From Candidatus Babeliales bacterium (GTDB lineage: Bacteria > Babelota > Babeliae > Babelales > JACPOV01), in assembly GCA_040879965.1 (NCBI GenBank), contig JBBDJI010000013.1, positions 298,365-362,364 on the forward strand: a stretch of DNA of 64,000 nucleotides, read 5' to 3'. This document shows, one piece after another, positions 1 through 64,000 of the stretch. The notes beneath the pieces were generated by a model, which was not told where the DNA came from, did not search any database, and saw only the letters and a list, made by a program, of their open reading frames with translations. A program made the position numbers and the translations under genes. Positions within the stretch are counted from its first letter, which is position 1; each line of letters starts with the position of its first letter.

Positions 1-643
1 GAGGATAGTAAGTATAAGATTCACTAGCAGGTGAATACGACGTACGGTATACTCTTCTTGTTACAGCTCGCTGCGGTCTTAGTGTGCGTATTCGCCTACG
101 CTGAAATTTTAAGTCACGGTTTCTTTGCGTTGTTGCATTTATATAAGAACCAAAATCGTTATCTAATAAAGCGGCAATTTCTGTTTCAGATAAATATCCA
201 ATACGCTTTACAATTTCGCCATCTTTTTTTAATGGCTTACCGTCTTTAAACAGAACAATTGTTGGTTCCTCCGATTCTTCTAATTCCCCTTTAACCTCTT
301 CTGTTGCTTCAAAATCGGACATAGTGGTCATTTTAAAATCATTTGCTAAATCATCGGCTAAATCAGGTATTTTTTGTAAATTTACGCCAATAAATGCAAT
401 ATCAGCCTTCTTATAACGACCTTCTTGGCTCAACGCAAAAAAGGCATCTTTCATTTGATTTAATTCTTCTATGCTTACATCATCTTCCGGATAAGGATTA
501 AAATGAACTATCGCCACTTTATGCCGATCAAGAAGCTGATAAAAATCCTTCTCAGACTCCGGCGTGTAGAATTCAGCAAACATATTTAGCGAAACGCTCG
601 CTAAAATAAACAGTAAAAAAGAAAAAAATTGATGTTTCTTCAT
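1..643 (-). CDS. Partial CDS (3' end runs off the window start): secreted hypothetical protein, possibly thioredoxin-fold without CxxC
   Basis: Own minus-strand translation from ATG at 643-641 (MKKHQFFSFLLFILASVSLNMFAEFYTPESEKDF...) stays open to position 2. The ORF track missed it because there is no stop in the window. N-terminus is signal-like. The listed + ORF 31..249 is its antisense shadow. Confidence 0.55.
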   Translation of the reverse strand, partial: MKKHQFFSFLLFILASVSLNMFAEFYTPESEKDFYQLLDRHKVAIVHFNPYPEDDVSIEELNQMKDAFFALSQEGRYKKADIAFIGVNLQKIPDLADDLANDFKMTTMSDFEATEEVKGELEESEEPTIVLFKDGKPLKKDGEIVKRIGYLSETEIAALLDNDFGSYINATTQRNRDLKFQRRRIRTLRPQRAVTRRVYRTSYSPASESYTYYP

Positions 644-676
644 TGTACTCTCCTTTTTATTTACATCATTTTTCAC

Positions 677-1756
677 TTAAACAACAACATCATAATGGAC
701 CTTTTGGTGTATTTTTTGGTTTATTGACCCATTAAGCACGGAATGTATAAAGGTATTAACTTTATACATATATTTTTCTGGATTATAAAAAATGGAATCA
801 AAATGCCTTCTACCCTGTGTAATCCACAATCGCTTATATCCTTTCATATTTTCATATAATGCAAATGCTGATTGAACTGGCACTTTTTCATCACTATGAC
901 AATGAATTAATAAACATGGTATCGAAACTTTTTTTATTGAATCTACCGGATTTAATGGATGAATATATGTGTTGGTTGCCGTCGCATCCATTTGGGCTAC
1001 GGTTTTTAAGAGGGCTTTTAAAAAAGATTGAACATATGGATTAAAAGCAAATTTTTCTAACAAATACCGACCTGGCATTTCAAATGTATAGCCAAAAAGA
1101 TTAAATTTTAAATTCTCAATACTGCGTTTAATAACATTGCTACTTTTATCATACGGACAATCAAGAATCATTGCCGCAAATAATGTGGGATCAGCCGCTT
1201 GCGCTTGGATTGCAGCAACGGCACCCATTGAAAATCCATAAGCAATACATGGTAATTTTTTTAAATCATTTCTTGATTTCAGATAATTTACTGCACCAAT
1301 AACATCTAATGCTTCATCTCTGCCAAATGTACAGCAATGCTCGTCATTAACATGTTCACCGTGTGCTCGAAAATCAAATATTAATACATTGAAATCAGTA
1401 AACATTGTTTGACGAATAAACCCAACGTCAAACTTATCACACATAAATCCATGACATACTAATACGGTAGCATGTGCTTTAGGATTCAAATAAAGAATAC
1501 CACTCCGCTGGATTTTTTTTCCCTTATTATCTTCTGATTGCTGTACTTCAAAAGTTATATATTCGAGTAATCCATTTTTTAAATATTTTTTTTGTTTTTG
1601 CAGATATTCATAAATTCCAACCTCAGAACGTTCTTCTTTTTTTTGCAATACATTATTATTTTCTGAAGCAATCATATATGAATAAAAAAATAGATATAAA
1701 TAGGTTATTACTACTAACTTATTTATTTTAATCTGCCCACGTTCTATCATGAGCAC
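677..1756 (-). CDS. Alpha/beta-fold serine hydrolase with hydrophobic N-terminus
   Basis: 359-aa ORF with nucleophile elbow GFSMGA (GxSxG), VLVCHGF oxyanion-region motif and C-terminal HCHSDEKVP region, as in alpha/beta hydrolases. Confidence 0.7.
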   Translation of the reverse strand: MLMIERGQIKINKLVVITYLYLFFYSYMIASENNNVLQKKEERSEVGIYEYLQKQKKYLKNGLLEYITFEVQQSEDNKGKKIQRSGILYLNPKAHATVLVCHGFMCDKFDVGFIRQTMFTDFNVLIFDFRAHGEHVNDEHCCTFGRDEALDVIGAVNYLKSRNDLKKLPCIAYGFSMGAVAAIQAQAADPTLFAAMILDCPYDKSSNVIKRSIENLKFNLFGYTFEMPGRYLLEKFAFNPYVQSFLKALLKTVAQMDATATNTYIHPLNPVDSIKKVSIPCLLIHCHSDEKVPVQSAFALYENMKGYKRLWITQGRRHFDSIFYNPEKYMYKVNTFIHSVLNGSINQKIHQKVHYDVVV

Positions 1757-1833
1757 CGCCCCTCTTATTTAATTTTTTCTCATACATTATTAAGAGTAGC
1801 AGATTTAATTTTCAGTTTGCAATAATAGATTGG

Positions 1834-1874
1834 TAAAAAAACAGCAGGAATATTGATATTTCCTGCTGTTTTAT
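1834..1874 (-). terminator. Rho-independent terminator downstream of the TrxR-Trx gene
   Basis: Stem acagcaggaa (1841-1850) pairs with ttcctgctgt (1860-1869), 9-nt loop, A-run on the + strand (a T-run on the minus strand). Confidence 0.6.
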
Positions 1875-1889
1875 AGGATAATTATAGGA

Positions 1890-3362
1890 CTAAACTTTAA
1901 TAAAACGCCCTACAAAGTCGTGTAACTGTTTTTTGTTCATTGCTTCATTGTAGCGCCCTATTAATTGGCCATCCTCAAAAACTAGTAAAGTTGGTATTGA
2001 TTTAACATGTAATTGCGTAGCAAGTTCTTGTGCTGAATCCATATCAACCTTATAGAAAGTAACTTGATCGGCAAAATTATGCGCCACTACTTCTAAGTCT
2101 GGCAACATACGCATGCAGCTTGGACAATAATCTGCATAAAAATCGAGAACTACTGGCCCTTGATTTTTAGTAATTGCTTGTTGAAATTCGTCATTTGATT
2201 TAAGCATGCTAATTTGAAGTCTTTCATTTGAAATCGCTTTAACATCAAATAATTGCGCTGTTATTATTTTTGCCATTTGTGTTGAATAACCATGATCTTG
2301 TAAAAAAGCTACTGCATCAAGCGCTGCTTTAATACCATCACCTGCCGCAACTCCTGCTTGTTTATAACGATTATCTTGCACATCACCAGCAGCAAAAACG
2401 CCCGGCATTGATGTTTGTTGCGTACGACCCACAATAGAAAGATAACCAAGCTCATCGGCCCTTAACGCTTCTTTAAACAATTCGGTATTTGGCTCATGAC
2501 CAATCGCTAAAAATACACCTTGAACTGGTAAATCTAAATTGTGATTATTTTTGTTATCAAAAATTTGAATACCGCTCACGTGATCATTTTCGCCAATAAT
2601 TTTCTTTAATTCAACATTATAACGTACACAAACATTTGAGTATTCTTTCAAACGCTCCTGCATAGATGCTGCGGCACGCATATGATCTTTACGAACGAGA
2701 ATGGTTACTTGCTTAGCATATGGCGCCAACTGCATCGCCTCTTCTATGGCTGAATCACCACCACCAATTACCACAACGTCATTATCTTTATGGAAAGGTG
2801 CATCACAAATCGCACAGGTCGTCACGCCTTTACCCCAATATTCTTGTTCTCCAGGAACACCGAGTGTAAGGGGTGTTGATCCTGTCGCAATTACTACTGA
2901 TAAAGCGGTAATTTCGTGCCCACCTTCAGTATAAATTTTATATGGCCATTCGGTTAAATTTAGGCGGGATACGGTATCATGAAGAAAAGTAGCCCCAAAT
3001 GCCTTGGCTTGCTCTGTTAATTCATCTATAACCTGTTTTCCAAGTATTTTAGTACGACTTGGCCAATTTTCTATGTAACTGGTACCCATCAGCGCTCCAC
3101 CAGGAGTATTTCCTTGTATTACCAGAGTATCAATTCTGGCACGAGCACTGTATACTGCAGCACTTAAAGCAGCCGGGCCTGAACCAATAATAGCCACCGG
3201 CATAACATTTTTTGCAGATTTCGCATGATGCATATTAACATCTATGGATTTCAACTTAGGCTGTATTTTCTTGGTAAAACCGATTGCCTTCATACCAATC
3301 AAACCGCCCATAACAGCTAAAAGCAAAAATCCTTTAACCAATATATATCTGAAATTCATCAT
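1890..3362 (-). CDS. trxB: Thioredoxin reductase fused to a C-terminal thioredoxin domain, with an N-terminal transmembrane anchor
   Basis: FAD motif IIGSGPAALSAAVYSARA, redox-active CAICD (canonical CATCD), NADPH motif VVVIGGGDSAIEEA, GVFAAGDV. C-terminal ~110 aa carry a thioredoxin-type YADYCPSCMRM (CxxC). N-terminal hydrophobic helix ILVKGFLLLAVMGGLIGM. Confidence 0.85.
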   Translation of the reverse strand: MMNFRYILVKGFLLLAVMGGLIGMKAIGFTKKIQPKLKSIDVNMHHAKSAKNVMPVAIIGSGPAALSAAVYSARARIDTLVIQGNTPGGALMGTSYIENWPSRTKILGKQVIDELTEQAKAFGATFLHDTVSRLNLTEWPYKIYTEGGHEITALSVVIATGSTPLTLGVPGEQEYWGKGVTTCAICDAPFHKDNDVVVIGGGDSAIEEAMQLAPYAKQVTILVRKDHMRAAASMQERLKEYSNVCVRYNVELKKIIGENDHVSGIQIFDNKNNHNLDLPVQGVFLAIGHEPNTELFKEALRADELGYLSIVGRTQQTSMPGVFAAGDVQDNRYKQAGVAAGDGIKAALDAVAFLQDHGYSTQMAKIITAQLFDVKAISNERLQISMLKSNDEFQQAITKNQGPVVLDFYADYCPSCMRMLPDLEVVAHNFADQVTFYKVDMDSAQELATQLHVKSIPTLLVFEDGQLIGRYNEAMNKKQLHDFVGRFIKV

Positions 3363-3567
3363 TTATCAGCCCTTATTTATCGTTTTTTAATTCATATTGA
3401 AATTTTCTACTCATAATTATTGATCATTATACATTCAAAGAGAATTTTTGGCAACCCAGGGCCTTTTTCCCCTACTAAAAATTCTAGTTGACCAAAGGCT
3501 GATAAATGCGTACACTTTCCCTCGATAGACAGTTGTTCAATAAACATATCTATTATATAGGATACCC

Positions 3568-3966
3568 ATGAACCATTCATACCCTTTCAAAAAAAATTTT
3601 CTGACCTTAATTCTTTTATGTTCTCTTGGTACATCAATGGCAAAAGCAAATACAACTGATGAAAGCCCTACTGAGCTCATGGAGCCTCAATCATCATTTA
3701 CCCAAAATATTAGATGTCCTTTTACCGATACATGTAATCTTGAAACTCTCGCCGATAAGCTTAGCCCTTATATTGCGGTTTTAATGTATTTTTATTATGC
3801 GGAACCGCTCATTAAAAACCAAATTAAAGATGAACGCTTACAAAATGGTACAAAAAAACTTCTAGAATGTTTTATTGGCGTATGGTTTTTAGATGCCGTA
3901 AAAGATCATGCTAAAGCAATTAAAACTTTTTTTGCAAAATCTTCCGAAGAAACTTCTGTTGCATAA
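3568..3966 (+). CDS. Hypothetical secreted protein
   Basis: 132-aa ORF with signal-like N-terminus (FLTLILLCSLGTSMAKA) followed by a terminator hairpin. No recognisable motif. Confidence 0.5.
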   Translation: MNHSYPFKKNFLTLILLCSLGTSMAKANTTDESPTELMEPQSSFTQNIRCPFTDTCNLETLADKLSPYIAVLMYFYYAEPLIKNQIKDERLQNGTKKLLECFIGVWFLDAVKDHAKAIKTFFAKSSEETSVA

Positions 3967-3974
3967 TTGAAAAT

Positions 3975-4010
3975 AACAATCCCGAGTATTTTTATTCGGG
4001 ATTGTTTTCT
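3975..4010 (+). terminator. Rho-independent terminator
   Basis: Stem aacaatcccga (3975-3985) pairs with tcgggattgtt (3996-4006), followed by a T-run. Confidence 0.6.
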
Positions 4011-4184
4011 AAATCTCAATAGTTATCCGCCATTTCCATTTTTAATTTTATAATTGATATAATAAAATATTTATTTTTAATTTTTCCTCATTAAATAAAT
4101 CCTGCAATTGACAAATATTTTCATAACTTTATCCTGTTAATATAAAAATATTTTTGAAAACCTCATATATAGTGGAGGACATTA

Positions 4185-6680
4185 ATGAGTAAATTTTCCA
4201 ATTGGATTAAAATAACTGCTTTTATCTTTTCTTTTTTTATTTTTTCAGAATTTTCTGCGAATCCTGTGCAGGAAAATCCCGCTGAGTTGGAACAAATTTT
4301 ATCAGAAATGAGTCCTGAAGATCAACAACAGTTGCAAGCTGAGCTTGAAAAATTTAGAGATCAATATTTAGAAGAAAAACGTGATGCCGGATTTAAACTT
4401 TTAGAAACATTCGAATTTCTTTGTGAACATCTTGGTCAAATGATTAACAACAATCAGATAAAAAACTTTGATCGCGAAAATGTATTAGCTCATATTAAAG
4501 AAACAAGAAAAACTATTCACGAACTCAAAAAAAATGCAAAAACCGCATTTGATCCTTACAGCATCAAAATCCTGTTCGATATCATTGAAAGTTACATAAA
4601 TCATCTGCGTACTTTAGTGAAAAATAGCTTAAAAACAGTCCCCGAACTTGATTTACAAGGTGTTATTAAACGAAGCATAGAAAGCGAAAAGTTTGACCCA
4701 GAAGAACTCGAAAAGCAAGTTTTACGCTGTCAAAAAAATATTGAATCACTTGAAAGAGAATCACAAAATGTAGGCCGTTCACTTTTTAATAGAGCGTACT
4801 GTCGTATTGAAAAATTCTGTTCAGATCATCATGTATTTTCTCGTACAGGAAAAGCTTTAATACTTGCACTTGGTGGCTATTGGGTTTTATCTCGTATTAA
4901 CAATGATACTTTTGAATCATTTGGTTTTAATAATGTTCCGGGATTAAATTCATTAAAAGAAAGTATCGGTGAAAATCCTAAATTACAGATCACTAAAATC
5001 GGTGAACATAAATCAATCGAAGTCATAAATCAACCGAATGTAACTACTGCAGGATGGATAGAACATTCTTTAGGAAGAGGTGGATTAAACCTTGTTGATT
5101 TAACATTACCGCCACTTATAACTTGGGCTACCTTGTGGGGACCTTTGCAAAACAATTGGGAAGCTATCAAACTGTGGACACAAAAAAAATGGTCCTATCT
5201 GAGAGGTGTTTTACGCGGTGGGCCCGTCGAAAATAAAACAGAATCATGGAAAAAAGACCCAAAACAAAAATTTGATGATGTTATTGGCCAACAAGCAGCT
5301 AAAGATGCTGTAGTAGCCATTAAAGATAGTGTTATCAATGAAGAAGCATGCCGTAGAGCAGGCATTAAACCAGCACAAGGTATCTTATTTTATGGCCCTC
5401 CTGGTACCGGTAAATCTATGCTTGCAGAAGCACTGGGCACTGAATTCAAAAATCATGTAGATAAGAACATTAACTTCCTTGCAATATGCCCCGCAGATTT
5501 AGAATATCTAAAAGCACTAACTGGTTCTCCAACTGGTATTGGTGCTTTATTTGGATTACTCATACCTGATGGCATTACCGTATTAGTACTTGATGAAATT
5601 GATATGATCGGTTTACAACGTGAACGTGATTCTAAAGAATTAAGTCAATTATTAACTGAAATGAGTGGTATTATGAGTGCTAATTCATCCAAACATATTA
5701 TTGTAATTGGTATCACCAATAGACCTGAAAACTTAGATGATGCATTATTGCGTTCCGGCCGTTTTGGTAAGGCAATCTGGTTTGATTACCCTTCATTGCA
5801 AGATCGTATTACTTACCTTACTCGTGAACTTGAAAATCGTTGCATCATAAATATTGATAGCGATTATATTGAGAAACTTGCAAAAGAAACTGAACGTTGC
5901 ACTTTTGAAGACCTTAACAAAATTCTTACGGGTGCCTTACTAAAAGCAAAAGCTCATAGAGAAGCGTTGAATGAAAATCATCTAGAAGAAGCATTTGATG
6001 AAGAAATTCGTCGCATTTTATTTGATGATTCTTCATTGCCTGAAGAACATAAAAAGATGCTCGCTGCTCATCAAGCCGGTCATGCATTAGCAGCCATGCT
6101 TTTAGATAAAATCAATAAAGTAACCAAAGTAACAATTCGCGCAGTCAGTAAAAAACTGCAAGAAGAATCTATATATGCAAAATATAGTGAAAATGGTAAG
6201 TCAAAAGAAAAAACACAAGCAAATGATCCAATAGAACTCGGTAAGGTTTTCACTGAAAAACCAGACAATGTACGTACGCTCTATACCCGCGATGAACTTA
6301 TAAATCAGATTAAGATTAATCTCGCTGGGCATATTGCAGAAAACATTCTTAGATCTAATGCTGGAAACTATCATAAAGAAGATAAAGAAAAAGCACTTGC
6401 TTATGCGCGACAAATTATTTTTGAAGGCATGGACCCAAATAGCTTGCCAAAAAACATAAAAAATAAGCGCAATCATGAAGCATTTGTCCTCATGAATAAG
6501 TGTGAAAAAGAAATAGAAACGCTTCTCTTGCAGTTCAAAACTGAATTGAAAGAAATTGCTGATACATTACAAGAAAAACTCACACTCAGTTATTCTGAAT
6601 TATTTGCGATTCTTAATAAGTCTCTTGAAAATAATGAAGAAAAGCTAAAAATTGAACCAGTAACAGCACCAGCAGCATAG
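4185..6680 (+). CDS. FtsH-like AAA+ protein with a long N-terminal coiled-coil/membrane region and a degenerate M41 protease domain (HQxxH)
   Basis: Walker A GPPGTGKSM, Walker B VLVLDEID, SRH region LLRSGRFGKAIWFDYPS. The M41-like C-terminal part aligns to FtsH (AAHQAGHALAAMLL, VTKVTIRAV, LAGHIAENIL), but the catalytic Glu of HEXXH is Gln. SD ggagga lies upstream of the ATG. Confidence 0.8.
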   Translation: MSKFSNWIKITAFIFSFFIFSEFSANPVQENPAELEQILSEMSPEDQQQLQAELEKFRDQYLEEKRDAGFKLLETFEFLCEHLGQMINNNQIKNFDRENVLAHIKETRKTIHELKKNAKTAFDPYSIKILFDIIESYINHLRTLVKNSLKTVPELDLQGVIKRSIESEKFDPEELEKQVLRCQKNIESLERESQNVGRSLFNRAYCRIEKFCSDHHVFSRTGKALILALGGYWVLSRINNDTFESFGFNNVPGLNSLKESIGENPKLQITKIGEHKSIEVINQPNVTTAGWIEHSLGRGGLNLVDLTLPPLITWATLWGPLQNNWEAIKLWTQKKWSYLRGVLRGGPVENKTESWKKDPKQKFDDVIGQQAAKDAVVAIKDSVINEEACRRAGIKPAQGILFYGPPGTGKSMLAEALGTEFKNHVDKNINFLAICPADLEYLKALTGSPTGIGALFGLLIPDGITVLVLDEIDMIGLQRERDSKELSQLLTEMSGIMSANSSKHIIVIGITNRPENLDDALLRSGRFGKAIWFDYPSLQDRITYLTRELENRCIINIDSDYIEKLAKETERCTFEDLNKILTGALLKAKAHREALNENHLEEAFDEEIRRILFDDSSLPEEHKKMLAAHQAGHALAAMLLDKINKVTKVTIRAVSKKLQEESIYAKYSENGKSKEKTQANDPIELGKVFTEKPDNVRTLYTRDELINQIKINLAGHIAENILRSNAGNYHKEDKEKALAYARQIIFEGMDPNSLPKNIKNKRNHEAFVLMNKCEKEIETLLLQFKTELKEIADTLQEKLTLSYSELFAILNKSLENNEEKLKIEPVTAPAA

Positions 6681-6701
6681 TTTTACAACAACTGGTTATA
6701 T

Positions 6702-6737
6702 AAAAAAGGTCGCTCGTAAAAATGAGCGACCTTTTTT
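6702..6737. terminator. Bidirectional rho-independent terminator between convergent genes
   Basis: Stem ggtcgctc (6708-6715) pairs with gagcgacc (6724-6731), flanked by an A-run on the left and a T-run on the right. Confidence 0.7.
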
Positions 6738-6752
6738 ATATAACCTATCTTT

Positions 6753-7214
6753 TTATATTTCGATTGCATCAATCATGTCGATTCTTTTTTGATAGCGACC
6801 TTTTTTAAATTCCGTATTGAGCCATACTTCAACCATCTCTTGTGCTTGCTCATTAGTAACATAATCTGATGGAAGTGCTAAAACATTAGTATTATCGTCT
6901 TCTTTACTTTCTTGCGCTATTTGTTTATTCCATGCAAGCCCAGCATAAATGCCGGGATATCGATTCGCGATAATGGCCATGCCTATACCAGTACCACATA
7001 ATAAAATACCATAATCTGCTTTGTCACTACGCATTTGTTCAATTGCTGGTATTGCAAATTCAGGATAATCTGACCGTTCATCATCAAAAGCCCCGACATC
7101 AATCCAAGAAAGAATATATGGTGATAAGTTAACCGTAGCTTTTAAAAATTCTTTCATAGCATAACCACGATGATCGGTAGCAATAACAAGATTAAGATTT
7201 TTATTTTTTTTCAT
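6753..7214 (-). CDS. rpiB: Ribose-5-phosphate isomerase B (RpiB/LacAB family)
   Basis: 153 aa with family motifs IATDHRGY and LLCGTGIGMAIIANR. Confidence 0.85.
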   Translation of the reverse strand: MKKNKNLNLVIATDHRGYAMKEFLKATVNLSPYILSWIDVGAFDDERSDYPEFAIPAIEQMRSDKADYGILLCGTGIGMAIIANRYPGIYAGLAWNKQIAQESKEDDNTNVLALPSDYVTNEQAQEMVEVWLNTEFKKGRYQKRIDMIDAIEI

Positions 7215-7224
7215 TTATTTTCCC

Positions 7225-7926
7225 TTAAAAACAATGATAATCGTAAGCCAATATATCCGGATCCGGAAAACGTTGATAAATAACACTACCATTCCGATCT
7301 AAGCACCAAGTTAAGCATATTTTGCGATCATACGTAGAAAATAAAAGCATTAAAGATTTTGTATTCTGATTAATTAATGAAACACCATCAGGATCTTTCA
7401 TATTAAATTTTACTAAATAAGGTGTTTTAAATCGTGTAAATGCTTTTCCATAAAAAATTACATATTCTGGTGGTAAATTTTCAAGCTTTGCAATTTCAAC
7501 CGGCTTGTAATAATGATCATTAACAAAAAGGCTTATTGACCATTCAGGATTTTTACTTATTAATGATTCTTCAGCAAAACGTGTCGTAATTGCCGCTAAT
7601 ATATAAAACGAAATACATTGTTGATTTAACGTAAGTTCATTTTGTAATAAATTCTGATATTTTTGCTGCGTCAAACAATGTTTTTGAGCATATATTTGTA
7701 CATATGCAGCACGTACTTCATTAGAAAGCCAAATAATATTAAAATGAGCAAGTGGTGAAAATTGTTCATAAACATGTTCTGAGCGCAAATATTGACGCAC
7801 TGTTTGAGTTGGCATATCAATTTTTTCACCTTGATAAAAAACATCTTGCAACCAACAACTATATCGATTATTACAGCCAGGCAAACATACTATTATTATT
7901 AGAAGAAAAAAAAACTCTCGCTTCAT
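7225..7926 (-). CDS. Hypothetical protein, possible lipoprotein
   Basis: 233-aa ORF whose N-terminus FFFLLIIIVCLPGCNN resembles a lipobox. No other motif. Confidence 0.45.
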   Translation of the reverse strand: MKREFFFLLIIIVCLPGCNNRYSCWLQDVFYQGEKIDMPTQTVRQYLRSEHVYEQFSPLAHFNIIWLSNEVRAAYVQIYAQKHCLTQQKYQNLLQNELTLNQQCISFYILAAITTRFAEESLISKNPEWSISLFVNDHYYKPVEIAKLENLPPEYVIFYGKAFTRFKTPYLVKFNMKDPDGVSLINQNTKSLMLLFSTYDRKICLTWCLDRNGSVIYQRFPDPDILAYDYHCF

Positions 7927-7993
7927 ACTTACGCCTCTTTTGATATCCTTATATCAATGAGTAGCCTAAAAAATTAGCCCACAATTTACAAGC

Positions 7994-9232
7994 TTGAAAG
8001 CCCTTATGAACAAATATACTTACTGGCTTCTTTCATTCCGTTATATTCAAGGCGCAGCGCATCAAAAAAGTATAAGCACTATGCTTATCATGTGTTTCAT
8101 AAGTACTTTTATTGCCACATGTGCTTTGAGTTTGATTTTATGTATAATGAACGGATTTGAACAAGCAACACTCAAAAGCTTACAAGGAATTCACGCTGAT
8201 ATTATCATGCAAGCACATAATCAAGGTATTGATGTAATCGCTCTAGAAAAATTATTTAAAAAAGAATTTCCTCAAATTAATTCATGGAGCCCAACAGAAC
8301 TGCAGCAAGGTCTTTTATATCCTGCTTTTAATAATAATACGCCAGCAGTTGTTTTAATCAAAGCTATTGATCCCAAAAAAGAAGCACAAACAACCGCTAT
8401 AGTTTCATCTTTATTGCCATCAACTAAAAACTTTCAAAACCTTTTTTCAGATTTTTCTATCATCATCGGCTATAAATTAGCACGAAATTTATCATTAAAA
8501 TTAGGTGATATTGCCACACTAGCCATACCATCAGATCAAACTAACATTAAAAATATTCATTTAGAACAAGCTTCAGCAAAAGTTTCTGGCTTTTTAAAAA
8601 CTGGTATTGAAGAATATGATTCTGGACTTATATTATGTTCACTTTCCTTTTTGGAAAAAATAATACCAGAAATTGGTGTTTCATTTATTAACATAAAAAT
8701 AGAACCTAATACCAATCAAAAAACTATAATTAATCAATTACAAGCACGTACCGGTCTTGATGTTTATTCATGGCAAGAACTTTATCCAGCACTTATTTCA
8801 GCATTAAAATTAGAAAAATATACTATGTTTTTTATTGCAAGCTTAATGATGCTCATTGCCAGTATAAGCATTATTTCACTTTTATTTATGCTCATTACTG
8901 CTAAGCGCGGTGATATGGCAATTTTACAAGCTATGGGTATGTCTTTGCGGCATATTAAATTTGTTTTTCTATTAATTGGTACAGGTATTAGCTTAATAAG
9001 CAGCTGTCTAGGATTAATAACAGCCTATATTATTGGTTACATAATCCAAACATATCAGTTGATTCCGCTTCCTGATGCTTATTTTGTTTCCCACTTACCG
9101 GTTGCATTAGAACTTCGATCTTTTCTTATTGTGTTTGTTATCGTAATCTTGATAAGTTTGAGTGCAACCTATTTTTCAATAAGACCCGCAAAAGAATTAA
9201 CGCTTATTAAGTTATTACGGCTCGAAGCATAA
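7994..9232 (+). CDS. LolC/LolE-type (FtsX-like) ABC transporter permease
   Basis: 412 aa with N-terminal TM plus MNGFEQ motif, a large periplasmic domain and three C-terminal TMs, as in the FtsX/MacB/LolCE architecture. Start is either TTG 7994 or ATG 8006. Confidence 0.7.
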   Translation: MKALMNKYTYWLLSFRYIQGAAHQKSISTMLIMCFISTFIATCALSLILCIMNGFEQATLKSLQGIHADIIMQAHNQGIDVIALEKLFKKEFPQINSWSPTELQQGLLYPAFNNNTPAVVLIKAIDPKKEAQTTAIVSSLLPSTKNFQNLFSDFSIIIGYKLARNLSLKLGDIATLAIPSDQTNIKNIHLEQASAKVSGFLKTGIEEYDSGLILCSLSFLEKIIPEIGVSFINIKIEPNTNQKTIINQLQARTGLDVYSWQELYPALISALKLEKYTMFFIASLMMLIASISIISLLFMLITAKRGDMAILQAMGMSLRHIKFVFLLIGTGISLISSCLGLITAYIIGYIIQTYQLIPLPDAYFVSHLPVALELRSFLIVFVIVILISLSATYFSIRPAKELTLIKLLRLEA

Positions 9233-9331
9233 AAGAGATTTTTCATATTTTTTGATATAAACTAATACGATAATCTTTTTATGAAAAATAACAATTTATC
9301 AAGTATCGAATAGTTCTTATAGGAAAAAACT

Positions 9332-18335: not shown

Positions 18336-19478
18336 TTAAATAAGTTGAGATGTTTTGCAGTATGCCTCGATACCATTACAAATTCCTTGCGCGAGCAATA
18401 GCTGATATCCAGCATTTGCTAATCTTTTTGCCTCAAGTCTATTTGATAAAAATCCAAGTTCAATTAACGCTGAAGGCATGTCGGTACCAAAAAGAACTTG
18501 AGCTAACGATTGTTTTGTTGTCCGATCTTTTACGTTATACCCTGCTACCCGCTCAACCACATGTTTTTGAATCTGCGATGCAAGAAGCTTGCTGGCATTA
18601 TCAAGTGGTTGTAAAAAATGAGTAAGCGATATGGTATTCTCTGCTTTTAATATATTTCGTTTTAACGCATTGCGCTCGGTCCAAAAAGTTTCAATACCGC
18701 TCGCGCGTTCAGGCCCTGAATTTGAATGAATAGAAACAAAAATATCCGCATTTAAGTTGTTCGCAGTAGTAGTACGTACATCTAATGGCACATGAATATC
18801 CGAATTTCGAGTACATAATACCTGATATCCTTTTTCACGCAATAAATGAGCAAGCTTTTCACCAACATGCCAATTAATATCTTTTTCCTTCAAATTAAAA
18901 AATCCAATTTTGCCCGCATCACTACCACCATGGCCAAAATCAAGCATTACTCTTGGTTTTGATTTTTGTATATTCGATGCTTGATGCAAAATACTACTCG
19001 TATTTTGATTTAATAAATTTAGTACATCTTTATTATGAAAATTAAATACTAATCCTTTTTGCATACTTATGGTGTCACACAAAGCATAATCACAAGCAAC
19101 TTTTTGAGGATTATATTTGATAGAAACTTTTATACCTTGTGCTGGCTTTGTTTCTTCTGAAAACTGAATAGAATAGTGATTGCGTTTTATTTGATTAACG
19201 GTCTGCATCATTTGACGAGCTTCAGAACTTGCCAAATAAGTTTGTGGCAAAAAAAATTCTATGCCGCATTCATTCATATCTTTTTTTTCATTTTTTGCGA
19301 TTTGCTTACATAAAGGACTTTTTTCAAAACAACATACAATACGATCGCTCAATGAACTCTGATGATAAAATAATTTATTTAGTTTATTAGGTATGGTGTT
19401 ATTATCAAAAGTAGCAGCTACGTTTCCACCTATAAGAAAAAATAAATTATATATTAACCATACAATCTTCCTCATCAC
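18336..19478 (-). CDS. N-acetylmuramoyl-L-alanine amidase (Amidase_3, AmiC-like) with N-terminal domain
   Basis: VMLDFGHGGSDAG, DIFVSIHSNS, SGIETFW and PSALIELGFLSN are classic Amidase_3 motifs. Signal-like N-terminus. Confidence 0.8.
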   Translation of the reverse strand: MMRKIVWLIYNLFFLIGGNVAATFDNNTIPNKLNKLFYHQSSLSDRIVCCFEKSPLCKQIAKNEKKDMNECGIEFFLPQTYLASSEARQMMQTVNQIKRNHYSIQFSEETKPAQGIKVSIKYNPQKVACDYALCDTISMQKGLVFNFHNKDVLNLLNQNTSSILHQASNIQKSKPRVMLDFGHGGSDAGKIGFFNLKEKDINWHVGEKLAHLLREKGYQVLCTRNSDIHVPLDVRTTTANNLNADIFVSIHSNSGPERASGIETFWTERNALKRNILKAENTISLTHFLQPLDNASKLLASQIQKHVVERVAGYNVKDRTTKQSLAQVLFGTDMPSALIELGFLSNRLEAKRLANAGYQLLLAQGICNGIEAYCKTSQLI

Positions 19479-19606
19479 GCCCCCTCATCATTTTATGTAT
19501 CAATATTCTAAACATATTGTAGCAGTGATTATTTCTATCAGTCAATAAATTTTATTTTTAGCTTAAATTAAAACATTATTGATATAGATAAAAATTTAAA
19601 TTTAAT

Positions 19607-20635
19607 TTATGCAGGAAATCCACAATACGCCAAACGACGAGAACGCTCCCAGGCAGACAAAAATGAGTTAATATCATAAGATACCCGTGTTTTTTGGATA
19701 TCTTCAAAGGCAGGATCATGACAAATAACTTTTTTATTTTGGTTATCCCAACCAATCACAATAAGCAAATGTCCTTTATCATATTCTTTGGGTGCACCAA
19801 GCAATACACCACGAACGCTTACTACCACAGGAATTTTTTTTGCAAGCATACGATATAAATCAATAAAGGCAGATAAACGTTGCACGCAAAAATAAAAGGA
19901 ACCATTAGCACATTCAAAGGCATGTGCCGTATTAAATGGCCAACTGCCGTAGGCATTTAAACCATTATCATATGCTTTTTGCGCAAATTGTACCGGGTCT
20001 ATATTCTTTTTTATAAGATTACTTACGAGCATGCAACTTGAAGTTGGTGAGCACAATACTTCTTTTTTCGGATGGTCCAATACCATTTGTGAAATTGTAG
20101 GTACATTCTCAATAACTGCAGAAGGCATGTTTATTTTTTTATTAAATAACTCATTTTTAAAATTGAGTAAATTTGAAACACATACATGCAAACCACGGAT
20201 ATTAGATAAATTAGCATTATTTTGTGCTTTTACCATAATGCGTAATGCATCAGCTTTTTTTGATTTGGGCAATTCAAGCCTTACATGATGATAATTAGTG
20301 CTTTGTGTGCGTTCTTCTTTAAATGAACGCTGCTCTTCTTTCCCCCAATGCATCATAGTATGCCAATCGTACCACTTTTTTGTCACTACATCACGAACTT
20401 GAGCATGAAAAGAAAAATATCCATTCTGAGGCCTAAATGCATTCCAAGAAAAAATTAATTGAGTAAACTGAGGAGTGCTCAGTTTAGAAAAAAGAATTTT
20501 GGATTTTTCTTTATTTTGTAGCGCTTGTTCAGAAGTAAATCGTTTGGTGTAAGTCCATGTCCATGGTACTACTGAATCGGCAAGTACAATCGCTGAAAAA
20601 AATAAGATCGGTAGTACCATATAATATTGCTTCAT
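19607..20635 (-). CDS. Secreted papain-fold cysteine peptidase, C39-like (Peptidase_C39_2-type)
   Basis: LCSPTSSCMLVSNLI resembles the CGPTS catalytic-Cys motif. GHLLIVIGWD....VICHDPA resembles the His/Asp region. Start moved to ATG 20635, preceded by aggagag. Confidence 0.5.
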   Translation of the reverse strand: MKQYYMVLPILFFSAIVLADSVVPWTWTYTKRFTSEQALQNKEKSKILFSKLSTPQFTQLIFSWNAFRPQNGYFSFHAQVRDVVTKKWYDWHTMMHWGKEEQRSFKEERTQSTNYHHVRLELPKSKKADALRIMVKAQNNANLSNIRGLHVCVSNLLNFKNELFNKKINMPSAVIENVPTISQMVLDHPKKEVLCSPTSSCMLVSNLIKKNIDPVQFAQKAYDNGLNAYGSWPFNTAHAFECANGSFYFCVQRLSAFIDLYRMLAKKIPVVVSVRGVLLGAPKEYDKGHLLIVIGWDNQNKKVICHDPAFEDIQKTRVSYDINSFLSAWERSRRLAYCGFPA

Positions 20636-20800
20636 TACTAACTCTCCTGTCATTACCATACTGAAAAAAATACAACCAAATCAATAAAACTTGCAATTCT
20701 CACCAATTTACTACGATTCTATCTTATCCCTTGATATTATTTATTCAAATTGAAAATAATATATATGTAAAGTTTATTGTAAATCTTATTAGGAGTTGTC

Positions 20801-22018
20801 TTGTTAAAAAAAACCTTGCTCCTTTTATTAAGTTCATTTTTTATATTAATACCTGTTTATGGGCAAAAAGCAGTTACTATTACACCAGTTGCTGATTTAC
20901 TTGGACAACCCATGAAGCAACTTGATGCAAAAAATATTTCGAAAGCCTATCAGAGCATACCGATTTGTGGAAAAAAAGGTACTTATGCATGTCCGCGCAT
21001 TCACCAATTATTATTTAATGAAGTTGTTACAATATTAGAAGAAAAAAATAATGAAGTCCGTATACAATTACCAAATTTATTTTTTCAAACAAATAAGGAT
21101 AATACGCTATACAATACCTATTGGACACTTAAAAAAAATCTAATTAGCTTTGAGGCGCTGAAAAAAAAAGACATTAATCTAGCGCATATTCCTATGCCAA
21201 TTATGTATGATACGCAAAAAAATGAACCACAAAAAATTGTCACGCTTATTGATCCATATAAAGAGCAAAAAACTGGTTTATCATTCTCTGCTGGCACACG
21301 ATTTATAAAAGCAAAACAAAATCAAGAAAGTATTGATGTTTACGCATTAAATCCCAAAATAATGAAGATAATTACTATCACAATTCCACAAAAAATATGC
21401 ATTGAACCCAATTCTTTGAGTAATCAACAAAAGCAATCTTTATTTGTACAATTATTAAAGCAATGGGCTAATAAATCTACTGGCTTTATACCATATGTTT
21501 GGGGCGGTTGCAGCTTTATGAATCTTTGCAACACTGATTCGTTTAGCTTGCAAGAAAGCAAATTATACAAAAATGAAGTAAGCACCTTTTTTAAACGAAC
21601 TGATATCCCTAATCCATATGCCGGTTTTGATTGTGCCGGTCTTATTTCACGCGCTACGCAGTTATGCGGTATTCCATATTTTTATAAAAATACCACAACT
21701 CTCGGTAAAAATTTAACTCCACTATCACCAAACCAAAAACTTTCTGCTGGCGATCTTGTTTGGCTCCCAGGCCATGTGATGGTTGTTGGCGATTTGAAAA
21801 AAAATACAATTATTGAAGCACGGCATTATAGCCATGGCTATGGCAAGTTGCATGAAATACCCGTAAATAGCATATTTAAAGGTATTAACAATCTAGCACA
21901 ACTGCAACAAGCTTTTTTTGAAAAAAAACCGCTCAAGCGTTTAGCAATTAACCAAAAAGTAGTGCAAACGATTAATGAATTTAAGTTATTACGGTTGGCC
22001 AGTGTATGGGAAAAATAA
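20801..22018 (+). CDS. NlpC/P60-family cell-wall peptidase with N-terminal (SH3-like) region
   Basis: Catalytic Cys motif GFDCAGLISRA and His motif PGHVMVVG. Signal peptide. TTG start preceded by aggag. Confidence 0.75.
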   Translation: MLKKTLLLLLSSFFILIPVYGQKAVTITPVADLLGQPMKQLDAKNISKAYQSIPICGKKGTYACPRIHQLLFNEVVTILEEKNNEVRIQLPNLFFQTNKDNTLYNTYWTLKKNLISFEALKKKDINLAHIPMPIMYDTQKNEPQKIVTLIDPYKEQKTGLSFSAGTRFIKAKQNQESIDVYALNPKIMKIITITIPQKICIEPNSLSNQQKQSLFVQLLKQWANKSTGFIPYVWGGCSFMNLCNTDSFSLQESKLYKNEVSTFFKRTDIPNPYAGFDCAGLISRATQLCGIPYFYKNTTTLGKNLTPLSPNQKLSAGDLVWLPGHVMVVGDLKKNTIIEARHYSHGYGKLHEIPVNSIFKGINNLAQLQQAFFEKKPLKRLAINQKVVQTINEFKLLRLASVWEK

Positions 22019-22024
22019 GAAAAA

Positions 22025-22049
22025 AAAGAGAGCGGCATGCGCTCTCTTT
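22025..22049. terminator. Bidirectional terminator hairpin between convergent genes
   Basis: Stem aaagagagcg (22025-22034) pairs with cgctctcttt (22040-22049), 5-nt loop. Confidence 0.6.
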
Positions 22050-22052
22050 AGA

Positions 22053-23270
22053 TTAGTTTAATTTCTTGGATAAGATATTATTTATTGTTGTTTCAATATC
22101 AAGCAAAGAATCAATTATTAGATTATTATTCAATTTGGTTTCATTAAGAAGATCACCTATTAATTTTAATTTGTCTTGAATAATTACCGCTTCAGACCTA
22201 TGGTCCTTTTTTATATTTTTTAATTTGCTTTGTAGTTTTCCAAGTCGTTGAATTTGCGCATGCTTTGCTTGGATATTAATACCAATATTTGATTGATTAA
22301 GATTCATATCTCGCACAATTTGATTAAATTCATTCAATAATTTTTTATTATTTTTATTTTCCTCAATTGCTTTGATATCTAATGTATCAGCTATATCTTT
22401 TATAGATGACAACCTGATATAAGCTTTATACAATTTCATGTAAATTCTTATTGCTTTTTCATAATGTGGTGCAATAACCCAATTTAAAGGGTTTTTAGAT
22501 TTGATCAATAATATTGATGCATTCTTATGAAATTTACAATTTGTTAGCACTGTATTTTCAAAATTATTAAAATTATTTGCATCAAGCGTTTTGCAATATT
22601 TACTATCTATCAAAATATGTTGACCGTTTTTTTGTTGATTTTTAGCTACTTTATGCAATACAGATTCAATATTAGTTAAATCATTTATCTTATTCAATAA
22701 GTTTTTAAAACATTTTATTTCTCTATTTATATGACCCTTCAAATGGGCACCATTAATATTTTCTGGCTTAACTCGTGCTTCAGATTCATATTTAACAAAA
22801 ATTTTATCTTCAAGCTTTAAATCATTTACTAAATTATTTATAACTGCTTGCTTATTATCTGAGATATCTTTAGCCAATGGCCATTCATCAATTTGCCAAG
22901 TTGCAAACAAAAAATTGTTCTCATCAATCGATTTAAAATTACTTGGAATTGAATTACCTAGCATTTTTTCAGCATTATTTAAAAATTGTCTGTGCTGAAC
23001 ATATTTATATAAATAAACACCACCAAGCACAGTCGCACCAAACAATGTTTTATTAATACCATATTTGCAGGATAAACCGGTACTAGCAAGCGTAGTTAAA
23101 CCTAATTCAGCTTTATGATTTTTAATCCACTGGTTTAAACCAGAAGCACAATTAATCATTGATTGTTTAGCAGAATCTTTAAGTGAATGAAAATAACTCA
23201 TTGGCAGCACAGATTGTGCTGAAAAAAAAATAAGTGTGACGAAAAATATTCTCTTTGAAAACAATTTCAT
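22053..23270 (-). CDS. Hypothetical secreted protein
   Basis: Long ORF. Start moved to ATG 23270, preceded by ggagg. Signal-like MKLFSKRIFFVTLIFFSAQS. No motif recognised. Confidence 0.5.
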   Translation of the reverse strand: MKLFSKRIFFVTLIFFSAQSVLPMSYFHSLKDSAKQSMINCASGLNQWIKNHKAELGLTTLASTGLSCKYGINKTLFGATVLGGVYLYKYVQHRQFLNNAEKMLGNSIPSNFKSIDENNFLFATWQIDEWPLAKDISDNKQAVINNLVNDLKLEDKIFVKYESEARVKPENINGAHLKGHINREIKCFKNLLNKINDLTNIESVLHKVAKNQQKNGQHILIDSKYCKTLDANNFNNFENTVLTNCKFHKNASILLIKSKNPLNWVIAPHYEKAIRIYMKLYKAYIRLSSIKDIADTLDIKAIEENKNNKKLLNEFNQIVRDMNLNQSNIGINIQAKHAQIQRLGKLQSKLKNIKKDHRSEAVIIQDKLKLIGDLLNETKLNNNLIIDSLLDIETTINNILSKKLN

Positions 23271-23352
23271 AATAAAACCTCCATATGGCTCCATTTATTC
23301 AATTTATGATATTTTCATCATAGCAGAAATTGATGGAATGCTCAAGGCGCCC

Positions 23353-24144
23353 CTATAAGCGTGGCCACCCATTACCACCAACTTCAGTCCTGATAGAAGA
23401 AATAATATCGCGCAATGTTTCAAGCCGTTTAAGCATTACAACAAGCTCAATATATATTTGAGAGGCTAAATTGTAATTAGGCCAAAAAATACGCACCCCT
23501 GAATTATCTGGATGAAATGCTTCCGGTTGTTCTACATTGCGATATACATCAGTATATTTTTTTAATAGCTGTTTATCTTCTTGTAATTGCTCAATTTCTT
23601 TATTTAAGGCAACCATTACTTGAATCGGAGATGGATTATCAATTTTTTTGCCATTTATTTGCACACGAATCCGTTGTGCATATATATCTTTAATAAACGC
23701 AGTACGTACTAAATATTTTTCTTCATTCATAAGCCATGCCGTAGGCCAATAATAGCCATCACCAAATCGGTCATCTTGTTGCCGCCAACGACAAAACAAA
23801 AATAATTCGTCTTTTTTTGCATTGGCTTCTTTCCAATAATCCTCGACAGTGGTACGTACTTGATAATGCTTTTTTATTTTTTGTATTTCTTTATAACCAG
23901 AAAACCATTCATACAAACCATAAACTGGCATCGCGCATAAAGTGCTCATCCCCACTTTTTTGTTTATTAAAAAGCCGCTTGAACCAATCAATCCTGCAAA
24001 AAGATACGTTTTATAATACAGAACCCGATCTTTTGTATCATACATTGATTGCTGTACATCTGCTAAGGCTGTATCGAGATCAAAACAAACACTGGCTTTG
24101 AAAACAAGACATAACAATAAAAAGAACAATTGTTTCTTTTTCAT
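23353..24144 (-). CDS. Hypothetical secreted protein
   Basis: 263-aa ORF with signal-like N-terminus KKQLFFLLLCLVFKASVC. No motif recognised. Confidence 0.5.
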   Translation of the reverse strand: MKKKQLFFLLLCLVFKASVCFDLDTALADVQQSMYDTKDRVLYYKTYLFAGLIGSSGFLINKKVGMSTLCAMPVYGLYEWFSGYKEIQKIKKHYQVRTTVEDYWKEANAKKDELFLFCRWRQQDDRFGDGYYWPTAWLMNEEKYLVRTAFIKDIYAQRIRVQINGKKIDNPSPIQVMVALNKEIEQLQEDKQLLKKYTDVYRNVEQPEAFHPDNSGVRIFWPNYNLASQIYIELVVMLKRLETLRDIISSIRTEVGGNGWPRL

Positions 24145-24220
24145 AAAATATTTCCTTCCTATTATATTTTTTGTTATTACATAATAGCAGAAATTAATTA
24201 TTTCCCAAAGGAGAACCCGT

Positions 24221-24709
24221 ATGAATAATTATACATTTAAAGATTTTTTACCCCTTATTATCATTTTCTCCGTAGTTATTGCATTGACAATTATTGCGCA
24301 AAGTTGGCGCGGCGATTTTAGCTGGATGAGCACAATGAACGATTTTATGGGCTTTTTCTTTATAGTTTTTGGAAGCTTCAAAGTAATCAATTTGCCTGGT
24401 TTTGTGGAAGCATATCAAACCTATGATATTGTTGCTAAGCAAAGTATTTTATATGCCTATCTTTATCCATTTATTGAACTTGGTCTCGGCCTTGCTTACT
24501 TGTATAGATTATATCCAATAGCAACTAACGTTATTACATTAATCGTTATGCTGGTAAGCAGTATTGGCGTATTTCAAAAATTACTGGAAAGAGAGCAAAT
24601 TGTCTGCGCATGCTTAGGTGCTGTATTTAAAATTCCTATGACATGGGTAACGCTCACTGAAGATTTATTAATGGCAGGTATGGCATTTGCAATGTTATTA
24701 ATGAGGTAA
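24221..24709 (+). CDS. Small four-TM membrane protein, MauE/DoxX-like
   Basis: 162 aa with four hydrophobic helices and a CACLG motif in the last third, reminiscent of the MauE family. SD aaggag upstream. Confidence 0.4.
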   Translation: MNNYTFKDFLPLIIIFSVVIALTIIAQSWRGDFSWMSTMNDFMGFFFIVFGSFKVINLPGFVEAYQTYDIVAKQSILYAYLYPFIELGLGLAYLYRLYPIATNVITLIVMLVSSIGVFQKLLEREQIVCACLGAVFKIPMTWVTLTEDLLMAGMAFAMLLMR

Positions 24710-24805
24710 AAAACTTCAAAAAAACATCTATTGTCCTTATTTTGTGCAATTTGCTACAATAAAAGAGGTCAAATTAATTTAAAATCACCTCATAAAGTGA
24801 ATATT

Positions 24806-25795
24806 ATGTACCGATTATATTATCTTTTCACTCATATGTTAATGTTGTTGTTTCTTGCTATAAATTTAGACACATATTCATCCGAAAAATGTATGATCCT
24901 TGATAATATTAAATATTTCACCAAAAGAACCGTCATAATTAATGAAGATTCGCAATCACATCTTACCAAAAATTTACGCTATCTATTAGGCGAAATTGCA
25001 ATGTACAATATTGATCAATTTTTTCAATTTCAAATGGTACCAAAAACAATAATAATTAAGAGAAAAAATAACGAGAATCAAGAAATAATATGTGGTTCCC
25101 AATGGATAGAGCCAGAAGAAATAATTATCGGCAATGCAGAAAGTTTACAAAAGCTTATTACACAACAAGAATGGGCACAAATGAATATTATTTGCTTTCT
25201 TTTTGGCCAATATGATCGGCACTTTGGCAATTTAATAATCGAAAAAGATAGCAAAAAACTCTACTTAATTGATAATGAAGCCATAGCAAATGTAAAACAA
25301 TTTGTACTCGCTTATAGCTCGAATAAAGAATTAAGTTGTCCTTGGGTAGGTGGTGTGGGTGATTTTATAGCTAAAGAAACAATTTTCCCACATGAAGAAC
25401 CAACAGATTTTCTTTCAGTCATTGCGGTCAAACAAGGCCCCGAAAAAATTCATGCTTCCTTTCCTGATGTTGATACTTGGACCAAACTAGATATAGATAA
25501 CGGATATTGCCGCATATGGCGTAATCTTTTGTGGCGCCAATTTTATGCTTCGCAAGAAGGCATCGCCGCCCCATTTTCAGAAATTATAAGCTCCGCATTA
25601 TTTAAAAAATTAAAAGCGCTTACTGCAAAAGATTTGACTTCGTTTTGGCCAGAAATACCATTTACAATGACAAAAGAAGGCCAACAGGAATATCAAGATT
25701 TAATTGAGCAATTTATACAAAAAACATTAAACCGTAGAGATATGATCGTTGAATATTTTGAAAAACATTCAGAAAAAATCAGAGAATATAAATAA
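24806..25795 (+). CDS. Secreted PI3/PI4-kinase-like protein
   Basis: FLFGQYDRHFGNLII......LYLIDNEA matches the PI3/PI4-kinase catalytic loop (G.xDRHxxN) and the metal-binding IDxx segment. Start placed at ATG 24806, giving the hydrophobic leader MYRLYYLFTHMLMLLFLAINL. Confidence 0.5.
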   Translation: MYRLYYLFTHMLMLLFLAINLDTYSSEKCMILDNIKYFTKRTVIINEDSQSHLTKNLRYLLGEIAMYNIDQFFQFQMVPKTIIIKRKNNENQEIICGSQWIEPEEIIIGNAESLQKLITQQEWAQMNIICFLFGQYDRHFGNLIIEKDSKKLYLIDNEAIANVKQFVLAYSSNKELSCPWVGGVGDFIAKETIFPHEEPTDFLSVIAVKQGPEKIHASFPDVDTWTKLDIDNGYCRIWRNLLWRQFYASQEGIAAPFSEIISSALFKKLKALTAKDLTSFWPEIPFTMTKEGQQEYQDLIEQFIQKTLNRRDMIVEYFEKHSEKIREYK

Positions 25796-25825
25796 AAAAA
25801 GCCCTGCACTTAACGCAGGGCTTTC
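25796..25825. terminator. Bidirectional rho-independent terminator
   Basis: Stem gccctgc (25801-25807) pairs with gcagggc (25815-25821), with an A-run before and a T-run after. Lies between convergent genes. Confidence 0.65.
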
Positions 25826-25852
25826 AAAATTCAAAAAAAATAATTTTGTAAA

Positions 25853-26329
25853 TTAACCAACTTTTAATAATTCCACATCAAAAATAAGATCTGCATTTGG
25901 TCGAATAACCTGCCCTGCACCACGCGTGCCGTAAGCTAGCTCTGATGGAATAAATAAGCGACGTTTTTCACCAACTTTCATAGGCATAACTCCCTCATCC
26001 CATCCTTCAATTACTTGACAAACACCAAGAGTAAAGGTAAACGGTTGCCCGCGATCTACACTGCTATCAAATTTTTTGCCAGGCTCGCCTTGTTCATTCA
26101 ACCAACCAGTATAATGAACTGTCACTTGCTGCCCCTTTTTTGGCGAAGCACCAGTTCCTTCTTTAATAACTTCGTATTGCAAACCAGAATCAGTTTTTTT
26201 ATGTGTCATTTTTGAAATCCTTTTTGGTTCATCTATTTTGTTGTTTTTTCTTTTATTTTTTGATTCTATCAAACCTGCTACTAAAAAAACTGGCAAGACT
26301 ATTAAAGAACCAATCATTAATTTCTTCAT
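25853..26329 (-). CDS. FKBP-type peptidyl-prolyl cis-trans isomerase, secreted or membrane-anchored (Mip/FkpA-like short form)
   Basis: GLQYEVIKEGTG, VTVHYTGWL, FDSSVDRGQPFTF, VIEGWDEG, LAYGTRGAG, LIFDVELL. Signal-like N-terminus. Confidence 0.9.
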   Translation of the reverse strand: MKKLMIGSLIVLPVFLVAGLIESKNKRKNNKIDEPKRISKMTHKKTDSGLQYEVIKEGTGASPKKGQQVTVHYTGWLNEQGEPGKKFDSSVDRGQPFTFTLGVCQVIEGWDEGVMPMKVGEKRRLFIPSELAYGTRGAGQVIRPNADLIFDVELLKVG

Positions 26330-26406
26330 TATTATTCCTTTTTAATATAAGATTTTTAAATGTATTCCTAAGATATCAAAGCTTATGTAATTCAACAATA
26401 GTTAAC

Positions 26407-28128
26407 TCATGACAACTGGCATTGTCTTTTTATATAAAAAAGACAAAAATAATGCATTAATATATAATTTCGTAAAAAATTTGATTTTCTTTTCGCTAGC
26501 TTTAAGCAAAAATCGACTGCACCAAGTATCCCGAACGGAAGACAAACACCTATAAAACTATAAACGAAAAATTCTTTTGGTAAGAATGAAAACTGTTTTA
26601 TCCATCGAGATACAGAAGGGAATTTTTTGCGCCATAAATTTTGTGATTCATCATCTTCTATATGATAGCTATCATTTAATAATTTCTTCACTTCTGGATC
26701 AAGAAAATCAAAGGTTGCTTTTAACAACCCACATAAATTTTTATTCTGACTAAATATTATTATTGCTAATTTTTGCTGCCAATTTAAATCTTTCCATAAA
26801 TACAAAAGATTATTTAAAGAATATATTTTGATTTTACCATTAAAAAGCTTGAGCGCTTTTCTTCCAGAAGTATTCAAGTTTACTTTACTAATATTATTGT
26901 CATTTTTTCTAATACGAAATACATTAGACGAAGAAACTAAATTAGCTGAGTTTTTAAGATCATAAATTAAAATTGCATCTTCTTGTTCATATAAAAAAAA
27001 TTCTTCCTGCGAATTTATAACAGATGGTCCGATAGTGCTCAAATACTCTTTTTTAGATTCACCCGTAGCAAGGTTTTTGAAATTCCAACTCAATCCTCCT
27101 CTTGCGTTACAAGCAGCTAATAAACTACCATTATCACTAAAAATAGGGTGGTAATATTTTTTAAGTTCTTCATCTTTATAAAAGGAATCATCCAAATTGT
27201 TTCTTTCAAATCCTAGCAAACCAGCTTCGTAGTCATGAACAAAGATAAAATTACTATTTTTAGTAACTAAGCCCCAAGGTTTATCAAAAATTTTAAGAAT
27301 TTTATTGGCTTCTACATTAAAAATTTTCAGATAATGAAAATAATCTCTCATTTCCATTTCTTCATTACCTTTACTAAAAGAAACTACACATAATTTACCA
27401 TCGTTACTTAAAGAGACCTCGTCTAAATCGGTTCTATAATATATTGTACTTTCTTGATTTCCGTTTTCTTTATTAACTTTGGTAACTTGATTGGTTTGAT
27501 TATCAAGTATATATTGGTAATATTTTCCATCAATATTTTCTATATTATCAGGAAAAAGAGTTATATTCTTAATGAAATTGCCTGTATTAATATCCCAAAT
27601 TGCAAGAACATTACCAGCGGCGGGTACACAAATAAAGTTATCATTAACCACTACCCGGTATATCCCTCGCGTCGGCAAAGTAAATAAAGCTTTCCCAGAT
27701 TTAATATCAAACATAGAACCAATACCATTTTTTACAACAAATGCATGCTTTCCATTATTGCATAGGTGAGCATCGGTAGTTTTTGTTCCAAAGCGCTTAA
27801 ACATCCCATATATAGATACAATCCAAGGAAACTTCAAGTTGGGTTCAAATTCTGTAATCGTTTTATATTCAAAACTTTCAATTGCTTTTCTATAGGCGTG
27901 ATTAAAATTAATATTTGTATCAATTTTTTGAGCAGTATCAGCATTAATACTTAAATTACCTGAAAATAATCTATTGTAATTTTCTGGGCTCTTACCATAA
28001 TTTATAATTGACTTAATACACAAATCACCTAATGAATTAACAGTTTTATTGTCGATAATCTCCATGGAAAAAAGAGAAATCGGAAAAAAAAGAACAACCA
28101 AAAATAAATACCATTTTCTAAATTTCAT
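26407..28128 (-). CDS. Hypothetical signal-peptide protein with beta-propeller-like repeats and C-terminal TM segment
   Basis: 573-aa ORF with blade-like repeats (HAFVVKNGIGSMFDI, VLAIWDINTG, LCVVSFSKG, LKIFNVEA, LLAACNARGG). C-terminal hydrophobic FFVYSFIGVCLPFGILGAV. Overall layout resembles ORF 14569..16263. Confidence 0.45.
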   Translation of the reverse strand: MKFRKWYLFLVVLFFPISLFSMEIIDNKTVNSLGDLCIKSIINYGKSPENYNRLFSGNLSINADTAQKIDTNINFNHAYRKAIESFEYKTITEFEPNLKFPWIVSIYGMFKRFGTKTTDAHLCNNGKHAFVVKNGIGSMFDIKSGKALFTLPTRGIYRVVVNDNFICVPAAGNVLAIWDINTGNFIKNITLFPDNIENIDGKYYQYILDNQTNQVTKVNKENGNQESTIYYRTDLDEVSLSNDGKLCVVSFSKGNEEMEMRDYFHYLKIFNVEANKILKIFDKPWGLVTKNSNFIFVHDYEAGLLGFERNNLDDSFYKDEELKKYYHPIFSDNGSLLAACNARGGLSWNFKNLATGESKKEYLSTIGPSVINSQEEFFLYEQEDAILIYDLKNSANLVSSSNVFRIRKNDNNISKVNLNTSGRKALKLFNGKIKIYSLNNLLYLWKDLNWQQKLAIIIFSQNKNLCGLLKATFDFLDPEVKKLLNDSYHIEDDESQNLWRKKFPSVSRWIKQFSFLPKEFFVYSFIGVCLPFGILGAVDFCLKLAKRKSNFLRNYILMHYFCLFYIKRQCQLS

Positions 28129-28213
28129 AAAAAAACCCTCATATTATCAATACAAAAATTAGTTATAATGTATCAATTTAGTCCTTGAAAACATAAAATT
28201 TTAAGAATTCATT

Positions 28214-35541: not shown

Positions 35542-35588
35542 GAAGCTTTCTACTACGTTCTTCGAACTTCGAAGAACAAGTTAGCGAA
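35542..35588. repeat. GC-rich palindromic repeat, copy R2
   Basis: gaagctttctactacgttcttcgaacttcgaagaacaagttagcgaa contains the perfect palindrome cttcgaa-c-ttcgaag and is preceded by ggccgtgccagctgaagc (also at 35701..35718 and, degenerate, at 34952..34964). Confidence 0.8.
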
Positions 35589-35607
35589 TAGAAATTCATT
35601 TAACTAG

Positions 35608-35646
35608 CCTTACTACGCTCTACGAGCTTCGAAGGGCATACTTCGC
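35608..35646. repeat. GC-rich palindromic repeat, copy R3 (more diverged)
   Basis: gccttactacgctctacgagcttcgaagggcatacttcgc shares the tactacgctctacga.cttcgaagg core with R1 and R2. Confidence 0.7.
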
Positions 35647-35730
35647 TTTTTTATATCAAAGTAGTTTTTTATTTATTTATAATTATTCCATTAATAAGTT
35701 GGCCGTGCCAGCTGAAGCCTTGGCGAAAGC

Positions 35731-35807
35731 TGGTGCGCCCGGCAGGAATCGAACCTGCAACCTTCAGATTCGAAGTCTGACGCTCTATCCTATTGAGCTA
35801 CAGGCGC
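35731..35807 (-). tRNA. tRNA-Arg (anticodon UCG), CCA encoded
   Basis: Reverse complement folds as a cloverleaf: acceptor GCGCCTG/CGGGCGC (one G-U), D stem GCTC/GAGC, anticodon stem TCAGA/TCTGA with loop CTTCGAA, T arm GCAGG-TTCGATT-CCTGC, then ACCA. Confidence 0.9.
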
Positions 35808-35891
35808 AAAATCTAGTTAAAGTTGTATCAAAAAAAATAAAAAATGGCTAATTTGTAAGACTCATATATACGTAAATATATCATAAACTTA

Positions 35892-36629
35892 TTATTTTGT
35901 ACGAATAAAATAGGCTAAGAATTCTTTATTTCCGGTCGCGCCTTCGATAGGTGATTCAATCACTCCCTGGCAAATAAAATCATGCTGTTCTATACCTTTT
36001 ACCACCTTATCGATTATTTCTTGATGCAATTTTGGATTTTTAATGATACCCCCACGGCCTACTTGTCCTTTTTCAGCTTCGAACTGTGGTTTAATGAGCA
36101 CAATAAGCTGTCCATTTTCTTTAAGTATATTATGAATGACATCCATTACTTTTAATACTGAAATAAAAGATAAATCTAACGTTATTAAATCAATTTTTTC
36201 AGGAAGTGGCCCTAAATGCCGTAAATTCGTACGCTCCATCACAATTACACGAGAATTAGTACTGATTTTTTCATGCACTTGACCATAACCAACGTCAACA
36301 CCATATATTTTTTTTGCGCCGCGCTGAAGCAAACAATCAGTAAAGCCACCGGTCGAAAGGCCTGCATCTAAAACAGTTAAATTAGTCACATCAATATTAA
36401 AATGATCAAGAGCTTTTTCTAATTTAAAGCCTGCACGCGAAACGTATTTTGGTTCTTCTAAATCTATTTTTATTTTGGCATCATCAGTTATTTGCGTTCC
36501 TGGCTTAGAGATCATTTTACCATCAATAGTAACTTTGCCTTGCATGATTAAACTTTGAATGTGAGTACGGCTCAATGCAGGATGTAACTCCTGTATTGCT
36601 TGATCTAATCTTTTTTTTTCTTTTTTCAT
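35892..36629 (-). CDS. tlyA: TlyA-type rRNA 2'-O-methyltransferase (S4 domain plus FtsJ fold)
   Basis: RLDQAI...SRTHIQSLIMQGKVTIDG (S4), LDAGLSTGGFTDCLLQRGAKKIYGVDVG (SAM motif), LITLDLSFIS. Start placed at ATG 36629 to avoid overlapping the upstream protease gene. Confidence 0.85.
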   Translation of the reverse strand: MKKEKKRLDQAIQELHPALSRTHIQSLIMQGKVTIDGKMISKPGTQITDDAKIKIDLEEPKYVSRAGFKLEKALDHFNIDVTNLTVLDAGLSTGGFTDCLLQRGAKKIYGVDVGYGQVHEKISTNSRVIVMERTNLRHLGPLPEKIDLITLDLSFISVLKVMDVIHNILKENGQLIVLIKPQFEAEKGQVGRGGIIKNPKLHQEIIDKVVKGIEQHDFICQGVIESPIEGATGNKEFLAYFIRTK

Positions 36630-36636
36630 AATTACA

Positions 36637-38310
36637 TTACGCAGGCATTGCAACGTCTGAGTTGATGGGCACCATTGGCACTTGATTATCGGCAAGCATC
36701 ATATTATGTGCCGGTTCGTTAGTAATACCCGCTTTGGCAACTAGTGTTTGCATAGTTGGCGATAATGGAAAAAAATAATCTTTAGCAAGACGGATATCAT
36801 CATGTAATACTTTTTTAAACGGGCATACCACAAACACACCATCGGTTGTTTCGATCGTTAAGTTTTCAGATGTTAGGCCTTTGAATAATGCTTGCCGCAT
36901 ATCATCCATGGTTTTTACGCGTTCATCATTGACTTTTTTGAGTACTGCTCCAGGCATTAATGCACGAGATCGATGCGCTTGTGAATCAGGAAATATATGC
37001 GTAATAATAAGTGCTGATTCCATTTGATGTTTCATTTCTGTGTATTTCGCTAAACTTGGTGCCATATTAATCAGCGCTGGCAAATGATTAATGGTTAATG
37101 GCTGAATAACCATGCCGGCAACTATTTCATAATCAATTGCTTCAAAACCGGGATAAATTTTACGAATCGGTAATAATTCTGATTGATCAAACAATAATGA
37201 AATATCTTGTCGTTTACCATTACGATAAATTACCAGATGAACTTCTTGCCCTAACTTTAATTGCGAAACATAATCGATGATAGAAATTTTATCTTCATTC
37301 CACGCAAGTTCACCATAAATATCAATTTTATGACCATTAATTTCGTAAATCATATCGCCACGCTTGATGCCAGCTCGAGATAACGGACTTCCCTTGTAAA
37401 CATTAACTACATAAAGCCCACCAGGACCAGGATTTCCTAAATAATTTGTTAAACTTTCACTCGCATTATTGAATAAAATTCCTAAAAATGGTTTACGTAA
37501 TAATCGTACCGTCCGTAAATCATCTAATATTACTTTAAGTTCATTGATAGGAATAACATAACCAATATTTTGCGCATCAGGTGCATACATAGTATTAATA
37601 CCGACCACACTTCCTCTTCTATCAATTGAAGGACCACCTGAATTACCAGGATTTATTGGTGCATCAATTTGAATTAAATGTGATTCTCGTCCACTCACTA
37701 CCCCTACCGTACTTTTTAAACCTTGCTGGCCTAACGGATATCCTAATGTCATAATTTCATCGGCTCGATGTATAAAATCAGAATCACCCAAATTAAGATA
37801 AGGAACATCACCAAGAATGGATTTAATTTTATCTAAACCTTCTGGACGTATTTTTAATAAAGCAAGATCACGTTCTGGGCTGACACCTACAACATCAACA
37901 TCAATTTGATGCTTACCTAATGAAGGAATTTGTATCCATACCGATTTTGCTTGATCAATAACATGCGCATTCGTAATAATTTCACCATCTTTATTAATAA
38001 AAAAACCACTTCCGGTGGTTTGGTATTGATGCGGTGTTCTATATGGTTGTAATAAATCTACTGCCGCAACTTGTGAAAAAATTTGTGCAACCGTATCTTT
38101 TACTTTTGCTTGTAAATCACTCCATGTTGCACTTGGGCTTACAATACGCTCAACAATTTCTGTTCTTGGTGATTGCTGTACGTCAATAGTACTTGATTTC
38201 AATAATTGACGAAGTTCTTGTTGATCACGTTGTAATTTAACTACAAATAAAACCGCTCCAAAAGACATAAAAGTTACGGTTATTATACCGACAATATGCC
38301 ATAATTTCAT
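36637..38310 (-). CDS. htrA: HtrA/DegP-family serine protease with PDZ domains, N-terminal TM anchor
   Basis: Catalytic triad motifs TNAHV, DLALLKI, GNSGGP. PDZ-like segments (SPLSRAGIKRGDMIYEINGHKI). Confidence 0.85.
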   Translation of the reverse strand: MKLWHIVGIITVTFMSFGAVLFVVKLQRDQQELRQLLKSSTIDVQQSPRTEIVERIVSPSATWSDLQAKVKDTVAQIFSQVAAVDLLQPYRTPHQYQTTGSGFFINKDGEIITNAHVIDQAKSVWIQIPSLGKHQIDVDVVGVSPERDLALLKIRPEGLDKIKSILGDVPYLNLGDSDFIHRADEIMTLGYPLGQQGLKSTVGVVSGRESHLIQIDAPINPGNSGGPSIDRRGSVVGINTMYAPDAQNIGYVIPINELKVILDDLRTVRLLRKPFLGILFNNASESLTNYLGNPGPGGLYVVNVYKGSPLSRAGIKRGDMIYEINGHKIDIYGELAWNEDKISIIDYVSQLKLGQEVHLVIYRNGKRQDISLLFDQSELLPIRKIYPGFEAIDYEIVAGMVIQPLTINHLPALINMAPSLAKYTEMKHQMESALIITHIFPDSQAHRSRALMPGAVLKKVNDERVKTMDDMRQALFKGLTSENLTIETTDGVFVVCPFKKVLHDDIRLAKDYFFPLSPTMQTLVAKAGITNEPAHNMMLADNQVPMVPINSDVAMPA

Positions 38311-38475
38311 ATTAACCCTATCAAAACAATAGTAAAATTAATGCACTCAAATAGCCAATTTTCCTCAGTTTAGCATACTCCTTAATTAAAACTAGTACCG
38401 TATTTATCGTATTAGTTGCCAAAGAGAAAGCATCGGTTTAGACTAATAATCTCAAACCTCGTACAAGGAGTCTTT

Positions 38476-39804
38476 ATGAGTTCAATAACATCAACCGTAA
38501 CACTTGAAAAATTAATTTCATTTTGTAAACGTAGAGGGTTTGTTTATCAATCTGCTGAAATTTACGGTGGATTAAATGGGCTATATGATTTTGGTCATCT
38601 TGGCACATTACTCAAAAAAAATATACGTACCGCATGGCTCCAATCAATTTATGCTGCACAAGATAATATTTTTCTTTTTGAAGGCTCTCTTCTTAGTCCT
38701 GAAGCAGTTTGGCAAGCGTCCGGTCATTTAGAACACTTTCACGATCCAATGGTTGATTGCCTTAGTTGTAAACGTCGTTATCGCGCAGATGATATCGATC
38801 TTAGCAAAGCATGTCCTCATTGTGGAAAAAAAGAATGGACTGATATACGTAGTTTCAATATGATGTTTAAAACACAAGTAGGTGCTTCAATAGAACATGC
38901 AACTACCGCATATTTACGACCAGAAACCGCCCAATCGATCTTTATAAATTTTAAAAATATTATTTCTACAAACCGTACAAAACTACCATTTGGTGCGGCA
39001 CAAATTGGCAAAGCATTTCGTAATGAAATTAATCCAAAACATTTTTTGTTTCGCATGCGCGAGTTTGAGCAAATGGAACTTGAATGGTTTTGCAAAGAAG
39101 AAAATGCCCAATACTATTTTGATTTTTGGTGTAAACATCGTCTTCAATTTCATTACACAATTGGATTAAGTAAAGATAAATTACGATTACGCTCATATGA
39201 AAAAGATGAACTTTCTCATTATTCAATGGCAACTTCAGATATTGAATATGAATTTCCTTTTGGTTGGAAAGAACTTGAAGGCATAGCCCATAGAGGCTCA
39301 TTTGATTTAACCCAACATAGTAATTTATCAGGTAAAGAATTATCGATTTATGATGAAGAAACCAAAGAATCATATATTCCTCACGTGATTGAATCATCAG
39401 TTGGTGTCGATCGCCTCTTTTTGACTTTATTATTTGACGCTTACCATGAAGAAAAAATCGAGAATGAAATTCGCATTGTGCTTAAGCTAACACCACAAAT
39501 GGCTCCAATAAAAGCTGCTTTTTTGCCTTTGACTAAAAAACAAACTGAGCCTATGCATGCCATTTATAAGGAAATAAAAAAAGAATATCCTCATATTACA
39601 TTTGATGAAACCGGTTCAATAGGAAAACGCTATCGGCGGCAAGATGAAATTGGTACGCCAGTGTGTTTTACTTATGATTTTGAAAGTGAAGCAGATAATA
39701 CCGTAACAATGCGCGATCGAGATTCAATGAAGCAAGAGCGCATGTCTATTGATCAAATAAAAAATTATATAAAAACCATGCTACAAAAAAAGGAAAATGG
39801 GTAA
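38476..39804 (+). CDS. glyQS: Glycine--tRNA ligase, dimeric (GlyQS) type
   Basis: GFVYQSAEIYGGLNGLYDFGHLG, YLRPETAQSIF (motif 2), FRNEI, SVGVDRLFL (motif 3), C-terminal anticodon-binding domain. ATG 38476 preceded by aaggag. Confidence 0.9.
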   Translation: MSSITSTVTLEKLISFCKRRGFVYQSAEIYGGLNGLYDFGHLGTLLKKNIRTAWLQSIYAAQDNIFLFEGSLLSPEAVWQASGHLEHFHDPMVDCLSCKRRYRADDIDLSKACPHCGKKEWTDIRSFNMMFKTQVGASIEHATTAYLRPETAQSIFINFKNIISTNRTKLPFGAAQIGKAFRNEINPKHFLFRMREFEQMELEWFCKEENAQYYFDFWCKHRLQFHYTIGLSKDKLRLRSYEKDELSHYSMATSDIEYEFPFGWKELEGIAHRGSFDLTQHSNLSGKELSIYDEETKESYIPHVIESSVGVDRLFLTLLFDAYHEEKIENEIRIVLKLTPQMAPIKAAFLPLTKKQTEPMHAIYKEIKKEYPHITFDETGSIGKRYRRQDEIGTPVCFTYDFESEADNTVTMRDRDSMKQERMSIDQIKNYIKTMLQKKENG

Positions 39805-40382
39805 TGAAGTTAATTCGGCAAAGCTATGATTGGATGGGTAGACAAGTTCATACTCCGTATGCTACGCATATTTTAGCATTGCTTTTTTTTATTGAAGCAA
39901 CTATTTTTTTTATTCCGGTAGATCCTTTACTAATTCTTTACTGCGTTGAACATCGTGATCGATCATGGTTTTATGCATTAATTGCCACTTTAGCTTCAGT
40001 AATCGGTGGTATTTTTGGCTATGCGATTGGTTTTACATTATGGCAAACTATAGGAAATTTTATTGTAACCTATATTATTTCACCCGTTACTTTTGCAAAA
40101 GCAGTTCACTGGTTTGCTGAATACGAAACACCAGCAGTATTAATTGCAGGATTCACGCCAGTGCCATATAAAGCAGTAACAATTGGAGCAGGGTTTTGCA
40201 AATTGCCCCTTTTACCTTTTATTGTATATTCACTCATTGCGCGCGGCGCACGATTTTTTCTGTTAGCACTTATAATTCGCACTTGGGGCGTATCTATTAA
40301 AGAATATATTGACCGCTATTTTAATATACTTGTAATTTTATTTATGATATTAATACTTGGTGGAATCTGGCTTATTAAATAA
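39804..40382 (+). CDS. YqaA/DedA-superfamily membrane protein
   Basis: 192 aa with FFIEATIFFIPVDPLLI and GARFFLLA patterns typical of the YqaA/DedA (SNARE-associated) family. ATG overlaps the glyQS stop (taATGa). Confidence 0.6.
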   Translation: MKLIRQSYDWMGRQVHTPYATHILALLFFIEATIFFIPVDPLLILYCVEHRDRSWFYALIATLASVIGGIFGYAIGFTLWQTIGNFIVTYIISPVTFAKAVHWFAEYETPAVLIAGFTPVPYKAVTIGAGFCKLPLLPFIVYSLIARGARFFLLALIIRTWGVSIKEYIDRYFNILVILFMILILGGIWLIK

Positions 40383-40418
40383 TGGAAAAGGCAAAAAAAA
40401 ATTCAAAGGAAGAATTAA

Positions 40419-41756
40419 ATGCCCCCCAAAAAAATTGCACATTTTTCTCCCGGTCGCATTATCCTTTTATCAGTATTGGCGGCTATCTGTATTGGAACTA
40501 TTCTATTATTGCTTCCAATTTCTCGGCGGGAAAATATATCAATTATTGATATATTTTTTACTGCCACCTCTGTTACTTGTGTGACCGGTTTGCTTACGGT
40601 GCCATTAAGTAGTTTTACGCCATTTGGACAAGTAGTTATTATGTGTCTGATGCAAATTGGTGGTCTTGGCCTGATTACTATGACTATTTTTATATTATCG
40701 GTTTTTGTACAACTTGGCCTTACTACACAGCTATTAGCCGGTCAAATGTTAGAATTAGAATCTTGGAAAAATATTCGCAGCTTACTACTGTTTATTATTC
40801 AATTTACCTTCGCTTTAGAATTATTAGGCGCAATTGGTATTTTCTTTTCAATATGGCACGATTTCCCATTGGAGTATGGGTTTTTTTATTCTTTTTTTCA
40901 TGCAATTTCTTCTTTTTGTGATGCAGGATTTACTTTATTTCCAAACGGTCTTATTCCGTACAATCGAAATATTTTATTACTTACTATTACGGCAATTTTA
41001 ATGTTTTCTGGTGGTCTTGGATTTATCACTTGGCATGAAATTATGGATTATATAAAAGCAATGATATTTAAAAAAAGAAGATTTTTTTCTTTGTACACAA
41101 AAATTGTGCTTTCTACTTCATTCTCTTTGATTTTTAGTACTTCAGTTCTTTATTGGATTTTAGAAAGAAATAATGCATTCCATGCAATGAATCCATTTAT
41201 TGCTTTTTGTAATACTGTATTCAATGCAATTGCAAGTAGAAGTACCGGCTTTATTACAGTACATCCAACGGAACTTCAAGTCGCTACTTTATTTGTGGTT
41301 ATGATTATTGCCTTTATTGGTTCATCACCCGGCTCCACTGGAAGTGGTATAAAAACAACTACTTTTGCTATTTTTTTGGCAACCGTTCATGCCGCAATTT
41401 CTGGCAGAACAACAGTTCAAATTAAAGGACGACGCATCGCACGTGATCAAGTATATAAAGCATTAGCAGTTATATCTTTAAGCCTGGCATGGATTATTTT
41501 AACTATTTTTTGCTTACTTATTACTGAACGTAGTTGGGAGTTTTTTGATATTGTATTTGAAGTAATTTCAGCATTTGCTACTCTCGGTTTATCAACCGGT
41601 ATTACTCCATATTTATCAGTTATAGGGAAATTATTTATTATGACTACTATGATTATCGGCCGTATTGGTTCATTAACTATCATTCTTGCCCTACGCAAAA
41701 AACGTGCTGAAAAACAAGAATATCAATATCCCGAAGAACGCGTAATGTTAGGATAA
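40419..41756 (+). CDS. ktrB: K+ uptake membrane subunit, TrkH/KtrB family
   Basis: 445-aa multi-TM protein with repeated pore-loop motifs (TATSVTCVTGL, SSFCDAGF, RSTGF, ATLGLSTG). Confidence 0.85.
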   Translation: MPPKKIAHFSPGRIILLSVLAAICIGTILLLLPISRRENISIIDIFFTATSVTCVTGLLTVPLSSFTPFGQVVIMCLMQIGGLGLITMTIFILSVFVQLGLTTQLLAGQMLELESWKNIRSLLLFIIQFTFALELLGAIGIFFSIWHDFPLEYGFFYSFFHAISSFCDAGFTLFPNGLIPYNRNILLLTITAILMFSGGLGFITWHEIMDYIKAMIFKKRRFFSLYTKIVLSTSFSLIFSTSVLYWILERNNAFHAMNPFIAFCNTVFNAIASRSTGFITVHPTELQVATLFVVMIIAFIGSSPGSTGSGIKTTTFAIFLATVHAAISGRTTVQIKGRRIARDQVYKALAVISLSLAWIILTIFCLLITERSWEFFDIVFEVISAFATLGLSTGITPYLSVIGKLFIMTTMIIGRIGSLTIILALRKKRAEKQEYQYPEERVMLG

Positions 41757-41776
41757 AAAAGTAAATAAGGAATTAA

Positions 41777-42418
41777 ATGAAATTTTGTGTAATTGGTCTT
41801 GGACGATTTGGGTATCAAGTAGCAACTACTCTCGCAGAAAATGGCATGGAAGTTTTAGGAGTAGATTCACATGAATCTATAGTATCCTCTATTCGTGATT
41901 ATATTACCCATGCAGTCACACTACAAGTGAACGATGAAGTTTCGTTACGTTCCATAGGTGTTGATGAAATGGATACCGTTATTGTAGCAATGGGTGAAAA
42001 TTTTGCCGGATCCATATTAATCACTGCCTTACTTAAAAAGAAACTTCACATTCCCCTCGTCATTACTCGTGCGGTCAATGAAATTCATAAAGAAATTTTA
42101 ATGCTTATTGGTGCTGATCGGGTTATATTGCCAGAGCAAGAAATTGGTGCTAAATTAGCTGACAATTTAAGCTTGCCTTTTTCCGTTTTATCACGAGTCA
42201 CTAAACGCTTTTCGATAGCTCAAATTACTACACCTGGTAGTTTTGTTGGTAAACATTTAGATGATCTTAATTTATATAAACAATATCGTATCAACTGCGT
42301 AGGAATAAAAAAAGAAGATGAGATCATGCCAGTCGATCCACATTATACTATCGAAGAAGATGATAATCTTATTCTTGCAGGCAATAATAAGGATCTTGAA
42401 GCTCTTGGTAAACTGTAA
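41777..42418 (+). CDS. ktrA: K+ uptake regulatory subunit, KtrA/TrkA (RCK N plus C domains)
   Basis: Rossmann motif VIGLGRFG at the N-terminus, and 213-aa length typical of KtrA. Immediately downstream of ktrB. Confidence 0.85.
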   Translation: MKFCVIGLGRFGYQVATTLAENGMEVLGVDSHESIVSSIRDYITHAVTLQVNDEVSLRSIGVDEMDTVIVAMGENFAGSILITALLKKKLHIPLVITRAVNEIHKEILMLIGADRVILPEQEIGAKLADNLSLPFSVLSRVTKRFSIAQITTPGSFVGKHLDDLNLYKQYRINCVGIKKEDEIMPVDPHYTIEEDDNLILAGNNKDLEALGKL

Positions 42419-43031
42419 ATCTCCTTTACTTGAATTAATTGAATTAAGTATTACTTATCCACATACCAAGCAACCCATTATCAATTCATTTTCTTTGAAA
42501 ATTAATCGTGCAAATATTATTGGCATTATTGGTGATAACGGCTCAGGCAAAACAACTTTGCTTAAAACTATTGCGCGCTTAATTCCTATTTACAACGGAA
42601 AAATTATTTATCACACGAATAAAATTGGCTATGTGCCTGAAAATTGTATGTTATGCCCCTATGCTACCGCCTATGATATTTTATATTATAACCTGAAGCT
42701 CGCTCAGATTGAGCATAATATTGAAAATCGAATTGATGCACTTTTAGAACAGTTTAATTTAACAAATTATAAACACCAAAAAATAGCAACTTTTTCTAAA
42801 GGCATGCGACAACGCGTTGCTTTTGCACAAGCAATTGCCCATGATCCGGAACTTATTTTACTCGATGAGCCTTATTCTGGATTAGATAAAACATCAAAAG
42901 AAATTATCAATAACTTAATTATTGAACAAAATAATAGGGGATGTTCTTTTCTTATATCAGCCCATGAAATTGCTACAAATAATTTCCATTACCTCATCGA
43001 CTTAAATAAAAATGACAAGCTGAAACAATAG
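42405..43031 (+). CDS. ABC transporter ATP-binding protein
   Basis: Walker A GDNGSGKTTLLK, signature FSKGMRQR, Walker B LILLDEP, H-loop SAHE. Start uncertain (TTG 42396 or 42405; the track start 42318 overlaps ktrA by 100 nt). Confidence 0.75.
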   Translation: MVNCKSPLLELIELSITYPHTKQPIINSFSLKINRANIIGIIGDNGSGKTTLLKTIARLIPIYNGKIIYHTNKIGYVPENCMLCPYATAYDILYYNLKLAQIEHNIENRIDALLEQFNLTNYKHQKIATFSKGMRQRVAFAQAIAHDPELILLDEPYSGLDKTSKEIINNLIIEQNNRGCSFLISAHEIATNNFHYLIDLNKNDKLKQ

Positions 43032-43108
43032 TCGCACTTGTGCTAATTTTCAAATTAATTATAATTAAACTTATAGAGACTAATATAAATTCTTAAAGAA
43101 AAATCAAA

Positions 43109-44008
43109 ATGAAAAAAATTGTTTATATTTTTTTGTGTATAAATTTTCTACTCTCTTCCTTATGCATTAATGCAGGAATTATCGATGTAATTCAATGGAC
43201 AATAGCCTGCGGATGGCCAACATTTAGAGGACTCGTTGGAGCTGAACAAATATTAGATTATCATCTTAAAAAACTAGATATTAGCAGGGAAAAAGAAGCT
43301 CCCGAAAATGTACAAGATTATGTTCATGAGTCATTAACTCCTGTTTTAAAAAATGCTCAAGAACTTAAGGTATTTATCTGGCCTGATAAAGGAATTCGAG
43401 ATTATGCAGCTGATCTGAATAGCATCTATATCGGCATAAATCCAACAACAAAAAAAACAATGCTGGAAGAACTTCTTGAAAAAAGAGAAAGCAATGAATT
43501 GACCGATGAAGATCATAAAAATTTTTCCATGATTAATTGGGTTTTACATCATGAAGCTAACCATATTATTAACAAAGATAAATATACAAAGACAATGGCT
43601 AACTTTATAATTCCTACTATTACCTGGCTTGGATTTAAAAAATTAAAAAATAGGATGAATCATATACCTTATTTTAACCCTTTGACTGCAATTCCTTTTG
43701 CAATAGGTTTAGCAATATTAAATAGAGAATTACTTAATGCCTATAGTCGTTATATAGAATATCAAGCAGATCGAGTGCCAAATGATAAAGAACTCTTAAA
43801 TGGTGGTATTAGATTCATGGATCTTGAAATACAAAAAGAGCCTAAGCTAATAAAATTTTTCGAAAATGAGATAAAAACAACTATACCTGAAAATCGTCAA
43901 AAAATAGCTGCGTTTGCAATAAAATTCGTAAAGTGGTTCAGCTATGATCATCCAACAAATGAAAATCGTAAAACACAACTTGAAAAACAATTGAAAAAAT
44001 TAGATTAA
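43109..44008 (+). CDS. M48-like (HtpX/Ste24-type) zinc metallopeptidase-like membrane protein
   Basis: HEXXH in VLHHEANHII and the downstream motif YSRYIEYQADR (compare SR..E..AD of the M48 family). Signal peptide plus internal hydrophobic segments. Confidence 0.55.
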   Translation: MKKIVYIFLCINFLLSSLCINAGIIDVIQWTIACGWPTFRGLVGAEQILDYHLKKLDISREKEAPENVQDYVHESLTPVLKNAQELKVFIWPDKGIRDYAADLNSIYIGINPTTKKTMLEELLEKRESNELTDEDHKNFSMINWVLHHEANHIINKDKYTKTMANFIIPTITWLGFKKLKNRMNHIPYFNPLTAIPFAIGLAILNRELLNAYSRYIEYQADRVPNDKELLNGGIRFMDLEIQKEPKLIKFFENEIKTTIPENRQKIAAFAIKFVKWFSYDHPTNENRKTQLEKQLKKLD

Positions 44009-44041
44009 TCAATTTAAATAATTCTTATTTATAAATTAAAA

Positions 44042-44320
44042 TCAGGCATCACTATCTTTTTTTGTGTTTCTTCTTTGTCTTAAATCAGAATATCTTTTCT
44101 TTTTATATAAATTATCACTGTTATGGTCTTGTGATGCCTTCATTTGTTGTACTCTTTGAATTGCTGATAGTTTTGGTTCTTTAACGCCGTTATCTTTTGA
44201 TTCTATTGCAAATCCAATAATTTTTGGTATATTATTCGATTTTTTTTCCATTGCTAATGTAACAATAAAGTTCATATTAAAAAACAAAAGAAAAAAGGCT
44301 TTATTAATTATTTTATACAT
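44042..44320 (-). CDS. Small secreted hypothetical protein
   Basis: 92-aa ORF with hydrophobic N-terminus and a basic C-terminus. Confidence 0.4.
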   Translation of the reverse strand: MYKIINKAFFLLFFNMNFIVTLAMEKKSNNIPKIIGFAIESKDNGVKEPKLSAIQRVQQMKASQDHNSDNLYKKKRYSDLRQRRNTKKDSDA

Positions 44321-44343
44321 TACAATCTCTTTATTTTAAATTG

Positions 44344-44658
44344 TTAATTATTACCTGAATGATTATGAAATAAAATATTATGAAAATAATCTTCAAAGCC
44401 GCTTAAATTAGAATCTTTGTCTTTGCTTAATAAATTCATTTCTCTTTTACATTTAGAACATATCTTGGCTGTAGCTTCATCTTGCACTTTTGATTGCGAG
44501 TTGTTTTCTTCATGTATTTGGCATTCTTTTAATTGCTCTTGTAGTTTCCAAAGCGCATTCTCAGAATTTTCCATTGTAAACGCAAATCTGCTCGTCATGC
44601 CTAGAATTAATAAAATCAAAACGTTCTTACTTATTTTTTTATTAATTTTGAATTTCAT
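44344..44658 (-). CDS. Small secreted hypothetical protein
   Basis: 104-aa ORF with a signal-like N-terminus, one CxxC (CSKCK) and a His-rich end. Confidence 0.4.
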   Translation of the reverse strand: MKFKINKKISKNVLILLILGMTSRFAFTMENSENALWKLQEQLKECQIHEENNSQSKVQDEATAKICSKCKREMNLLSKDKDSNLSGFEDYFHNILFHNHSGNN

Positions 44659-44793
44659 ATTTTCTTTCCTTTAAAAAAAGTAAAATTTTTTAGTTAAAAA
44701 TCAATCATATCAAAAAAATATAATATGTAAGAGCATAATATAATCAGTATTCGGTTGTTTTTTTTTCAGAATCTTTAAAAAACTTAAATATAT

Positions 44794-46041
44794 CTACCAT
44801 CCAAAAACCCTTTTGGTAAAGTTATTCGAAAACATCCCATTCAGATCTAATTTTTTTCTCACATCAATAAATTTAGTTAAATTCTCTCCATATAACTTAA
44901 AGGCATCTTCATACGTTAAATAATTTAATTTTCCCCAATGAGGCCGCCCATTAAATGGTAACAATGTTTTATAGAACTCTTTATAAAAAGGCATGAATTT
45001 TTCTTGAACTGGAGTAGTTACACTTATAAATACCACATCCCGGCCTGCAGCTGGGCTCAAATACATATCCTTTTCTGCATTAACAAAACGGCATAATATG
45101 CCATCAATACTTACTCCTTTTTTCTTATATTCCTTAATTAATTTTTGTACTGCCTCAACTGCCGGCACTAATATTTCTTGTTTTACTGCTATTTCTTCTT
45201 CTAAATATAATGGTGATGGCTGCCCTGAAAGAACTTTATACCCATATTCAATATTTTTTGATTGCGTATCGGTATTCAATATTTTTGAAAACCAAGTTGT
45301 ACGCGATTTCTCAGTTTTATTAAATATATCGACTGCAACTTCATTAGAATCTGCATAGAGAAAAAAAGAAAAGAAATCATTATTCTTGTGTAAATTTGGA
45401 TACTCATGACTTATGATTTTCCAATCAGTTGTATAATGAATATGGCTTACCCAAAATAATGGCACGCATTGCAAGGTTACGGCATAAATTATCCCTAAAG
45501 AACCGATAGTCATACGGCAAGCGGAAAACCATTCAGCATGAGAAGTTTTTGAAACTTCGTATATAGAGCCATCTGCCGCAAGTAATTCTATTTTTATTAC
45601 AAAATCGGCCATAGTACCAGTATTACCGGATCCGTGTGTTGCCGTTGAGACAACGCCCGCGATACTTTGTTCAGTAATTGCTGGTTGATTGGGCAATGCC
45701 AATCCATTATTGGCTAATACTTTTATGAGATCTTTTAATTTTATTCCTGCTTGCACACGGATCTGTTTTTTTTCTTTATCAATTACAAGCACACGATTTA
45801 AATGGTCTGTATTAAGCAAATAACCATCAGTGCACAAAATATCGGTCCATGAATGCCCGGTGCCAATTGCCCGTATTGTTTTCTTCTCAACCGCTGCTTT
45901 CTTTATAATTTCTTTTAAATGTTCAAGATTTCGTGGTTTTATAATTTGTTGCGGATTACACGTTAAATTACCTGCCCAATTTGTCCATTCATCCGCGGCT
46001 AACATGGGAAAAAGAAAAAAAAATAACATATAAATAATCAT
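44794..46041 (-). CDS. FAD-linked sugar-1,4-lactone oxidase family (L-gulonolactone/D-arabinonolactone oxidase-like) with hydrophobic leader
   Basis: NWAGN near the N-terminus, IRAIGTGHSWTDI (FAD_binding_4), C-terminal GRPHWGK (ALO domain). Confidence 0.8.
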   Translation of the reverse strand: MIIYMLFFFLFPMLAADEWTNWAGNLTCNPQQIIKPRNLEHLKEIIKKAAVEKKTIRAIGTGHSWTDILCTDGYLLNTDHLNRVLVIDKEKKQIRVQAGIKLKDLIKVLANNGLALPNQPAITEQSIAGVVSTATHGSGNTGTMADFVIKIELLAADGSIYEVSKTSHAEWFSACRMTIGSLGIIYAVTLQCVPLFWVSHIHYTTDWKIISHEYPNLHKNNDFFSFFLYADSNEVAVDIFNKTEKSRTTWFSKILNTDTQSKNIEYGYKVLSGQPSPLYLEEEIAVKQEILVPAVEAVQKLIKEYKKKGVSIDGILCRFVNAEKDMYLSPAAGRDVVFISVTTPVQEKFMPFYKEFYKTLLPFNGRPHWGKLNYLTYEDAFKLYGENLTKFIDVRKKLDLNGMFSNNFTKRVFGW

Positions 46042-46125
46042 CCTTCTCCTATTTTTATCTTCAAGTGACTATTGAAATACGTTTTAGAAAATTATTAACT
46101 TAAATCAAAACTAGCAAGGAGACCT

Positions 46126-47100
46126 ATGCTTCCTTATCTTGATATTATCTATATTTTTATTTCAATAGTTTGCTATTCGGCATATATAATTCTCATAAAA
46201 GGAGTTTCAAGAAAAAATATCTTAGTCTCGTTATTTTGGATTCATACGGTTACTTATGTAGGATTTTTTTGTATATATTTATTTCGTAAATTTATATTAG
46301 AGCATGATTTGTTTGCAGTTGAAGAACTTATTCATGAATTCACGTTTATTAATGCACCATTATATCTTCTCATGGGTTTAAGTTTTCTGGGTTCATTTTT
46401 GATTTTCAATATTCTCATCATTAATTATCCAATTTCAAGAGTTTTACCTTTTGCAAAAATAAGCATGTTTTTCATTCTAATTGGTTATGCGATACTTGGA
46501 GATCCTTTTACGTGGAAATCAATGCTCGCCGCAAGTATTGTAGCAGTTGGCGCATTGCTCGCCGCGCTCGATGAAATGCCCTGGCCAAATCCTATAAAAC
46601 CTTTTTTAGATGTGCCAAAGAAATTATGGATTGGTATACTTTGTGAATCATTACTTCTTACCCTCAATGCTCTCATTACATTTTTTTTAACACAAAAAAC
46701 CACTATCGATGAAACAATTATGGAAAGTTTAAAGCATGTTTTTCCGTTTTCTTTTCATAATCCCTTTTATTTTAATTTGGGCGCGCGATTTTTTATTATG
46801 ATTACTTTTTTCTTTTATATTTATGTTATTAAGGAATATAGAGAACATTTCTTTAAAGTACTTTCTGAACAAGGAAACTATATTTTCTTGCTTGGCATTT
46901 TATATTTAGCGTCAGCTTATGCTTATCAAGATGCCTATTTATTAACTAAAGATAAAGATGTTCTGGCTGCTTTAAGCAAACTCAGCATTCCATTGGTGAT
47001 CTTTTTAAGTTCATATACGTTAAATGAAAAAATCGATGCGCCACAAATTATTGGATCGGCATTAATTGTAGCAGGCGGGGTTATTTCATTCTTATTTTAA
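46126..47100 (+). CDS. Multi-pass membrane protein, DMT (EamA-like) transporter candidate
   Basis: 324 aa with about 10 hydrophobic helices in two halves. No sharp motif. Confidence 0.4.
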   Translation: MLPYLDIIYIFISIVCYSAYIILIKGVSRKNILVSLFWIHTVTYVGFFCIYLFRKFILEHDLFAVEELIHEFTFINAPLYLLMGLSFLGSFLIFNILIINYPISRVLPFAKISMFFILIGYAILGDPFTWKSMLAASIVAVGALLAALDEMPWPNPIKPFLDVPKKLWIGILCESLLLTLNALITFFLTQKTTIDETIMESLKHVFPFSFHNPFYFNLGARFFIMITFFFYIYVIKEYREHFFKVLSEQGNYIFLLGILYLASAYAYQDAYLLTKDKDVLAALSKLSIPLVIFLSSYTLNEKIDAPQIIGSALIVAGGVISFLF

Positions 47101-47154
47101 AACTGAAACAGAATAAAATCGTGGATAAGACAGTAGACCAAAAAAAGTAATTAC

Positions 47155-47553
47155 TTAAGCTCTACCAAACCATTTGAACAAACCATAAAATGAAACGGCT
47201 ATTAAACCAAAAACGCTGAGTTTCCCTAAAGACGTTAAGCGTTTAATGGAAGGTGATTCTGAGGTAAGTTCTGAATTACAAGATTGGTCAATATGGTTAT
47301 GCTTTAGAATAAAATTTTTCTCTTTTTTTAAAAATAATGGAATTATAGTTTGAGAACAAGAAAAAGTGATTTGTGGATAATTTTCTTTTAATCCTATAAT
47401 TTCTTTAATTTCCCAGGATTTTGATCCTGCTGTTGGAAAATAATTTTGCCCAACTTTTAACTCATAAGGGCAAATTGACTTATTATCATCTGCTCTAAAA
47501 AATTGAATACAAAAAAGAAAAGGTAAAACTAAAATTGGTAGTTTTTTCAACAT
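47155..47553 (-). CDS. Hypothetical secreted protein with C-terminal TM
   Basis: Start placed at ATG 47553, preceded by a strong SD aaggagg. Signal-like MLKKLPILVLPFLFCIQFF. Confidence 0.45.
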   Translation of the reverse strand: MLKKLPILVLPFLFCIQFFRADDNKSICPYELKVGQNYFPTAGSKSWEIKEIIGLKENYPQITFSCSQTIIPLFLKKEKNFILKHNHIDQSCNSELTSESPSIKRLTSLGKLSVFGLIAVSFYGLFKWFGRA

Positions 47554-47617
47554 ATCATCCTCCTTGGCACAGAAAAATAAGTCCCCATCTATGAGACAAA
47601 CCTCCATTTATCTATGC

Positions 47618-47968
47618 TTAAATTTGCTCAATACGTATGACAGTCAGCGATTGACGATGTCCCTTTTTTACACGAGATTTTTTGCGTCGTTTGAATTTGA
47701 AAATAACGACTTTAGGCCCTTTTGTTTGTTTAACAATAGAAGCTTTAACTGGCTTATTAATGAATGGTTGACCAATCTCAATATTTTCCGGCCCTTCTTT
47801 GCGGAGCAATACTTCTGGAAATTCAATTTCTTGCCCTACTTCGCCTTCAATTTTCTCGATAGCAATTGTTTTACCTTCTATCGCTTGATATTGCTTGCCA
47901 CCTGTCTGTATAATCGCATATCTATCAAATGTAATACCGTTGGGTGTCATTTCTGCTTTATTTTCCAT
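47618..47968 (-). CDS. rplU: Ribosomal protein L21 (bL21) with short N-terminal extension
   Basis: YAIIQTGGKQYQAIEGKTI..., KVVIFKFKRRKKSRVKKGHRQ is the L21 signature. Confidence 0.85.
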   Translation of the reverse strand: MENKAEMTPNGITFDRYAIIQTGGKQYQAIEGKTIAIEKIEGEVGQEIEFPEVLLRKEGPENIEIGQPFINKPVKASIVKQTKGPKVVIFKFKRRKKSRVKKGHRQSLTVIRIEQI

Positions 47969-48189
47969 TGAATCTTACCTTTTAGCTGAACTTTTTCATG
48001 TTTTACTATAATTATAAATAAATTACTCTTTTCTGTCTAGCTAGCCTCTATTTTATAATTTTTCTGCCATCAAACCTATGTTTTCAAATAGAAATGCTCA
48101 AAATGACAGAAGAAGCTAACTTTAACCTATTTTTAATATTCTGCTATACTCACTATAATCTTTTAAATTTTGTATAAAGGACTTTTATT

Positions 48190-49671
48190 ATGAACTGGAT
48201 TCTTTGTTTATTTCTTACGTTGTTCATTAATAATTTTCATATAACCAATAGCAATCAGCATGAAACACCTTCAAAGCAAAGTAATTTTACTCTTTCCTAT
48301 GAAATATGTATGAATCAATTAAACACATTGGAATATACACTTCTTGAAATACTCACTGCATTACATGATCATTTAGAATACTGGGAACAATTACAATTGC
48401 GTCCAATTCGGCGTTTTATCAGTAACGGCCCTTTAAAATGGTTTAAATCTCAATCGCAAACGATAGAAATTAAAGACCACGTCAAAGTTTTACAACAAGA
48501 AATTGAAAATATTAGCCGGTATATTGGCTATTTGCATGAAATTAAACAACAAAAAAAATCTGCTTCCGCTAATTTTGCCCATCAAGAACTTTATCGGTTA
48601 GCGCATATTATCAATAAATGTCTGGATTATTCTGATCCAAATACGCAACCGATTATAAAAGAAAATCTTGAACAAGAACTCAATATACTATTGATGAAAA
48701 ATAAAAAAAAATTAGCTCATTTTAAAAATACTATGAACGGTCGCATTGCAATACATAAAAAACCCTCTCATTTTTCTCGGCATTGGCTCGAATATTCTAT
48801 TGGAGCGCTTTCCGCACTTAGTTCTTTGGCTTACTGGTATAAAAATCATGATAAAGTAAATAAATGGGTACATGACACCCATACTTCTGGCAAAAATTTT
48901 TATCATAATTATGCATATCAACCAATACAAAATATAATCGATATTTTTTATGGTAAATATGAAACTAAAGAACTAATTACTACCGAAGAAATAAAAAATT
49001 TAGAAGAAATGAAAAGAGAAGGAATTATTAATTTTTATAAAAAGCATACTAATCTTGCTGAACAAGAAATTAAAAAAATTGCAGAAGAAGCAATTCAACA
49101 AAAAACTTTACCAGAATTGATTAGAAAAAAATGGTTAGAGACCTCACCAAATGCATTGTGGAATGTATTAATTGGAAGCACAAGATTACCATATATCGGT
49201 AATAAAGATGCCATTTGGCTCGCTCTTTTGAAAATAGATGATGGTATTATCACTGGAAAATCTGCTTTATTACTTGGGCAAGATATACTTAAAGCAAATT
49301 CGCTCAATCAACAAATTCTAGTTGCTATACCTGCCGTACTCACGATACTCGGTGGATGCTATACGATAAAAAAAGCTTATAATTTATTTAAAAAAAATCC
49401 ATTTGATTACATACAAAAAGAATTGATATCAATTGAAAGTATTTTAAATAAGTATAACAACTCGTCAATGTCTATAGATTATACTGCATTAGGTCTTATT
49501 CATTATCATGAATATAAAATCTTAAATAATATCGATTGCATTCCAGTTGGTGATCAAGCACGATTTATTCGTGATCTATCAGAACTCGATTCACTTGAGT
49601 TTTCAATCCCACAAAAAATTGCAACTATTAATCGCATGTATCGCGCCTATCCATTTTTAGTAAAAAAATAA
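48190..49671 (+). CDS. Hypothetical membrane protein
   Basis: 493-aa ORF with signal-like N-terminus and internal hydrophobic segments (SIGALSALSSLAYW, ILVAIPAVLTILGG). No family recognised. Confidence 0.5.
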   Translation: MNWILCLFLTLFINNFHITNSNQHETPSKQSNFTLSYEICMNQLNTLEYTLLEILTALHDHLEYWEQLQLRPIRRFISNGPLKWFKSQSQTIEIKDHVKVLQQEIENISRYIGYLHEIKQQKKSASANFAHQELYRLAHIINKCLDYSDPNTQPIIKENLEQELNILLMKNKKKLAHFKNTMNGRIAIHKKPSHFSRHWLEYSIGALSALSSLAYWYKNHDKVNKWVHDTHTSGKNFYHNYAYQPIQNIIDIFYGKYETKELITTEEIKNLEEMKREGIINFYKKHTNLAEQEIKKIAEEAIQQKTLPELIRKKWLETSPNALWNVLIGSTRLPYIGNKDAIWLALLKIDDGIITGKSALLLGQDILKANSLNQQILVAIPAVLTILGGCYTIKKAYNLFKKNPFDYIQKELISIESILNKYNNSSMSIDYTALGLIHYHEYKILNNIDCIPVGDQARFIRDLSELDSLEFSIPQKIATINRMYRAYPFLVKK

Positions 49672-49808
49672 TAGATTATACAAAATTTGTACTAGATTAA
49701 TAAATTTTTTATTTATATATAAAAAAGAAATATTTAATATTGATTGACAATATTATTTTTTGCTATTATAAATTTATCGCTTGGAGTAATAAGGGGGAGA
49801 CGTATTAA

Positions 49809-50309
49809 ATGAAAATTAAACATATAGCAACTATACTTGCATTCAATTGTCTATCATTTGCAGCACTTGTCGCACAACATACTGAAGAACGAATTAATAA
49901 AGCTGAAAATGAGCAAAATGCTTTACATCAAGCAGAAGCATTCGTTTTACAAAAACTTAATGAAATTGAATTAAATGCACGTATTAAGCAACAAGTATAT
50001 AAAAAACAATTATTTTATGGGCACCCACTTGATAAAACTGATATTGAAATTTTGATTAGAAATATCACTCAATTAGAAAATACTAATCCTAGAACTGCTT
50101 GTGATAAACCCACTAAAGAATTAACTAAATCAGAATTTTCTGAAATATTTCAAATCATTAAACAAACTGCATGTAATGTACAACATGATAAAGGAAGATA
50201 TTTTCTACCCTATGAACATGAAAAAGAGAGGTGGAAACAAATTATTCGTCGATTTTTTAATCGAACCAGAGCGATTATCAGAAGTTTTGGCCAAAGCCGA
50301 TACAACTGA
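49809..50309 (+). CDS. Hypothetical secreted protein
   Basis: 166-aa ORF with SD gggggag upstream and a signal-like N-terminus. Confidence 0.5.
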   Translation: MKIKHIATILAFNCLSFAALVAQHTEERINKAENEQNALHQAEAFVLQKLNEIELNARIKQQVYKKQLFYGHPLDKTDIEILIRNITQLENTNPRTACDKPTKELTKSEFSEIFQIIKQTACNVQHDKGRYFLPYEHEKERWKQIIRRFFNRTRAIIRSFGQSRYN

Positions 50310-50363
50310 TAATAACAATTCAAAAACAAAAAAGTATGCAGACAGAAAAAAGAAACCGCCTAA

Positions 50364-52964
50364 TCATTGCTTTTCTTTTATAAGCCAAAGTAGATCTAAT
50401 GCTTTTTTAGGAGATATATCATTTAAATCAAGTGAATGGAGTATGTTTAAGGAATCACCTTTCGCATTAAGTTTTGCTTCAAGTTCAGTAATTCTCTCTT
50501 TTAGATTTTGATTCTCTTGATTGATATCGGTATTGTTTATATCAAAAATAGAAGATTGATTATTTTCTGTTTTATGTACAGTAAAATTATGAAGTAGCAT
50601 ATCAGCTCGTTCAATAACTGCAGCCGGCAACTGTGCTAACCTGGCAACTTCAATCCCAAAACTACCATCGGCGGCCCCTTTTAAAATTTTATATAATAAT
50701 AAAATACCAGAATTCGTTTTTTTGCTTGCCGCATGATATGAAATTATGCCTTGATATTGCTCATCTAATTTTGTTAATTCATGATAATGCGTAGCAAAAA
50801 GACACCGTGCTTTTACTACTTTATAAAGATATTCCACTACTGCTTGTGCAATTGCTAACCCATCAAAAGTACTGGTACCTCTTCCTACTTCATCTAAAAT
50901 AACAAGACTATTTTTGGTTGCATATGAGCAAATGCCAGCAGTTTCTTCCATTTCCACTAAAAAAGTACTTTTACCATCTGCTACATTATCACCAGCACCA
51001 ATTCGCGTAAAAATACGATCTAATATAGGAACATTCACACTTTCTGCCGGCACAAAAGCACCACACTGAGCCATTAAACACAATAACGCCACTTGTCTTA
51101 AATAGGTTGATTTTCCACCCATATTTGGTCCAGTAATAATAAGTAATCTTTCTTGATCAGTAATTTGTATATCATTCGGAATAAAACGATTACCTAATTT
51201 TTGCTCAATAACTGGATGCTTACCATTTAAAATCTTTATCTCATTTTTATCATTGAAAGCAGGACGAATGTAATTACGATTATATGCTACTTGAGCAAAG
51301 CCAAGCAATCCGTCTAGATAGGCAAGTGTTTGTGCAATGTTGCGAAGTTGTGAAATATAATTACTCACTTCTTTTTTAATGTGTTCAAAAACTTCTTGCT
51401 CCAGCTTGTCTACTTGTAAGCGTGCAGCCATCATTTCTTGTTCACATTGTTTTAACTCAATGGTAGTAAACCGTTCTTTGCCGACTAATGTTTGATTTCT
51501 TATATAATCATCTGGTACTAAAGCTAAATTTACTTTTGTTACTTCAATGTAATAACCATATATTTGGTTATACCGAATTTTTAATGAATTTATGCCTGTA
51601 CGTTTCTGTTCTTTTTTTTCTAAATCCAATAAAATTTGATGGCTATTCTCAACTAATTCTCGACAATAATCTAATTGCTGATCAAATCCTTTATTAATAA
51701 TCCACTCATTACTGGTATCATCGTTCAAAGCAGATGTTAATAATTTTTTTAAAACATCAAGCCCTTCATATTGCTTTTTTAATGAGGGAATCGCATTAAA
51801 AGCATTTAACAATTCGCATAATGTAGGAATAGTGGTAAGTACTTTTGTTAATGAAATATAATCACTTGCTTGTGCCCGCATTAATGCAATTCTACCGACT
51901 ACCCGCTCAAGATCACCAATTTGCATTAATAATTCTCGTATTTGTTGTGTTAAGTGAGGATTTTCAATAAACTGCTGCACAATATTTTGTCGTTTTATGA
52001 TATGCTCTTTATTAAGTAATGGCCGTACTAACCATTTTTTTATGGTACGTGAACCCATTGGGGTTGCTGCTTCATCCAACAGCGCAAATAAAGTATTTTT
52101 TCTTCCGCCATCTTGATTATTTTTAATTAATTCTAAATTGCGCTGCGTTGCCGCATCTAATATTAGAAAATCTTCCGCCTGATATAATTGAATATCCTTA
52201 AATTGCATTAATGATGTTGATTGATTTCGCTTTAAATACCAAAAAAAATTCACTAAAGCATTTTCCATTGCTGGAAATTTTTGAACCGAGGTATACGCTT
52301 GCATAGGAAATTGATTAGTCATCCAAGATTGGGCAGCACTGTCTAATTCATCGTATTCATTGAGCGAAACAGCATAACCAAGCTGTGAAAATTGTTGCCT
52401 AAATTTAGTAACTTGTTGCACAGGCGGCATAATAACTTCATCAGGCAAAAAACGCGATAATTCAGTTTCAAGTAATCGCATTGCTTCAGCAGGCAAAACC
52501 GTTGCAAATAATTGTGCGGTTAATAATTCACCAAAAACTAAGCCCCAATAATCTGCATGTGGATACCAAGAAAGTAGATATGATGCTGATTTTGCATCAA
52601 GCAATTTTCCATCGGTTAAAGTACCAGGTGTTAATACTTGTGTAACACCGCGTTTGACGACTGTTCCCGGTTTTGCTTCTTCAAGTTGATCACAAATCGC
52701 AACATGAAAACCACCTCGTACTAATTTAGCTAAATAAAATTCAAGCGCATGAACAGGTACGCCACACAATGGAATAGGTTCACCATTATTTTTTCCACGA
52801 GCGGTTAAAGTAATACCCAAAAAAGCCGCCGCTTTTTTTGCATCTTCAAAAAAAAGCTCATAAAAATCACCAACCTGAAATAATAATAATGCATCAGGAT
52901 ATTGCTGCCTTATATCTGCATATTGTTTCATCAAAGGAGTTGTTGGATTATATATTCCACTCAT
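50364..52964 (-). CDS. mutS: DNA mismatch repair protein MutS
   Basis: N-terminal TPLMKQY...GDFYELF mismatch-binding motif, Walker A TGPNMGGKSTYLRQ, DEVGRGTST, THYHEL. Confidence 0.9.
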   Translation of the reverse strand: MSGIYNPTTPLMKQYADIRQQYPDALLLFQVGDFYELFFEDAKKAAAFLGITLTARGKNNGEPIPLCGVPVHALEFYLAKLVRGGFHVAICDQLEEAKPGTVVKRGVTQVLTPGTLTDGKLLDAKSASYLLSWYPHADYWGLVFGELLTAQLFATVLPAEAMRLLETELSRFLPDEVIMPPVQQVTKFRQQFSQLGYAVSLNEYDELDSAAQSWMTNQFPMQAYTSVQKFPAMENALVNFFWYLKRNQSTSLMQFKDIQLYQAEDFLILDAATQRNLELIKNNQDGGRKNTLFALLDEAATPMGSRTIKKWLVRPLLNKEHIIKRQNIVQQFIENPHLTQQIRELLMQIGDLERVVGRIALMRAQASDYISLTKVLTTIPTLCELLNAFNAIPSLKKQYEGLDVLKKLLTSALNDDTSNEWIINKGFDQQLDYCRELVENSHQILLDLEKKEQKRTGINSLKIRYNQIYGYYIEVTKVNLALVPDDYIRNQTLVGKERFTTIELKQCEQEMMAARLQVDKLEQEVFEHIKKEVSNYISQLRNIAQTLAYLDGLLGFAQVAYNRNYIRPAFNDKNEIKILNGKHPVIEQKLGNRFIPNDIQITDQERLLIITGPNMGGKSTYLRQVALLCLMAQCGAFVPAESVNVPILDRIFTRIGAGDNVADGKSTFLVEMEETAGICSYATKNSLVILDEVGRGTSTFDGLAIAQAVVEYLYKVVKARCLFATHYHELTKLDEQYQGIISYHAASKKTNSGILLLYKILKGAADGSFGIEVARLAQLPAAVIERADMLLHNFTVHKTENNQSSIFDINNTDINQENQNLKERITELEAKLNAKGDSLNILHSLDLNDISPKKALDLLWLIKEKQ

Positions 52965-53114
52965 AATTAAACTTATACTTTAATGTTTAGAGATATGTTC
53001 AAAAACATATCATGGATGCTCTATATCTTCAAGAAAAAGGCATAAGCCAATCAACAATCTTGCCCCCTCCTTGAACAAATTATTAACATCAAGCATATAA
53101 AAAAGGAGGGGGTC

Positions 53115-54800
53115 GTGAAAAAAATAATTTTTTTAATTTTTCTTAATATTGTTGCAACTACTTATGCTTCAGAGGATATTCCAGCCGAGTTTCAAAATTA
53201 TCATACCAAAAAATGGCCTCAATTTTTAGTTAATTTTTACAATGCAATTCAAGAAACATTATATGATGTTAAAGAAAATATAACGAGCATTCCGCAAGCC
53301 GTATATTTTAAATTTATCGGCAAACATCCGCATGCTGAAGAACAAGCTATAGTACGATTTTCTGAAAATGATGATATTTCTGATATAGAGAAGGAATTCA
53401 TTAAGCAACGTTTAAAATTTGTGAAAGAAAATTTAGAAAAAGAATTTAATATTTCTTTAGATGAAAATAAAATACCACGAATTGGCCTAATTTTTAGTGG
53501 TGGTGGTTTTCGCGCTATGATTACCACACTTGGCTTTTTATGTGGCGCGCAAACGATAGGACTTCTTGATAATACTTTATACTGTACTGGCCTTTCTGGT
53601 TCAACATGGGCTCTTGCTCCTTGGATTGCTTCTAAAAAACCACTTCTACAATTTACCAAAGAACTTACCAACAAATTATCCTATGGTATAGATCATATAG
53701 ATACCCCTTATGAACTGAGTGAATTATTAGAAATTTTTGTTACAAAATTACTATGTGGTCAATTTATATCTACTATGGATATTTATGGCAACGTTATTGT
53801 AAATACCTTACTCAGAGATTTGATTGATAAGCCTATGCTTATACGCATGACAGAATCTCACGCACATATTTTAAATGGTTCTGCACCGTTACCAATTTAT
53901 ACCGCGATACAAACACATCGCGATCCATATGAATGGATGGAGTTTACGCCATTTGAAGTGGGAAGTTCATATTTAAAATCATATGTGCCAACATGGGCCT
54001 ATGGCAGAAGCTTCTCCGGTGGTTCCTCACATGATTATGCACCAGAACAAACATTAGGTTATTTTTTGGGTATTTTTGGTTCAGCTTTTGAAGTAAACTT
54101 GAAGGATATTGTTCGCATGAGTGCTACTAATCTTTCTTATTATGGTCATCAATTACCAGGAATACTTGCCGGTGCTTTAAAAAAATGCCTTCGTCTTATT
54201 TTAGATTCTTTTTTAGGTGAAATGAGATTATTTCCTTCAATGCTTTCTAATTTTACTTATCTATGCGAGCAAAGCCCTATTTGTGATGAAAAAACAATTC
54301 CACTGGTTGATGCCGGTATTGATTTTAATTTACCTTTTCCGCCATTACTCAGACCGGCACGCAATATGGACATTCTAATTGTGTATGATGCTTCAGCAGA
54401 TATTGAAAATGCACCGGAATTAAGACGAGCAGAACGATATGCGCAGAGAAATGGCCTTAAATTTCCACCTATTAATTATGAAATAGTTGATAAGCAACCA
54501 GTAAGTATTTTTAAAGATACTGAAGATCCGCAGGTACCAATGGTTATTTATTTTCCACGCATAAAAAATATAAATTATTCAATGGAATTTGACCCTGAAT
54601 ATTGCATTGAAGGGGATTATTGCAATACATTCAACTTTAGTTATAAACCAGAAGAAGCAAAATTATTATGTGGCTTTGCAGAATTTGCATTGCATGAACA
54701 ACAAGAACTCATAAAACAATCAATTCAAGATGTGCTTGTGGAAAAATATGGTTATGCAATGACTACGCCCTCAACAGAAGCAATGGAGATTGTAGCATAG
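53115..54800 (+). CDS. Eukaryote-type cytosolic phospholipase A2 / lysophospholipase (PLA2_B, group IV-like) with signal peptide
   Basis: SGGGFRAM (oxyanion/Arg), GLSGSTW (nucleophile Ser), LVDAGIDFNLPFPPLLRPARNMDILIVYDASA (Asp region, close to cPLA2-alpha VDSGLTFNLPYPLILRPQRGVDLIISFDFSA from memory). GTG start after aaggaggggg. Confidence 0.85.
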   Translation: MKKIIFLIFLNIVATTYASEDIPAEFQNYHTKKWPQFLVNFYNAIQETLYDVKENITSIPQAVYFKFIGKHPHAEEQAIVRFSENDDISDIEKEFIKQRLKFVKENLEKEFNISLDENKIPRIGLIFSGGGFRAMITTLGFLCGAQTIGLLDNTLYCTGLSGSTWALAPWIASKKPLLQFTKELTNKLSYGIDHIDTPYELSELLEIFVTKLLCGQFISTMDIYGNVIVNTLLRDLIDKPMLIRMTESHAHILNGSAPLPIYTAIQTHRDPYEWMEFTPFEVGSSYLKSYVPTWAYGRSFSGGSSHDYAPEQTLGYFLGIFGSAFEVNLKDIVRMSATNLSYYGHQLPGILAGALKKCLRLILDSFLGEMRLFPSMLSNFTYLCEQSPICDEKTIPLVDAGIDFNLPFPPLLRPARNMDILIVYDASADIENAPELRRAERYAQRNGLKFPPINYEIVDKQPVSIFKDTEDPQVPMVIYFPRIKNINYSMEFDPEYCIEGDYCNTFNFSYKPEEAKLLCGFAEFALHEQQELIKQSIQDVLVEKYGYAMTTPSTEAMEIVA

Positions 54801-54843
54801 AACATATCGTTTTTATAACATGTTTATAGTTTAACTTTCAAGT

Positions 54844-55188
54844 ATTTGGCCTCATACCGGCCAAGACATAAGGGTATTGCTTGCCCAATACCCTTAACAC
54901 AAGGGCACCAACGTCCCGTTGGATTATTTTCTCGCTCATAACGAGAAGTCTCATACTTCAGGTTTTCAACCTTCGTCTTCAGATCTCGACTCGCTACCGG
55001 ATTAAAATAAAATAAATTAAAAAAATTCATGTGACCAGATCCGAGGCTTTAGCTGCAAGGAGGAGTGAGCACGAATTTGGGCGAATGAGCAATCCAACAT
55101 GTTGGTGTATTTTTGTCCAGTTTTTTGTACAAGCAAAAAGATTGGTGCTGCGCGCATAGCGCCGGAAGAATTACCGTTTAAAGATCAT
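54844..55188. repeat. GC-rich hairpin-dense element, copy A (~345 nt)
   Basis: Direct repeat of 56960..57365. Two GC-rich arms split by aaaataaaataaattaaaaaa. Hairpins at 54846-54864, 54870-54895, 54908-54922. Lies between convergent gene ends. Confidence 0.85.
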
Positions 55189-55241
55189 GAATATTTAGAA
55201 AAATTTTTTTGTATATATATCTTAATCAAACAACTATAAAA

Positions 55242-56270
55242 TTAGTAATTAATAAGTGCTTCAGCAAATATAAATTCTTGTAATGATTGTTGCACATTAG
55301 TCTGCAATTCTTTTATATGCGCTGGAAATGTAGGGTTTGCTATTTGAGAAAAGCTATTAATTATATTATCCAACCAAGTTGCTGAATTATTAATCTCTTG
55401 TATTAATTTTTCGGCCATTTTTTGCAAGCGTATGGCATTTACCGGAGATGTTTTCTTTATTAATTCAACTTTATAATACATAAACCCAAGTGTCGCGGAG
55501 AGCTGCTGAATATATAACTCCCAAGTTGAGATAAACAAAACACGATTATATTCCTTTTTTTCTCCGTTTACCAGCGCTGGATTATTGATATTGTTAATAG
55601 TTTCATTTGTTTTGCTCATTTGCGTAGCATAATTTTCAAGCTCATTTGATAAATCGTTTATATTTACTTTATTAGTTAAAAACCAATTCAAATCTCGATT
55701 ATGGAAAAATTTAGCCATAAATCGGTCAACCGTTGTATCAAAAATTTTAAAATATTTACCAAATGGGTTCATAGCGCTCGTTACTATTTGTGAAACCGCA
55801 ATTAATAAACATTGATTACCCAAGAATCGTCCCCATCCTTTTAAATAACCGCTACGTTTCATTGGAAGTCCGACATCTTCTCCATAGTCTGCTAAGCGTT
55901 CGCGTATTACTTCAAAAGCTTTATCTCTATCTTGTAAACTTTTTTGTTGCGCTTGAATAATTTCTGCCTGTTTTATTACAAATGAATATTGATCATCCAT
56001 ATTAATCTTGCTAGACAAAACAGGAGATAAATTTTCTACTATTTTTGGCGCCTCAAAAAAAATTTTATAGCCATAATAACCAATACTCAACAATCCTGCA
56101 GCAACCATCCCTGTTTTTATAATTGAATTATTTCTTAATTCTTGTGCTATCTGTTGTTTATAGGAATCGATTTTAGACTGTTCAATGCGAACGATAGTTT
56201 CATCACTATACAAAAAGGCATTAAACATAAAGCTGAAAAGAGTTAAAGAAATAAATTGACTAATTTTCAC
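55242..56270 (-). CDS. Hypothetical secreted/membrane protein
   Basis: 342-aa ORF with signal-like N-terminus and one internal TM (TGMVAAGLLSIGYYGYKIFF). Confidence 0.5.
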   Translation of the reverse strand: MKISQFISLTLFSFMFNAFLYSDETIVRIEQSKIDSYKQQIAQELRNNSIIKTGMVAAGLLSIGYYGYKIFFEAPKIVENLSPVLSSKINMDDQYSFVIKQAEIIQAQQKSLQDRDKAFEVIRERLADYGEDVGLPMKRSGYLKGWGRFLGNQCLLIAVSQIVTSAMNPFGKYFKIFDTTVDRFMAKFFHNRDLNWFLTNKVNINDLSNELENYATQMSKTNETINNINNPALVNGEKKEYNRVLFISTWELYIQQLSATLGFMYYKVELIKKTSPVNAIRLQKMAEKLIQEINNSATWLDNIINSFSQIANPTFPAHIKELQTNVQQSLQEFIFAEALINY

Positions 56271-56376
56271 TGATATTCCCCTAATAAAAATTACTATAAT
56301 TACTTAGTATAAAGCGAAAATAGCAACTGAACAACTCGGAAAAACGTACGAATGGAATATAATTCCTGACTGTAAT

Positions 56377-56820
56377 TTATTTTTTAGTTTCTAAGATAAT
56401 AGTAGTCGGGCCATCATTAATTAAATGTACTTTCATATCAGCACCAAAAATGCCTGTTTTTACTTTTTCATAGCGTTCTTTAACTGTTTGCACGAATGCA
56501 CTAAAGAATGGTTCCGCTAAATCAGGCGCCATCGCATAAATAAATGAAGGCCTATTGCCTTTACTAGTGTCTGCATACAAAGTAAATTGAGATACCAGTA
56601 AAATTTCACCATCAATATCGCTCACGCTTTTATTTATTTTGCCTTGATCATCAGCAAAAATACGTAATTTTATTAATTTATCGGCAATATATCGCGCATC
56701 ATCTGGCGTATCGTTTATACCGATGCCAACTAAAACCATTAATCCTTGTTTGATCGAACTTACTTCTTTTTGATCGACAACCACGCAAGCTGATTGTACT
56801 CGCTGAATAACCACTTTCAT
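56377..56820 (-). CDS. dtd: D-aminoacyl-tRNA deacylase
   Basis: MKVVIQRV, SQFTLYADT.KGNRPSF, and C-terminal NDGPTTI (compare NDGPVT). Confidence 0.9.
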   Translation of the reverse strand: MKVVIQRVQSACVVVDQKEVSSIKQGLMVLVGIGINDTPDDARYIADKLIKLRIFADDQGKINKSVSDIDGEILLVSQFTLYADTSKGNRPSFIYAMAPDLAEPFFSAFVQTVKERYEKVKTGIFGADMKVHLINDGPTTIILETKK

Positions 56821-56959
56821 AAAAGCCCAATGTCTTATTTAACTATTTTATAAATATTTTAAGGTAACTACTATATAATTAAAACAAACATTTTTCTACC
56901 TATTTATAATTTTAGATAAAATCTTATAGTATTCCTATTTTAACTTATACTTTGAGCAC

Positions 56960-57365
56960 ATTTGGCCTCATGCCGGCCAAGGCATAAGGGTATTGCGTGC
57001 CCAATACCCTTAACACAAGGGCACCAACTTTCCGTTGGATTATTTTTCCGCTCATAACGAGAACTCTCATACTTCAGGTTTTCAACCTTCGTCTTCGGAT
57101 CTCGACTCGCTACCGGTCGTCATTTATCCAAGTTTTAAAAACATTGGGCTTTCTTGATATAAGTAAAATAAAATAAATTAAAAAATCATGTGAGCCTACG
57201 TATGGCCCGATCCGAGGCCTTACTGGCCGCAGGATGAGTGGGCACGAATTTGGGCGAATAAGCGATCCAACAGCATGTTGGTGTATTTTTGTCCAGTTTT
57301 TTTGTACAAACAAAAAAATTGGTGATGCGCGCACAGCGCCGTGAGAATTACCGTTTAAAGATCAT
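56960..57365. repeat. GC-rich hairpin-dense element, copy B (~406 nt)
   Basis: Same element as 54844..55188 with two extra internal segments (about 49 nt after ...ctaccgg and about 13 nt in the right arm). Lies in the divergent dtd/ppa intergenic region. Confidence 0.85.
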
Positions 57366-57440
57366 ACGAAAAATACTTTATTTTCAGCTATATCAATGTT
57401 ATTCTAAAAATATCAAATTCCCTTAGTTTTTAGGAAAAAA

Positions 57441-57995
57441 ATGCAAAATAATTCTCATGACCGCTTTTTTCATCCTTGGCATTCACTGCCAATTGGCCCT
57501 GAAGCGCCGAATAAAGTGCAAAGTATTATCGAAATTCAACAAGGATCAAAAGCTAAATATGAACTTGATAAATTAACCGGGTTTTTGAGATTAGATCGTA
57601 TCCTAGCTTCAAACTTGAGCTATCCTTTTCATTATGGGTTTATTCCCCAAACTTATTGCCCCGATAATGACCCTTTAGATATTTTAATTTTATGTTCTGA
57701 AGCATTATTACCACTGAGTATTGTAGAAGCTACCGTACTTGGCGCAATAAAAATGCTTGATGGCGGCCAGCAAGACGACAAAATTATCGCCGTTGCAAGC
57801 AATGATCCCTTTATGAAAGGGAAAAAAGAATTATCGGATATCAATCCAGAAACATTAAATACCATTCAGAACTTTTTTGAAAATTATAAAAAGCCTGAAG
57901 GTAAAACCGTTATTATTCAAGATATCATGAATCGAGAAGATGCACTTAATATAGTCAAAGACAGCGTAAAGCTCTATCAAAAACAATTTAAATAA
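57441..57995 (+). CDS. ppa: Inorganic pyrophosphatase (family I)
   Basis: IIEIQQGSKAKYELD, YGFIPQT, DNDPLDILIL, DDKIIAV. Confidence 0.9.
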   Translation: MQNNSHDRFFHPWHSLPIGPEAPNKVQSIIEIQQGSKAKYELDKLTGFLRLDRILASNLSYPFHYGFIPQTYCPDNDPLDILILCSEALLPLSIVEATVLGAIKMLDGGQQDDKIIAVASNDPFMKGKKELSDINPETLNTIQNFFENYKKPEGKTVIIQDIMNREDALNIVKDSVKLYQKQFK

Positions 57996-58043
57996 TTATT
58001 TTTCATTTTGTAACACATGTTTTTCTGCAATAATATATGAATA

Positions 58044-58409
58044 TCAACCCTTGGGTCGAATAAATTTTTCCAACCCATAGAGCGTACAAGCACCTGCTGC
58101 CAACAAGCCAATCATTTGTTTTATTGATAACGCATCGGCTGGAAGAACTCCTGAAAAAGTATTGCTCGTGGATAATTTATCGATAACTAATATGCTCGTT
58201 AAAAAAGAAGAACTTAAAGCACAAATTCCATAACCTATTTTTGCCGTTAATGCGGTATTGTATCGCAAATCTTTTATAAAATTACTTATTATTTCCGGTG
58301 ATTGTTTTGGAACTGCATTAAGCGAATATATTTGCGATATCAAAAAGATGCTAAATATCAAGTGAAAACATTTATGCATTGTATTCTTTCTTTTCATTTT
58401 CTTCTTCAA
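58044..58409 (-). CDS. Small signal-peptide membrane protein, distant member (P5) of the tandem family
   Basis: ORF with probable start ATG 58379, overlapping the stop of the upstream gene as ATGCATAA. Hydrophobic leader and Gly/Ala-rich C-terminal helix. Confidence 0.45.
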   Translation of the reverse strand: MKKKMKRKNTMHKCFHLIFSIFLISQIYSLNAVPKQSPEIISNFIKDLRYNTALTAKIGYGICALSSSFLTSILVIDKLSTSNTFSGVLPADALSIKQMIGLLAAGACTLYGLEKFIRPKG

Positions 58410-58890
58410 CTTCTAACGCTTTGCTTGCACAATAACACATAAGCGCATAAACAAAACCTTTCAAAACTATTTTTTCTTCAGAAATATTTAATTTGTGACT
58501 CGCTTGCCTTACCTCTCCCCAGTCAAAAAAATAATCTGCAAAAGTTCTCCAAGAAAGAACATGAAAAAGAAACCCGAACGTATAAACAGTATTCGAAGAA
58601 AATTGGCGTGCTGTTTTTACCGTTTTTAAATCCCAGAATTTTTTTAATATTCTTTTTATTTTTTGATAATTAGAATGCATAAAATTATTTGGTTCATTTT
58701 CAATACTTTTGATAAGCACTGCAGTCATCAAAGAACTCATTATTGAAGCAACAAACGCCGTTTTTATTTCAGGATTTTGCATTATTGATTGCGTTGGTTT
58801 TTTAATATTAAAACAATCACTCCAAGTAGCGCAAGCCGCCTGAAATAACGCTATACTGAAAATTAAAATAACTATTTTTAATTTTTTCAT
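58372..58890 (-). CDS. Small signal-peptide protein, tandem family member P4
   Basis: Start ATG 58890 after ggggg. Shares ATWSDCF.IKKPTQS, VKTARQF and FVYALMCYCASKALEV with P1 and P2. Confidence 0.55.
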   Translation of the reverse strand: MKKLKIVILIFSIALFQAACATWSDCFNIKKPTQSIMQNPEIKTAFVASIMSSLMTAVLIKSIENEPNNFMHSNYQKIKRILKKFWDLKTVKTARQFSSNTVYTFGFLFHVLSWRTFADYFFDWGEVRQASHKLNISEEKIVLKGFVYALMCYCASKALEVEEENEKKEYNA

Positions 58891-59004
58891 TAAGACCCCC
58901 AAGTAAGCTGTTTTATTTAACCGATATTTTTTATCTTATCTCTCAGTTGCAAAAAGTAAATCGGGCCAAAATTTGTTAATTTTAATTATTTTTATTGAGC
59001 TTTT

Positions 59005-59373
59005 TCAATTATTTTTTGGCCTATCTTCTGCTAAAAAACATGATAAAGCCGCTAAAGTTACTGCAGTCAAACTATATCCCGCTAAAAATTTTTTACTTGG
59101 ATGAAAATCAAGTTTATCCGTAATTTTTTTTAAATCACCTTGCAGCGCAGCTGCATAAGGTACACCAACCATCACAAGACCCACATAAAACGCACTATCA
59201 GATATATATTTGCGCACCGTTTTGTCATTTTTTAAATGCCATGCAGCTTGTTGAACACCATTTTTAACAGTTTTGATTGATGGAAACCAATCAGTAATTC
59301 CGGCCTGCACATTTGCACCGGCAAAAGAAATAAAAAGCATGCTTAATAACATTAATTTTATAGACATATTCAT
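59005..59373 (-). CDS. Small signal-peptide protein, tandem family member P3
   Basis: N-terminal ISFAGANVQAGITDWF is identical to P2. The downstream part is diverged. Confidence 0.55.
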   Translation of the reverse strand: MNMSIKLMLLSMLFISFAGANVQAGITDWFPSIKTVKNGVQQAAWHLKNDKTVRKYISDSAFYVGLVMVGVPYAAALQGDLKKITDKLDFHPSKKFLAGYSLTAVTLAALSCFLAEDRPKNN

Positions 59374-59416
59374 AATTAAATCTCCATAAGTAAGTTAATA
59401 ATTAACAGGACAAAAA

Positions 59417-59857
59417 TTATTTATTTTCTTCAGTTTCGTTGCCAATCTCAGGTTGAGATTCAGTTTCAGTTTTGGTTTCTACACTTTTCTTTTTATCCAC
59501 TTCCAATGTTTTACTTAAACAATAAGCAGCTAAAGCAAAAGCAAAAGTTTTTCCAATAGATTGAATCATAGTTTTATCACTCAATCCACAAACTTGTTTA
59601 AATTCGGGATACCATAAGGCGTAAAGTCCTAAATTCATCCAGCCAAAAATAGAAAATATCTGAGCTGCCATATAAGTATTACTAGAAACAAATCTACGTG
59701 CCGTTTTACTAACTTCTGTATTCCATACAGATTGCGTAGCATTTGTAACACTTTTAACTGGTTTTTTAAACCAATCAGTAATTCCTGCTTGCACATTTGC
59801 ACCGGCAAAAGAAATAAGAAGCATACCTAATAATATTGATTTTACAGAATTATTCAT
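59417..59857 (-). CDS. Small signal-peptide protein, tandem family member P2
   Basis: SILLGMLLISFAGANVQAGITDWFKKPVKSVTNATQSVWNTEVSKTARRF is nearly identical to P1. Acidic Glu/Thr-rich tail. Confidence 0.6.
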   Translation of the reverse strand: MNNSVKSILLGMLLISFAGANVQAGITDWFKKPVKSVTNATQSVWNTEVSKTARRFVSSNTYMAAQIFSIFGWMNLGLYALWYPEFKQVCGLSDKTMIQSIGKTFAFALAAYCLSKTLEVDKKKSVETKTETESQPEIGNETEENK

Positions 59858-59987
59858 AATTAAACCCCCATAAGTAAGTTAATAATTAAAAAAGGAAAAG
59901 GAGCTAGGAACCTAACTCTTCTTGTTTAATTATTAATCTAATTTTTTTATTCTGATACCGTTTCTATTGTTGTTGCAGTGTTAGTTT

Positions 59988-60371
59988 CTATAACTTTTCA
60001 GGCTTTTTATCCACTCTTATTGCAGTACTTAAGCAATAAGCAGCTAAAGCAAAAGCAAAAGGTTTTCCAAGAGCGCGAATTACCGTTGTATCATTCAATT
60101 CACAAAATTGTTCAAACCAATGATTATTACAAAAATACCCTGCTAGATTAATCCAGCCAATAAAAGTAAGCACATGGCCTAATCCACGTGCGTTAATCGA
60201 AGCAAATCGACGCGCTGTTTTACTAACTTCTGCATTCCATGCAGATTGCGTAGCATTTGTAACACTTTTAACTGGTTTTTTAAACCAATCAGTAATTCCT
60301 GCCTGCATATTTGCGCCGGCAAAAGAAACAAAAAGTATACCTAATAATATTGATTTTATAGACTTATTCAT
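59988..60371 (-). CDS. Small signal-peptide protein, tandem family member P1
   Basis: Start ATG 60371 preceded by ggagg. SILLGILFVSFAGANMQAGITDWFKKPVKSVTNATQSAWNAEVSKTARRF and the C-terminal FAFALAAYCLS helix are shared with P2. Confidence 0.6.
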   Translation of the reverse strand: MNKSIKSILLGILFVSFAGANMQAGITDWFKKPVKSVTNATQSAWNAEVSKTARRFASINARGLGHVLTFIGWINLAGYFCNNHWFEQFCELNDTTVIRALGKPFAFALAAYCLSTAIRVDKKPEKL

Positions 60372-60505
60372 ATTAAACCTCCACATTAAAGTCTTATGTT
60401 AATTATAGGCTAAAATTATCAGAACTTAAGTTAATTGTCAAAATACTAATCAATTTGAAAGTATTTTATTGGTGCTTGTTGTTTTTAATTTCTATTTAAC
60501 AAATT

Positions 60506-63106
60506 TTATTTGGATGCAAGCATTCTTTTTAAATATTTTCCAGTATGACTTTGGGTATTTTTTGCTACTTGTTCAGGTGTGCCTTGCGCGACAACTTGGC
60601 CTCCTGCATCACCACCTTCTGGGCCCATGTCGATAATATAATCGGCTGTTTTGAGCACATCAATATTATGTTCAATGACTATCATTGAATTGCCTTTATC
60701 AATCAATCGATTTAAAACAAGCAATAATTTTTCGATATCACTGTTATGTAATCCAGTCGTCGGTTCATCTAAAATATACAAAGTTTTATTGCCTCGTTTT
60801 GCAAGTTCGTCAACTAACTTGATACGCTGCGCTTCACCACCTGATAACGTAATAGAAGACTGACCTAGTTTTACATAATCAAGCCCCACATCACAAAGCA
60901 ATTGTAATCGTTTTGCAATATTTTTATGTGCAGCAAAAAATTCAACTGCTTCAAGCGCCGTCATATCAAGCACTTCAGCAATATTTTTATCTCTATAACG
61001 AATAGTTAATGTTTCAATATTATATCGTTTTCCTTTGCATATTTTGCAAGTCATAACTACATCAGCTAAAAATTGCATTGAAACGGTAATAGTTCCATCA
61101 CCGCGGCATTCAAAACAACGCCCCTCAGCTACATTAAAACTAAATCGCCCTGGTTTATATCCGCGTGCTTGGCTTTCTGGTAACCGCGTAAATAATTTTC
61201 TAATTTCATCAAAAATACCTAAATACGTTGCGGGATTTGAACGCGGCGTACGGCCAATTGGAGATTGATCAATAACCACTAATGAATCAACATGCTCTAG
61301 GCCTTTTAATTCATCAGTATCATTAATAGTACGAGCTTTACGCGCAAAACCAGCAAATGCTTGTTGTACCGCGGGTACAATTTCATCAAGAACTAAAGTG
61401 CTTTTGCCAGAACCGGATACACCTGATATGCAACACAATACTTCAAGTGGGACTTTAACTTCTAAGTTTTTTAAATTATTTTTTTGCGCATGCGAAAGTG
61501 TTAGGAAATGTTTTAATGTACGTCGTTTTTTAGGTATTGCAATACCACGACGTCCTGCTAAATAGGCACCAGTTAATGATGCGGTATTTTCTGCTAATTG
61601 TTTTGGATTACCGACTGCAGTTACATGGCCACCAAGTGTTCCAGCAGCAGGGCCCATATCTACAATATAATCAGCTTCTAACATGGTATCGGTATCATGC
61701 TCTACTACAACAACGGTATTACCTTGATCACGCAATGTTTTTAATGTTTGAATTAAGCGATCATTATCACGTTGATGCAAACCAATGCTTGGTTCATCAA
61801 GAATATATAATACGCCACTTAATGCAGAACCAATTTGCGTTGCTAAGCGAATACGCTGCCCTTCACCGCCTGATAATGTTCGGGCTGAACGATTAAGCGT
61901 AAGGTATGAAAGACCAACATCGTATAAAAATTGGAAACGACTGGTTATTTCTTTAATTAAATTTTCTGCAATTGCCTGATCAGTCTCCGGCAATGAAAGT
62001 TCTTTGAAAAAAGCTAAAGCCTCTTTAATTGAAAAATCACATACATCAACAATATGCTTATTTTGTATCGTGACTGCTAAAGCATGCTTATGTAAACGCT
62101 TGCCAAAACAACTGCGACATGTTTTCTCTTGTGCATGAGAACCAAAAAAATCAGGATAGTTTGATTTCCAATTTTCTTTATCGCCTTCTTTCCATGGCCA
62201 TATATGAATAACACCTAATCCATTACATTCTTTACAAGCGCCGATGGGCGAATTAAAAGAGAAAAATCGTGGTTCTAATTCAGGAAATGCAGTCGAACAA
62301 TGCAAACACATGCGATGCGACGAATATAAATGCTCATCAGTCCCAACCATAATCTTGCATAGCCCTTCAGCAAGTTGAAAAGATTTTTCTATGGCTTCTT
62401 GCACGCGAGAACGTTCATCATTAGTAATTTCTAATTTATCAATCAGCAAATCAATAGAATGCTTATAGGTTTTTGCTAACTTTAATGATTTAATTTCATC
62501 TTCACTTGTAAAACGATATGAAGTGCCATCAATAATAAATCGATAAAATCCATTTTGATACAACTGCAATAATTGTTGCTTAAATTCGCCTTTTTTTTGA
62601 TTAACGATTGGCGCCGCAATAGTAATCATGTTTTCTTTAAATTGAGTCAAAATAAGACTTGCAATATTTTCGGGTGATTGTTGTTGGATTATTAGGCCAC
62701 AATCAGGACAATGCGGCTTACCTATTCGTGCATAAAGTACCCGCAAATAATCATAAATTTCAGTAATGGTACCTACCGTGGAACGAGGATTATGACCTAC
62801 CGTTTTTTGCTCAATCGCAATCGCCGGGCAAAGCCCTTCAATACGGTCAAAATCTGGCTTTTTAGCAATGCCAAGAAATTGACGCGCATATGATGATAAA
62901 GATTCCATATAACGTCGCTTACCTTCAGTATAGAGTACATCAAGCGCTAAAGAGCTTTTCCCTGAACCGGAGGGACCCGTAATTACCGTCAATTTATTTT
63001 TAGGAATTTCTAAATCAACGTTTTTCAGGTTATGCTCACGAGCACCGATGATTTTGATCCATTCGGTCGACTTTTTAGTATTTTTTGGAGAATTCTCTCT
63101 ATTCAT
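60506..63106 (-). CDS. uvrA: Excinuclease ABC subunit A (UvrA) with a strongly shortened insertion domain
   Basis: Two ABC modules (GPSGSGKSSLA / LSGGEGQRIRLA and GVSGSGKSTL / LSGGEAQRIKL). Zinc modules HCPDC, MCLHC, ACKEC, TCRSC. Only 35 residues separate CKEC and CRSC. 866 aa. Confidence 0.9.
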   Translation of the reverse strand: MNRENSPKNTKKSTEWIKIIGAREHNLKNVDLEIPKNKLTVITGPSGSGKSSLALDVLYTEGKRRYMESLSSYARQFLGIAKKPDFDRIEGLCPAIAIEQKTVGHNPRSTVGTITEIYDYLRVLYARIGKPHCPDCGLIIQQQSPENIASLILTQFKENMITIAAPIVNQKKGEFKQQLLQLYQNGFYRFIIDGTSYRFTSEDEIKSLKLAKTYKHSIDLLIDKLEITNDERSRVQEAIEKSFQLAEGLCKIMVGTDEHLYSSHRMCLHCSTAFPELEPRFFSFNSPIGACKECNGLGVIHIWPWKEGDKENWKSNYPDFFGSHAQEKTCRSCFGKRLHKHALAVTIQNKHIVDVCDFSIKEALAFFKELSLPETDQAIAENLIKEITSRFQFLYDVGLSYLTLNRSARTLSGGEGQRIRLATQIGSALSGVLYILDEPSIGLHQRDNDRLIQTLKTLRDQGNTVVVVEHDTDTMLEADYIVDMGPAAGTLGGHVTAVGNPKQLAENTASLTGAYLAGRRGIAIPKKRRTLKHFLTLSHAQKNNLKNLEVKVPLEVLCCISGVSGSGKSTLVLDEIVPAVQQAFAGFARKARTINDTDELKGLEHVDSLVVIDQSPIGRTPRSNPATYLGIFDEIRKLFTRLPESQARGYKPGRFSFNVAEGRCFECRGDGTITVSMQFLADVVMTCKICKGKRYNIETLTIRYRDKNIAEVLDMTALEAVEFFAAHKNIAKRLQLLCDVGLDYVKLGQSSITLSGGEAQRIKLVDELAKRGNKTLYILDEPTTGLHNSDIEKLLLVLNRLIDKGNSMIVIEHNIDVLKTADYIIDMGPEGGDAGGQVVAQGTPEQVAKNTQSHTGKYLKRMLASK

Positions 63107-63235
63107 AGCTATCCGATTGCAAATATGATTAATTTTAATTACACTTTTATTATAATTTGAATATTTAGAATAATATAGCAGAAAAAACGATTTTTACCAA
63201 TATCGGGCACTAGAAATAATAAAGGAGGCTTACTT

Positions 63236-64000
63236 ATGAATCCACTTTTTCTCGGATTAATGGCCACCCTCTGTTTTTTGCAAGGATTTTTTTCATTCAA
63301 ACCGCAAAATCAATGGCCAAAAATCACTCAAAATGATTTAAAAGAAGTATATCAAATCATAAAAGAAAAATATCCTCAAATTGCGCACACTGATAAAAAT
63401 AGCCCATTAAAAGACTGGTTAAGCACTGGATGCCATAAAGCAATCGATTTAAGCACAAAAGCAACCTCAATTAAAGGCTATGAATTTGCCTTGCGCTATT
63501 ATTTAAGCGGTTTTCATGATCCAAAATTACAGCTTATTACAAACGATGAAACAACAGTTAAATGGCCCGGATTTTTAGTAAAAGAAAAAGATAATGCTCT
63601 CGTGGTAGCAACTACGGCTGAAAATGCGCAAGATGAAAACATACCGCCATCTAATGCTCAGTTAATTGCCTGCAATGGCAAAGACCCTGAAGAGTTATTA
63701 AAAGCTAATATTGAACTCTATTTTGGCCAAAATCAAGATTCTAAACGATTAGCGCCTTATCTTTTGGTAGATTTAGGTAACCCATATTCGGAACAAATCA
63801 CAGAATGTACGTTCAAAACCGATAATGGATTGACTACTATTCCACTTACTTGGAAGCCTATAGAAACCAGCAAATTAGTTGCATTAATCAAAAACACATG
63901 CGGAAATTATGCATTCAGCACGCCCCTTCTGCAAACACCTATATCCACGGCAGAAAATAAGGCCCAATTGATTGTGCCACTGCCAGAAAATAGGGCACAA
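63236..64000 (+). CDS. Partial CDS (3' end beyond the window): hypothetical secreted protein
   Basis: Own translation: ATG 63236 preceded by aaaggagg, MNPLFLGLMATLCFLQGFF..., open for 255 codons to the window end. Missing from the ORF track because there is no stop in the window. Confidence 0.6.
   Translation, partial: MNPLFLGLMATLCFLQGFFSFKPQNQWPKITQNDLKEVYQIIKEKYPQIAHTDKNSPLKDWLSTGCHKAIDLSTKATSIKGYEFALRYYLSGFHDPKLQLITNDETTVKWPGFLVKEKDNALVVATTAENAQDENIPPSNAQLIACNGKDPEELLKANIELYFGQNQDSKRLAPYLLVDLGNPYSEQITECTFKTDNGLTTIPLTWKPIETSKLVALIKNTCGNYAFSTPLLQTPISTAENKAQLIVPLPENRAQ

Follow-up and report, generated by a model that had tools for sequence, protein, structure and literature searches.

A probable Sec-exported atypical kinase in Candidatus Babeliales, with a fold of the PI3K/PI4K-FAM20-HipA class

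The locus and its leader-bearing product

The window, by which we mean the whole 64,000-nucleotide stretch of Candidatus Babeliales DNA that was analysed, carries a forward-strand open reading frame at 24731..25795 in the ORF list; read from the internal ATG at 24806, its product has 329 aa (Table 1). This product was 100 % identical to a protein of a Ca. Babeliales MAG. The NCBI annotation of the same MAG places the start at M30, yielding a protein of 300 aa that for this reason lacks the leader. A promoter-like site upstream favours ATG 24806 over the upstream TTG as the start; it matches the consensus at 9 of 12 positions and has an extended -10 TG, but the scan returned 24 sites against 12.4 expected in this AT-rich DNA, making it weak evidence.

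Table 1. Features of the kinase gene and of a second kinase-like gene in the window
Feature	Position	Strand	Basis
Leader-bearing kinase-like ORF, 345 aa, with invariant K140, D272-x-H274-x-x-N277, D291 and E293	13165..14202	+	Homologues, conservation, AF2
Promoter-like site TTGTCC-18-TG-TACAAT, upstream of ATG 24806	24731..24760	+	Consensus scan
CDS, leader-bearing atypical kinase (probable), 329 aa	24806..25795 (stop 25793-25795)	+	ORF list, homologues, AF2 model
Hydrophobic leader (about residues 1-25), either a signal peptide of Sec type or a signal anchor	24806..24880	+	One Arg, then a 16-residue hydrophobic run
K40, candidate ATP-phosphate-binding Lys, in AF2 strand 37-45	24923..24925	+	Invariant in 18/18
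AlphaC-type helix, residues 55-73, with invariant E63, then 'VP' strand motif	24968..25024	+	AF2 secondary structure
Catalytic loop GQYD137RHFGN142 and metal-binding I155-D156-N157, within FLFGQYDRHFGNLIIEKDSKKLYLIDNEAI (residues 131-160)	25196..25285	+	PF00454, conservation, FAM20 alignment
C-lobe and C-terminal helical region	25286..25792	+	Motifs QxVxYS, SCPWV, LWRQFY and TLxRRDMIxxYF; conserved with the wider family
Terminator-like 13-bp GC-rich hairpin, common to the kinase gene and the convergent FKBP gene	25797..25825	.	Terminator scan

The neighbours in the window are a MauE-like gene upstream and, convergent with the kinase gene, an FKBP gene at 25853..26329 on the reverse strand (FKBP_C match). 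An operon with the MauE-like gene is unlikely, because the 96-nt gap between the two holds the promoter-like site and the neighbour was not kept in two other genomes. The GC content of the kinase gene region was that of the window.

The preliminary description had called the protein secreted and noted a hydrophobic N-terminus. The leader, which begins MYRLYYLFTHMLMLLFLAI, is real and family-wide: by a hydropathy heuristic only, equivalents were found in 16-17 of the 18 subfamily members, and leaders also occur across the wider family described below. Some homologue leaders have a canonical AxA site, for example VQA/SQ in the relative P0020. No further TM-like segment was found, and a lipoprotein was rejected since no lipobox cysteine lies downstream of the hydrophobic run. 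The mature chain is acidic (pI about 5.6), with no evident basic lipid-binding loop. A Sec-type leader suggests that the kinase therefore works outside the bacterial cytoplasm; the proposed secretion holds as far as the leader is concerned and not as delivery into the host. In one cultured member of the Dependentiae, signal peptides are carried by 44 % of CDS and Sec is the proposed route of effector export (PMC6561590).

Kinase fold and catalytic residues

Behind the leader, the window protein has the motif layout GQYDRHFGN-(12)-IDNE. Of all six-frame segments in the window that reach 100 aa, only the two at 24806..25795 and 13165..14202 contain D[RPK]HxxN. The Pfam model PF00454 (PI3_PI4_kinase) aligned through its positions 133-171 to residues 122-160 only of the window protein, with a score of 18.7 bits (E 0.0018) that falls below the gathering threshold of 27.1 bits. 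The same model matched 9 of the 18 relatives at E<=0.1 (best 5.4e-6) and was the sole kinase family to match the subfamily repeatedly. No curated family threshold in Pfam or NCBIfam was passed by the window protein.

Conservation was strongest at the positions expected of a kinase. K40, E63, D137 and D156 are invariant across the 18 sequences, as is I155. The D-R-H-x-x-N loop, present in the window protein as D137-R-H-F-G-N142, keeps its DRH..N form in 14/18 homologues, and N142 is likewise retained in 14/18 members including the window protein; the other four read DRNLGG, with loss of the His and of the Mg-binding Asn. The metal-binding segment lies 19 residues past D137 and reads IDN, not DFG. 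The spacing of the DRHxxN loop and metal-binding segment, on which the preliminary description had based its assignment, is therefore not a chance resemblance, given the PF00454 alignment over both elements and the invariance of D137 and D156. Conserved disulfide cysteines were absent across the 18 subfamily sequences.

In the AF2 model of the window protein (pLDDT 87, pTM 0.84; pLDDT about 88-98 from residue 200 on), a strand precedes alphaC; two strands and then helices lead on to the catalytic loop, which is followed by two short strands and IDN. The structural comparison with PI3K/PI4K-type kinases that had been suggested beforehand returned kinases in essentially all of the PDB matches listed by Foldseek. 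Type II PI4K alpha/beta took the first 11 places (prob 0.87-1.0, E 1.4e-3 to 1.4e-2); FAM20A, CtkA, OspG, HipA and PI4KIIIbeta came next. These values are modest, with a best E of about 1e-3 and TM-scores of about 0.25-0.35. The top BFVD match was a phage protein labelled 'PI3K/PI4K catalytic domain' (E 2.4e-4, prob 1.0). Single-sequence phmmer searches against the PDB gave no match for the window protein and only GroEL noise (E about 0.3) for the relative P0020. Together, the sub-threshold PF00454 match, the Foldseek ranking and the conserved motif residues support a kinase fold with a PI3K/PI4K-type catalytic and metal-binding segment.

Among kinases of known structure, the best structural matches were thus the type II PI4Ks PI4K2A and PI4K2B (PDB 4PLA, 4WTV and 4HNE). 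These have in common with the window protein a helix-G-x-x-D-R-x-x-x-N loop with I-D-N after it, as well as a 'VP' strand behind the alphaC Glu. The DRGNDN and IDNG motifs of type II PI4K would agree with the DRxxxN and IDN pattern of the window protein. Identity was nevertheless 14-20 % and TM about 0.27; the window protein is only half as large, its N-lobe is reduced, its mature chain is acidic and it carries a Sec leader. In type II PI4K, a cysteine-rich palmitoylation insert, CCPCC, serves in membrane anchoring. The window protein lacks such an insert, with no adjacent cysteines in its 329 aa.

Relatives and distribution

Homologues of the window protein formed 21 clusters, and all named ones were from Dependentiae. 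Among GTDB species representatives, a search with a narrow alignment found one locus, in Babeliales. The subfamily genes are non-syntenic, with SET and RING proteins among their neighbours elsewhere, and their distribution is sporadic.

A wider family of leader-bearing bacterial kinases of about 340 aa was also recovered, with the motifs KAVFKP, AEVAAYxAS..LG..VPPTV, FGQWDxxxxN and LIDN. It comprises 361 representatives at 50 % identity (E<=1e-3) and is covered by no Pfam or NCBIfam model. Its homology to the window protein runs over almost the full length (hhalign of subfamily against wider family, prob 100 %, E 3.9e-51, residues 19-326; hmmsearch with the wider-family profile A4, 141.8 bits on the window protein), and leaders and the C-terminal LW.QF and RRDQ/M motifs are common to both, but identity is just 20-25 %. 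Two alignments made independently both place the wider family's KAVFKP hairpin, which carries an invariant Lys, in a gap of 13-17 columns of the window subfamily; the subfamily also lacks a portion of the N-terminal region, and its N-lobe is reduced. The window subfamily is a reduced offshoot of the larger, mostly leader-bearing family. Canonical ATP binding is uncertain because the residues carrying the invariant-Lys hairpin are missing. With that hairpin in the subfamily gap, K40 is a putative equivalent of the ATP-phosphate-binding Lys.

The named members of the wider family were one from Babeliales (cluster look-up) and one from a Bdellovibrionaceae MAG (profile search). Structural or profile relatives also included phage proteins, a number of them fusions with Mu-F, portal or ADP-ribosyltransferase modules. 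The NCBIfam model TIGR03843 ('SCO1664 family protein') represents a more distant relative: it gave sub-threshold matches in 43 of 54 relatives at E<=0.01 (best E 1.4e-24), individually scanned relatives scored <=27 bits against its cutoff of 172.4 bits, and the window protein was not matched at E<=10.

By sequence profile, the closest solved relatives were FAM20A/B/C (PF06702; PDB 5WRR, 5YH3, 5XOM and 4KQA). The subfamily profile matched only FAM20A and FAM20C in the PDB, at E about 0.01 and along the stretches of alphaC and the catalytic loop. The A4 profile likewise matched FAM20 members only, from 4.6e-5 (FAM20A) to 0.06, and a mixed profile (A3) matched FAM20A/C/B at 1.6e-9 to 7e-8 and PI4K2B at 4.5e-5. 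Pfam Fam20C matched 3 of the 54 sampled relatives, and the window protein not at all at E<=10. In the alignments, the stretch 'laEvAmynadrflelnlvP' and the pattern 'AEvAaY..d.fL....VPP' both pair with 'AEIAAFHLDRILDFRRVPP' of FAM20A, and 'F.FGQ.DRH' pairs with 'FLIGNMDRHH'; the window catalytic loop falls on 'GNMDRHHYE', and the (L/I)DN metal-binding motif is common to both. Both groups are made with secretion leaders. The relationship is at the superfamily level only. FAM20 is an animal Golgi family with large insertions and conserved disulfides, and its DRHHYE has no Asn where the window protein keeps one in DRHFGN.

The HipA/CtkA-type Ser/Thr kinases have the G-x-x-D-x-H-x-x-N type of loop in common with the window protein. 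They were weak Foldseek matches (CtkA TM 0.32-0.35), with probabilities of only 0.2-0.4, and a single relative gave weak matches to Pfam HipA_C and HipA_2. The window protein lacks the HipA N-terminal domain, and no HipB/HipS partner gene was found in the window or at the loci of two other genomes.

A recent eukaryote-to-bacterium transfer of a PI4K2 gene was rejected, because the bacterial relatives are far closer (E 4e-51) than any eukaryotic kinase and the gene region does not stand out from the window in GC content.

Proposed activity and candidate substrates

Taken together, the window protein is probably a Sec-exported atypical kinase. In its fuller form, which we favour with some reserve, this reading takes the protein for an atypical kinase with a single domain, belonging structurally to the PI3K/PI4K-FAM20-HipA class and made with a Sec-type leader; it would act outside the cytoplasm, in an accessory, effector-like role for its obligately intracellular Babeliales bacterium. 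A leader-bearing protein with a kinase fold, from an uncurated family and an intracellular lineage of the Dependentiae, is a plausible exported effector. The Dependentiae are widespread, mostly uncultured protist parasites whose means of host manipulation are essentially unknown, and a leader-bearing atypical kinase, if confirmed, would give them a concrete effector candidate; a protein that was inactive or confined to the periplasm would be of limited interest. The main genome paper on a cultured member does not mention kinases (PMC6561590), and no publication on kinases of the Dependentiae, or on the family of the window protein, came up in our literature searches.

As a mechanism, the exported mature protein of about 300 aa would bind Mg-ATP between a reduced N-lobe, made up of one strand with K40, the alphaC helix with E63 and two further strands, and the C-lobe. 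D137 of GQYDRHFGN would act as the catalytic base, N142 and D156 (of IDN) would hold the metal ions, and the gamma-phosphate would pass to a hydroxyl on a substrate in a host compartment, where host ATP is available. The fold class, the conserved motifs, the leader, the family relationships and the sporadic, non-syntenic occurrence are observed, whereas catalysis, passage beyond the periplasm and the substrate are proposals. No one substrate class stands out: a host phosphoinositide or other lipid head-group is possible; a protein or glycan, as for FAM20, fits just as well and is put only marginally lower; and it is as possible as a lipid that the substrate is of another kind, that it belongs to the bacterium's own envelope or that the protein is non-catalytic.

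The preliminary description had pointed to manipulation of host phosphoinositides. In its strict form, a host-directed phosphoinositide 3-/4-kinase would rewrite the PI identity of host membranes in the manner of the Legionella, Francisella and Rickettsia effectors LepB, LegA5/AnkK, OpiA, MavQ and Risk1, which follow the same logic of a PI3/4K-like core in a bacterium inside a eukaryote. The type II PI4Ks at the head of the Foldseek matches, the repeated PF00454 matches and the agreement of the motifs are consistent with this. A survey of the Legionella kinome also placed LepB and AnkK near a cluster of FAM20/CotH-like sequences and inferred lipid substrates (PMC9758233). Those effectors, however, leave by type IV or type VI secretion, carry no Sec leader and tend to be larger, multidomain proteins, and none appeared among the 50 Foldseek PDB matches listed. 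Against a PI kinase stand the sub-threshold Pfam score, the lack of a CCPCC-type membrane anchor, the acidic chain, the reduced N-lobe, the profile affinity to FAM20 protein/xylose kinases and the TM-scores of FAM20A and CtkA, which equal or exceed those of PI4K2. The relatives in a Bdellovibrionaceae MAG and in phage proteins belong to organisms whose targets mostly lack PI. Since the same catalytic signature occurs in FAM20 protein/xylose kinases, HipA and CtkA, all of which were also matched, host phosphoinositides as the substrate are not borne out, and we regard the strict reading as somewhat unlikely.

A FAM20-like protein or glycan kinase, exported from the bacterial cytoplasm and using host ATP on host proteins, in the vacuole or in the periplasm, is a likewise somewhat unlikely reading. 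It draws on the profile matches to FAM20 by subfamily and wider family, on the secretion leaders of both groups and on the structural match to CtkA, a secreted kinase of H. pylori. On the other side are the retained Asn, the lack of conserved disulfide cysteines and of a PF06702 match, and the description of FAM20 as an animal family (PMC7948968).

Because the nucleotide-binding hairpin is lost, a pseudokinase or repurposed fold, with a role in binding or scaffolding or with non-canonical chemistry such as AMPylation or glutamylation, was also considered. The deletion of KAVFKP relative to the wider family, the DRNLGG of four members and a best PDB sequence match to the pseudokinase FAM20A are in keeping with it, but the invariance of K40, E63, D137 and D156, with N142 kept in most members, suggests that metal and ATP chemistry is under selection and renders such a role improbable.

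On the exported-kinase reading, FAM20 and type II PI4K, whose prokaryotic relatives are poorly charted, would gain a large neighbouring branch of bacterial proteins in the wider family, and the reduced N-lobe, if active, would help to show how little a kinase fold requires. It is conceivable, but unlikely, that the target and the wider family form an undescribed clade of Sec-exported bacterial kinases outside Pfam/NCBIfam, a prokaryotic counterpart of animal FAM20 and type II PI4K exported by intracellular and possibly also predatory bacteria, in which the Dependentiae subfamily would be unusually minimal, lacking the nucleotide-clamping hairpin and active through a relocated lysine, K40.

A housekeeping kinase of the periplasm or envelope, acting on the bacterium's own surface components with host ATP reaching the periplasm of an ATP-importing parasite, is very unlikely. 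In its favour, a Sec leader by itself takes a protein no further than the periplasm, host ATP is something on which Dependentiae rely (PMC6561590), and the substrate-side motifs are common with the wider family. Against it, the gene is sporadic and without synteny to envelope genes, and the truly core kinase-like gene, at 13165..14202, behaves differently in being syntenic and phylum-wide.

This second ORF had been cited as a divergent paralog with the same segment. The catalytic-loop pattern is indeed common to both, reading DPHINN-(13)-IDTE in the second ORF, but similarity is confined to 37 catalytic-loop columns (hhalign prob 64 %) and neither family's HMM finds the other ORF even at E<=10; close paralogy was rejected. 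The ORF gave no Pfam or PDB sequence match, and its AF2 model (pLDDT 91) only weak Foldseek matches to ePKs (E about 1e-2). With >600 homologue clusters, it represents a separate, phylum-wide kinase-like family in conserved synteny. The gene order is FtsX-PGK-180aa(-)-gene, and dnaA lies downstream both in the window and in L006.

Gene start and export leader of the target

ORF 24731..25795 encodes the kinase-like protein treated here (the target), probably an atypical kinase exported through Sec. Its family, which is bacterial and uncurated, is related to FAM20 and type II PI4K, and the target belongs to a subfamily specific to the Dependentiae whose N-lobe is reduced. The target is 100 % identical to protein P0001, encoded on a 501-kb contig of a Candidatus Babeliales (Dependentiae/TM6) MAG. 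ATG 24806, from which the N-terminus reads MYRLYYLFTHMLMLLFLAINLD, was favoured over the NCBI start at M30 (300 aa) based on a promoter-like site, the leaders at the starts of homologues and the loss of the hydrophobic leader that M30 would entail. The window is AT-rich (GC 26–37 %).

Features of the window, with homologous loci in two other genomes (L005 and L006)
Feature	Position	Strand	Remarks
Target ORF	24731..25795	+	329 aa from ATG 24806
Promoter-like TTGTCC-18-TG-TACAAT	24731-24760		upstream of ATG 24806; weak evidence in AT-rich DNA
GC-rich hairpin, 13 bp	25797-25825		between target and convergent FKBP gene
Leader-bearing kinase-like ORF, 345 aa	13165..14202	+	also L005 4001-5086, L006 4001-5128
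YhcG/DUF1016 PDDEXK nuclease gene	9332..10447	+	between FtsX and PGK in window genome
dnaA	16846..18228	-	flanked by Amidase_3 gene
ORF, roughly 570 aa	14569..16263	+	N-terminal hydrophobic leader; weak WD40/beta-propeller Pfam matches
ORF, roughly 570 aa	26407..28128	-	N-terminal hydrophobic leader
Cluster of host-interaction-type/eukaryote-like domains	28214..28915, 28937..29416, 29569..30477, 19607..20659	+, -, -, -	ankyrin repeats, PEMT/ICMT-like methyltransferase, SIR2-like, Peptidase_C39_2
NCA2 (Pfam) match	48190..49671	+	E 1.7e-15
PLA2_B catalytic domain	53115..54800	+	E 1.2e-24; cytosolic phospholipase A2/lysophospholipase, eukaryote-type lipase

By a hydropathy heuristic, 16–17 of the 18 subfamily members and most of the wider family begin with a short charged stretch and continue into a hydrophobic run at least 11 residues long, in agreement with the leader reported in the preliminary description. 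The same heuristic gave no second TM-like segment in leader-bearing members of either set, and canonical cleavage sites were seen in some subfamily members, for example between VQA and SQ in P0020. In Chromulinavorax destructans, a cultured member of the Dependentiae, 44 % of CDS carry signal peptides, and the putative effectors are proposed to be exported through Sec, possibly together with outer-membrane vesicles; kinases go unmentioned in that paper (PMC6561590).

Kinase fold and wider family

The Pfam model PI3_PI4_kinase (PF00454) matched residues 122–160 of the target below threshold (E 0.0018; 18.7 bits, cutoff 27.1 bits) and 9 of the 18 subfamily members, with a best E of 5.4e-6, while an NCBIfam search with the target returned no match. 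The relevant segment, residues 131–160, is FLFGQYDRHFGNLIIEKDSKKLYLIDNEAI. K40, E63, D137, I155 and D156 did not vary across the 18-sequence alignment, and R138 and N157 were almost constant. The AlphaFold2 model built from this alignment (pLDDT 87.1, pTM 0.84) predicts an N-lobe of strand 37–45, helix 55–73 and strands 81–87 and 92–99, followed by helices 111–133, the GQYDRHFGN loop, strands 143–146 and 152–154 and IDN, which in the model is the element order of a protein-kinase-like fold.

Foldseek matches listed for this model in the PDB were essentially all kinases. The first 11 among them were type II PI4K alpha/beta (E 1.4e-3 to 1.4e-2, prob 0.87–1.0), followed by FAM20A, CtkA, OspG, HipA and PI4KIIIbeta, with low TM-scores (0.25–0.35). 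The best match in BFVD was a phage 'PI3K/PI4K catalytic domain-containing protein' (E 2.4e-4, prob 1.0, 310 columns). The claim that the target is a kinase-like protein of PI3K/PI4K type with a DRHxxN and IDNE segment was thus borne out, with DRHFGN and IDN present; neither of the contrary outcomes it named, lack of a kinase-fold match and unconserved motif residues, applies.

Among 1.84 billion representative proteins, the subfamily profile matched 361 at E<=1e-3, of which 83 reached E<=1e-10. Most of these wider-family proteins are ~340 aa long and begin with a hydrophobic leader; they share the motifs KAVFKP, AEVAAYxAS..LG..VPPTV, FGQWDxxxxN and LIDN; named members include one Babeliales MAG protein (P0147) and one from a Bdellovibrionaceae MAG (P0282). 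Judged from profile comparison, the kinship of the subfamily with the wider family is secure, since hhalign against 31 relatives gave a probability of 100 % (E 3.9e-51, residues 19–326) and the HMM of those relatives scored the target ORF at 141.8 bits. Just 1 of the 31 matched PF00454. In a broader sample of 54, 43 matched TIGR03843 ('SCO1664 family protein') at E<=0.01; members scanned one by one reached no more than 27 bits, where the cutoff is 172.4. The wider family is in essence uncurated.

Among PDB sequences, the profile of the 31 relatives matched only FAM20 kinases (FAM20A 4.6e-5, FAM20C 1.5e-3, FAM20B 0.039, C. elegans Fam20 0.062). A more mixed profile matched FAM20A/C/B (1.6e-9 to 7e-8), PI4K2B (4.5e-5), PI3Kalpha (5e-3) and PI4K2A (0.013), and the subfamily profile alone aligned its alphaC segment and catalytic loop to FAM20A and FAM20C (about 0.01). 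These matches place the target in a sequence neighbourhood common to FAM20, type II PI4K, HipA and CtkA. In a Legionella kinome survey, FAM20/CotH-like families adjoin the PI kinases LepB and AnkK (PMC9758233).

Catalytic residues and substrate

In two independent alignments (hhalign, MAFFT L-INS-i), the hairpin 'VylvtL-nG-lkAVFKp', which bears the invariant lysine of the wider family, corresponds to a 13–17 residue gap in the subfamily. The subfamily has an invariant lysine of its own, K40, which is located on the first strand still present and precedes E63 by 23 residues; it may replace the lost lysine. The catalytic loop of the window protein is canonical (DRHFGN). Four of the 18 members (P0009, P0011, P0012 and P0013) have DRNLGG and retain K40, E63, D137 and D156, whereas a close relative, P0015, retains DRHLGN; part of the clade may therefore be drifting to pseudokinases.

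Between a lipid and a protein or glycan substrate, the evidence here favours neither. A lipid substrate can be entertained tentatively, given that type II PI4Ks top the fold search, that PF00454 is the recurrent Pfam match and that other intracellular bacteria provide a precedent in PI-kinase effectors. However, by sequence the closest relatives are protein and xylose kinases of the FAM20 family, the TM-scores of FAM20A and CtkA equal or exceed that of PI4K2, and the mature target is acidic and lacks a membrane-anchoring cysteine cluster. Moreover, relatives were seen in a Bdellovibrionaceae MAG as well as among phage proteins that carry fused Mu-F, portal or ADP-ribosyltransferase modules, and phosphoinositides are mostly absent from the targets of those organisms. 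The reading as a host phosphoinositide kinase is unproven. Another substrate or a non-catalytic role is about as probable as a lipid substrate, and a protein or glycan substrate slightly less so, each at well under even odds.

The second kinase-like ORF and the genomic setting

Across all six-frame segments of 100 aa or more, a regular-expression search for D[RPK]HxxN gave just two matches, in the target and in ORF 13165..14202, which had been described as its divergent paralog. Paralogy at the family level was rejected: BLASTP aligned 57 residues (E 0.004), hhalign of the two families gave a probability of 64 % over 37 columns, and neither family HMM matched the other ORF at E<=10. Against the 31 wider-family relatives, hhalign gave the ORF 13165..14202 family 4 %. 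The earlier interpretation as a whole is partly supported.

The family of ORF 13165..14202 has invariant K140, D272-x-H274-x-x-N277, D291 and E293. The AF2 model of the ORF is confident (pLDDT 91.3), and its Foldseek matches were only weak ones, to ordinary protein kinases including MEK1 and PknI (E about 1e-2). The ORF behaves oppositely to the target, with >600 homologue clusters against 21 (in the latter, all those with names are Babeliales or Dependentiae MAGs), a mature pI of about 9–10 against about 5.6 (4.9–9.4 across the target family), and synteny where the target has none. The window and two other genomes share an upstream FtsX/MacB - PGK - 180-aa ORF(-) block, and dnaA lies downstream in the window and L006. 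ORF 13165..14202 encodes a strongly basic (pI about 9.5), core, phylum-wide kinase-like protein, kin to the target at superfamily level only; it matched no Pfam, NCBIfam or PDB sequence and so seems to be a core Dependentiae protein that has gone unannotated. The YhcG/DUF1016 gene is probably an insertion, as it is missing from the otherwise syntenic L005 and L006 blocks. Over the full 64 kb the cumulative GC skew falls monotonically and does not inflect near dnaA.

The target gene appears monocistronic. Its window neighbours, a MauE-like membrane protein and FKBP, were not conserved in two other genomes, where homologues adjoin SET, MsrAB and flavodoxin-like genes in one and RING-finger proteins and alanyl-tRNA synthetase in the other. 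Among 185,579 GTDB species representatives, a pattern scan confirmed a single locus, which lies in a Babeliales MAG. Such a sporadic distribution without synteny fits an accessory gene of the effector type.

The two ORFs of roughly 570 aa showed no detectable similarity to each other (BLASTP E 0.036). The NCA2 family takes its name from a eukaryotic regulation protein of the mitochondrial ATP synthase; the match to it is notable, since a cultured member of the Dependentiae remodels the host mitochondrion (PMC6561590).

Follow-up and report, generated by a model that had tools for sequence, protein, structure and literature searches.

Foldback elements are eukaryotic, with long inverted repeats and tandem sub-repeats in the arms, and the Correia/NEMIS elements and Rickettsia palindromic elements (RPEs) are 100–150 bp in length with short ends. 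IS200/IS605 elements have a conserved short target 5′ of the left end, and one end is not an inverted homologue of the other. Bacterial MITEs are usually AT-rich and have typical ends of 10–50 nt (PMC5896051, PMC10969869, PMC2229807); one of them, QMITE1 of Coxiella burnetii, is 300–400 bp long and is present in about 50 copies (PMC5896051). REP palindromes of 20–40 nt carry a GTAG or CGTC tag (PMC3733652) and typically number in the tens to hundreds (PMC3116915).

The two repeats described here lie in a 64-kb stretch of DNA from a Candidatus Babeliales bacterium (the window). They resemble QMITE1 and other bacterial MITEs in having a size of 300–430 bp, no ORF, inverted-repeat ends, and a very stable predicted stem-loop, and resemble QMITE1 in that the host is an intracellular bacterium with a reduced genome, in that they lie in AT-rich spacers, and in that their presence varies among relatives. 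They differ from MITEs in that their ends are ~105 nt, diverged, and composed of three distinct hairpins, in that the element exceeds the genome in GC content, and in that no target duplications are demonstrable; unlike QMITE1, the element has two known copies (in the ~66 kb covered) and no known parent IS. With REP, BIME, and REPIN sequences (PMC3116915, PMC3337134, PMC3733652) it shares extragenic, mirrored palindromic hairpins in which shape counts more than sequence, and REPs are often found between convergent genes, but the present unit is much larger and composite, very low in copy number, and has no tag and no RAYT in view. Like foldback, Correia, and RPE sequences, it is non-coding, lies in or near genes, and consists mostly of ends that are able to fold back, but no tandem sub-repeats were seen in its arms, and it is larger, with longer ends, than Correia elements or RPEs. 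Subterminal hairpins, the lack of an evident target duplication, and the absence of a transposase inside the element are shared with non-autonomous IS200/IS605 derivatives; here, however, the ends are inverted homologues, there is no TnpA or TnpB gene nearby, and the left flanks of the two copies have only AT in common, with no conserved tetra- or pentanucleotide target. On balance, we take both repeats to represent a foldback or MITE-like DNA element that is rare, low in copy number, and non-autonomous, with a probability of about 0.6.

Organization of the Two Copies

Twin direct repeats at 54844–55188 and 56960–57365 had been recognized in an earlier note on this DNA, and both were recovered, with ~92% identity in aligned blocks. 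These cores stand, but the left edges do not, as the homology extends ~21 nt beyond them, starting at 54823 and 56937. The new limit of copy A is based on an inverted match to R1, a covariance model made solely from the right arms, together with a common TTTAACTT motif; that of copy B was set by the R1 match. The main features of the locus are as follows.

54823–55188, plus strand: copy A, whole element (366 nt; direct-repeat core 54844–55188)
55242–56820, minus strand: bracketed segment with a gene for a 342-residue hypothetical protein (hyp) and dtd (gene order, orthology, Pfam)
56937–57365, plus strand: copy B, whole element (429 nt; direct-repeat core 56960–57365)

Copy A separates PLA2_B (53115–54800, plus strand) from hyp (55242–56270, minus strand), whose 3′ ends converge, and copy B is in the divergent spacer from dtd (56377–56820, minus strand) to ppa (57441–57995, plus strand). 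The left arms (54844–55000 and 56960–57116) are 94% identical, and other aligned blocks are 85–97% identical; the copies differ by ~8% plus five indels. Copy B has a surplus of 61 nt over copy A, in stretches of 45 (57117–57161), ~10–11, 2, 3, and 1 nt; the two longest had previously been put at 49 and 13 nt. The GC content of 0.429 in copy A and 0.433 in copy B, as compared with 0.319 for the window and 0.13–0.21 for the flanking spacer, agrees with the GC-richness noticed at the outset. Outside the cores, comparison of the right flank of A with the inverted left flank of B gave z = 3.1, and the other comparisons of A/T-rich flanks were not significant. The window contains no copies beyond A and B and there is no third copy in the 2 kb past its end, so that ~66 kb were covered altogether.

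The two copies have the same orientation, are 2.1 kb apart, and bracket exactly two genes, hyp and dtd. Together with the lack of a third copy in 66 kb, this would agree with a single insertion whose second copy arose through local segmental duplication and deletion, or recombination, around hyp-dtd, in which case the pair would be uninformative on repeated mobility. However, both copies are placed exactly within spacers and the neighboring genes are intact, their divergence means that any duplication is old, and a homologue in another organism (see below) indicates that the family moves between genomes. We regard such a local origin of the second copy as improbable.

Long Terminal Inverted Repeats

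The statement in the earlier note that there are no terminal inverted repeats was wrong: the two arms of the element are inverted homologues over ~105 nt. R1 matches the left arm of copy A over its full length on the minus strand (45.2 bits, E = 4.8e-11), and does so likewise with the left arm of copy B (40.0 bits, E = 2e-9) and, on the opposite strand, with the left arm of the homologous element in metagenome contig L050 (39.2 bits, E = 3e-8). These matches of a right-arm model to opposite-strand left arms indicate that each element has diverged terminal inverted repeats of ~105 nt. In addition, a whole-element profile matches its own reverse strand, alignments of one arm with the reverse complement of the other gave z = 3.9 for copy A and 9.6 for L050, and the L050 element ends in a 47-nt inverted repeat. 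Each terminal repeat comprises three hairpins, H1-H2-H3 on the left and, in mirror arrangement, H4-H5-H6 on the right, and the variable center between them holds an A/T tract; the match between the two ends is poor in their outermost few bases. In copy A, all of the hairpins and palindromes named in the earlier note were located where it had put them, with its H2 at 54870–54895. The parts of the two copies are listed below.

54823–54930, plus strand: copy A, left terminal inverted repeat (R1 full-length match on the minus strand)
54830–54837: copy A, left-arm tail motif TTTAACTT
54846–54864: copy A, H1
54869–54896: copy A, H2
54897–54907: copy A, linker ACACAAGGGCA
54908–54922: copy A, H3
54931–55085, plus strand: copy A, variable center (from alignments; length and order differ in L050)
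54929–54947: copy A, center hairpin TTCTCG/CGAGAA
54960–54972: copy A, center mini-hairpin
55001–55024: copy A, A/T tract
55086–55188, plus strand: copy A, right terminal inverted repeat (R1, 112.9 bits)
55094–55105: copy A, H4, palindrome CCAACATGTTGG
55117–55145: copy A, H5
55125–55132: copy A, palindrome TTGTACAA
55149–55156: copy A, palindrome TGCGCGCA
55150–55162: copy A, H6
55167–55188: copy A, right tail AGAATTACCGTTTAAAGATCAT
56937–57046, plus strand: copy B, left terminal inverted repeat (R1 full-length match on the minus strand)
56962–56980: copy B, H1
56985–57012: copy B, H2
57024–57038: copy B, H3
57117–57161, plus strand: 45-nt insertion present in copy B only, directly before the A/T tract (57162–57185)
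near 57194–57204: copy B, second extra stretch of ~11 nt (from alignments and repeat spacings)
57259–57365, plus strand: copy B, right terminal inverted repeat (R1, 127.7 bits)
57267–57281: copy B, H4
57293–57322: copy B, H5
57327–57339: copy B, H6
57344–57365: copy B, tail

Both Sites Are Empty in Syntenic Relatives

Two distant relatives, L007 and L011, with Dtd proteins 64–67% identical to that of the window, retain ppa, dtd, hyp, PLA2_B, and mutS in the same order as the window. The ppa-dtd spacer is 88 and 161 nt in these relatives as compared with 620 nt in the window, and hyp and PLA2_B, separated by a 441-nt gap in the window, overlap by 4 nt in both; no trace of the element was seen in either. 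Both copies are therefore insertions, which bears out the insertion-like behavior first suggested by their placement. The 342-residue hypothetical protein has orthologues in the corresponding segment of L007 and L011, and the segment has Pfam matches. Judged from this synteny, the hyp-dtd segment is ancestral at the locus and not cargo.

The last result bears on the view that the repeats are attachment-site-like sequences or the decayed ends of an island, prophage, or IS carrying hyp-dtd. A short gene segment flanked by direct repeats has the appearance of such a structure, but synteny in relatives without the repeats largely refutes it, no integrase or phage genes are found nearby, and the GC skew has no origin-like switch. 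Nor does the pair appear to be an artefact of assembly: both junctions recur, in the undeleted arrangement, in L001, a contig that Logan assembled independently from another read set, and a Logan unitig is broken inside both copies, as expected of a genuine repeat. An island-like structure or an assembly artefact is thus highly improbable.

No target-site duplication is demonstrable. Copy A is flanked by CATG on either side (54819–54822 and 55186–55189), copy B by TCCT and CATA, and the flanks of the L050 element are A/T runs that are uninformative in this respect. The copies are old, and decay of such direct repeats is known (PMC10969869).

A Homologue with Conserved Hairpins

The sole homologue found is in L050, an unrelated-looking metagenome contig of 48% GC, where the element can be aligned end to end with those of the window. 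One 42-nt block is 97.6% identical, other hairpins are swapped for hairpins of different sequence, and the center is rearranged and differs in length from that of the window copies. The 42-nt and H4 blocks are thus near-invariant between genomes of 32% and 48% GC. The most strongly conserved blocks, H2 with its linker and H4, lie in the interior, whereas simple transposase-binding ends would predict the termini.

In A, B, and L050 combined, 98.5% of the cells of the 24 right-arm pairs are paired. Two-sided changes are present in seven right-arm pairs, as compared with 2.4 ± 1.2 in shuffled controls (0/500) and 0–2 in slid controls, and H1 and H3, as assessed by eye, have also been kept through two-sided changes. 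Templated correction of quasi-palindromes can be another source of such changes, which are therefore no proof of selection. Between the left arms of A and B there are, as the earlier note counted, nine substitutions. None alters any of the 21 stem pairs, and four are located in the loops of the three hairpins; with P = 0.06 for no stem hit and P = 0.014 for at least four of nine in loops, this pattern is weak by itself.

The family is very rare in the collections scanned, with one true metagenome match and none in the genome, viral, plasmid, and phage sets. Among 47 loci listed for the H2 hairpin pattern in metagenome contigs, only L050 is homologous, the other 46 being unrelated terminator-like hairpins or coding sequence (e.g. 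L028); a scan of the same type of contigs with CCTTAACACAAGGGCACCAAC gave no matches. The genome-contig scan with CTTCAGGTTTTCAACCTTCG gave five chance matches in GC-rich MAGs, and five viral-contig scans gave chance matches only. In blastn searches of plasmids and phages, neither copy B nor the L050 element gave a meaningful match, and a protein encoded next to the L050 element, searched for related contigs, proved to be an orphan.

Coding Content and Known Families

No ORF is conserved in A, B, and L050, in which the frames differ and are broken by 1–3-nt indels, and stop-free segments of at least 20 residues from all six frames of the three elements had no matches at E values up to 10 among 5.8 billion proteins. 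A conserved small peptide or a type I toxin-antitoxin (hok/sok-like) system was rejected, there being no ORF common to the three. In agreement with what had been noted about the adjacent genes, no transposase or reverse transcriptase was detected by Pfam within ~13 kb on either side (20 ORFs), and integrase, TnpB, TnpA, RAYT, and phage genes are likewise absent from these ORFs. A cognate autonomous IS was found neither in the window nor among the matches listed from DNA-pattern scans of the collections. Two further candidates were rejected: a replication origin, as the GC skew is monotonic across the window, and a diversity-generating retroelement pair, as the substitutions are not adenine-specific and no reverse transcriptase is present in the 20 neighboring ORFs.

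The repeats also match no known RNA family, as the earlier note had supposed for tmRNA, RNase P, SRP, and 6S. Rfam scanning of the window at gathering thresholds yielded only two tRNAs, both elsewhere, and E-value scans of 54700–57500 and L050 yielded only noise; the families covered include tmRNA, RNase P, 6S, SRP, group I and II introns, HEARO, OLE, and ROOL. The elements have no tRNA match either, and ARAGORN found no tmRNA.

These results are relevant to the proposal that the elements are genes of a new family of large (~350–430 nt) structured ncRNAs, represented by two paralogues in the window and by the L050 homologue, in which the RNA would form a closed multi-hairpin body with arms also able to pair together. 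At 43% GC against a genomic background of 32%, the elements are enriched in GC as structured RNAs of AT-rich genomes typically are, the plus strands fold with z-scores of -3.5 and -3.9 in the window copies and -6.6 in L050, and the two-sided changes, the near-invariant blocks, and the sparing of left-arm stems are all in keeping with an RNA. However, the minus strand folds about equally well, with consensus energies of -83.7 and -80.0 kcal/mol for the opposite strands, and the better-folding strand is not the same in the window copies and L050, where it is the minus strand. The inverted homology of the arms is a symmetry of the DNA and would not be needed for RNA function, the empty sites in relatives argue against a conserved gene, and the center is rearranged among family members. 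There is no conserved promoter or terminator, the sole promoter-like site in A being split by the 45-nt insertion of B, and Rfam offers no match. An RNA gene is unlikely. Unlikely as well, to a similar degree, is a horizontally mobile gene for a ~350–430-nt structured RNA, outside the described RNA families and present in Dependentiae and at least one other lineage; in that case, the near-invariant hairpin-linker UAAGGGUAUUGCGUGCCCAAUACCCUUAACACAAGGGCA and H4 might be functional sites, e.g. for protein binding, and the mirrored arms might come from an ancient inverted duplication.

A third possibility is that the elements are BIME- or REPIN-like clusters of REP-type palindromes, which a RAYT or an IS200/IS605-type tyrosine (HUH) transposase would mobilize by acting on hairpins in single-stranded DNA. 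The elements are extragenic, with hairpin-dense mirrored palindromic units and an A/T-rich linker, hold their hairpin shape while the sequence turns over, show no target duplication, and have a hairpin that begins 2–3 nt inside the left edge of the core. On the other hand, the palindromes have no adjoining GTAG or CGTC tag of the REP type (PMC3733652), H2 being preceded by ACATAAGGG, GCATAAGGG, or GCGTAAGGG; H2 and H5 are ~220 nt apart and do not form a compact REPIN; no lone H2-like unit occurs elsewhere in the window with up to three mismatches; no RAYT or TnpA is encoded by the 20 ORFs scanned; and REPs usually number tens to hundreds (PMC3116915), as compared with two copies in the ~66 kb covered. 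The chance that the elements are such a cluster is small.

Discussion

The mobile-element option raised in the earlier note is the one favored by the inverted-repeat ends and empty sites. Hairpin-rich inverted ends of ~105 nt, together with sites that lack such DNA in relatives, make a miniature mobile element, and not an RNA gene, the likeliest identity of the repeats. As compared with the features by which MITEs are recognized, (i) the elements, at 366 and 429 nt, are below the limit of ~600–800 bp and contain neither a transposase gene nor a conserved ORF; (ii) terminal inverted repeats are present in A, B, and L050, although they are long and diverged, with poorly matching outermost bases; (iii) both sites, filled in the window, are empty in L007 and L011; and (iv) no target-site duplication is demonstrable, CATG being present on both sides of A but not of B. 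Only two copies are present in ~66 kb, and the genome-contig scan added chance matches only.

As a miniature mobile element, the repeat would have arrived by transposition, with a trans-acting transposase encoded elsewhere recognizing the two mirrored ends; alternatively, a single insertion may have been followed by local copying. The GC-rich hairpins may now serve as passive terminator-like or insulating structures, copy A acting passively between convergent genes and copy B lying in the ppa-dtd promoter spacer.

Dependentiae (Babeliales) are obligate intracellular parasites of protists, and to our knowledge mobile DNA in this group is almost undescribed. The titles and abstracts retrieved in a literature search on repeats and mobile elements in Dependentiae report no such element. 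The practical value of the repeats is modest, as a strain-typing marker, as a cause of assembly breaks, and as a lead to an uncharacterized transposase. In principle, direct copies with 92% identity could mediate the loss or amplification of dtd and its neighbor, and the GC-rich hairpins probably influence how four housekeeping genes are terminated and how their promoters are spaced. If confirmed, the elements would constitute the first miniature-element family for Dependentiae, with unusual GC-rich ends of ~105 nt that each contain three hairpins.

Structure of the Repeat Pair

The two copies of the non-coding, hairpin-dense element, A (between the 3' ends of the PLA2_B gene and the 342-aa hypothetical gene) and B (between dtd and ppa), are a genuine and well delimited repeat pair.

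54844–55188, copy A core direct repeat, 345 nt, non-coding
56960–57365, copy B core direct repeat, 406 nt, non-coding
57117–57161, 45-nt insertion, copy B only

The left arms are 94% identical across 157 nt and the right-arm blocks 85–97% identical; B exceeds A by 61 nt and, besides the 45-nt insertion, has ~10–11 extra nt following the A/T tract as well as three small indels. The description of these sequences in the earlier note as direct repeats more GC-rich than their surroundings is upheld, with a GC content of 42.9% in A, 43.3% in B and 46–49% in the arms as compared with 31.9% in the window and 13–21% in the flanking spacer. Every hairpin and palindrome that it named was found, with coordinates agreeing to within one base, as were its nine substitutions between the left arms, four of which fall within the three loops and none of which touches the 21 stem pairs; taken alone, this loop/stem bias (P = 0.06 and 0.014) is only suggestive. 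No third copy was detected in the window by BLAST, nhmmer, a mismatch-tolerant pattern search or a covariance model. The proposed Rfam check gave no gathering-level match at the repeats, and the only such matches in the window are two tRNA-Arg genes on the minus strand (anticodons CCT and TCG; 35346–35422 and 35731–35807, 300 nt between them). An independently assembled Logan contig (L001, run SRR27977663, 1881 bp) holds dtd and the 342-aa gene and ends 31 nt inside copy B and 79 nt inside copy A. It breaks inside both copies, as a true repeat does in a de Bruijn graph, and the pair is therefore not an artefact of one assembly.

A Homologous Element in a Metagenome

Exact-block scans of public collections were mostly empty or gave chance matches, as did blastn against plasmids and phages. 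A metagenome scan with the second left-arm hairpin (the hairpins are H1–H3 in the left arm and H4–H6 in the right), its loop left free, gave 47 loci, 46 of which are unrelated terminator-like hairpins or coding sequence. The other, L050 (SDBS01232827.1, 1534 bp, 48% GC), is a real homologue, and its alignment to both window copies extends from the 5' TTTTAACTT motif through the 3' AGAAT.A...TTAAA tail. It is 97.6% identical to copy B in a 42-nt block comprising H2, its loop and the linker AACACAAGGGCA, and the block GCAATCCAACAGCATGTTGG is likewise retained; at the positions of the remaining hairpins L050 has others of unlike sequence, and its centre is rearranged relative to A and B. The gene adjoining the element in L050 is an orphan. 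The L050 element has a second, partial right-end motif 90 nt downstream (1347–1401), and 1382–1401 (20 nt) is 95% complementary to 895–914, just outside the left end, which suggests that the right end is duplicated or nested.

Terminal Inverted Repeats and Hairpin Conservation

In searches with a whole-element profile, the opposite strand of the element is also hit (window, E = 3e-12 and 5e-9; L050, E = 2e-13). A covariance model for which the right arms of the three elements were the sole input (H4, H5, H6 and tail; 107 positions, 23 pairs) aligns from end to end with the minus strand of the left arm in all three.

54823–54930, minus strand, copy A left arm, 45.2 bits, E = 4.8e-11
56937–57046, minus strand, copy B left arm, 40.0 bits, E = 2e-9
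909–1010 of L050, minus strand, left arm, 39.2 bits, E = 3.4e-8

The hairpins are mirrored between the arms (H3/H4, H2/H5 and H1/H6), as are the tails (TTTAAC at the left, GTTTAAA at the right). The element thus comprises two diverged ~105-nt terminal inverted repeats and a variable centre of 155 nt in A, 212 nt in B and ~176 nt in L050 that includes the A/T tract, and its revised limits are 54823–55188 (A) and 56937–57365 (B). The earlier statement that there are no terminal inverted repeats is incorrect; their divergence is too great for detection by eye, and the match between the two ends is poor at the outermost bases. The A/T-rich right flank of A (55189–55256) is also similar, in inverted orientation, to the left flank of B (56834–56904) (z = 3.1; 0 of 500 shuffles). 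The similar stretch extends into the final codons of the 342-aa gene and stops 14 nt short of the dtd start; the similarity may be chance in A/T-rich DNA or may represent extended element ends.

Over the 24 pairs of H4, H5 and H6 in A, B and L050, standard pairs fill 98.5% of cells (86% in shuffles, 43–53% with partners slid), and both sides have changed in 7 pairs (2.4 ± 1.2 in shuffles, 0 of 500 reaching 7; 0–2 with partners slid). Judged by eye, H1 and H3 of L050 are also hairpins of different sequence. The high pairing, the changes on both sides and these exchanges indicate that hairpin shape is maintained. Neither strand is favoured: consensus folding of A and B gives −83.7 kcal/mol (plus) and −80.0 kcal/mol (minus), and single-sequence folding z values are −3.5 and −3.9 (plus) and −1.9 and −2.8 (minus) for the window copies and −6.6 (plus) and −8.6 (minus) for L050. 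A new structured RNA family would account for the conserved hairpins and the invariant 42-nt block; it appears unlikely, as it leaves unexplained why the arms are symmetrical in sequence, why neither strand is preferred and why the sites are empty in relatives. A, B and L050 have no conserved ORF, and a search with their segments in all six frames yielded no called protein anywhere. No promoter-like site is common to A and B, the one site in A being interrupted by the insertion of B; H3 and H4, each followed by a T-run, score as terminator-like. The 45-nt insertion also holds AAAACATTGGGCTTTCTTGA (57138–57157), which as DNA is 85% complementary to 56817–56836, across the dtd start codon. If copy B were transcribed on the minus strand, the RNA could base-pair with the translation start of dtd; a complementarity of this degree is expected by chance in 5 kb of sequence.

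Insertion Sites and Gene Neighbourhood

The closest relatives examined, L007 and L011 (Dtd 67 and 64% identical), both have the gene order ppa, dtd, hypothetical gene, PLA2_B, mutS, with full-length orthologues of the hypothetical protein (E = 8e-31 and 4e-32). Their ppa-dtd spacer is 88 or 161 nt, whereas that in the window is 620 nt, and the hypothetical and PLA2_B genes overlap by 4 nt in both but are separated by 441 nt in the window. No search method found a trace of the element in ~70 kb of the relatives' DNA; the window retains, beside copy B, a recognisable part of the spacer on the ppa side. The empty sites and the kept gene order indicate that the bracketed genes are ancestral and the repeats later arrivals, in support of the insertion-like behaviour proposed in the earlier note. 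The ancestral position of these genes also rules out a reading of the repeats as attachment sites on either side of an island. One insertion followed by local duplication could also account for two copies, with low probability.

The neighbouring genes are unremarkable, with mutS and a PLA2_B-type phospholipase upstream, the 342-aa protein (no Pfam match) and dtd between the copies, and ppa, five small paralogous ORFs and a UvrA-like ABC protein downstream. An identical Dtd protein is annotated at NCBI on a 501-kb contig of a Candidatus Babeliales bacterium MAG. The 20 ORFs from 41.7 to 63.1 kb include no transposase, integrase, reverse transcriptase or TnpB, consistent with the earlier observation of no adjacent transposase or reverse transcriptase. 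The five tandem ORFs (121–176 aa; 58044–60386, minus strand) have no Pfam match and, because at least three have a common N terminus of the form ...SILLGMLLISFAGANVQAGITDWF..., look like a locally expanded secreted or membrane protein family; a 112-nt repeat, 91% identical, lies between two of them, where a Logan contig breaks. The UvrA-like protein (866 aa; 60506–63106, minus strand) has UvrA_inter and ABC_tran domains, and a similar 860-aa gene lies near a Fic-domain gene in three more distant relatives (L008–L010). Proteins at 48190–49671, 44794–46041 and 53115–54800 match NCA2 (ATP synthase regulation), D-arabinono-1,4-lactone oxidase and PLA2_B lysophospholipase, which are mainly eukaryotic Pfam families; these genes may be host-acquired or encode effectors, and those for NCA2 and PLA2_B are conserved in L007 and L011.

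Nature of the Element and Its Consequences

The element is probably (about 0.6) a non-autonomous MITE or foldback transposable element, the best fit because it has no gene, has long mirrored ends, folds back, is missing from the corresponding sites in relatives and is carried by two or more widely differing genomes. Of the candidates in the earlier note, the mobile element is thus preferred and the RNA family ranked lower. A transposase encoded elsewhere, or since lost, would recognise the two mirrored ends. Most likely the family is new and rare and the kind of element already known; among described elements, QMITE1 of Coxiella burnetii (300–400 bp; PMC5896051) comes nearest to it in size and setting, and general features of MITEs are given in PMC10969869. 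Weak points of the MITE or foldback reading are that conservation is highest in interior blocks, not at the termini, and that the element is GC-rich rather than AT-rich; no target duplication was demonstrable at the copies, and no partner IS was found. A REP/BIME-like cluster mobilised by a tyrosine (HUH) transposase is improbable, as in the window the element has neither a GTAG or CGTC tag (PMC3733652) nor the usual copy number (PMC3116915).

Copy A fills the space separating two convergent genes whose counterparts overlap in the relatives, and copy B lengthens the divergent ppa-dtd spacer threefold; effects on termination and promoter spacing near the two copies are plausible. The bracketed arrangement is undeleted in the sole independent assembly examined, L001; homologous recombination between the direct repeats could delete or amplify the hypothetical gene and dtd.

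Follow-up and report, generated by a model that had tools for sequence, protein, structure and literature searches.

A tandem array of four paralogous genes and one look-alike for small, predicted exported proteins in a Babeliales genome, with a P1/P2 mosaic that points to partial gene conversion

Five consecutive minus-strand open reading frames (ORFs), designated P1 to P5, lie at positions 58044-60371 of a 64,000-nucleotide stretch (the window) of a 'Candidatus Babeliales bacterium' MAG (Dependentiae/TM6), flanked by uvrA and ppa. Synonymous divergence is itself heterogeneous along P1 and P2, which points to partial gene conversion as the best explanation of the mosaic that these two genes form. 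We consider it fairly probable (about 0.6) that the array encodes a lineage-specific orphan family of Sec-exported, membrane-anchored envelope proteins shaped by tandem duplication and conversion.

Gene lengths were set by the best start codons and are equal to the NCBI gene calls (WDZ41_05395..05415). The first-pass annotation, which described five consecutive minus-strand genes, was borne out in this respect, with lengths of 111-172 aa. The genes and associated elements are listed below, with an arrow at predicted cleavage sites.

59988-60371, minus strand: P1, 127 aa (ORF, length as in NCBI call P0002, hydropathy); predicted signal peptide at residues 1-24 (..ANMQA↓G), basic amphipathic segment at 25-57, hydrophobic helix at ~63-86, marginal second helix at ~100-118 and short tail KKPEKL.
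59891-59918, minus strand: terminator-like hairpin and T-run between P1 and P2 (GAGTTAGGTTCCTAGCTC then CTTTTCCTTT; consensus match only).
59868-59889, minus strand: 22-nt leader before P2 (TTAATTATTAACTTACTTATGG), which runs into a GGGGG Shine-Dalgarno.
59417-59857, minus strand: P2, 146 aa (ORF, NCBI call P0001, hydropathy); layout as P1, plus a ~25-aa acidic tail (VETKTETESQPEIGNETEENK).
59384-59405, minus strand: 22-nt leader before P3, an exact copy of the P2 leader.
59005-59373, minus strand: P3, 122 aa.
58372-58890, minus strand: P4, 172 aa; own predicted signal peptide (..QAACA↓TW), then a degenerate TWSDCF/KKPTQS motif, a ~45-aa insertion and a W..KTARQF..two-helix core.
58372-58379, minus strand: overlap of P4 stop and P5 start (ATGCATAA, read directly from the sequence).
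58044-58379, minus strand: P5, 111 aa; predicted signal peptide and two hydrophobic helices; partial ortholog on L082.

P1-P5 are real genes. Each has its own start and stop within an ORF preceded by a Shine-Dalgarno motif (GGAGG, 6 nt before the P1 ATG at 60371), P1 and P2 align over 122 codons without indels at a dN/dS of 0.27-0.58, and comparison of P5 with its partial ortholog on L082 gave a dN/dS of 0.43-0.62. An in-frame ATG at 58397, 18 nt upstream (MKRKNTMHK...), is an alternative start for P5. Since the P5 start overlaps the P4 stop, as had been reported, P4 and P5 are probably translationally coupled, and the overlap is compatible with the coupling suggested earlier. That the array instead arose as an assembly artefact, by the stitching of strain variants in tandem, or that it consists of spurious AT-rich ORFs, is extremely improbable. 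The source is a MAG, homologues were absent from every search, and the P1-P2 junction is seen in one assembly only, as an independent Logan assembly (100% identical over 57280-59757) breaks inside P2; this break, however, falls exactly within the 61-nt run that is identical between P1 and P2, just where an assembler with k=31 should fail if the repeat is genuine. A saturated 126-nt block and dissimilar flanks set P1 apart from P2, which would not be seen between strain variants, and real genes are favoured by the Shine-Dalgarno motifs and signal peptides, by conservation of the frame and by a dN/dS below 1.

The P1/P2 alignment was divided into three blocks.

60201-60371, minus strand: P1 5' homogenised tract (codons 1-57; P2 partner 59687-59857; repeat family D1).
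60075-60200, minus strand: P1 variable middle block (codons 58-99; P2 partner 59561-59686).
60006-60074, minus strand: P1 3' homogenised tract (codons 100-122, GK.FAFALAAYCLS..VDKK; P2 partner 59492-59560; repeat family D2).

In the first block P1 and P2 match at 157/171 nt (92% identity; dS 0.14), in agreement with the near-identity noted over the first ~170 nt, compared to 59% nt and 33% aa identity in the next 126 nt (dS 0.93; dN/dS 0.58). The last ~70 nt are again 84% identical at a dS of 0.14, so the pattern is conserved-variable-conserved. A mosaic is thus real, but the design proposed for it, a conserved N-terminal and a variable C-terminal module with divergent 3' halves, does not describe this pair, whose C-terminus is conserved too. 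The longest stretch without a mismatch measures 61 nt (permutation p<5e-5), and synonymous differences are unevenly spread along the two genes (Fisher p=5e-4), a contrast that rests on ~20 synonymous changes. P1 and P2 thereby show the discrete tracts of significantly lower dS that define a concerted-evolution pair, and the first-pass suggestion of gene conversion as source of the mosaic is upheld by the dS values of 0.14, 0.93 and 0.14. Across the 5' 90 nt shared by P1, P2 and P3, informative sites conflict 6:4:4, and a remnant of tail-coding sequence is present in the P1 3'UTR.

The end blocks could in principle be alike through nucleotide or protein constraint (on translation initiation, the signal peptide or an interaction motif), without any gene conversion, and they do coincide with functional units, namely the Shine-Dalgarno, the signal peptide and the FAFALAAYCLS helix. 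We regard this as very unlikely: synonymous sites are ~six times less diverged in these blocks than in the middle (Fisher test as above), the similarity extends into the non-coding leader and 3'UTR, and the signal peptide has a dN/dS of 0.86 and thus lacks strong protein-level constraint. Under the favoured reading, duplication followed by conversion, tandem duplication would have given rise to P1-P4. A dS of ~0.9 for the central P1/P2 block, and saturation in P3 and P4, would make the duplication old. Gene conversion or unequal recombination would later have acted in short tracts, bringing dS back to ~0.14 in three regions. One is common to P1, P2 and P3 and comprises leader, signal peptide and GITDWF; the other two, confined to P1 and P2, are the 80 nt that follow it and the final 70 nt. 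The acidic tail kept in P2 would have been lost from P1 through a frameshift caused by a 5-nt indel, and P5 would be a separate gene of similar build.

The other force that had been invoked, diversifying selection, is not supported by the substitution pattern. For P1/P2 the variable block gave a dN/dS of 0.58 and the N-terminal part one of 0.27-0.49, so that the value above 1 in the variable region characteristic of a diversifying-selection surface family was not found; it exceeded 1 (1.37) only in the 23-codon C-terminal block, from 11 substitutions. These values also bear on a programmed or selected variation system, in which a constant export module would be joined to mature parts diversified by positive selection or cassette recombination. 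The conserved leader and signal peptide, the divergent mature regions and the fast evolution of the uvrA-ppa slot are in keeping with such a system; the dN/dS of the variable block and the presence of only four paralogous copies, all complete genes without silent cassettes, are not, and we judge it unlikely.

The relative of P5 on L082 has been weighed for the same system. Its 3' half is inverted in place and its 5' and 3' parts have diverged unequally from P5 (dS 0.15 vs 0.65), which would suit such a system, but the inversion rests on a single 615-bp contig. ERZ27297473 contains a relative whose P5 is 83% identical in nucleotide sequence. No convincing inverted repeats flank P5, and no invertase or recombinase within 20 kb was identified among the ten ORFs scanned against Pfam between 41777 and 63106 (uvrA, ppa, dtd, mutS and the like). 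The two marks of a shufflon-like invertible cassette, flanking inverted repeats and a nearby recombinase, were therefore not seen, and an invertase-driven switch found no support. A broader proposal is that the whole array, including P5, encodes envelope or host-interface proteins varied by recombination, with variants made during protist infection by 5'/3' module exchange and possibly by inversion of the P5 3' half. We know of no earlier variation system described in Dependentiae, and this proposal, highly unlikely as it is, would if true provide the first.

Between uvrA and ppa, the nearest relatives (L001, L005 and L083) carry small proteins with a signal peptide and two helices that are unrelated to the array; homology of P1-P5 to the L001 and L005 positional analogues is not detectable. 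The slot protein is 75.5% identical between L001 and L083, compared to 89.5-91.8% for uvrA and ppa. Judged by these comparisons, the content of the uvrA-ppa interval varies across the clade, with different small exported proteins in different lineages. Elsewhere in the window, two 866-aa ORFs considered as a duplication are MutS and UvrA and unrelated to each other, and a non-coding GC-richer repeat (54844-55188 and 56960-57365) had no Rfam match at E<=1 and contained no tRNA or tmRNA.

Paralogy is demonstrable for P1-P4 by sequence comparison. The motif SFAGAN[VM]QAGITDWF and the leader attributed to P1-P3 are present in all three, and the same 22-nt leader, TTAATTATTAACTTACTTATGG, precedes both P2 and P3 (expected number 0.01), in accord with the reported conservation of 5' leaders; no other copy was found in the window, even with <=3 mismatches. 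In P3 the likeness to P1/P2 is confined to this leader, to the signal peptide and to GITDWF: its first 90 nt are 86% identical (nt 73-90 fully so) and the remainder ~60%, and its C-terminal half scored z 0-2.5 over shuffles against P1/P2 and z 4.5 against P4. P4 was said to hold degenerate versions of the P1-P3 motifs, which is true, and it is a divergent paralog, with z=19 over shuffles for residues 86-172 against P2 45-123 and z=4.9 for its N-terminus. The ~45-aa insertion (residues 40-85) carries an extra hydrophobic segment (42-60); the idea that P4 was duplicated internally, and that its second hydrophobic segment was once a signal peptide, found no support (z=0-1 for that segment). No sequence similarity between P5 and P1-P4 could be detected, and only the architecture (signal peptide and two hydrophobic helices) is common to them. 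The array described earlier as five paralogs is therefore four paralogs and one gene of like architecture.

Homologues were sought in several collections. A P1-P4 profile searched against 5.8e9 proteins matched only the four query proteins, and an exhaustive search of 1.84e9 representatives returned the self matches and four spurious repeat proteins, which were rejected as relatives since repeated KTARLWD (WD40) or GINDWY motifs account for these chance matches. An exact look-up of P0001 found no entry. P1-P5 gave nothing above noise against Pfam (no match at E<=1), NCBIfam, PHROGs and PADLOC, a PDB sequence search gave no match, and tblastn against the ten closest Babeliales uvrA loci gave nothing at E<0.02. 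Two metagenome scans (one with the P1-P4 profile and one with an alignment of P5 and its ortholog) found no relatives. An orthologous P1-P5 array was thus absent from every collection searched (proteins, nearest Babeliales loci and metagenomes), and the best reading of P1-P4 is a new lineage-specific family of an ordinary kind.

Cleavage sites and topology were assigned by hand rules and the Kyte-Doolittle and Wimley-White scales. All five proteins begin with a signal peptide of the classical n-h-c type that ends in a small-x-small cleavage motif (K/R n-region, 10-15-residue uncharged h-region and small residues at -3 and -1), as in Sec/SPase I pre-proteins, so the earlier label of a secreted or surface family is reasonable. 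The signal peptides read MN.S(I/V)K, a 13-residue h-region and AN(V/M)QA↓G in P1-P3; MKKLK, IVILIFSIALF and QAACA↓T in P4; and MHK, CFHLIFSIFLIS and QIYSLNA↓V in P5. None contains the SPase II lipobox [LVI][ASTVI][GAS]C; a Cys near the cleavage site occurs only in P4 (FQAAC), with Q at -3, and is absent from P1-P3 and P5. A type IV pilin or pseudopilin motif (G↓FTLIE-like) is also absent from all five.

On the Wimley-White octanol scale, the first hydrophobic segment (P1 68-86, P2 66-84, P4 96-114, P5 48-66) favours insertion by 6-11 kcal/mol, and the second is marginal in the same proteins (0.1-1.9 kcal/mol), which leaves room for single-pass or soluble proteins. The AlphaFold check recommended in the first-pass annotation yielded, for P2, an AF2 model that is all-helical but of low confidence (pLDDT 56, from an alignment of 4 sequences), in which helices 51-81 and 94-119 pack against each other; Foldseek against the PDB found only generic helical hairpins and bundles (E>1). 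This packing, together with the marginal second segment and a first segment that is aromatic-rich, not aliphatic, would suit soluble helical-bundle proteins of the periplasm or the exterior, their hydrophobic segments being buried core helices. The insertion energies of the first segments and the low confidence of the model count against such bundles, as do the positional analogues in relatives, whose Gly/Ala-rich, zipper-like helices are typical of membrane hairpins, and we give them a small but appreciable chance. Under the membrane-anchored reading, each gene would be translated from its own Shine-Dalgarno and signal peptidase I would cut after VQA↓G, ACA↓T or LNA↓V. The mature proteins (90-150 aa, predicted all-helical) would comprise a basic amphipathic N-terminal segment, one membrane-competent helix, one marginal hydrophobic helix and a charged tail. 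A helical hairpin would anchor them in the membrane with the N-terminus and acidic tail in the periplasm. A role at the bacterium-host interface, as for many signal-peptide orphans of the phylum, may be supposed from the phylum's lifestyle only.

Several known systems resemble the array in part. Helicobacter pylori babA/babB and other Hop paralogs have near-identical ends and a divergent middle kept by intragenomic gene conversion, and P1/P2 have the same conserved-variable-conserved shape; those genes, however, encode large beta-barrel outer-membrane adhesins at dispersed loci, whereas P1/P2 are small, predicted helical and in tandem, with no sequence or fold relation. The Mycoplasma vlp/vsp variable lipoproteins are encoded in tandem clusters whose genes, as here, diverge in the mature regions and are strongly conserved in the 5' untranslated leader and the signal peptide, but they have a lipobox, which P1-P5 lack, repetitive mature regions and phase-variable promoters; no internal repeats, homopolymer or invertible switch were found in the P1-P5 array. 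Chlamydial Inc proteins, from an obligate intracellular bacterium, are small, lineage-specific, often clustered and fast-evolving, with paired hydrophobic helices. P1-P5 are similar in size, lineage restriction, paired helices and obligate intracellular source; in Inc proteins the secretion signal is of type III and the bilobed hydrophobic domain is contiguous, in contrast to the predicted cleavable Sec signal peptide and helices 12-20 residues apart in P1-P5. VirB2/TrbC type IV secretion pilins are pre-proteins of ~110-130 aa that have two hydrophobic helices besides a signal peptide and can be present as divergent tandem copies, as in Anaplasmataceae, and P1-P5 are like them in size, signal peptide, helices and tandem copies. 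No Pfam match to VirB2/TrbC (PF04956) was found at E<=1, and no T4SS genes were among the ten ORFs scanned at 41777-63106. For the glycine-zipper 2TM or Rickettsia 17-kDa antigen type (PF05433 and relatives), neither P1-P5 nor the L001/L005 analogues had a Pfam match, and P1-P4 show AxxxA-like spacing only in place of a GxxxG-type zipper.

Signal-peptide orphans are the norm in Dependentiae, and end-swapping of this sort by gene conversion is common in these parasites. If the favoured reading is true, the locus is a small, clean example of how the exported proteome is renewed in obligate intracellular Dependentiae, with a uvrA-ppa slot refilled in each lineage by orphan signal-peptide membrane proteins that duplicate and then swap ends by conversion. 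It changes no general concept; its use lies in annotating the large 'hypothetical, signal peptide' fraction of Dependentiae genomes and in supplying a candidate list of host-interface proteins.

Genome papers on TM6/Dependentiae (PMC6561590, PMC4776705) mention Sec and type II secretion as well as, possibly, type IV pili, with a Sec/T2SS core in TM6 (PMC4776705), and 44% of CDS in C. destructans have signal peptides, a set enriched in ORFans (Deeg et al. 2019, PMC6561590). A keyword search of PMC6561590 showed no use of the word 'paralog', and no description of tandem conversion-shaped arrays was found there. The P1-P5 array fits the signal-peptide ORFan class of the same phylum, which is a descriptive class and not a homologous family. 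Within the window, signal-peptide-like N-termini were present in 32 of the 58 ORFs.

Five consecutive minus-strand ORFs were recovered by ORF calling in 58044-60386, as the first-pass annotation had claimed, and the NCBI annotation lists exactly their products (P1 to P5) as hypothetical proteins WDZ41_05395 to 05415. The array (with the best start codon for each gene) and its flanks are arranged as follows.

60506-63106, minus strand, uvrA (Pfam UvrA_inter/ABC_tran), one flank of the array
59988-60371, minus strand, P1, 127 aa
59417-59857, minus strand, P2, 146 aa
59005-59373, minus strand, P3, 122 aa
58372-58890, minus strand, P4, 172 aa
58044-58379, minus strand, P5, 111 aa
57441-57995, plus strand, inorganic pyrophosphatase (ppa), convergent with the array, the other flank

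The source is a metagenome-assembled genome (MAG) labelled ‘Candidatus Babeliales bacterium’ (501-kb contig), which places the window in the Dependentiae (TM6). The array has the base composition of its surroundings (GC ~31%). P1 to P4 are preceded by purine-rich Shine-Dalgarno sequences (GGAGG, GGGGG, GGAGA and GGGGG, respectively) 6-8 nt 5' of the ATG. The overlap claimed between the P4 stop and the P5 start is present (ATGCATAA at 58372-58379); an alternative in-frame ATG for P5 lies 18 nt upstream, at 58397.

P1 and P2 share 64% identity over 123 residues without gaps, and P3 matches both at 52% identity over its first 62-68 residues. The last 87 residues of P4 match P2 (z=19 vs shuffled sequences), its N-terminus matches P2 weakly (z=4.9), and an insertion of ~45 residues (40-85) holds an additional hydrophobic segment. 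In the same shuffling tests, the P3 C-terminal half resembles P4 weakly (z 4.5) and has no significant similarity to either P1 or P2 (z 0-2.5). P5 had no significant similarity to P1-P4 by BLASTP, family HMM or shuffling tests. The array is thus four paralogs plus one gene of like architecture, and the description of five paralogs holds for P1-P4 and not for P5.

P1 and P2 diverge very unevenly along the gene, which falls into three blocks.

Codons 1-57: 92% nucleotide identity, dS 0.14
Codons 58-99: 59% nucleotide identity, dS 0.93, dN/dS 0.58
Codons 100-122: 84% nucleotide identity, dS 0.14

Synonymous differences are in excess in the middle block (13 at ~25 sites, vs 7 at ~54 sites; Fisher p=5e-4), and P1 and P2 are identical over at most 61 consecutive nt (permutation p<5e-5). 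Instead of the conserved 5' and divergent 3' halves described previously, the P1/P2 pattern is conserved-variable-conserved (dS 0.14/0.93/0.14). P3 is involved in the first tract only: a 22-nt leader (TTAATTATTAACTTACTTATGG) is the same before P2 and P3 and found nowhere else in the window, identity over the first 90 coding nt is 86-89% in each of the three P1/P2/P3 pairs, with nt 73-90 (GITDWF) the same in all, informative sites within these 90 nt conflict 6:4:4, and P3 identity falls to 60% past nt 90. The P1 3'UTR (59900-59999) resembles the acidic-tail coding sequence of P2 (59380-59500; p about 0.009) with an offset of 5 nt of indels; P1 thus lost its tail by frameshift to an early stop. 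Synonymous divergence that is low in discrete tracts only, with the tracts extending into flanking non-coding DNA, marks partial gene conversion or unequal recombination between old duplicates; selection on the protein alone cannot produce it. Of the two processes proposed earlier, conversion is therefore retained, and no evidence of diversifying selection was found in the array (dN/dS 0.58 in the P1/P2 middle block). A mosaic shaped by conversion is well-known behaviour of tandem paralogs; the closest analogies are babA/babB of H. pylori and vlp/vsp of Mycoplasma.

Run SRR27977663 has also been assembled independently by Logan, and a 2478-bp contig there is 100% identical to window positions 57280-59757; against an assembly artefact, it confirms the 3' part of P2, P3, P4, P5 and ppa. 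The MAG alone shows the P1-P2 junction. The Logan contig ends exactly within the 61-nt P1/P2 identical run, the break expected of a k=31 assembler at a true repeat. That P1 and P2 are collapsed strain variants is ruled out, because their flanks differ and the internal block is saturated.

All five proteins open with a predicted textbook n-h-c signal peptide ending in small-x-small (predicted cleavage at VQA/G or MQA/G in P1-P3, ACA/T in P4 and LNA/V in P5); sequence inspection found neither a lipobox nor a pilin-type leader. In P1-P3 a basic amphipathic segment (ITDWFKKPVKSVTNATQS, hydrophobic moment 0.58) opens the mature part. Every mature protein contains a hydrophobic helix that is clearly competent for insertion (6-11 kcal/mol in its favour on the Wimley-White octanol scale); a weaker one lies 12-20 residues from it, followed by a charged tail. 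AlphaFold2 on the four-sequence alignment returned a low-confidence, entirely helical model (pLDDT 56; helices 33-46, 51-81, 83-90 and 94-119), and Foldseek against the PDB found nothing but generic helical hairpins (E>1). From the signal peptides, hydropathy, model and Foldseek results we infer Sec-exported proteins that would be anchored by a helical hairpin, with N-terminus and acidic tail in the periplasm; the main alternative, in place of the hairpin anchor, is a single-pass or soluble helical protein.

Searches of P1-P5 against Pfam, NCBIfam, PHROGs, PADLOC and PDB sequences were empty. A P1-P4 profile matched the four query proteins alone among 5.8 billion sequences, and two metagenome scans, one with this profile and one with an alignment of P5 and its ortholog, found no relatives. 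Exhaustive HMMER search of 1.84 billion cluster representatives added solely WD40 and other repeat proteins (P0005-P0008; E down to 5e-9), which were rejected as chance matches because a short motif (KTARRF/GITDW; KTARLWD-like) is repeated 4-10 times in them. Exhaustive profile searches can thus report non-homologous repeat proteins at low E-values.

In the closest genomes of the GTDB representative set, JAGVLQ01 (L001) and JBFWNW01 (L005), uvrA is 79-80% identical and the order uvrA, convergent ppa, signal-peptide protein of ~300-390 aa is kept. The uvrA-ppa interval holds, besides a glyoxalase-like gene, one small protein in L001 and two in L005; each combines a signal peptide with two hydrophobic helices rich in Gly/Ala, and none is detectably similar to P1-P5 or to the others. 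The L001 protein is an orphan with a single relative, on L083 (75.5% identical; uvrA 89.5%, ppa 91.8%). Small signal-peptide proteins likewise directly follow uvrA in the more distant Babeliales L002, L003 and L014.

L001 6553-6972 and L083 4264-4683, slot proteins, related pair
L005 14320-14805 and 14868-15242, slot proteins
L002 12747-13160 and L014 1775-2761, slot loci downstream of uvrA

Such lineage-specific, mutually unrelated orphans indicate that the interval is a variable slot whose small exported proteins evolve fast or are replaced; in the window's lineage it is filled by a four-fold expanded family plus P5. Other slot contents vary in Babeliales (a glyoxalase-like gene, a 385-aa ORF, a NodZ/FUT8-like gene). 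The homologue of the larger protein beside ppa is ORF 55242-56270 (minus strand), a 342-aa signal-peptide protein without a Pfam family. The L001 (394 aa) and L005 (304 aa) homologues are ~23% identical to it, and L003, L006, L007 and L010 carry proteins of comparable size and build after uvrA/dtd; it appears to represent an envelope protein family specific to Babeliales.

The segment from this ORF to dtd lies between two direct copies of a non-coding element (~350-410 nt; 90-97% identical in blocks).

54844-55188, non-coding element, one copy
56960-57365, non-coding element, other copy

Its GC is 0.40 (genome 0.32), it contains a perfect 11-bp hairpin (TAAGGGTATTG...CAATACCCTTA), and the plus strand of block 57195-57370 folds well (z=-4.0); no Rfam match (E<=1), tRNA or tmRNA was found in it. 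The element may be a new ncRNA or a small mobile element. A 155-nt part is 92% identical, and so better conserved than the neighbouring coding DNA (83%), on L082, a 615-bp ENA contig from another metagenome (ERZ27297473 k141_1273672), where it, and not a P4-like gene, lies just upstream of the one relative of P5, an 80-aa fragment. There, at 314-613, the 5' part of P5 (signal peptide and mature N-terminus; 87% amino acid identity, dS 0.15) runs into a stop, and the 3' half (57%, dS 0.65) is inverted beside it on the opposite strand, with 9-11 nt of inverted microhomology at the junction. Either the inversion is real or the short contig is chimeric. That the array proteins act at the host interface as a recombination-based variation system, a reading that draws mainly on one odd contig, we consider very improbable.

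A crude n-h-c rule assigns a signal-peptide-like or hydrophobic N-terminus to 32 of the 58 non-nested window ORFs of at least 100 aa. This proportion is in line with that of Chromulinavorax destructans, the first protist-infecting member, amoeba isolates aside, to be brought into culture, for which PMC6561590 gives signal peptides in 44% of CDS, a set enriched in ORFans, and a Sec system; PMC4776705 includes type II secretion components in the TM6 core. An orphan signal-peptide array is thus typical of the phylum. The window also encodes three eukaryote-like proteins, which may have been acquired from hosts or be host-targeting.

44794-46041, D-arabinono-1,4-lactone oxidase (ALO-type)
48190-49671, NCA2, mitochondrial ATP-synthase regulator
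53115-54800, PLA2_B (cPLA2-type lysophospholipase) with signal peptide
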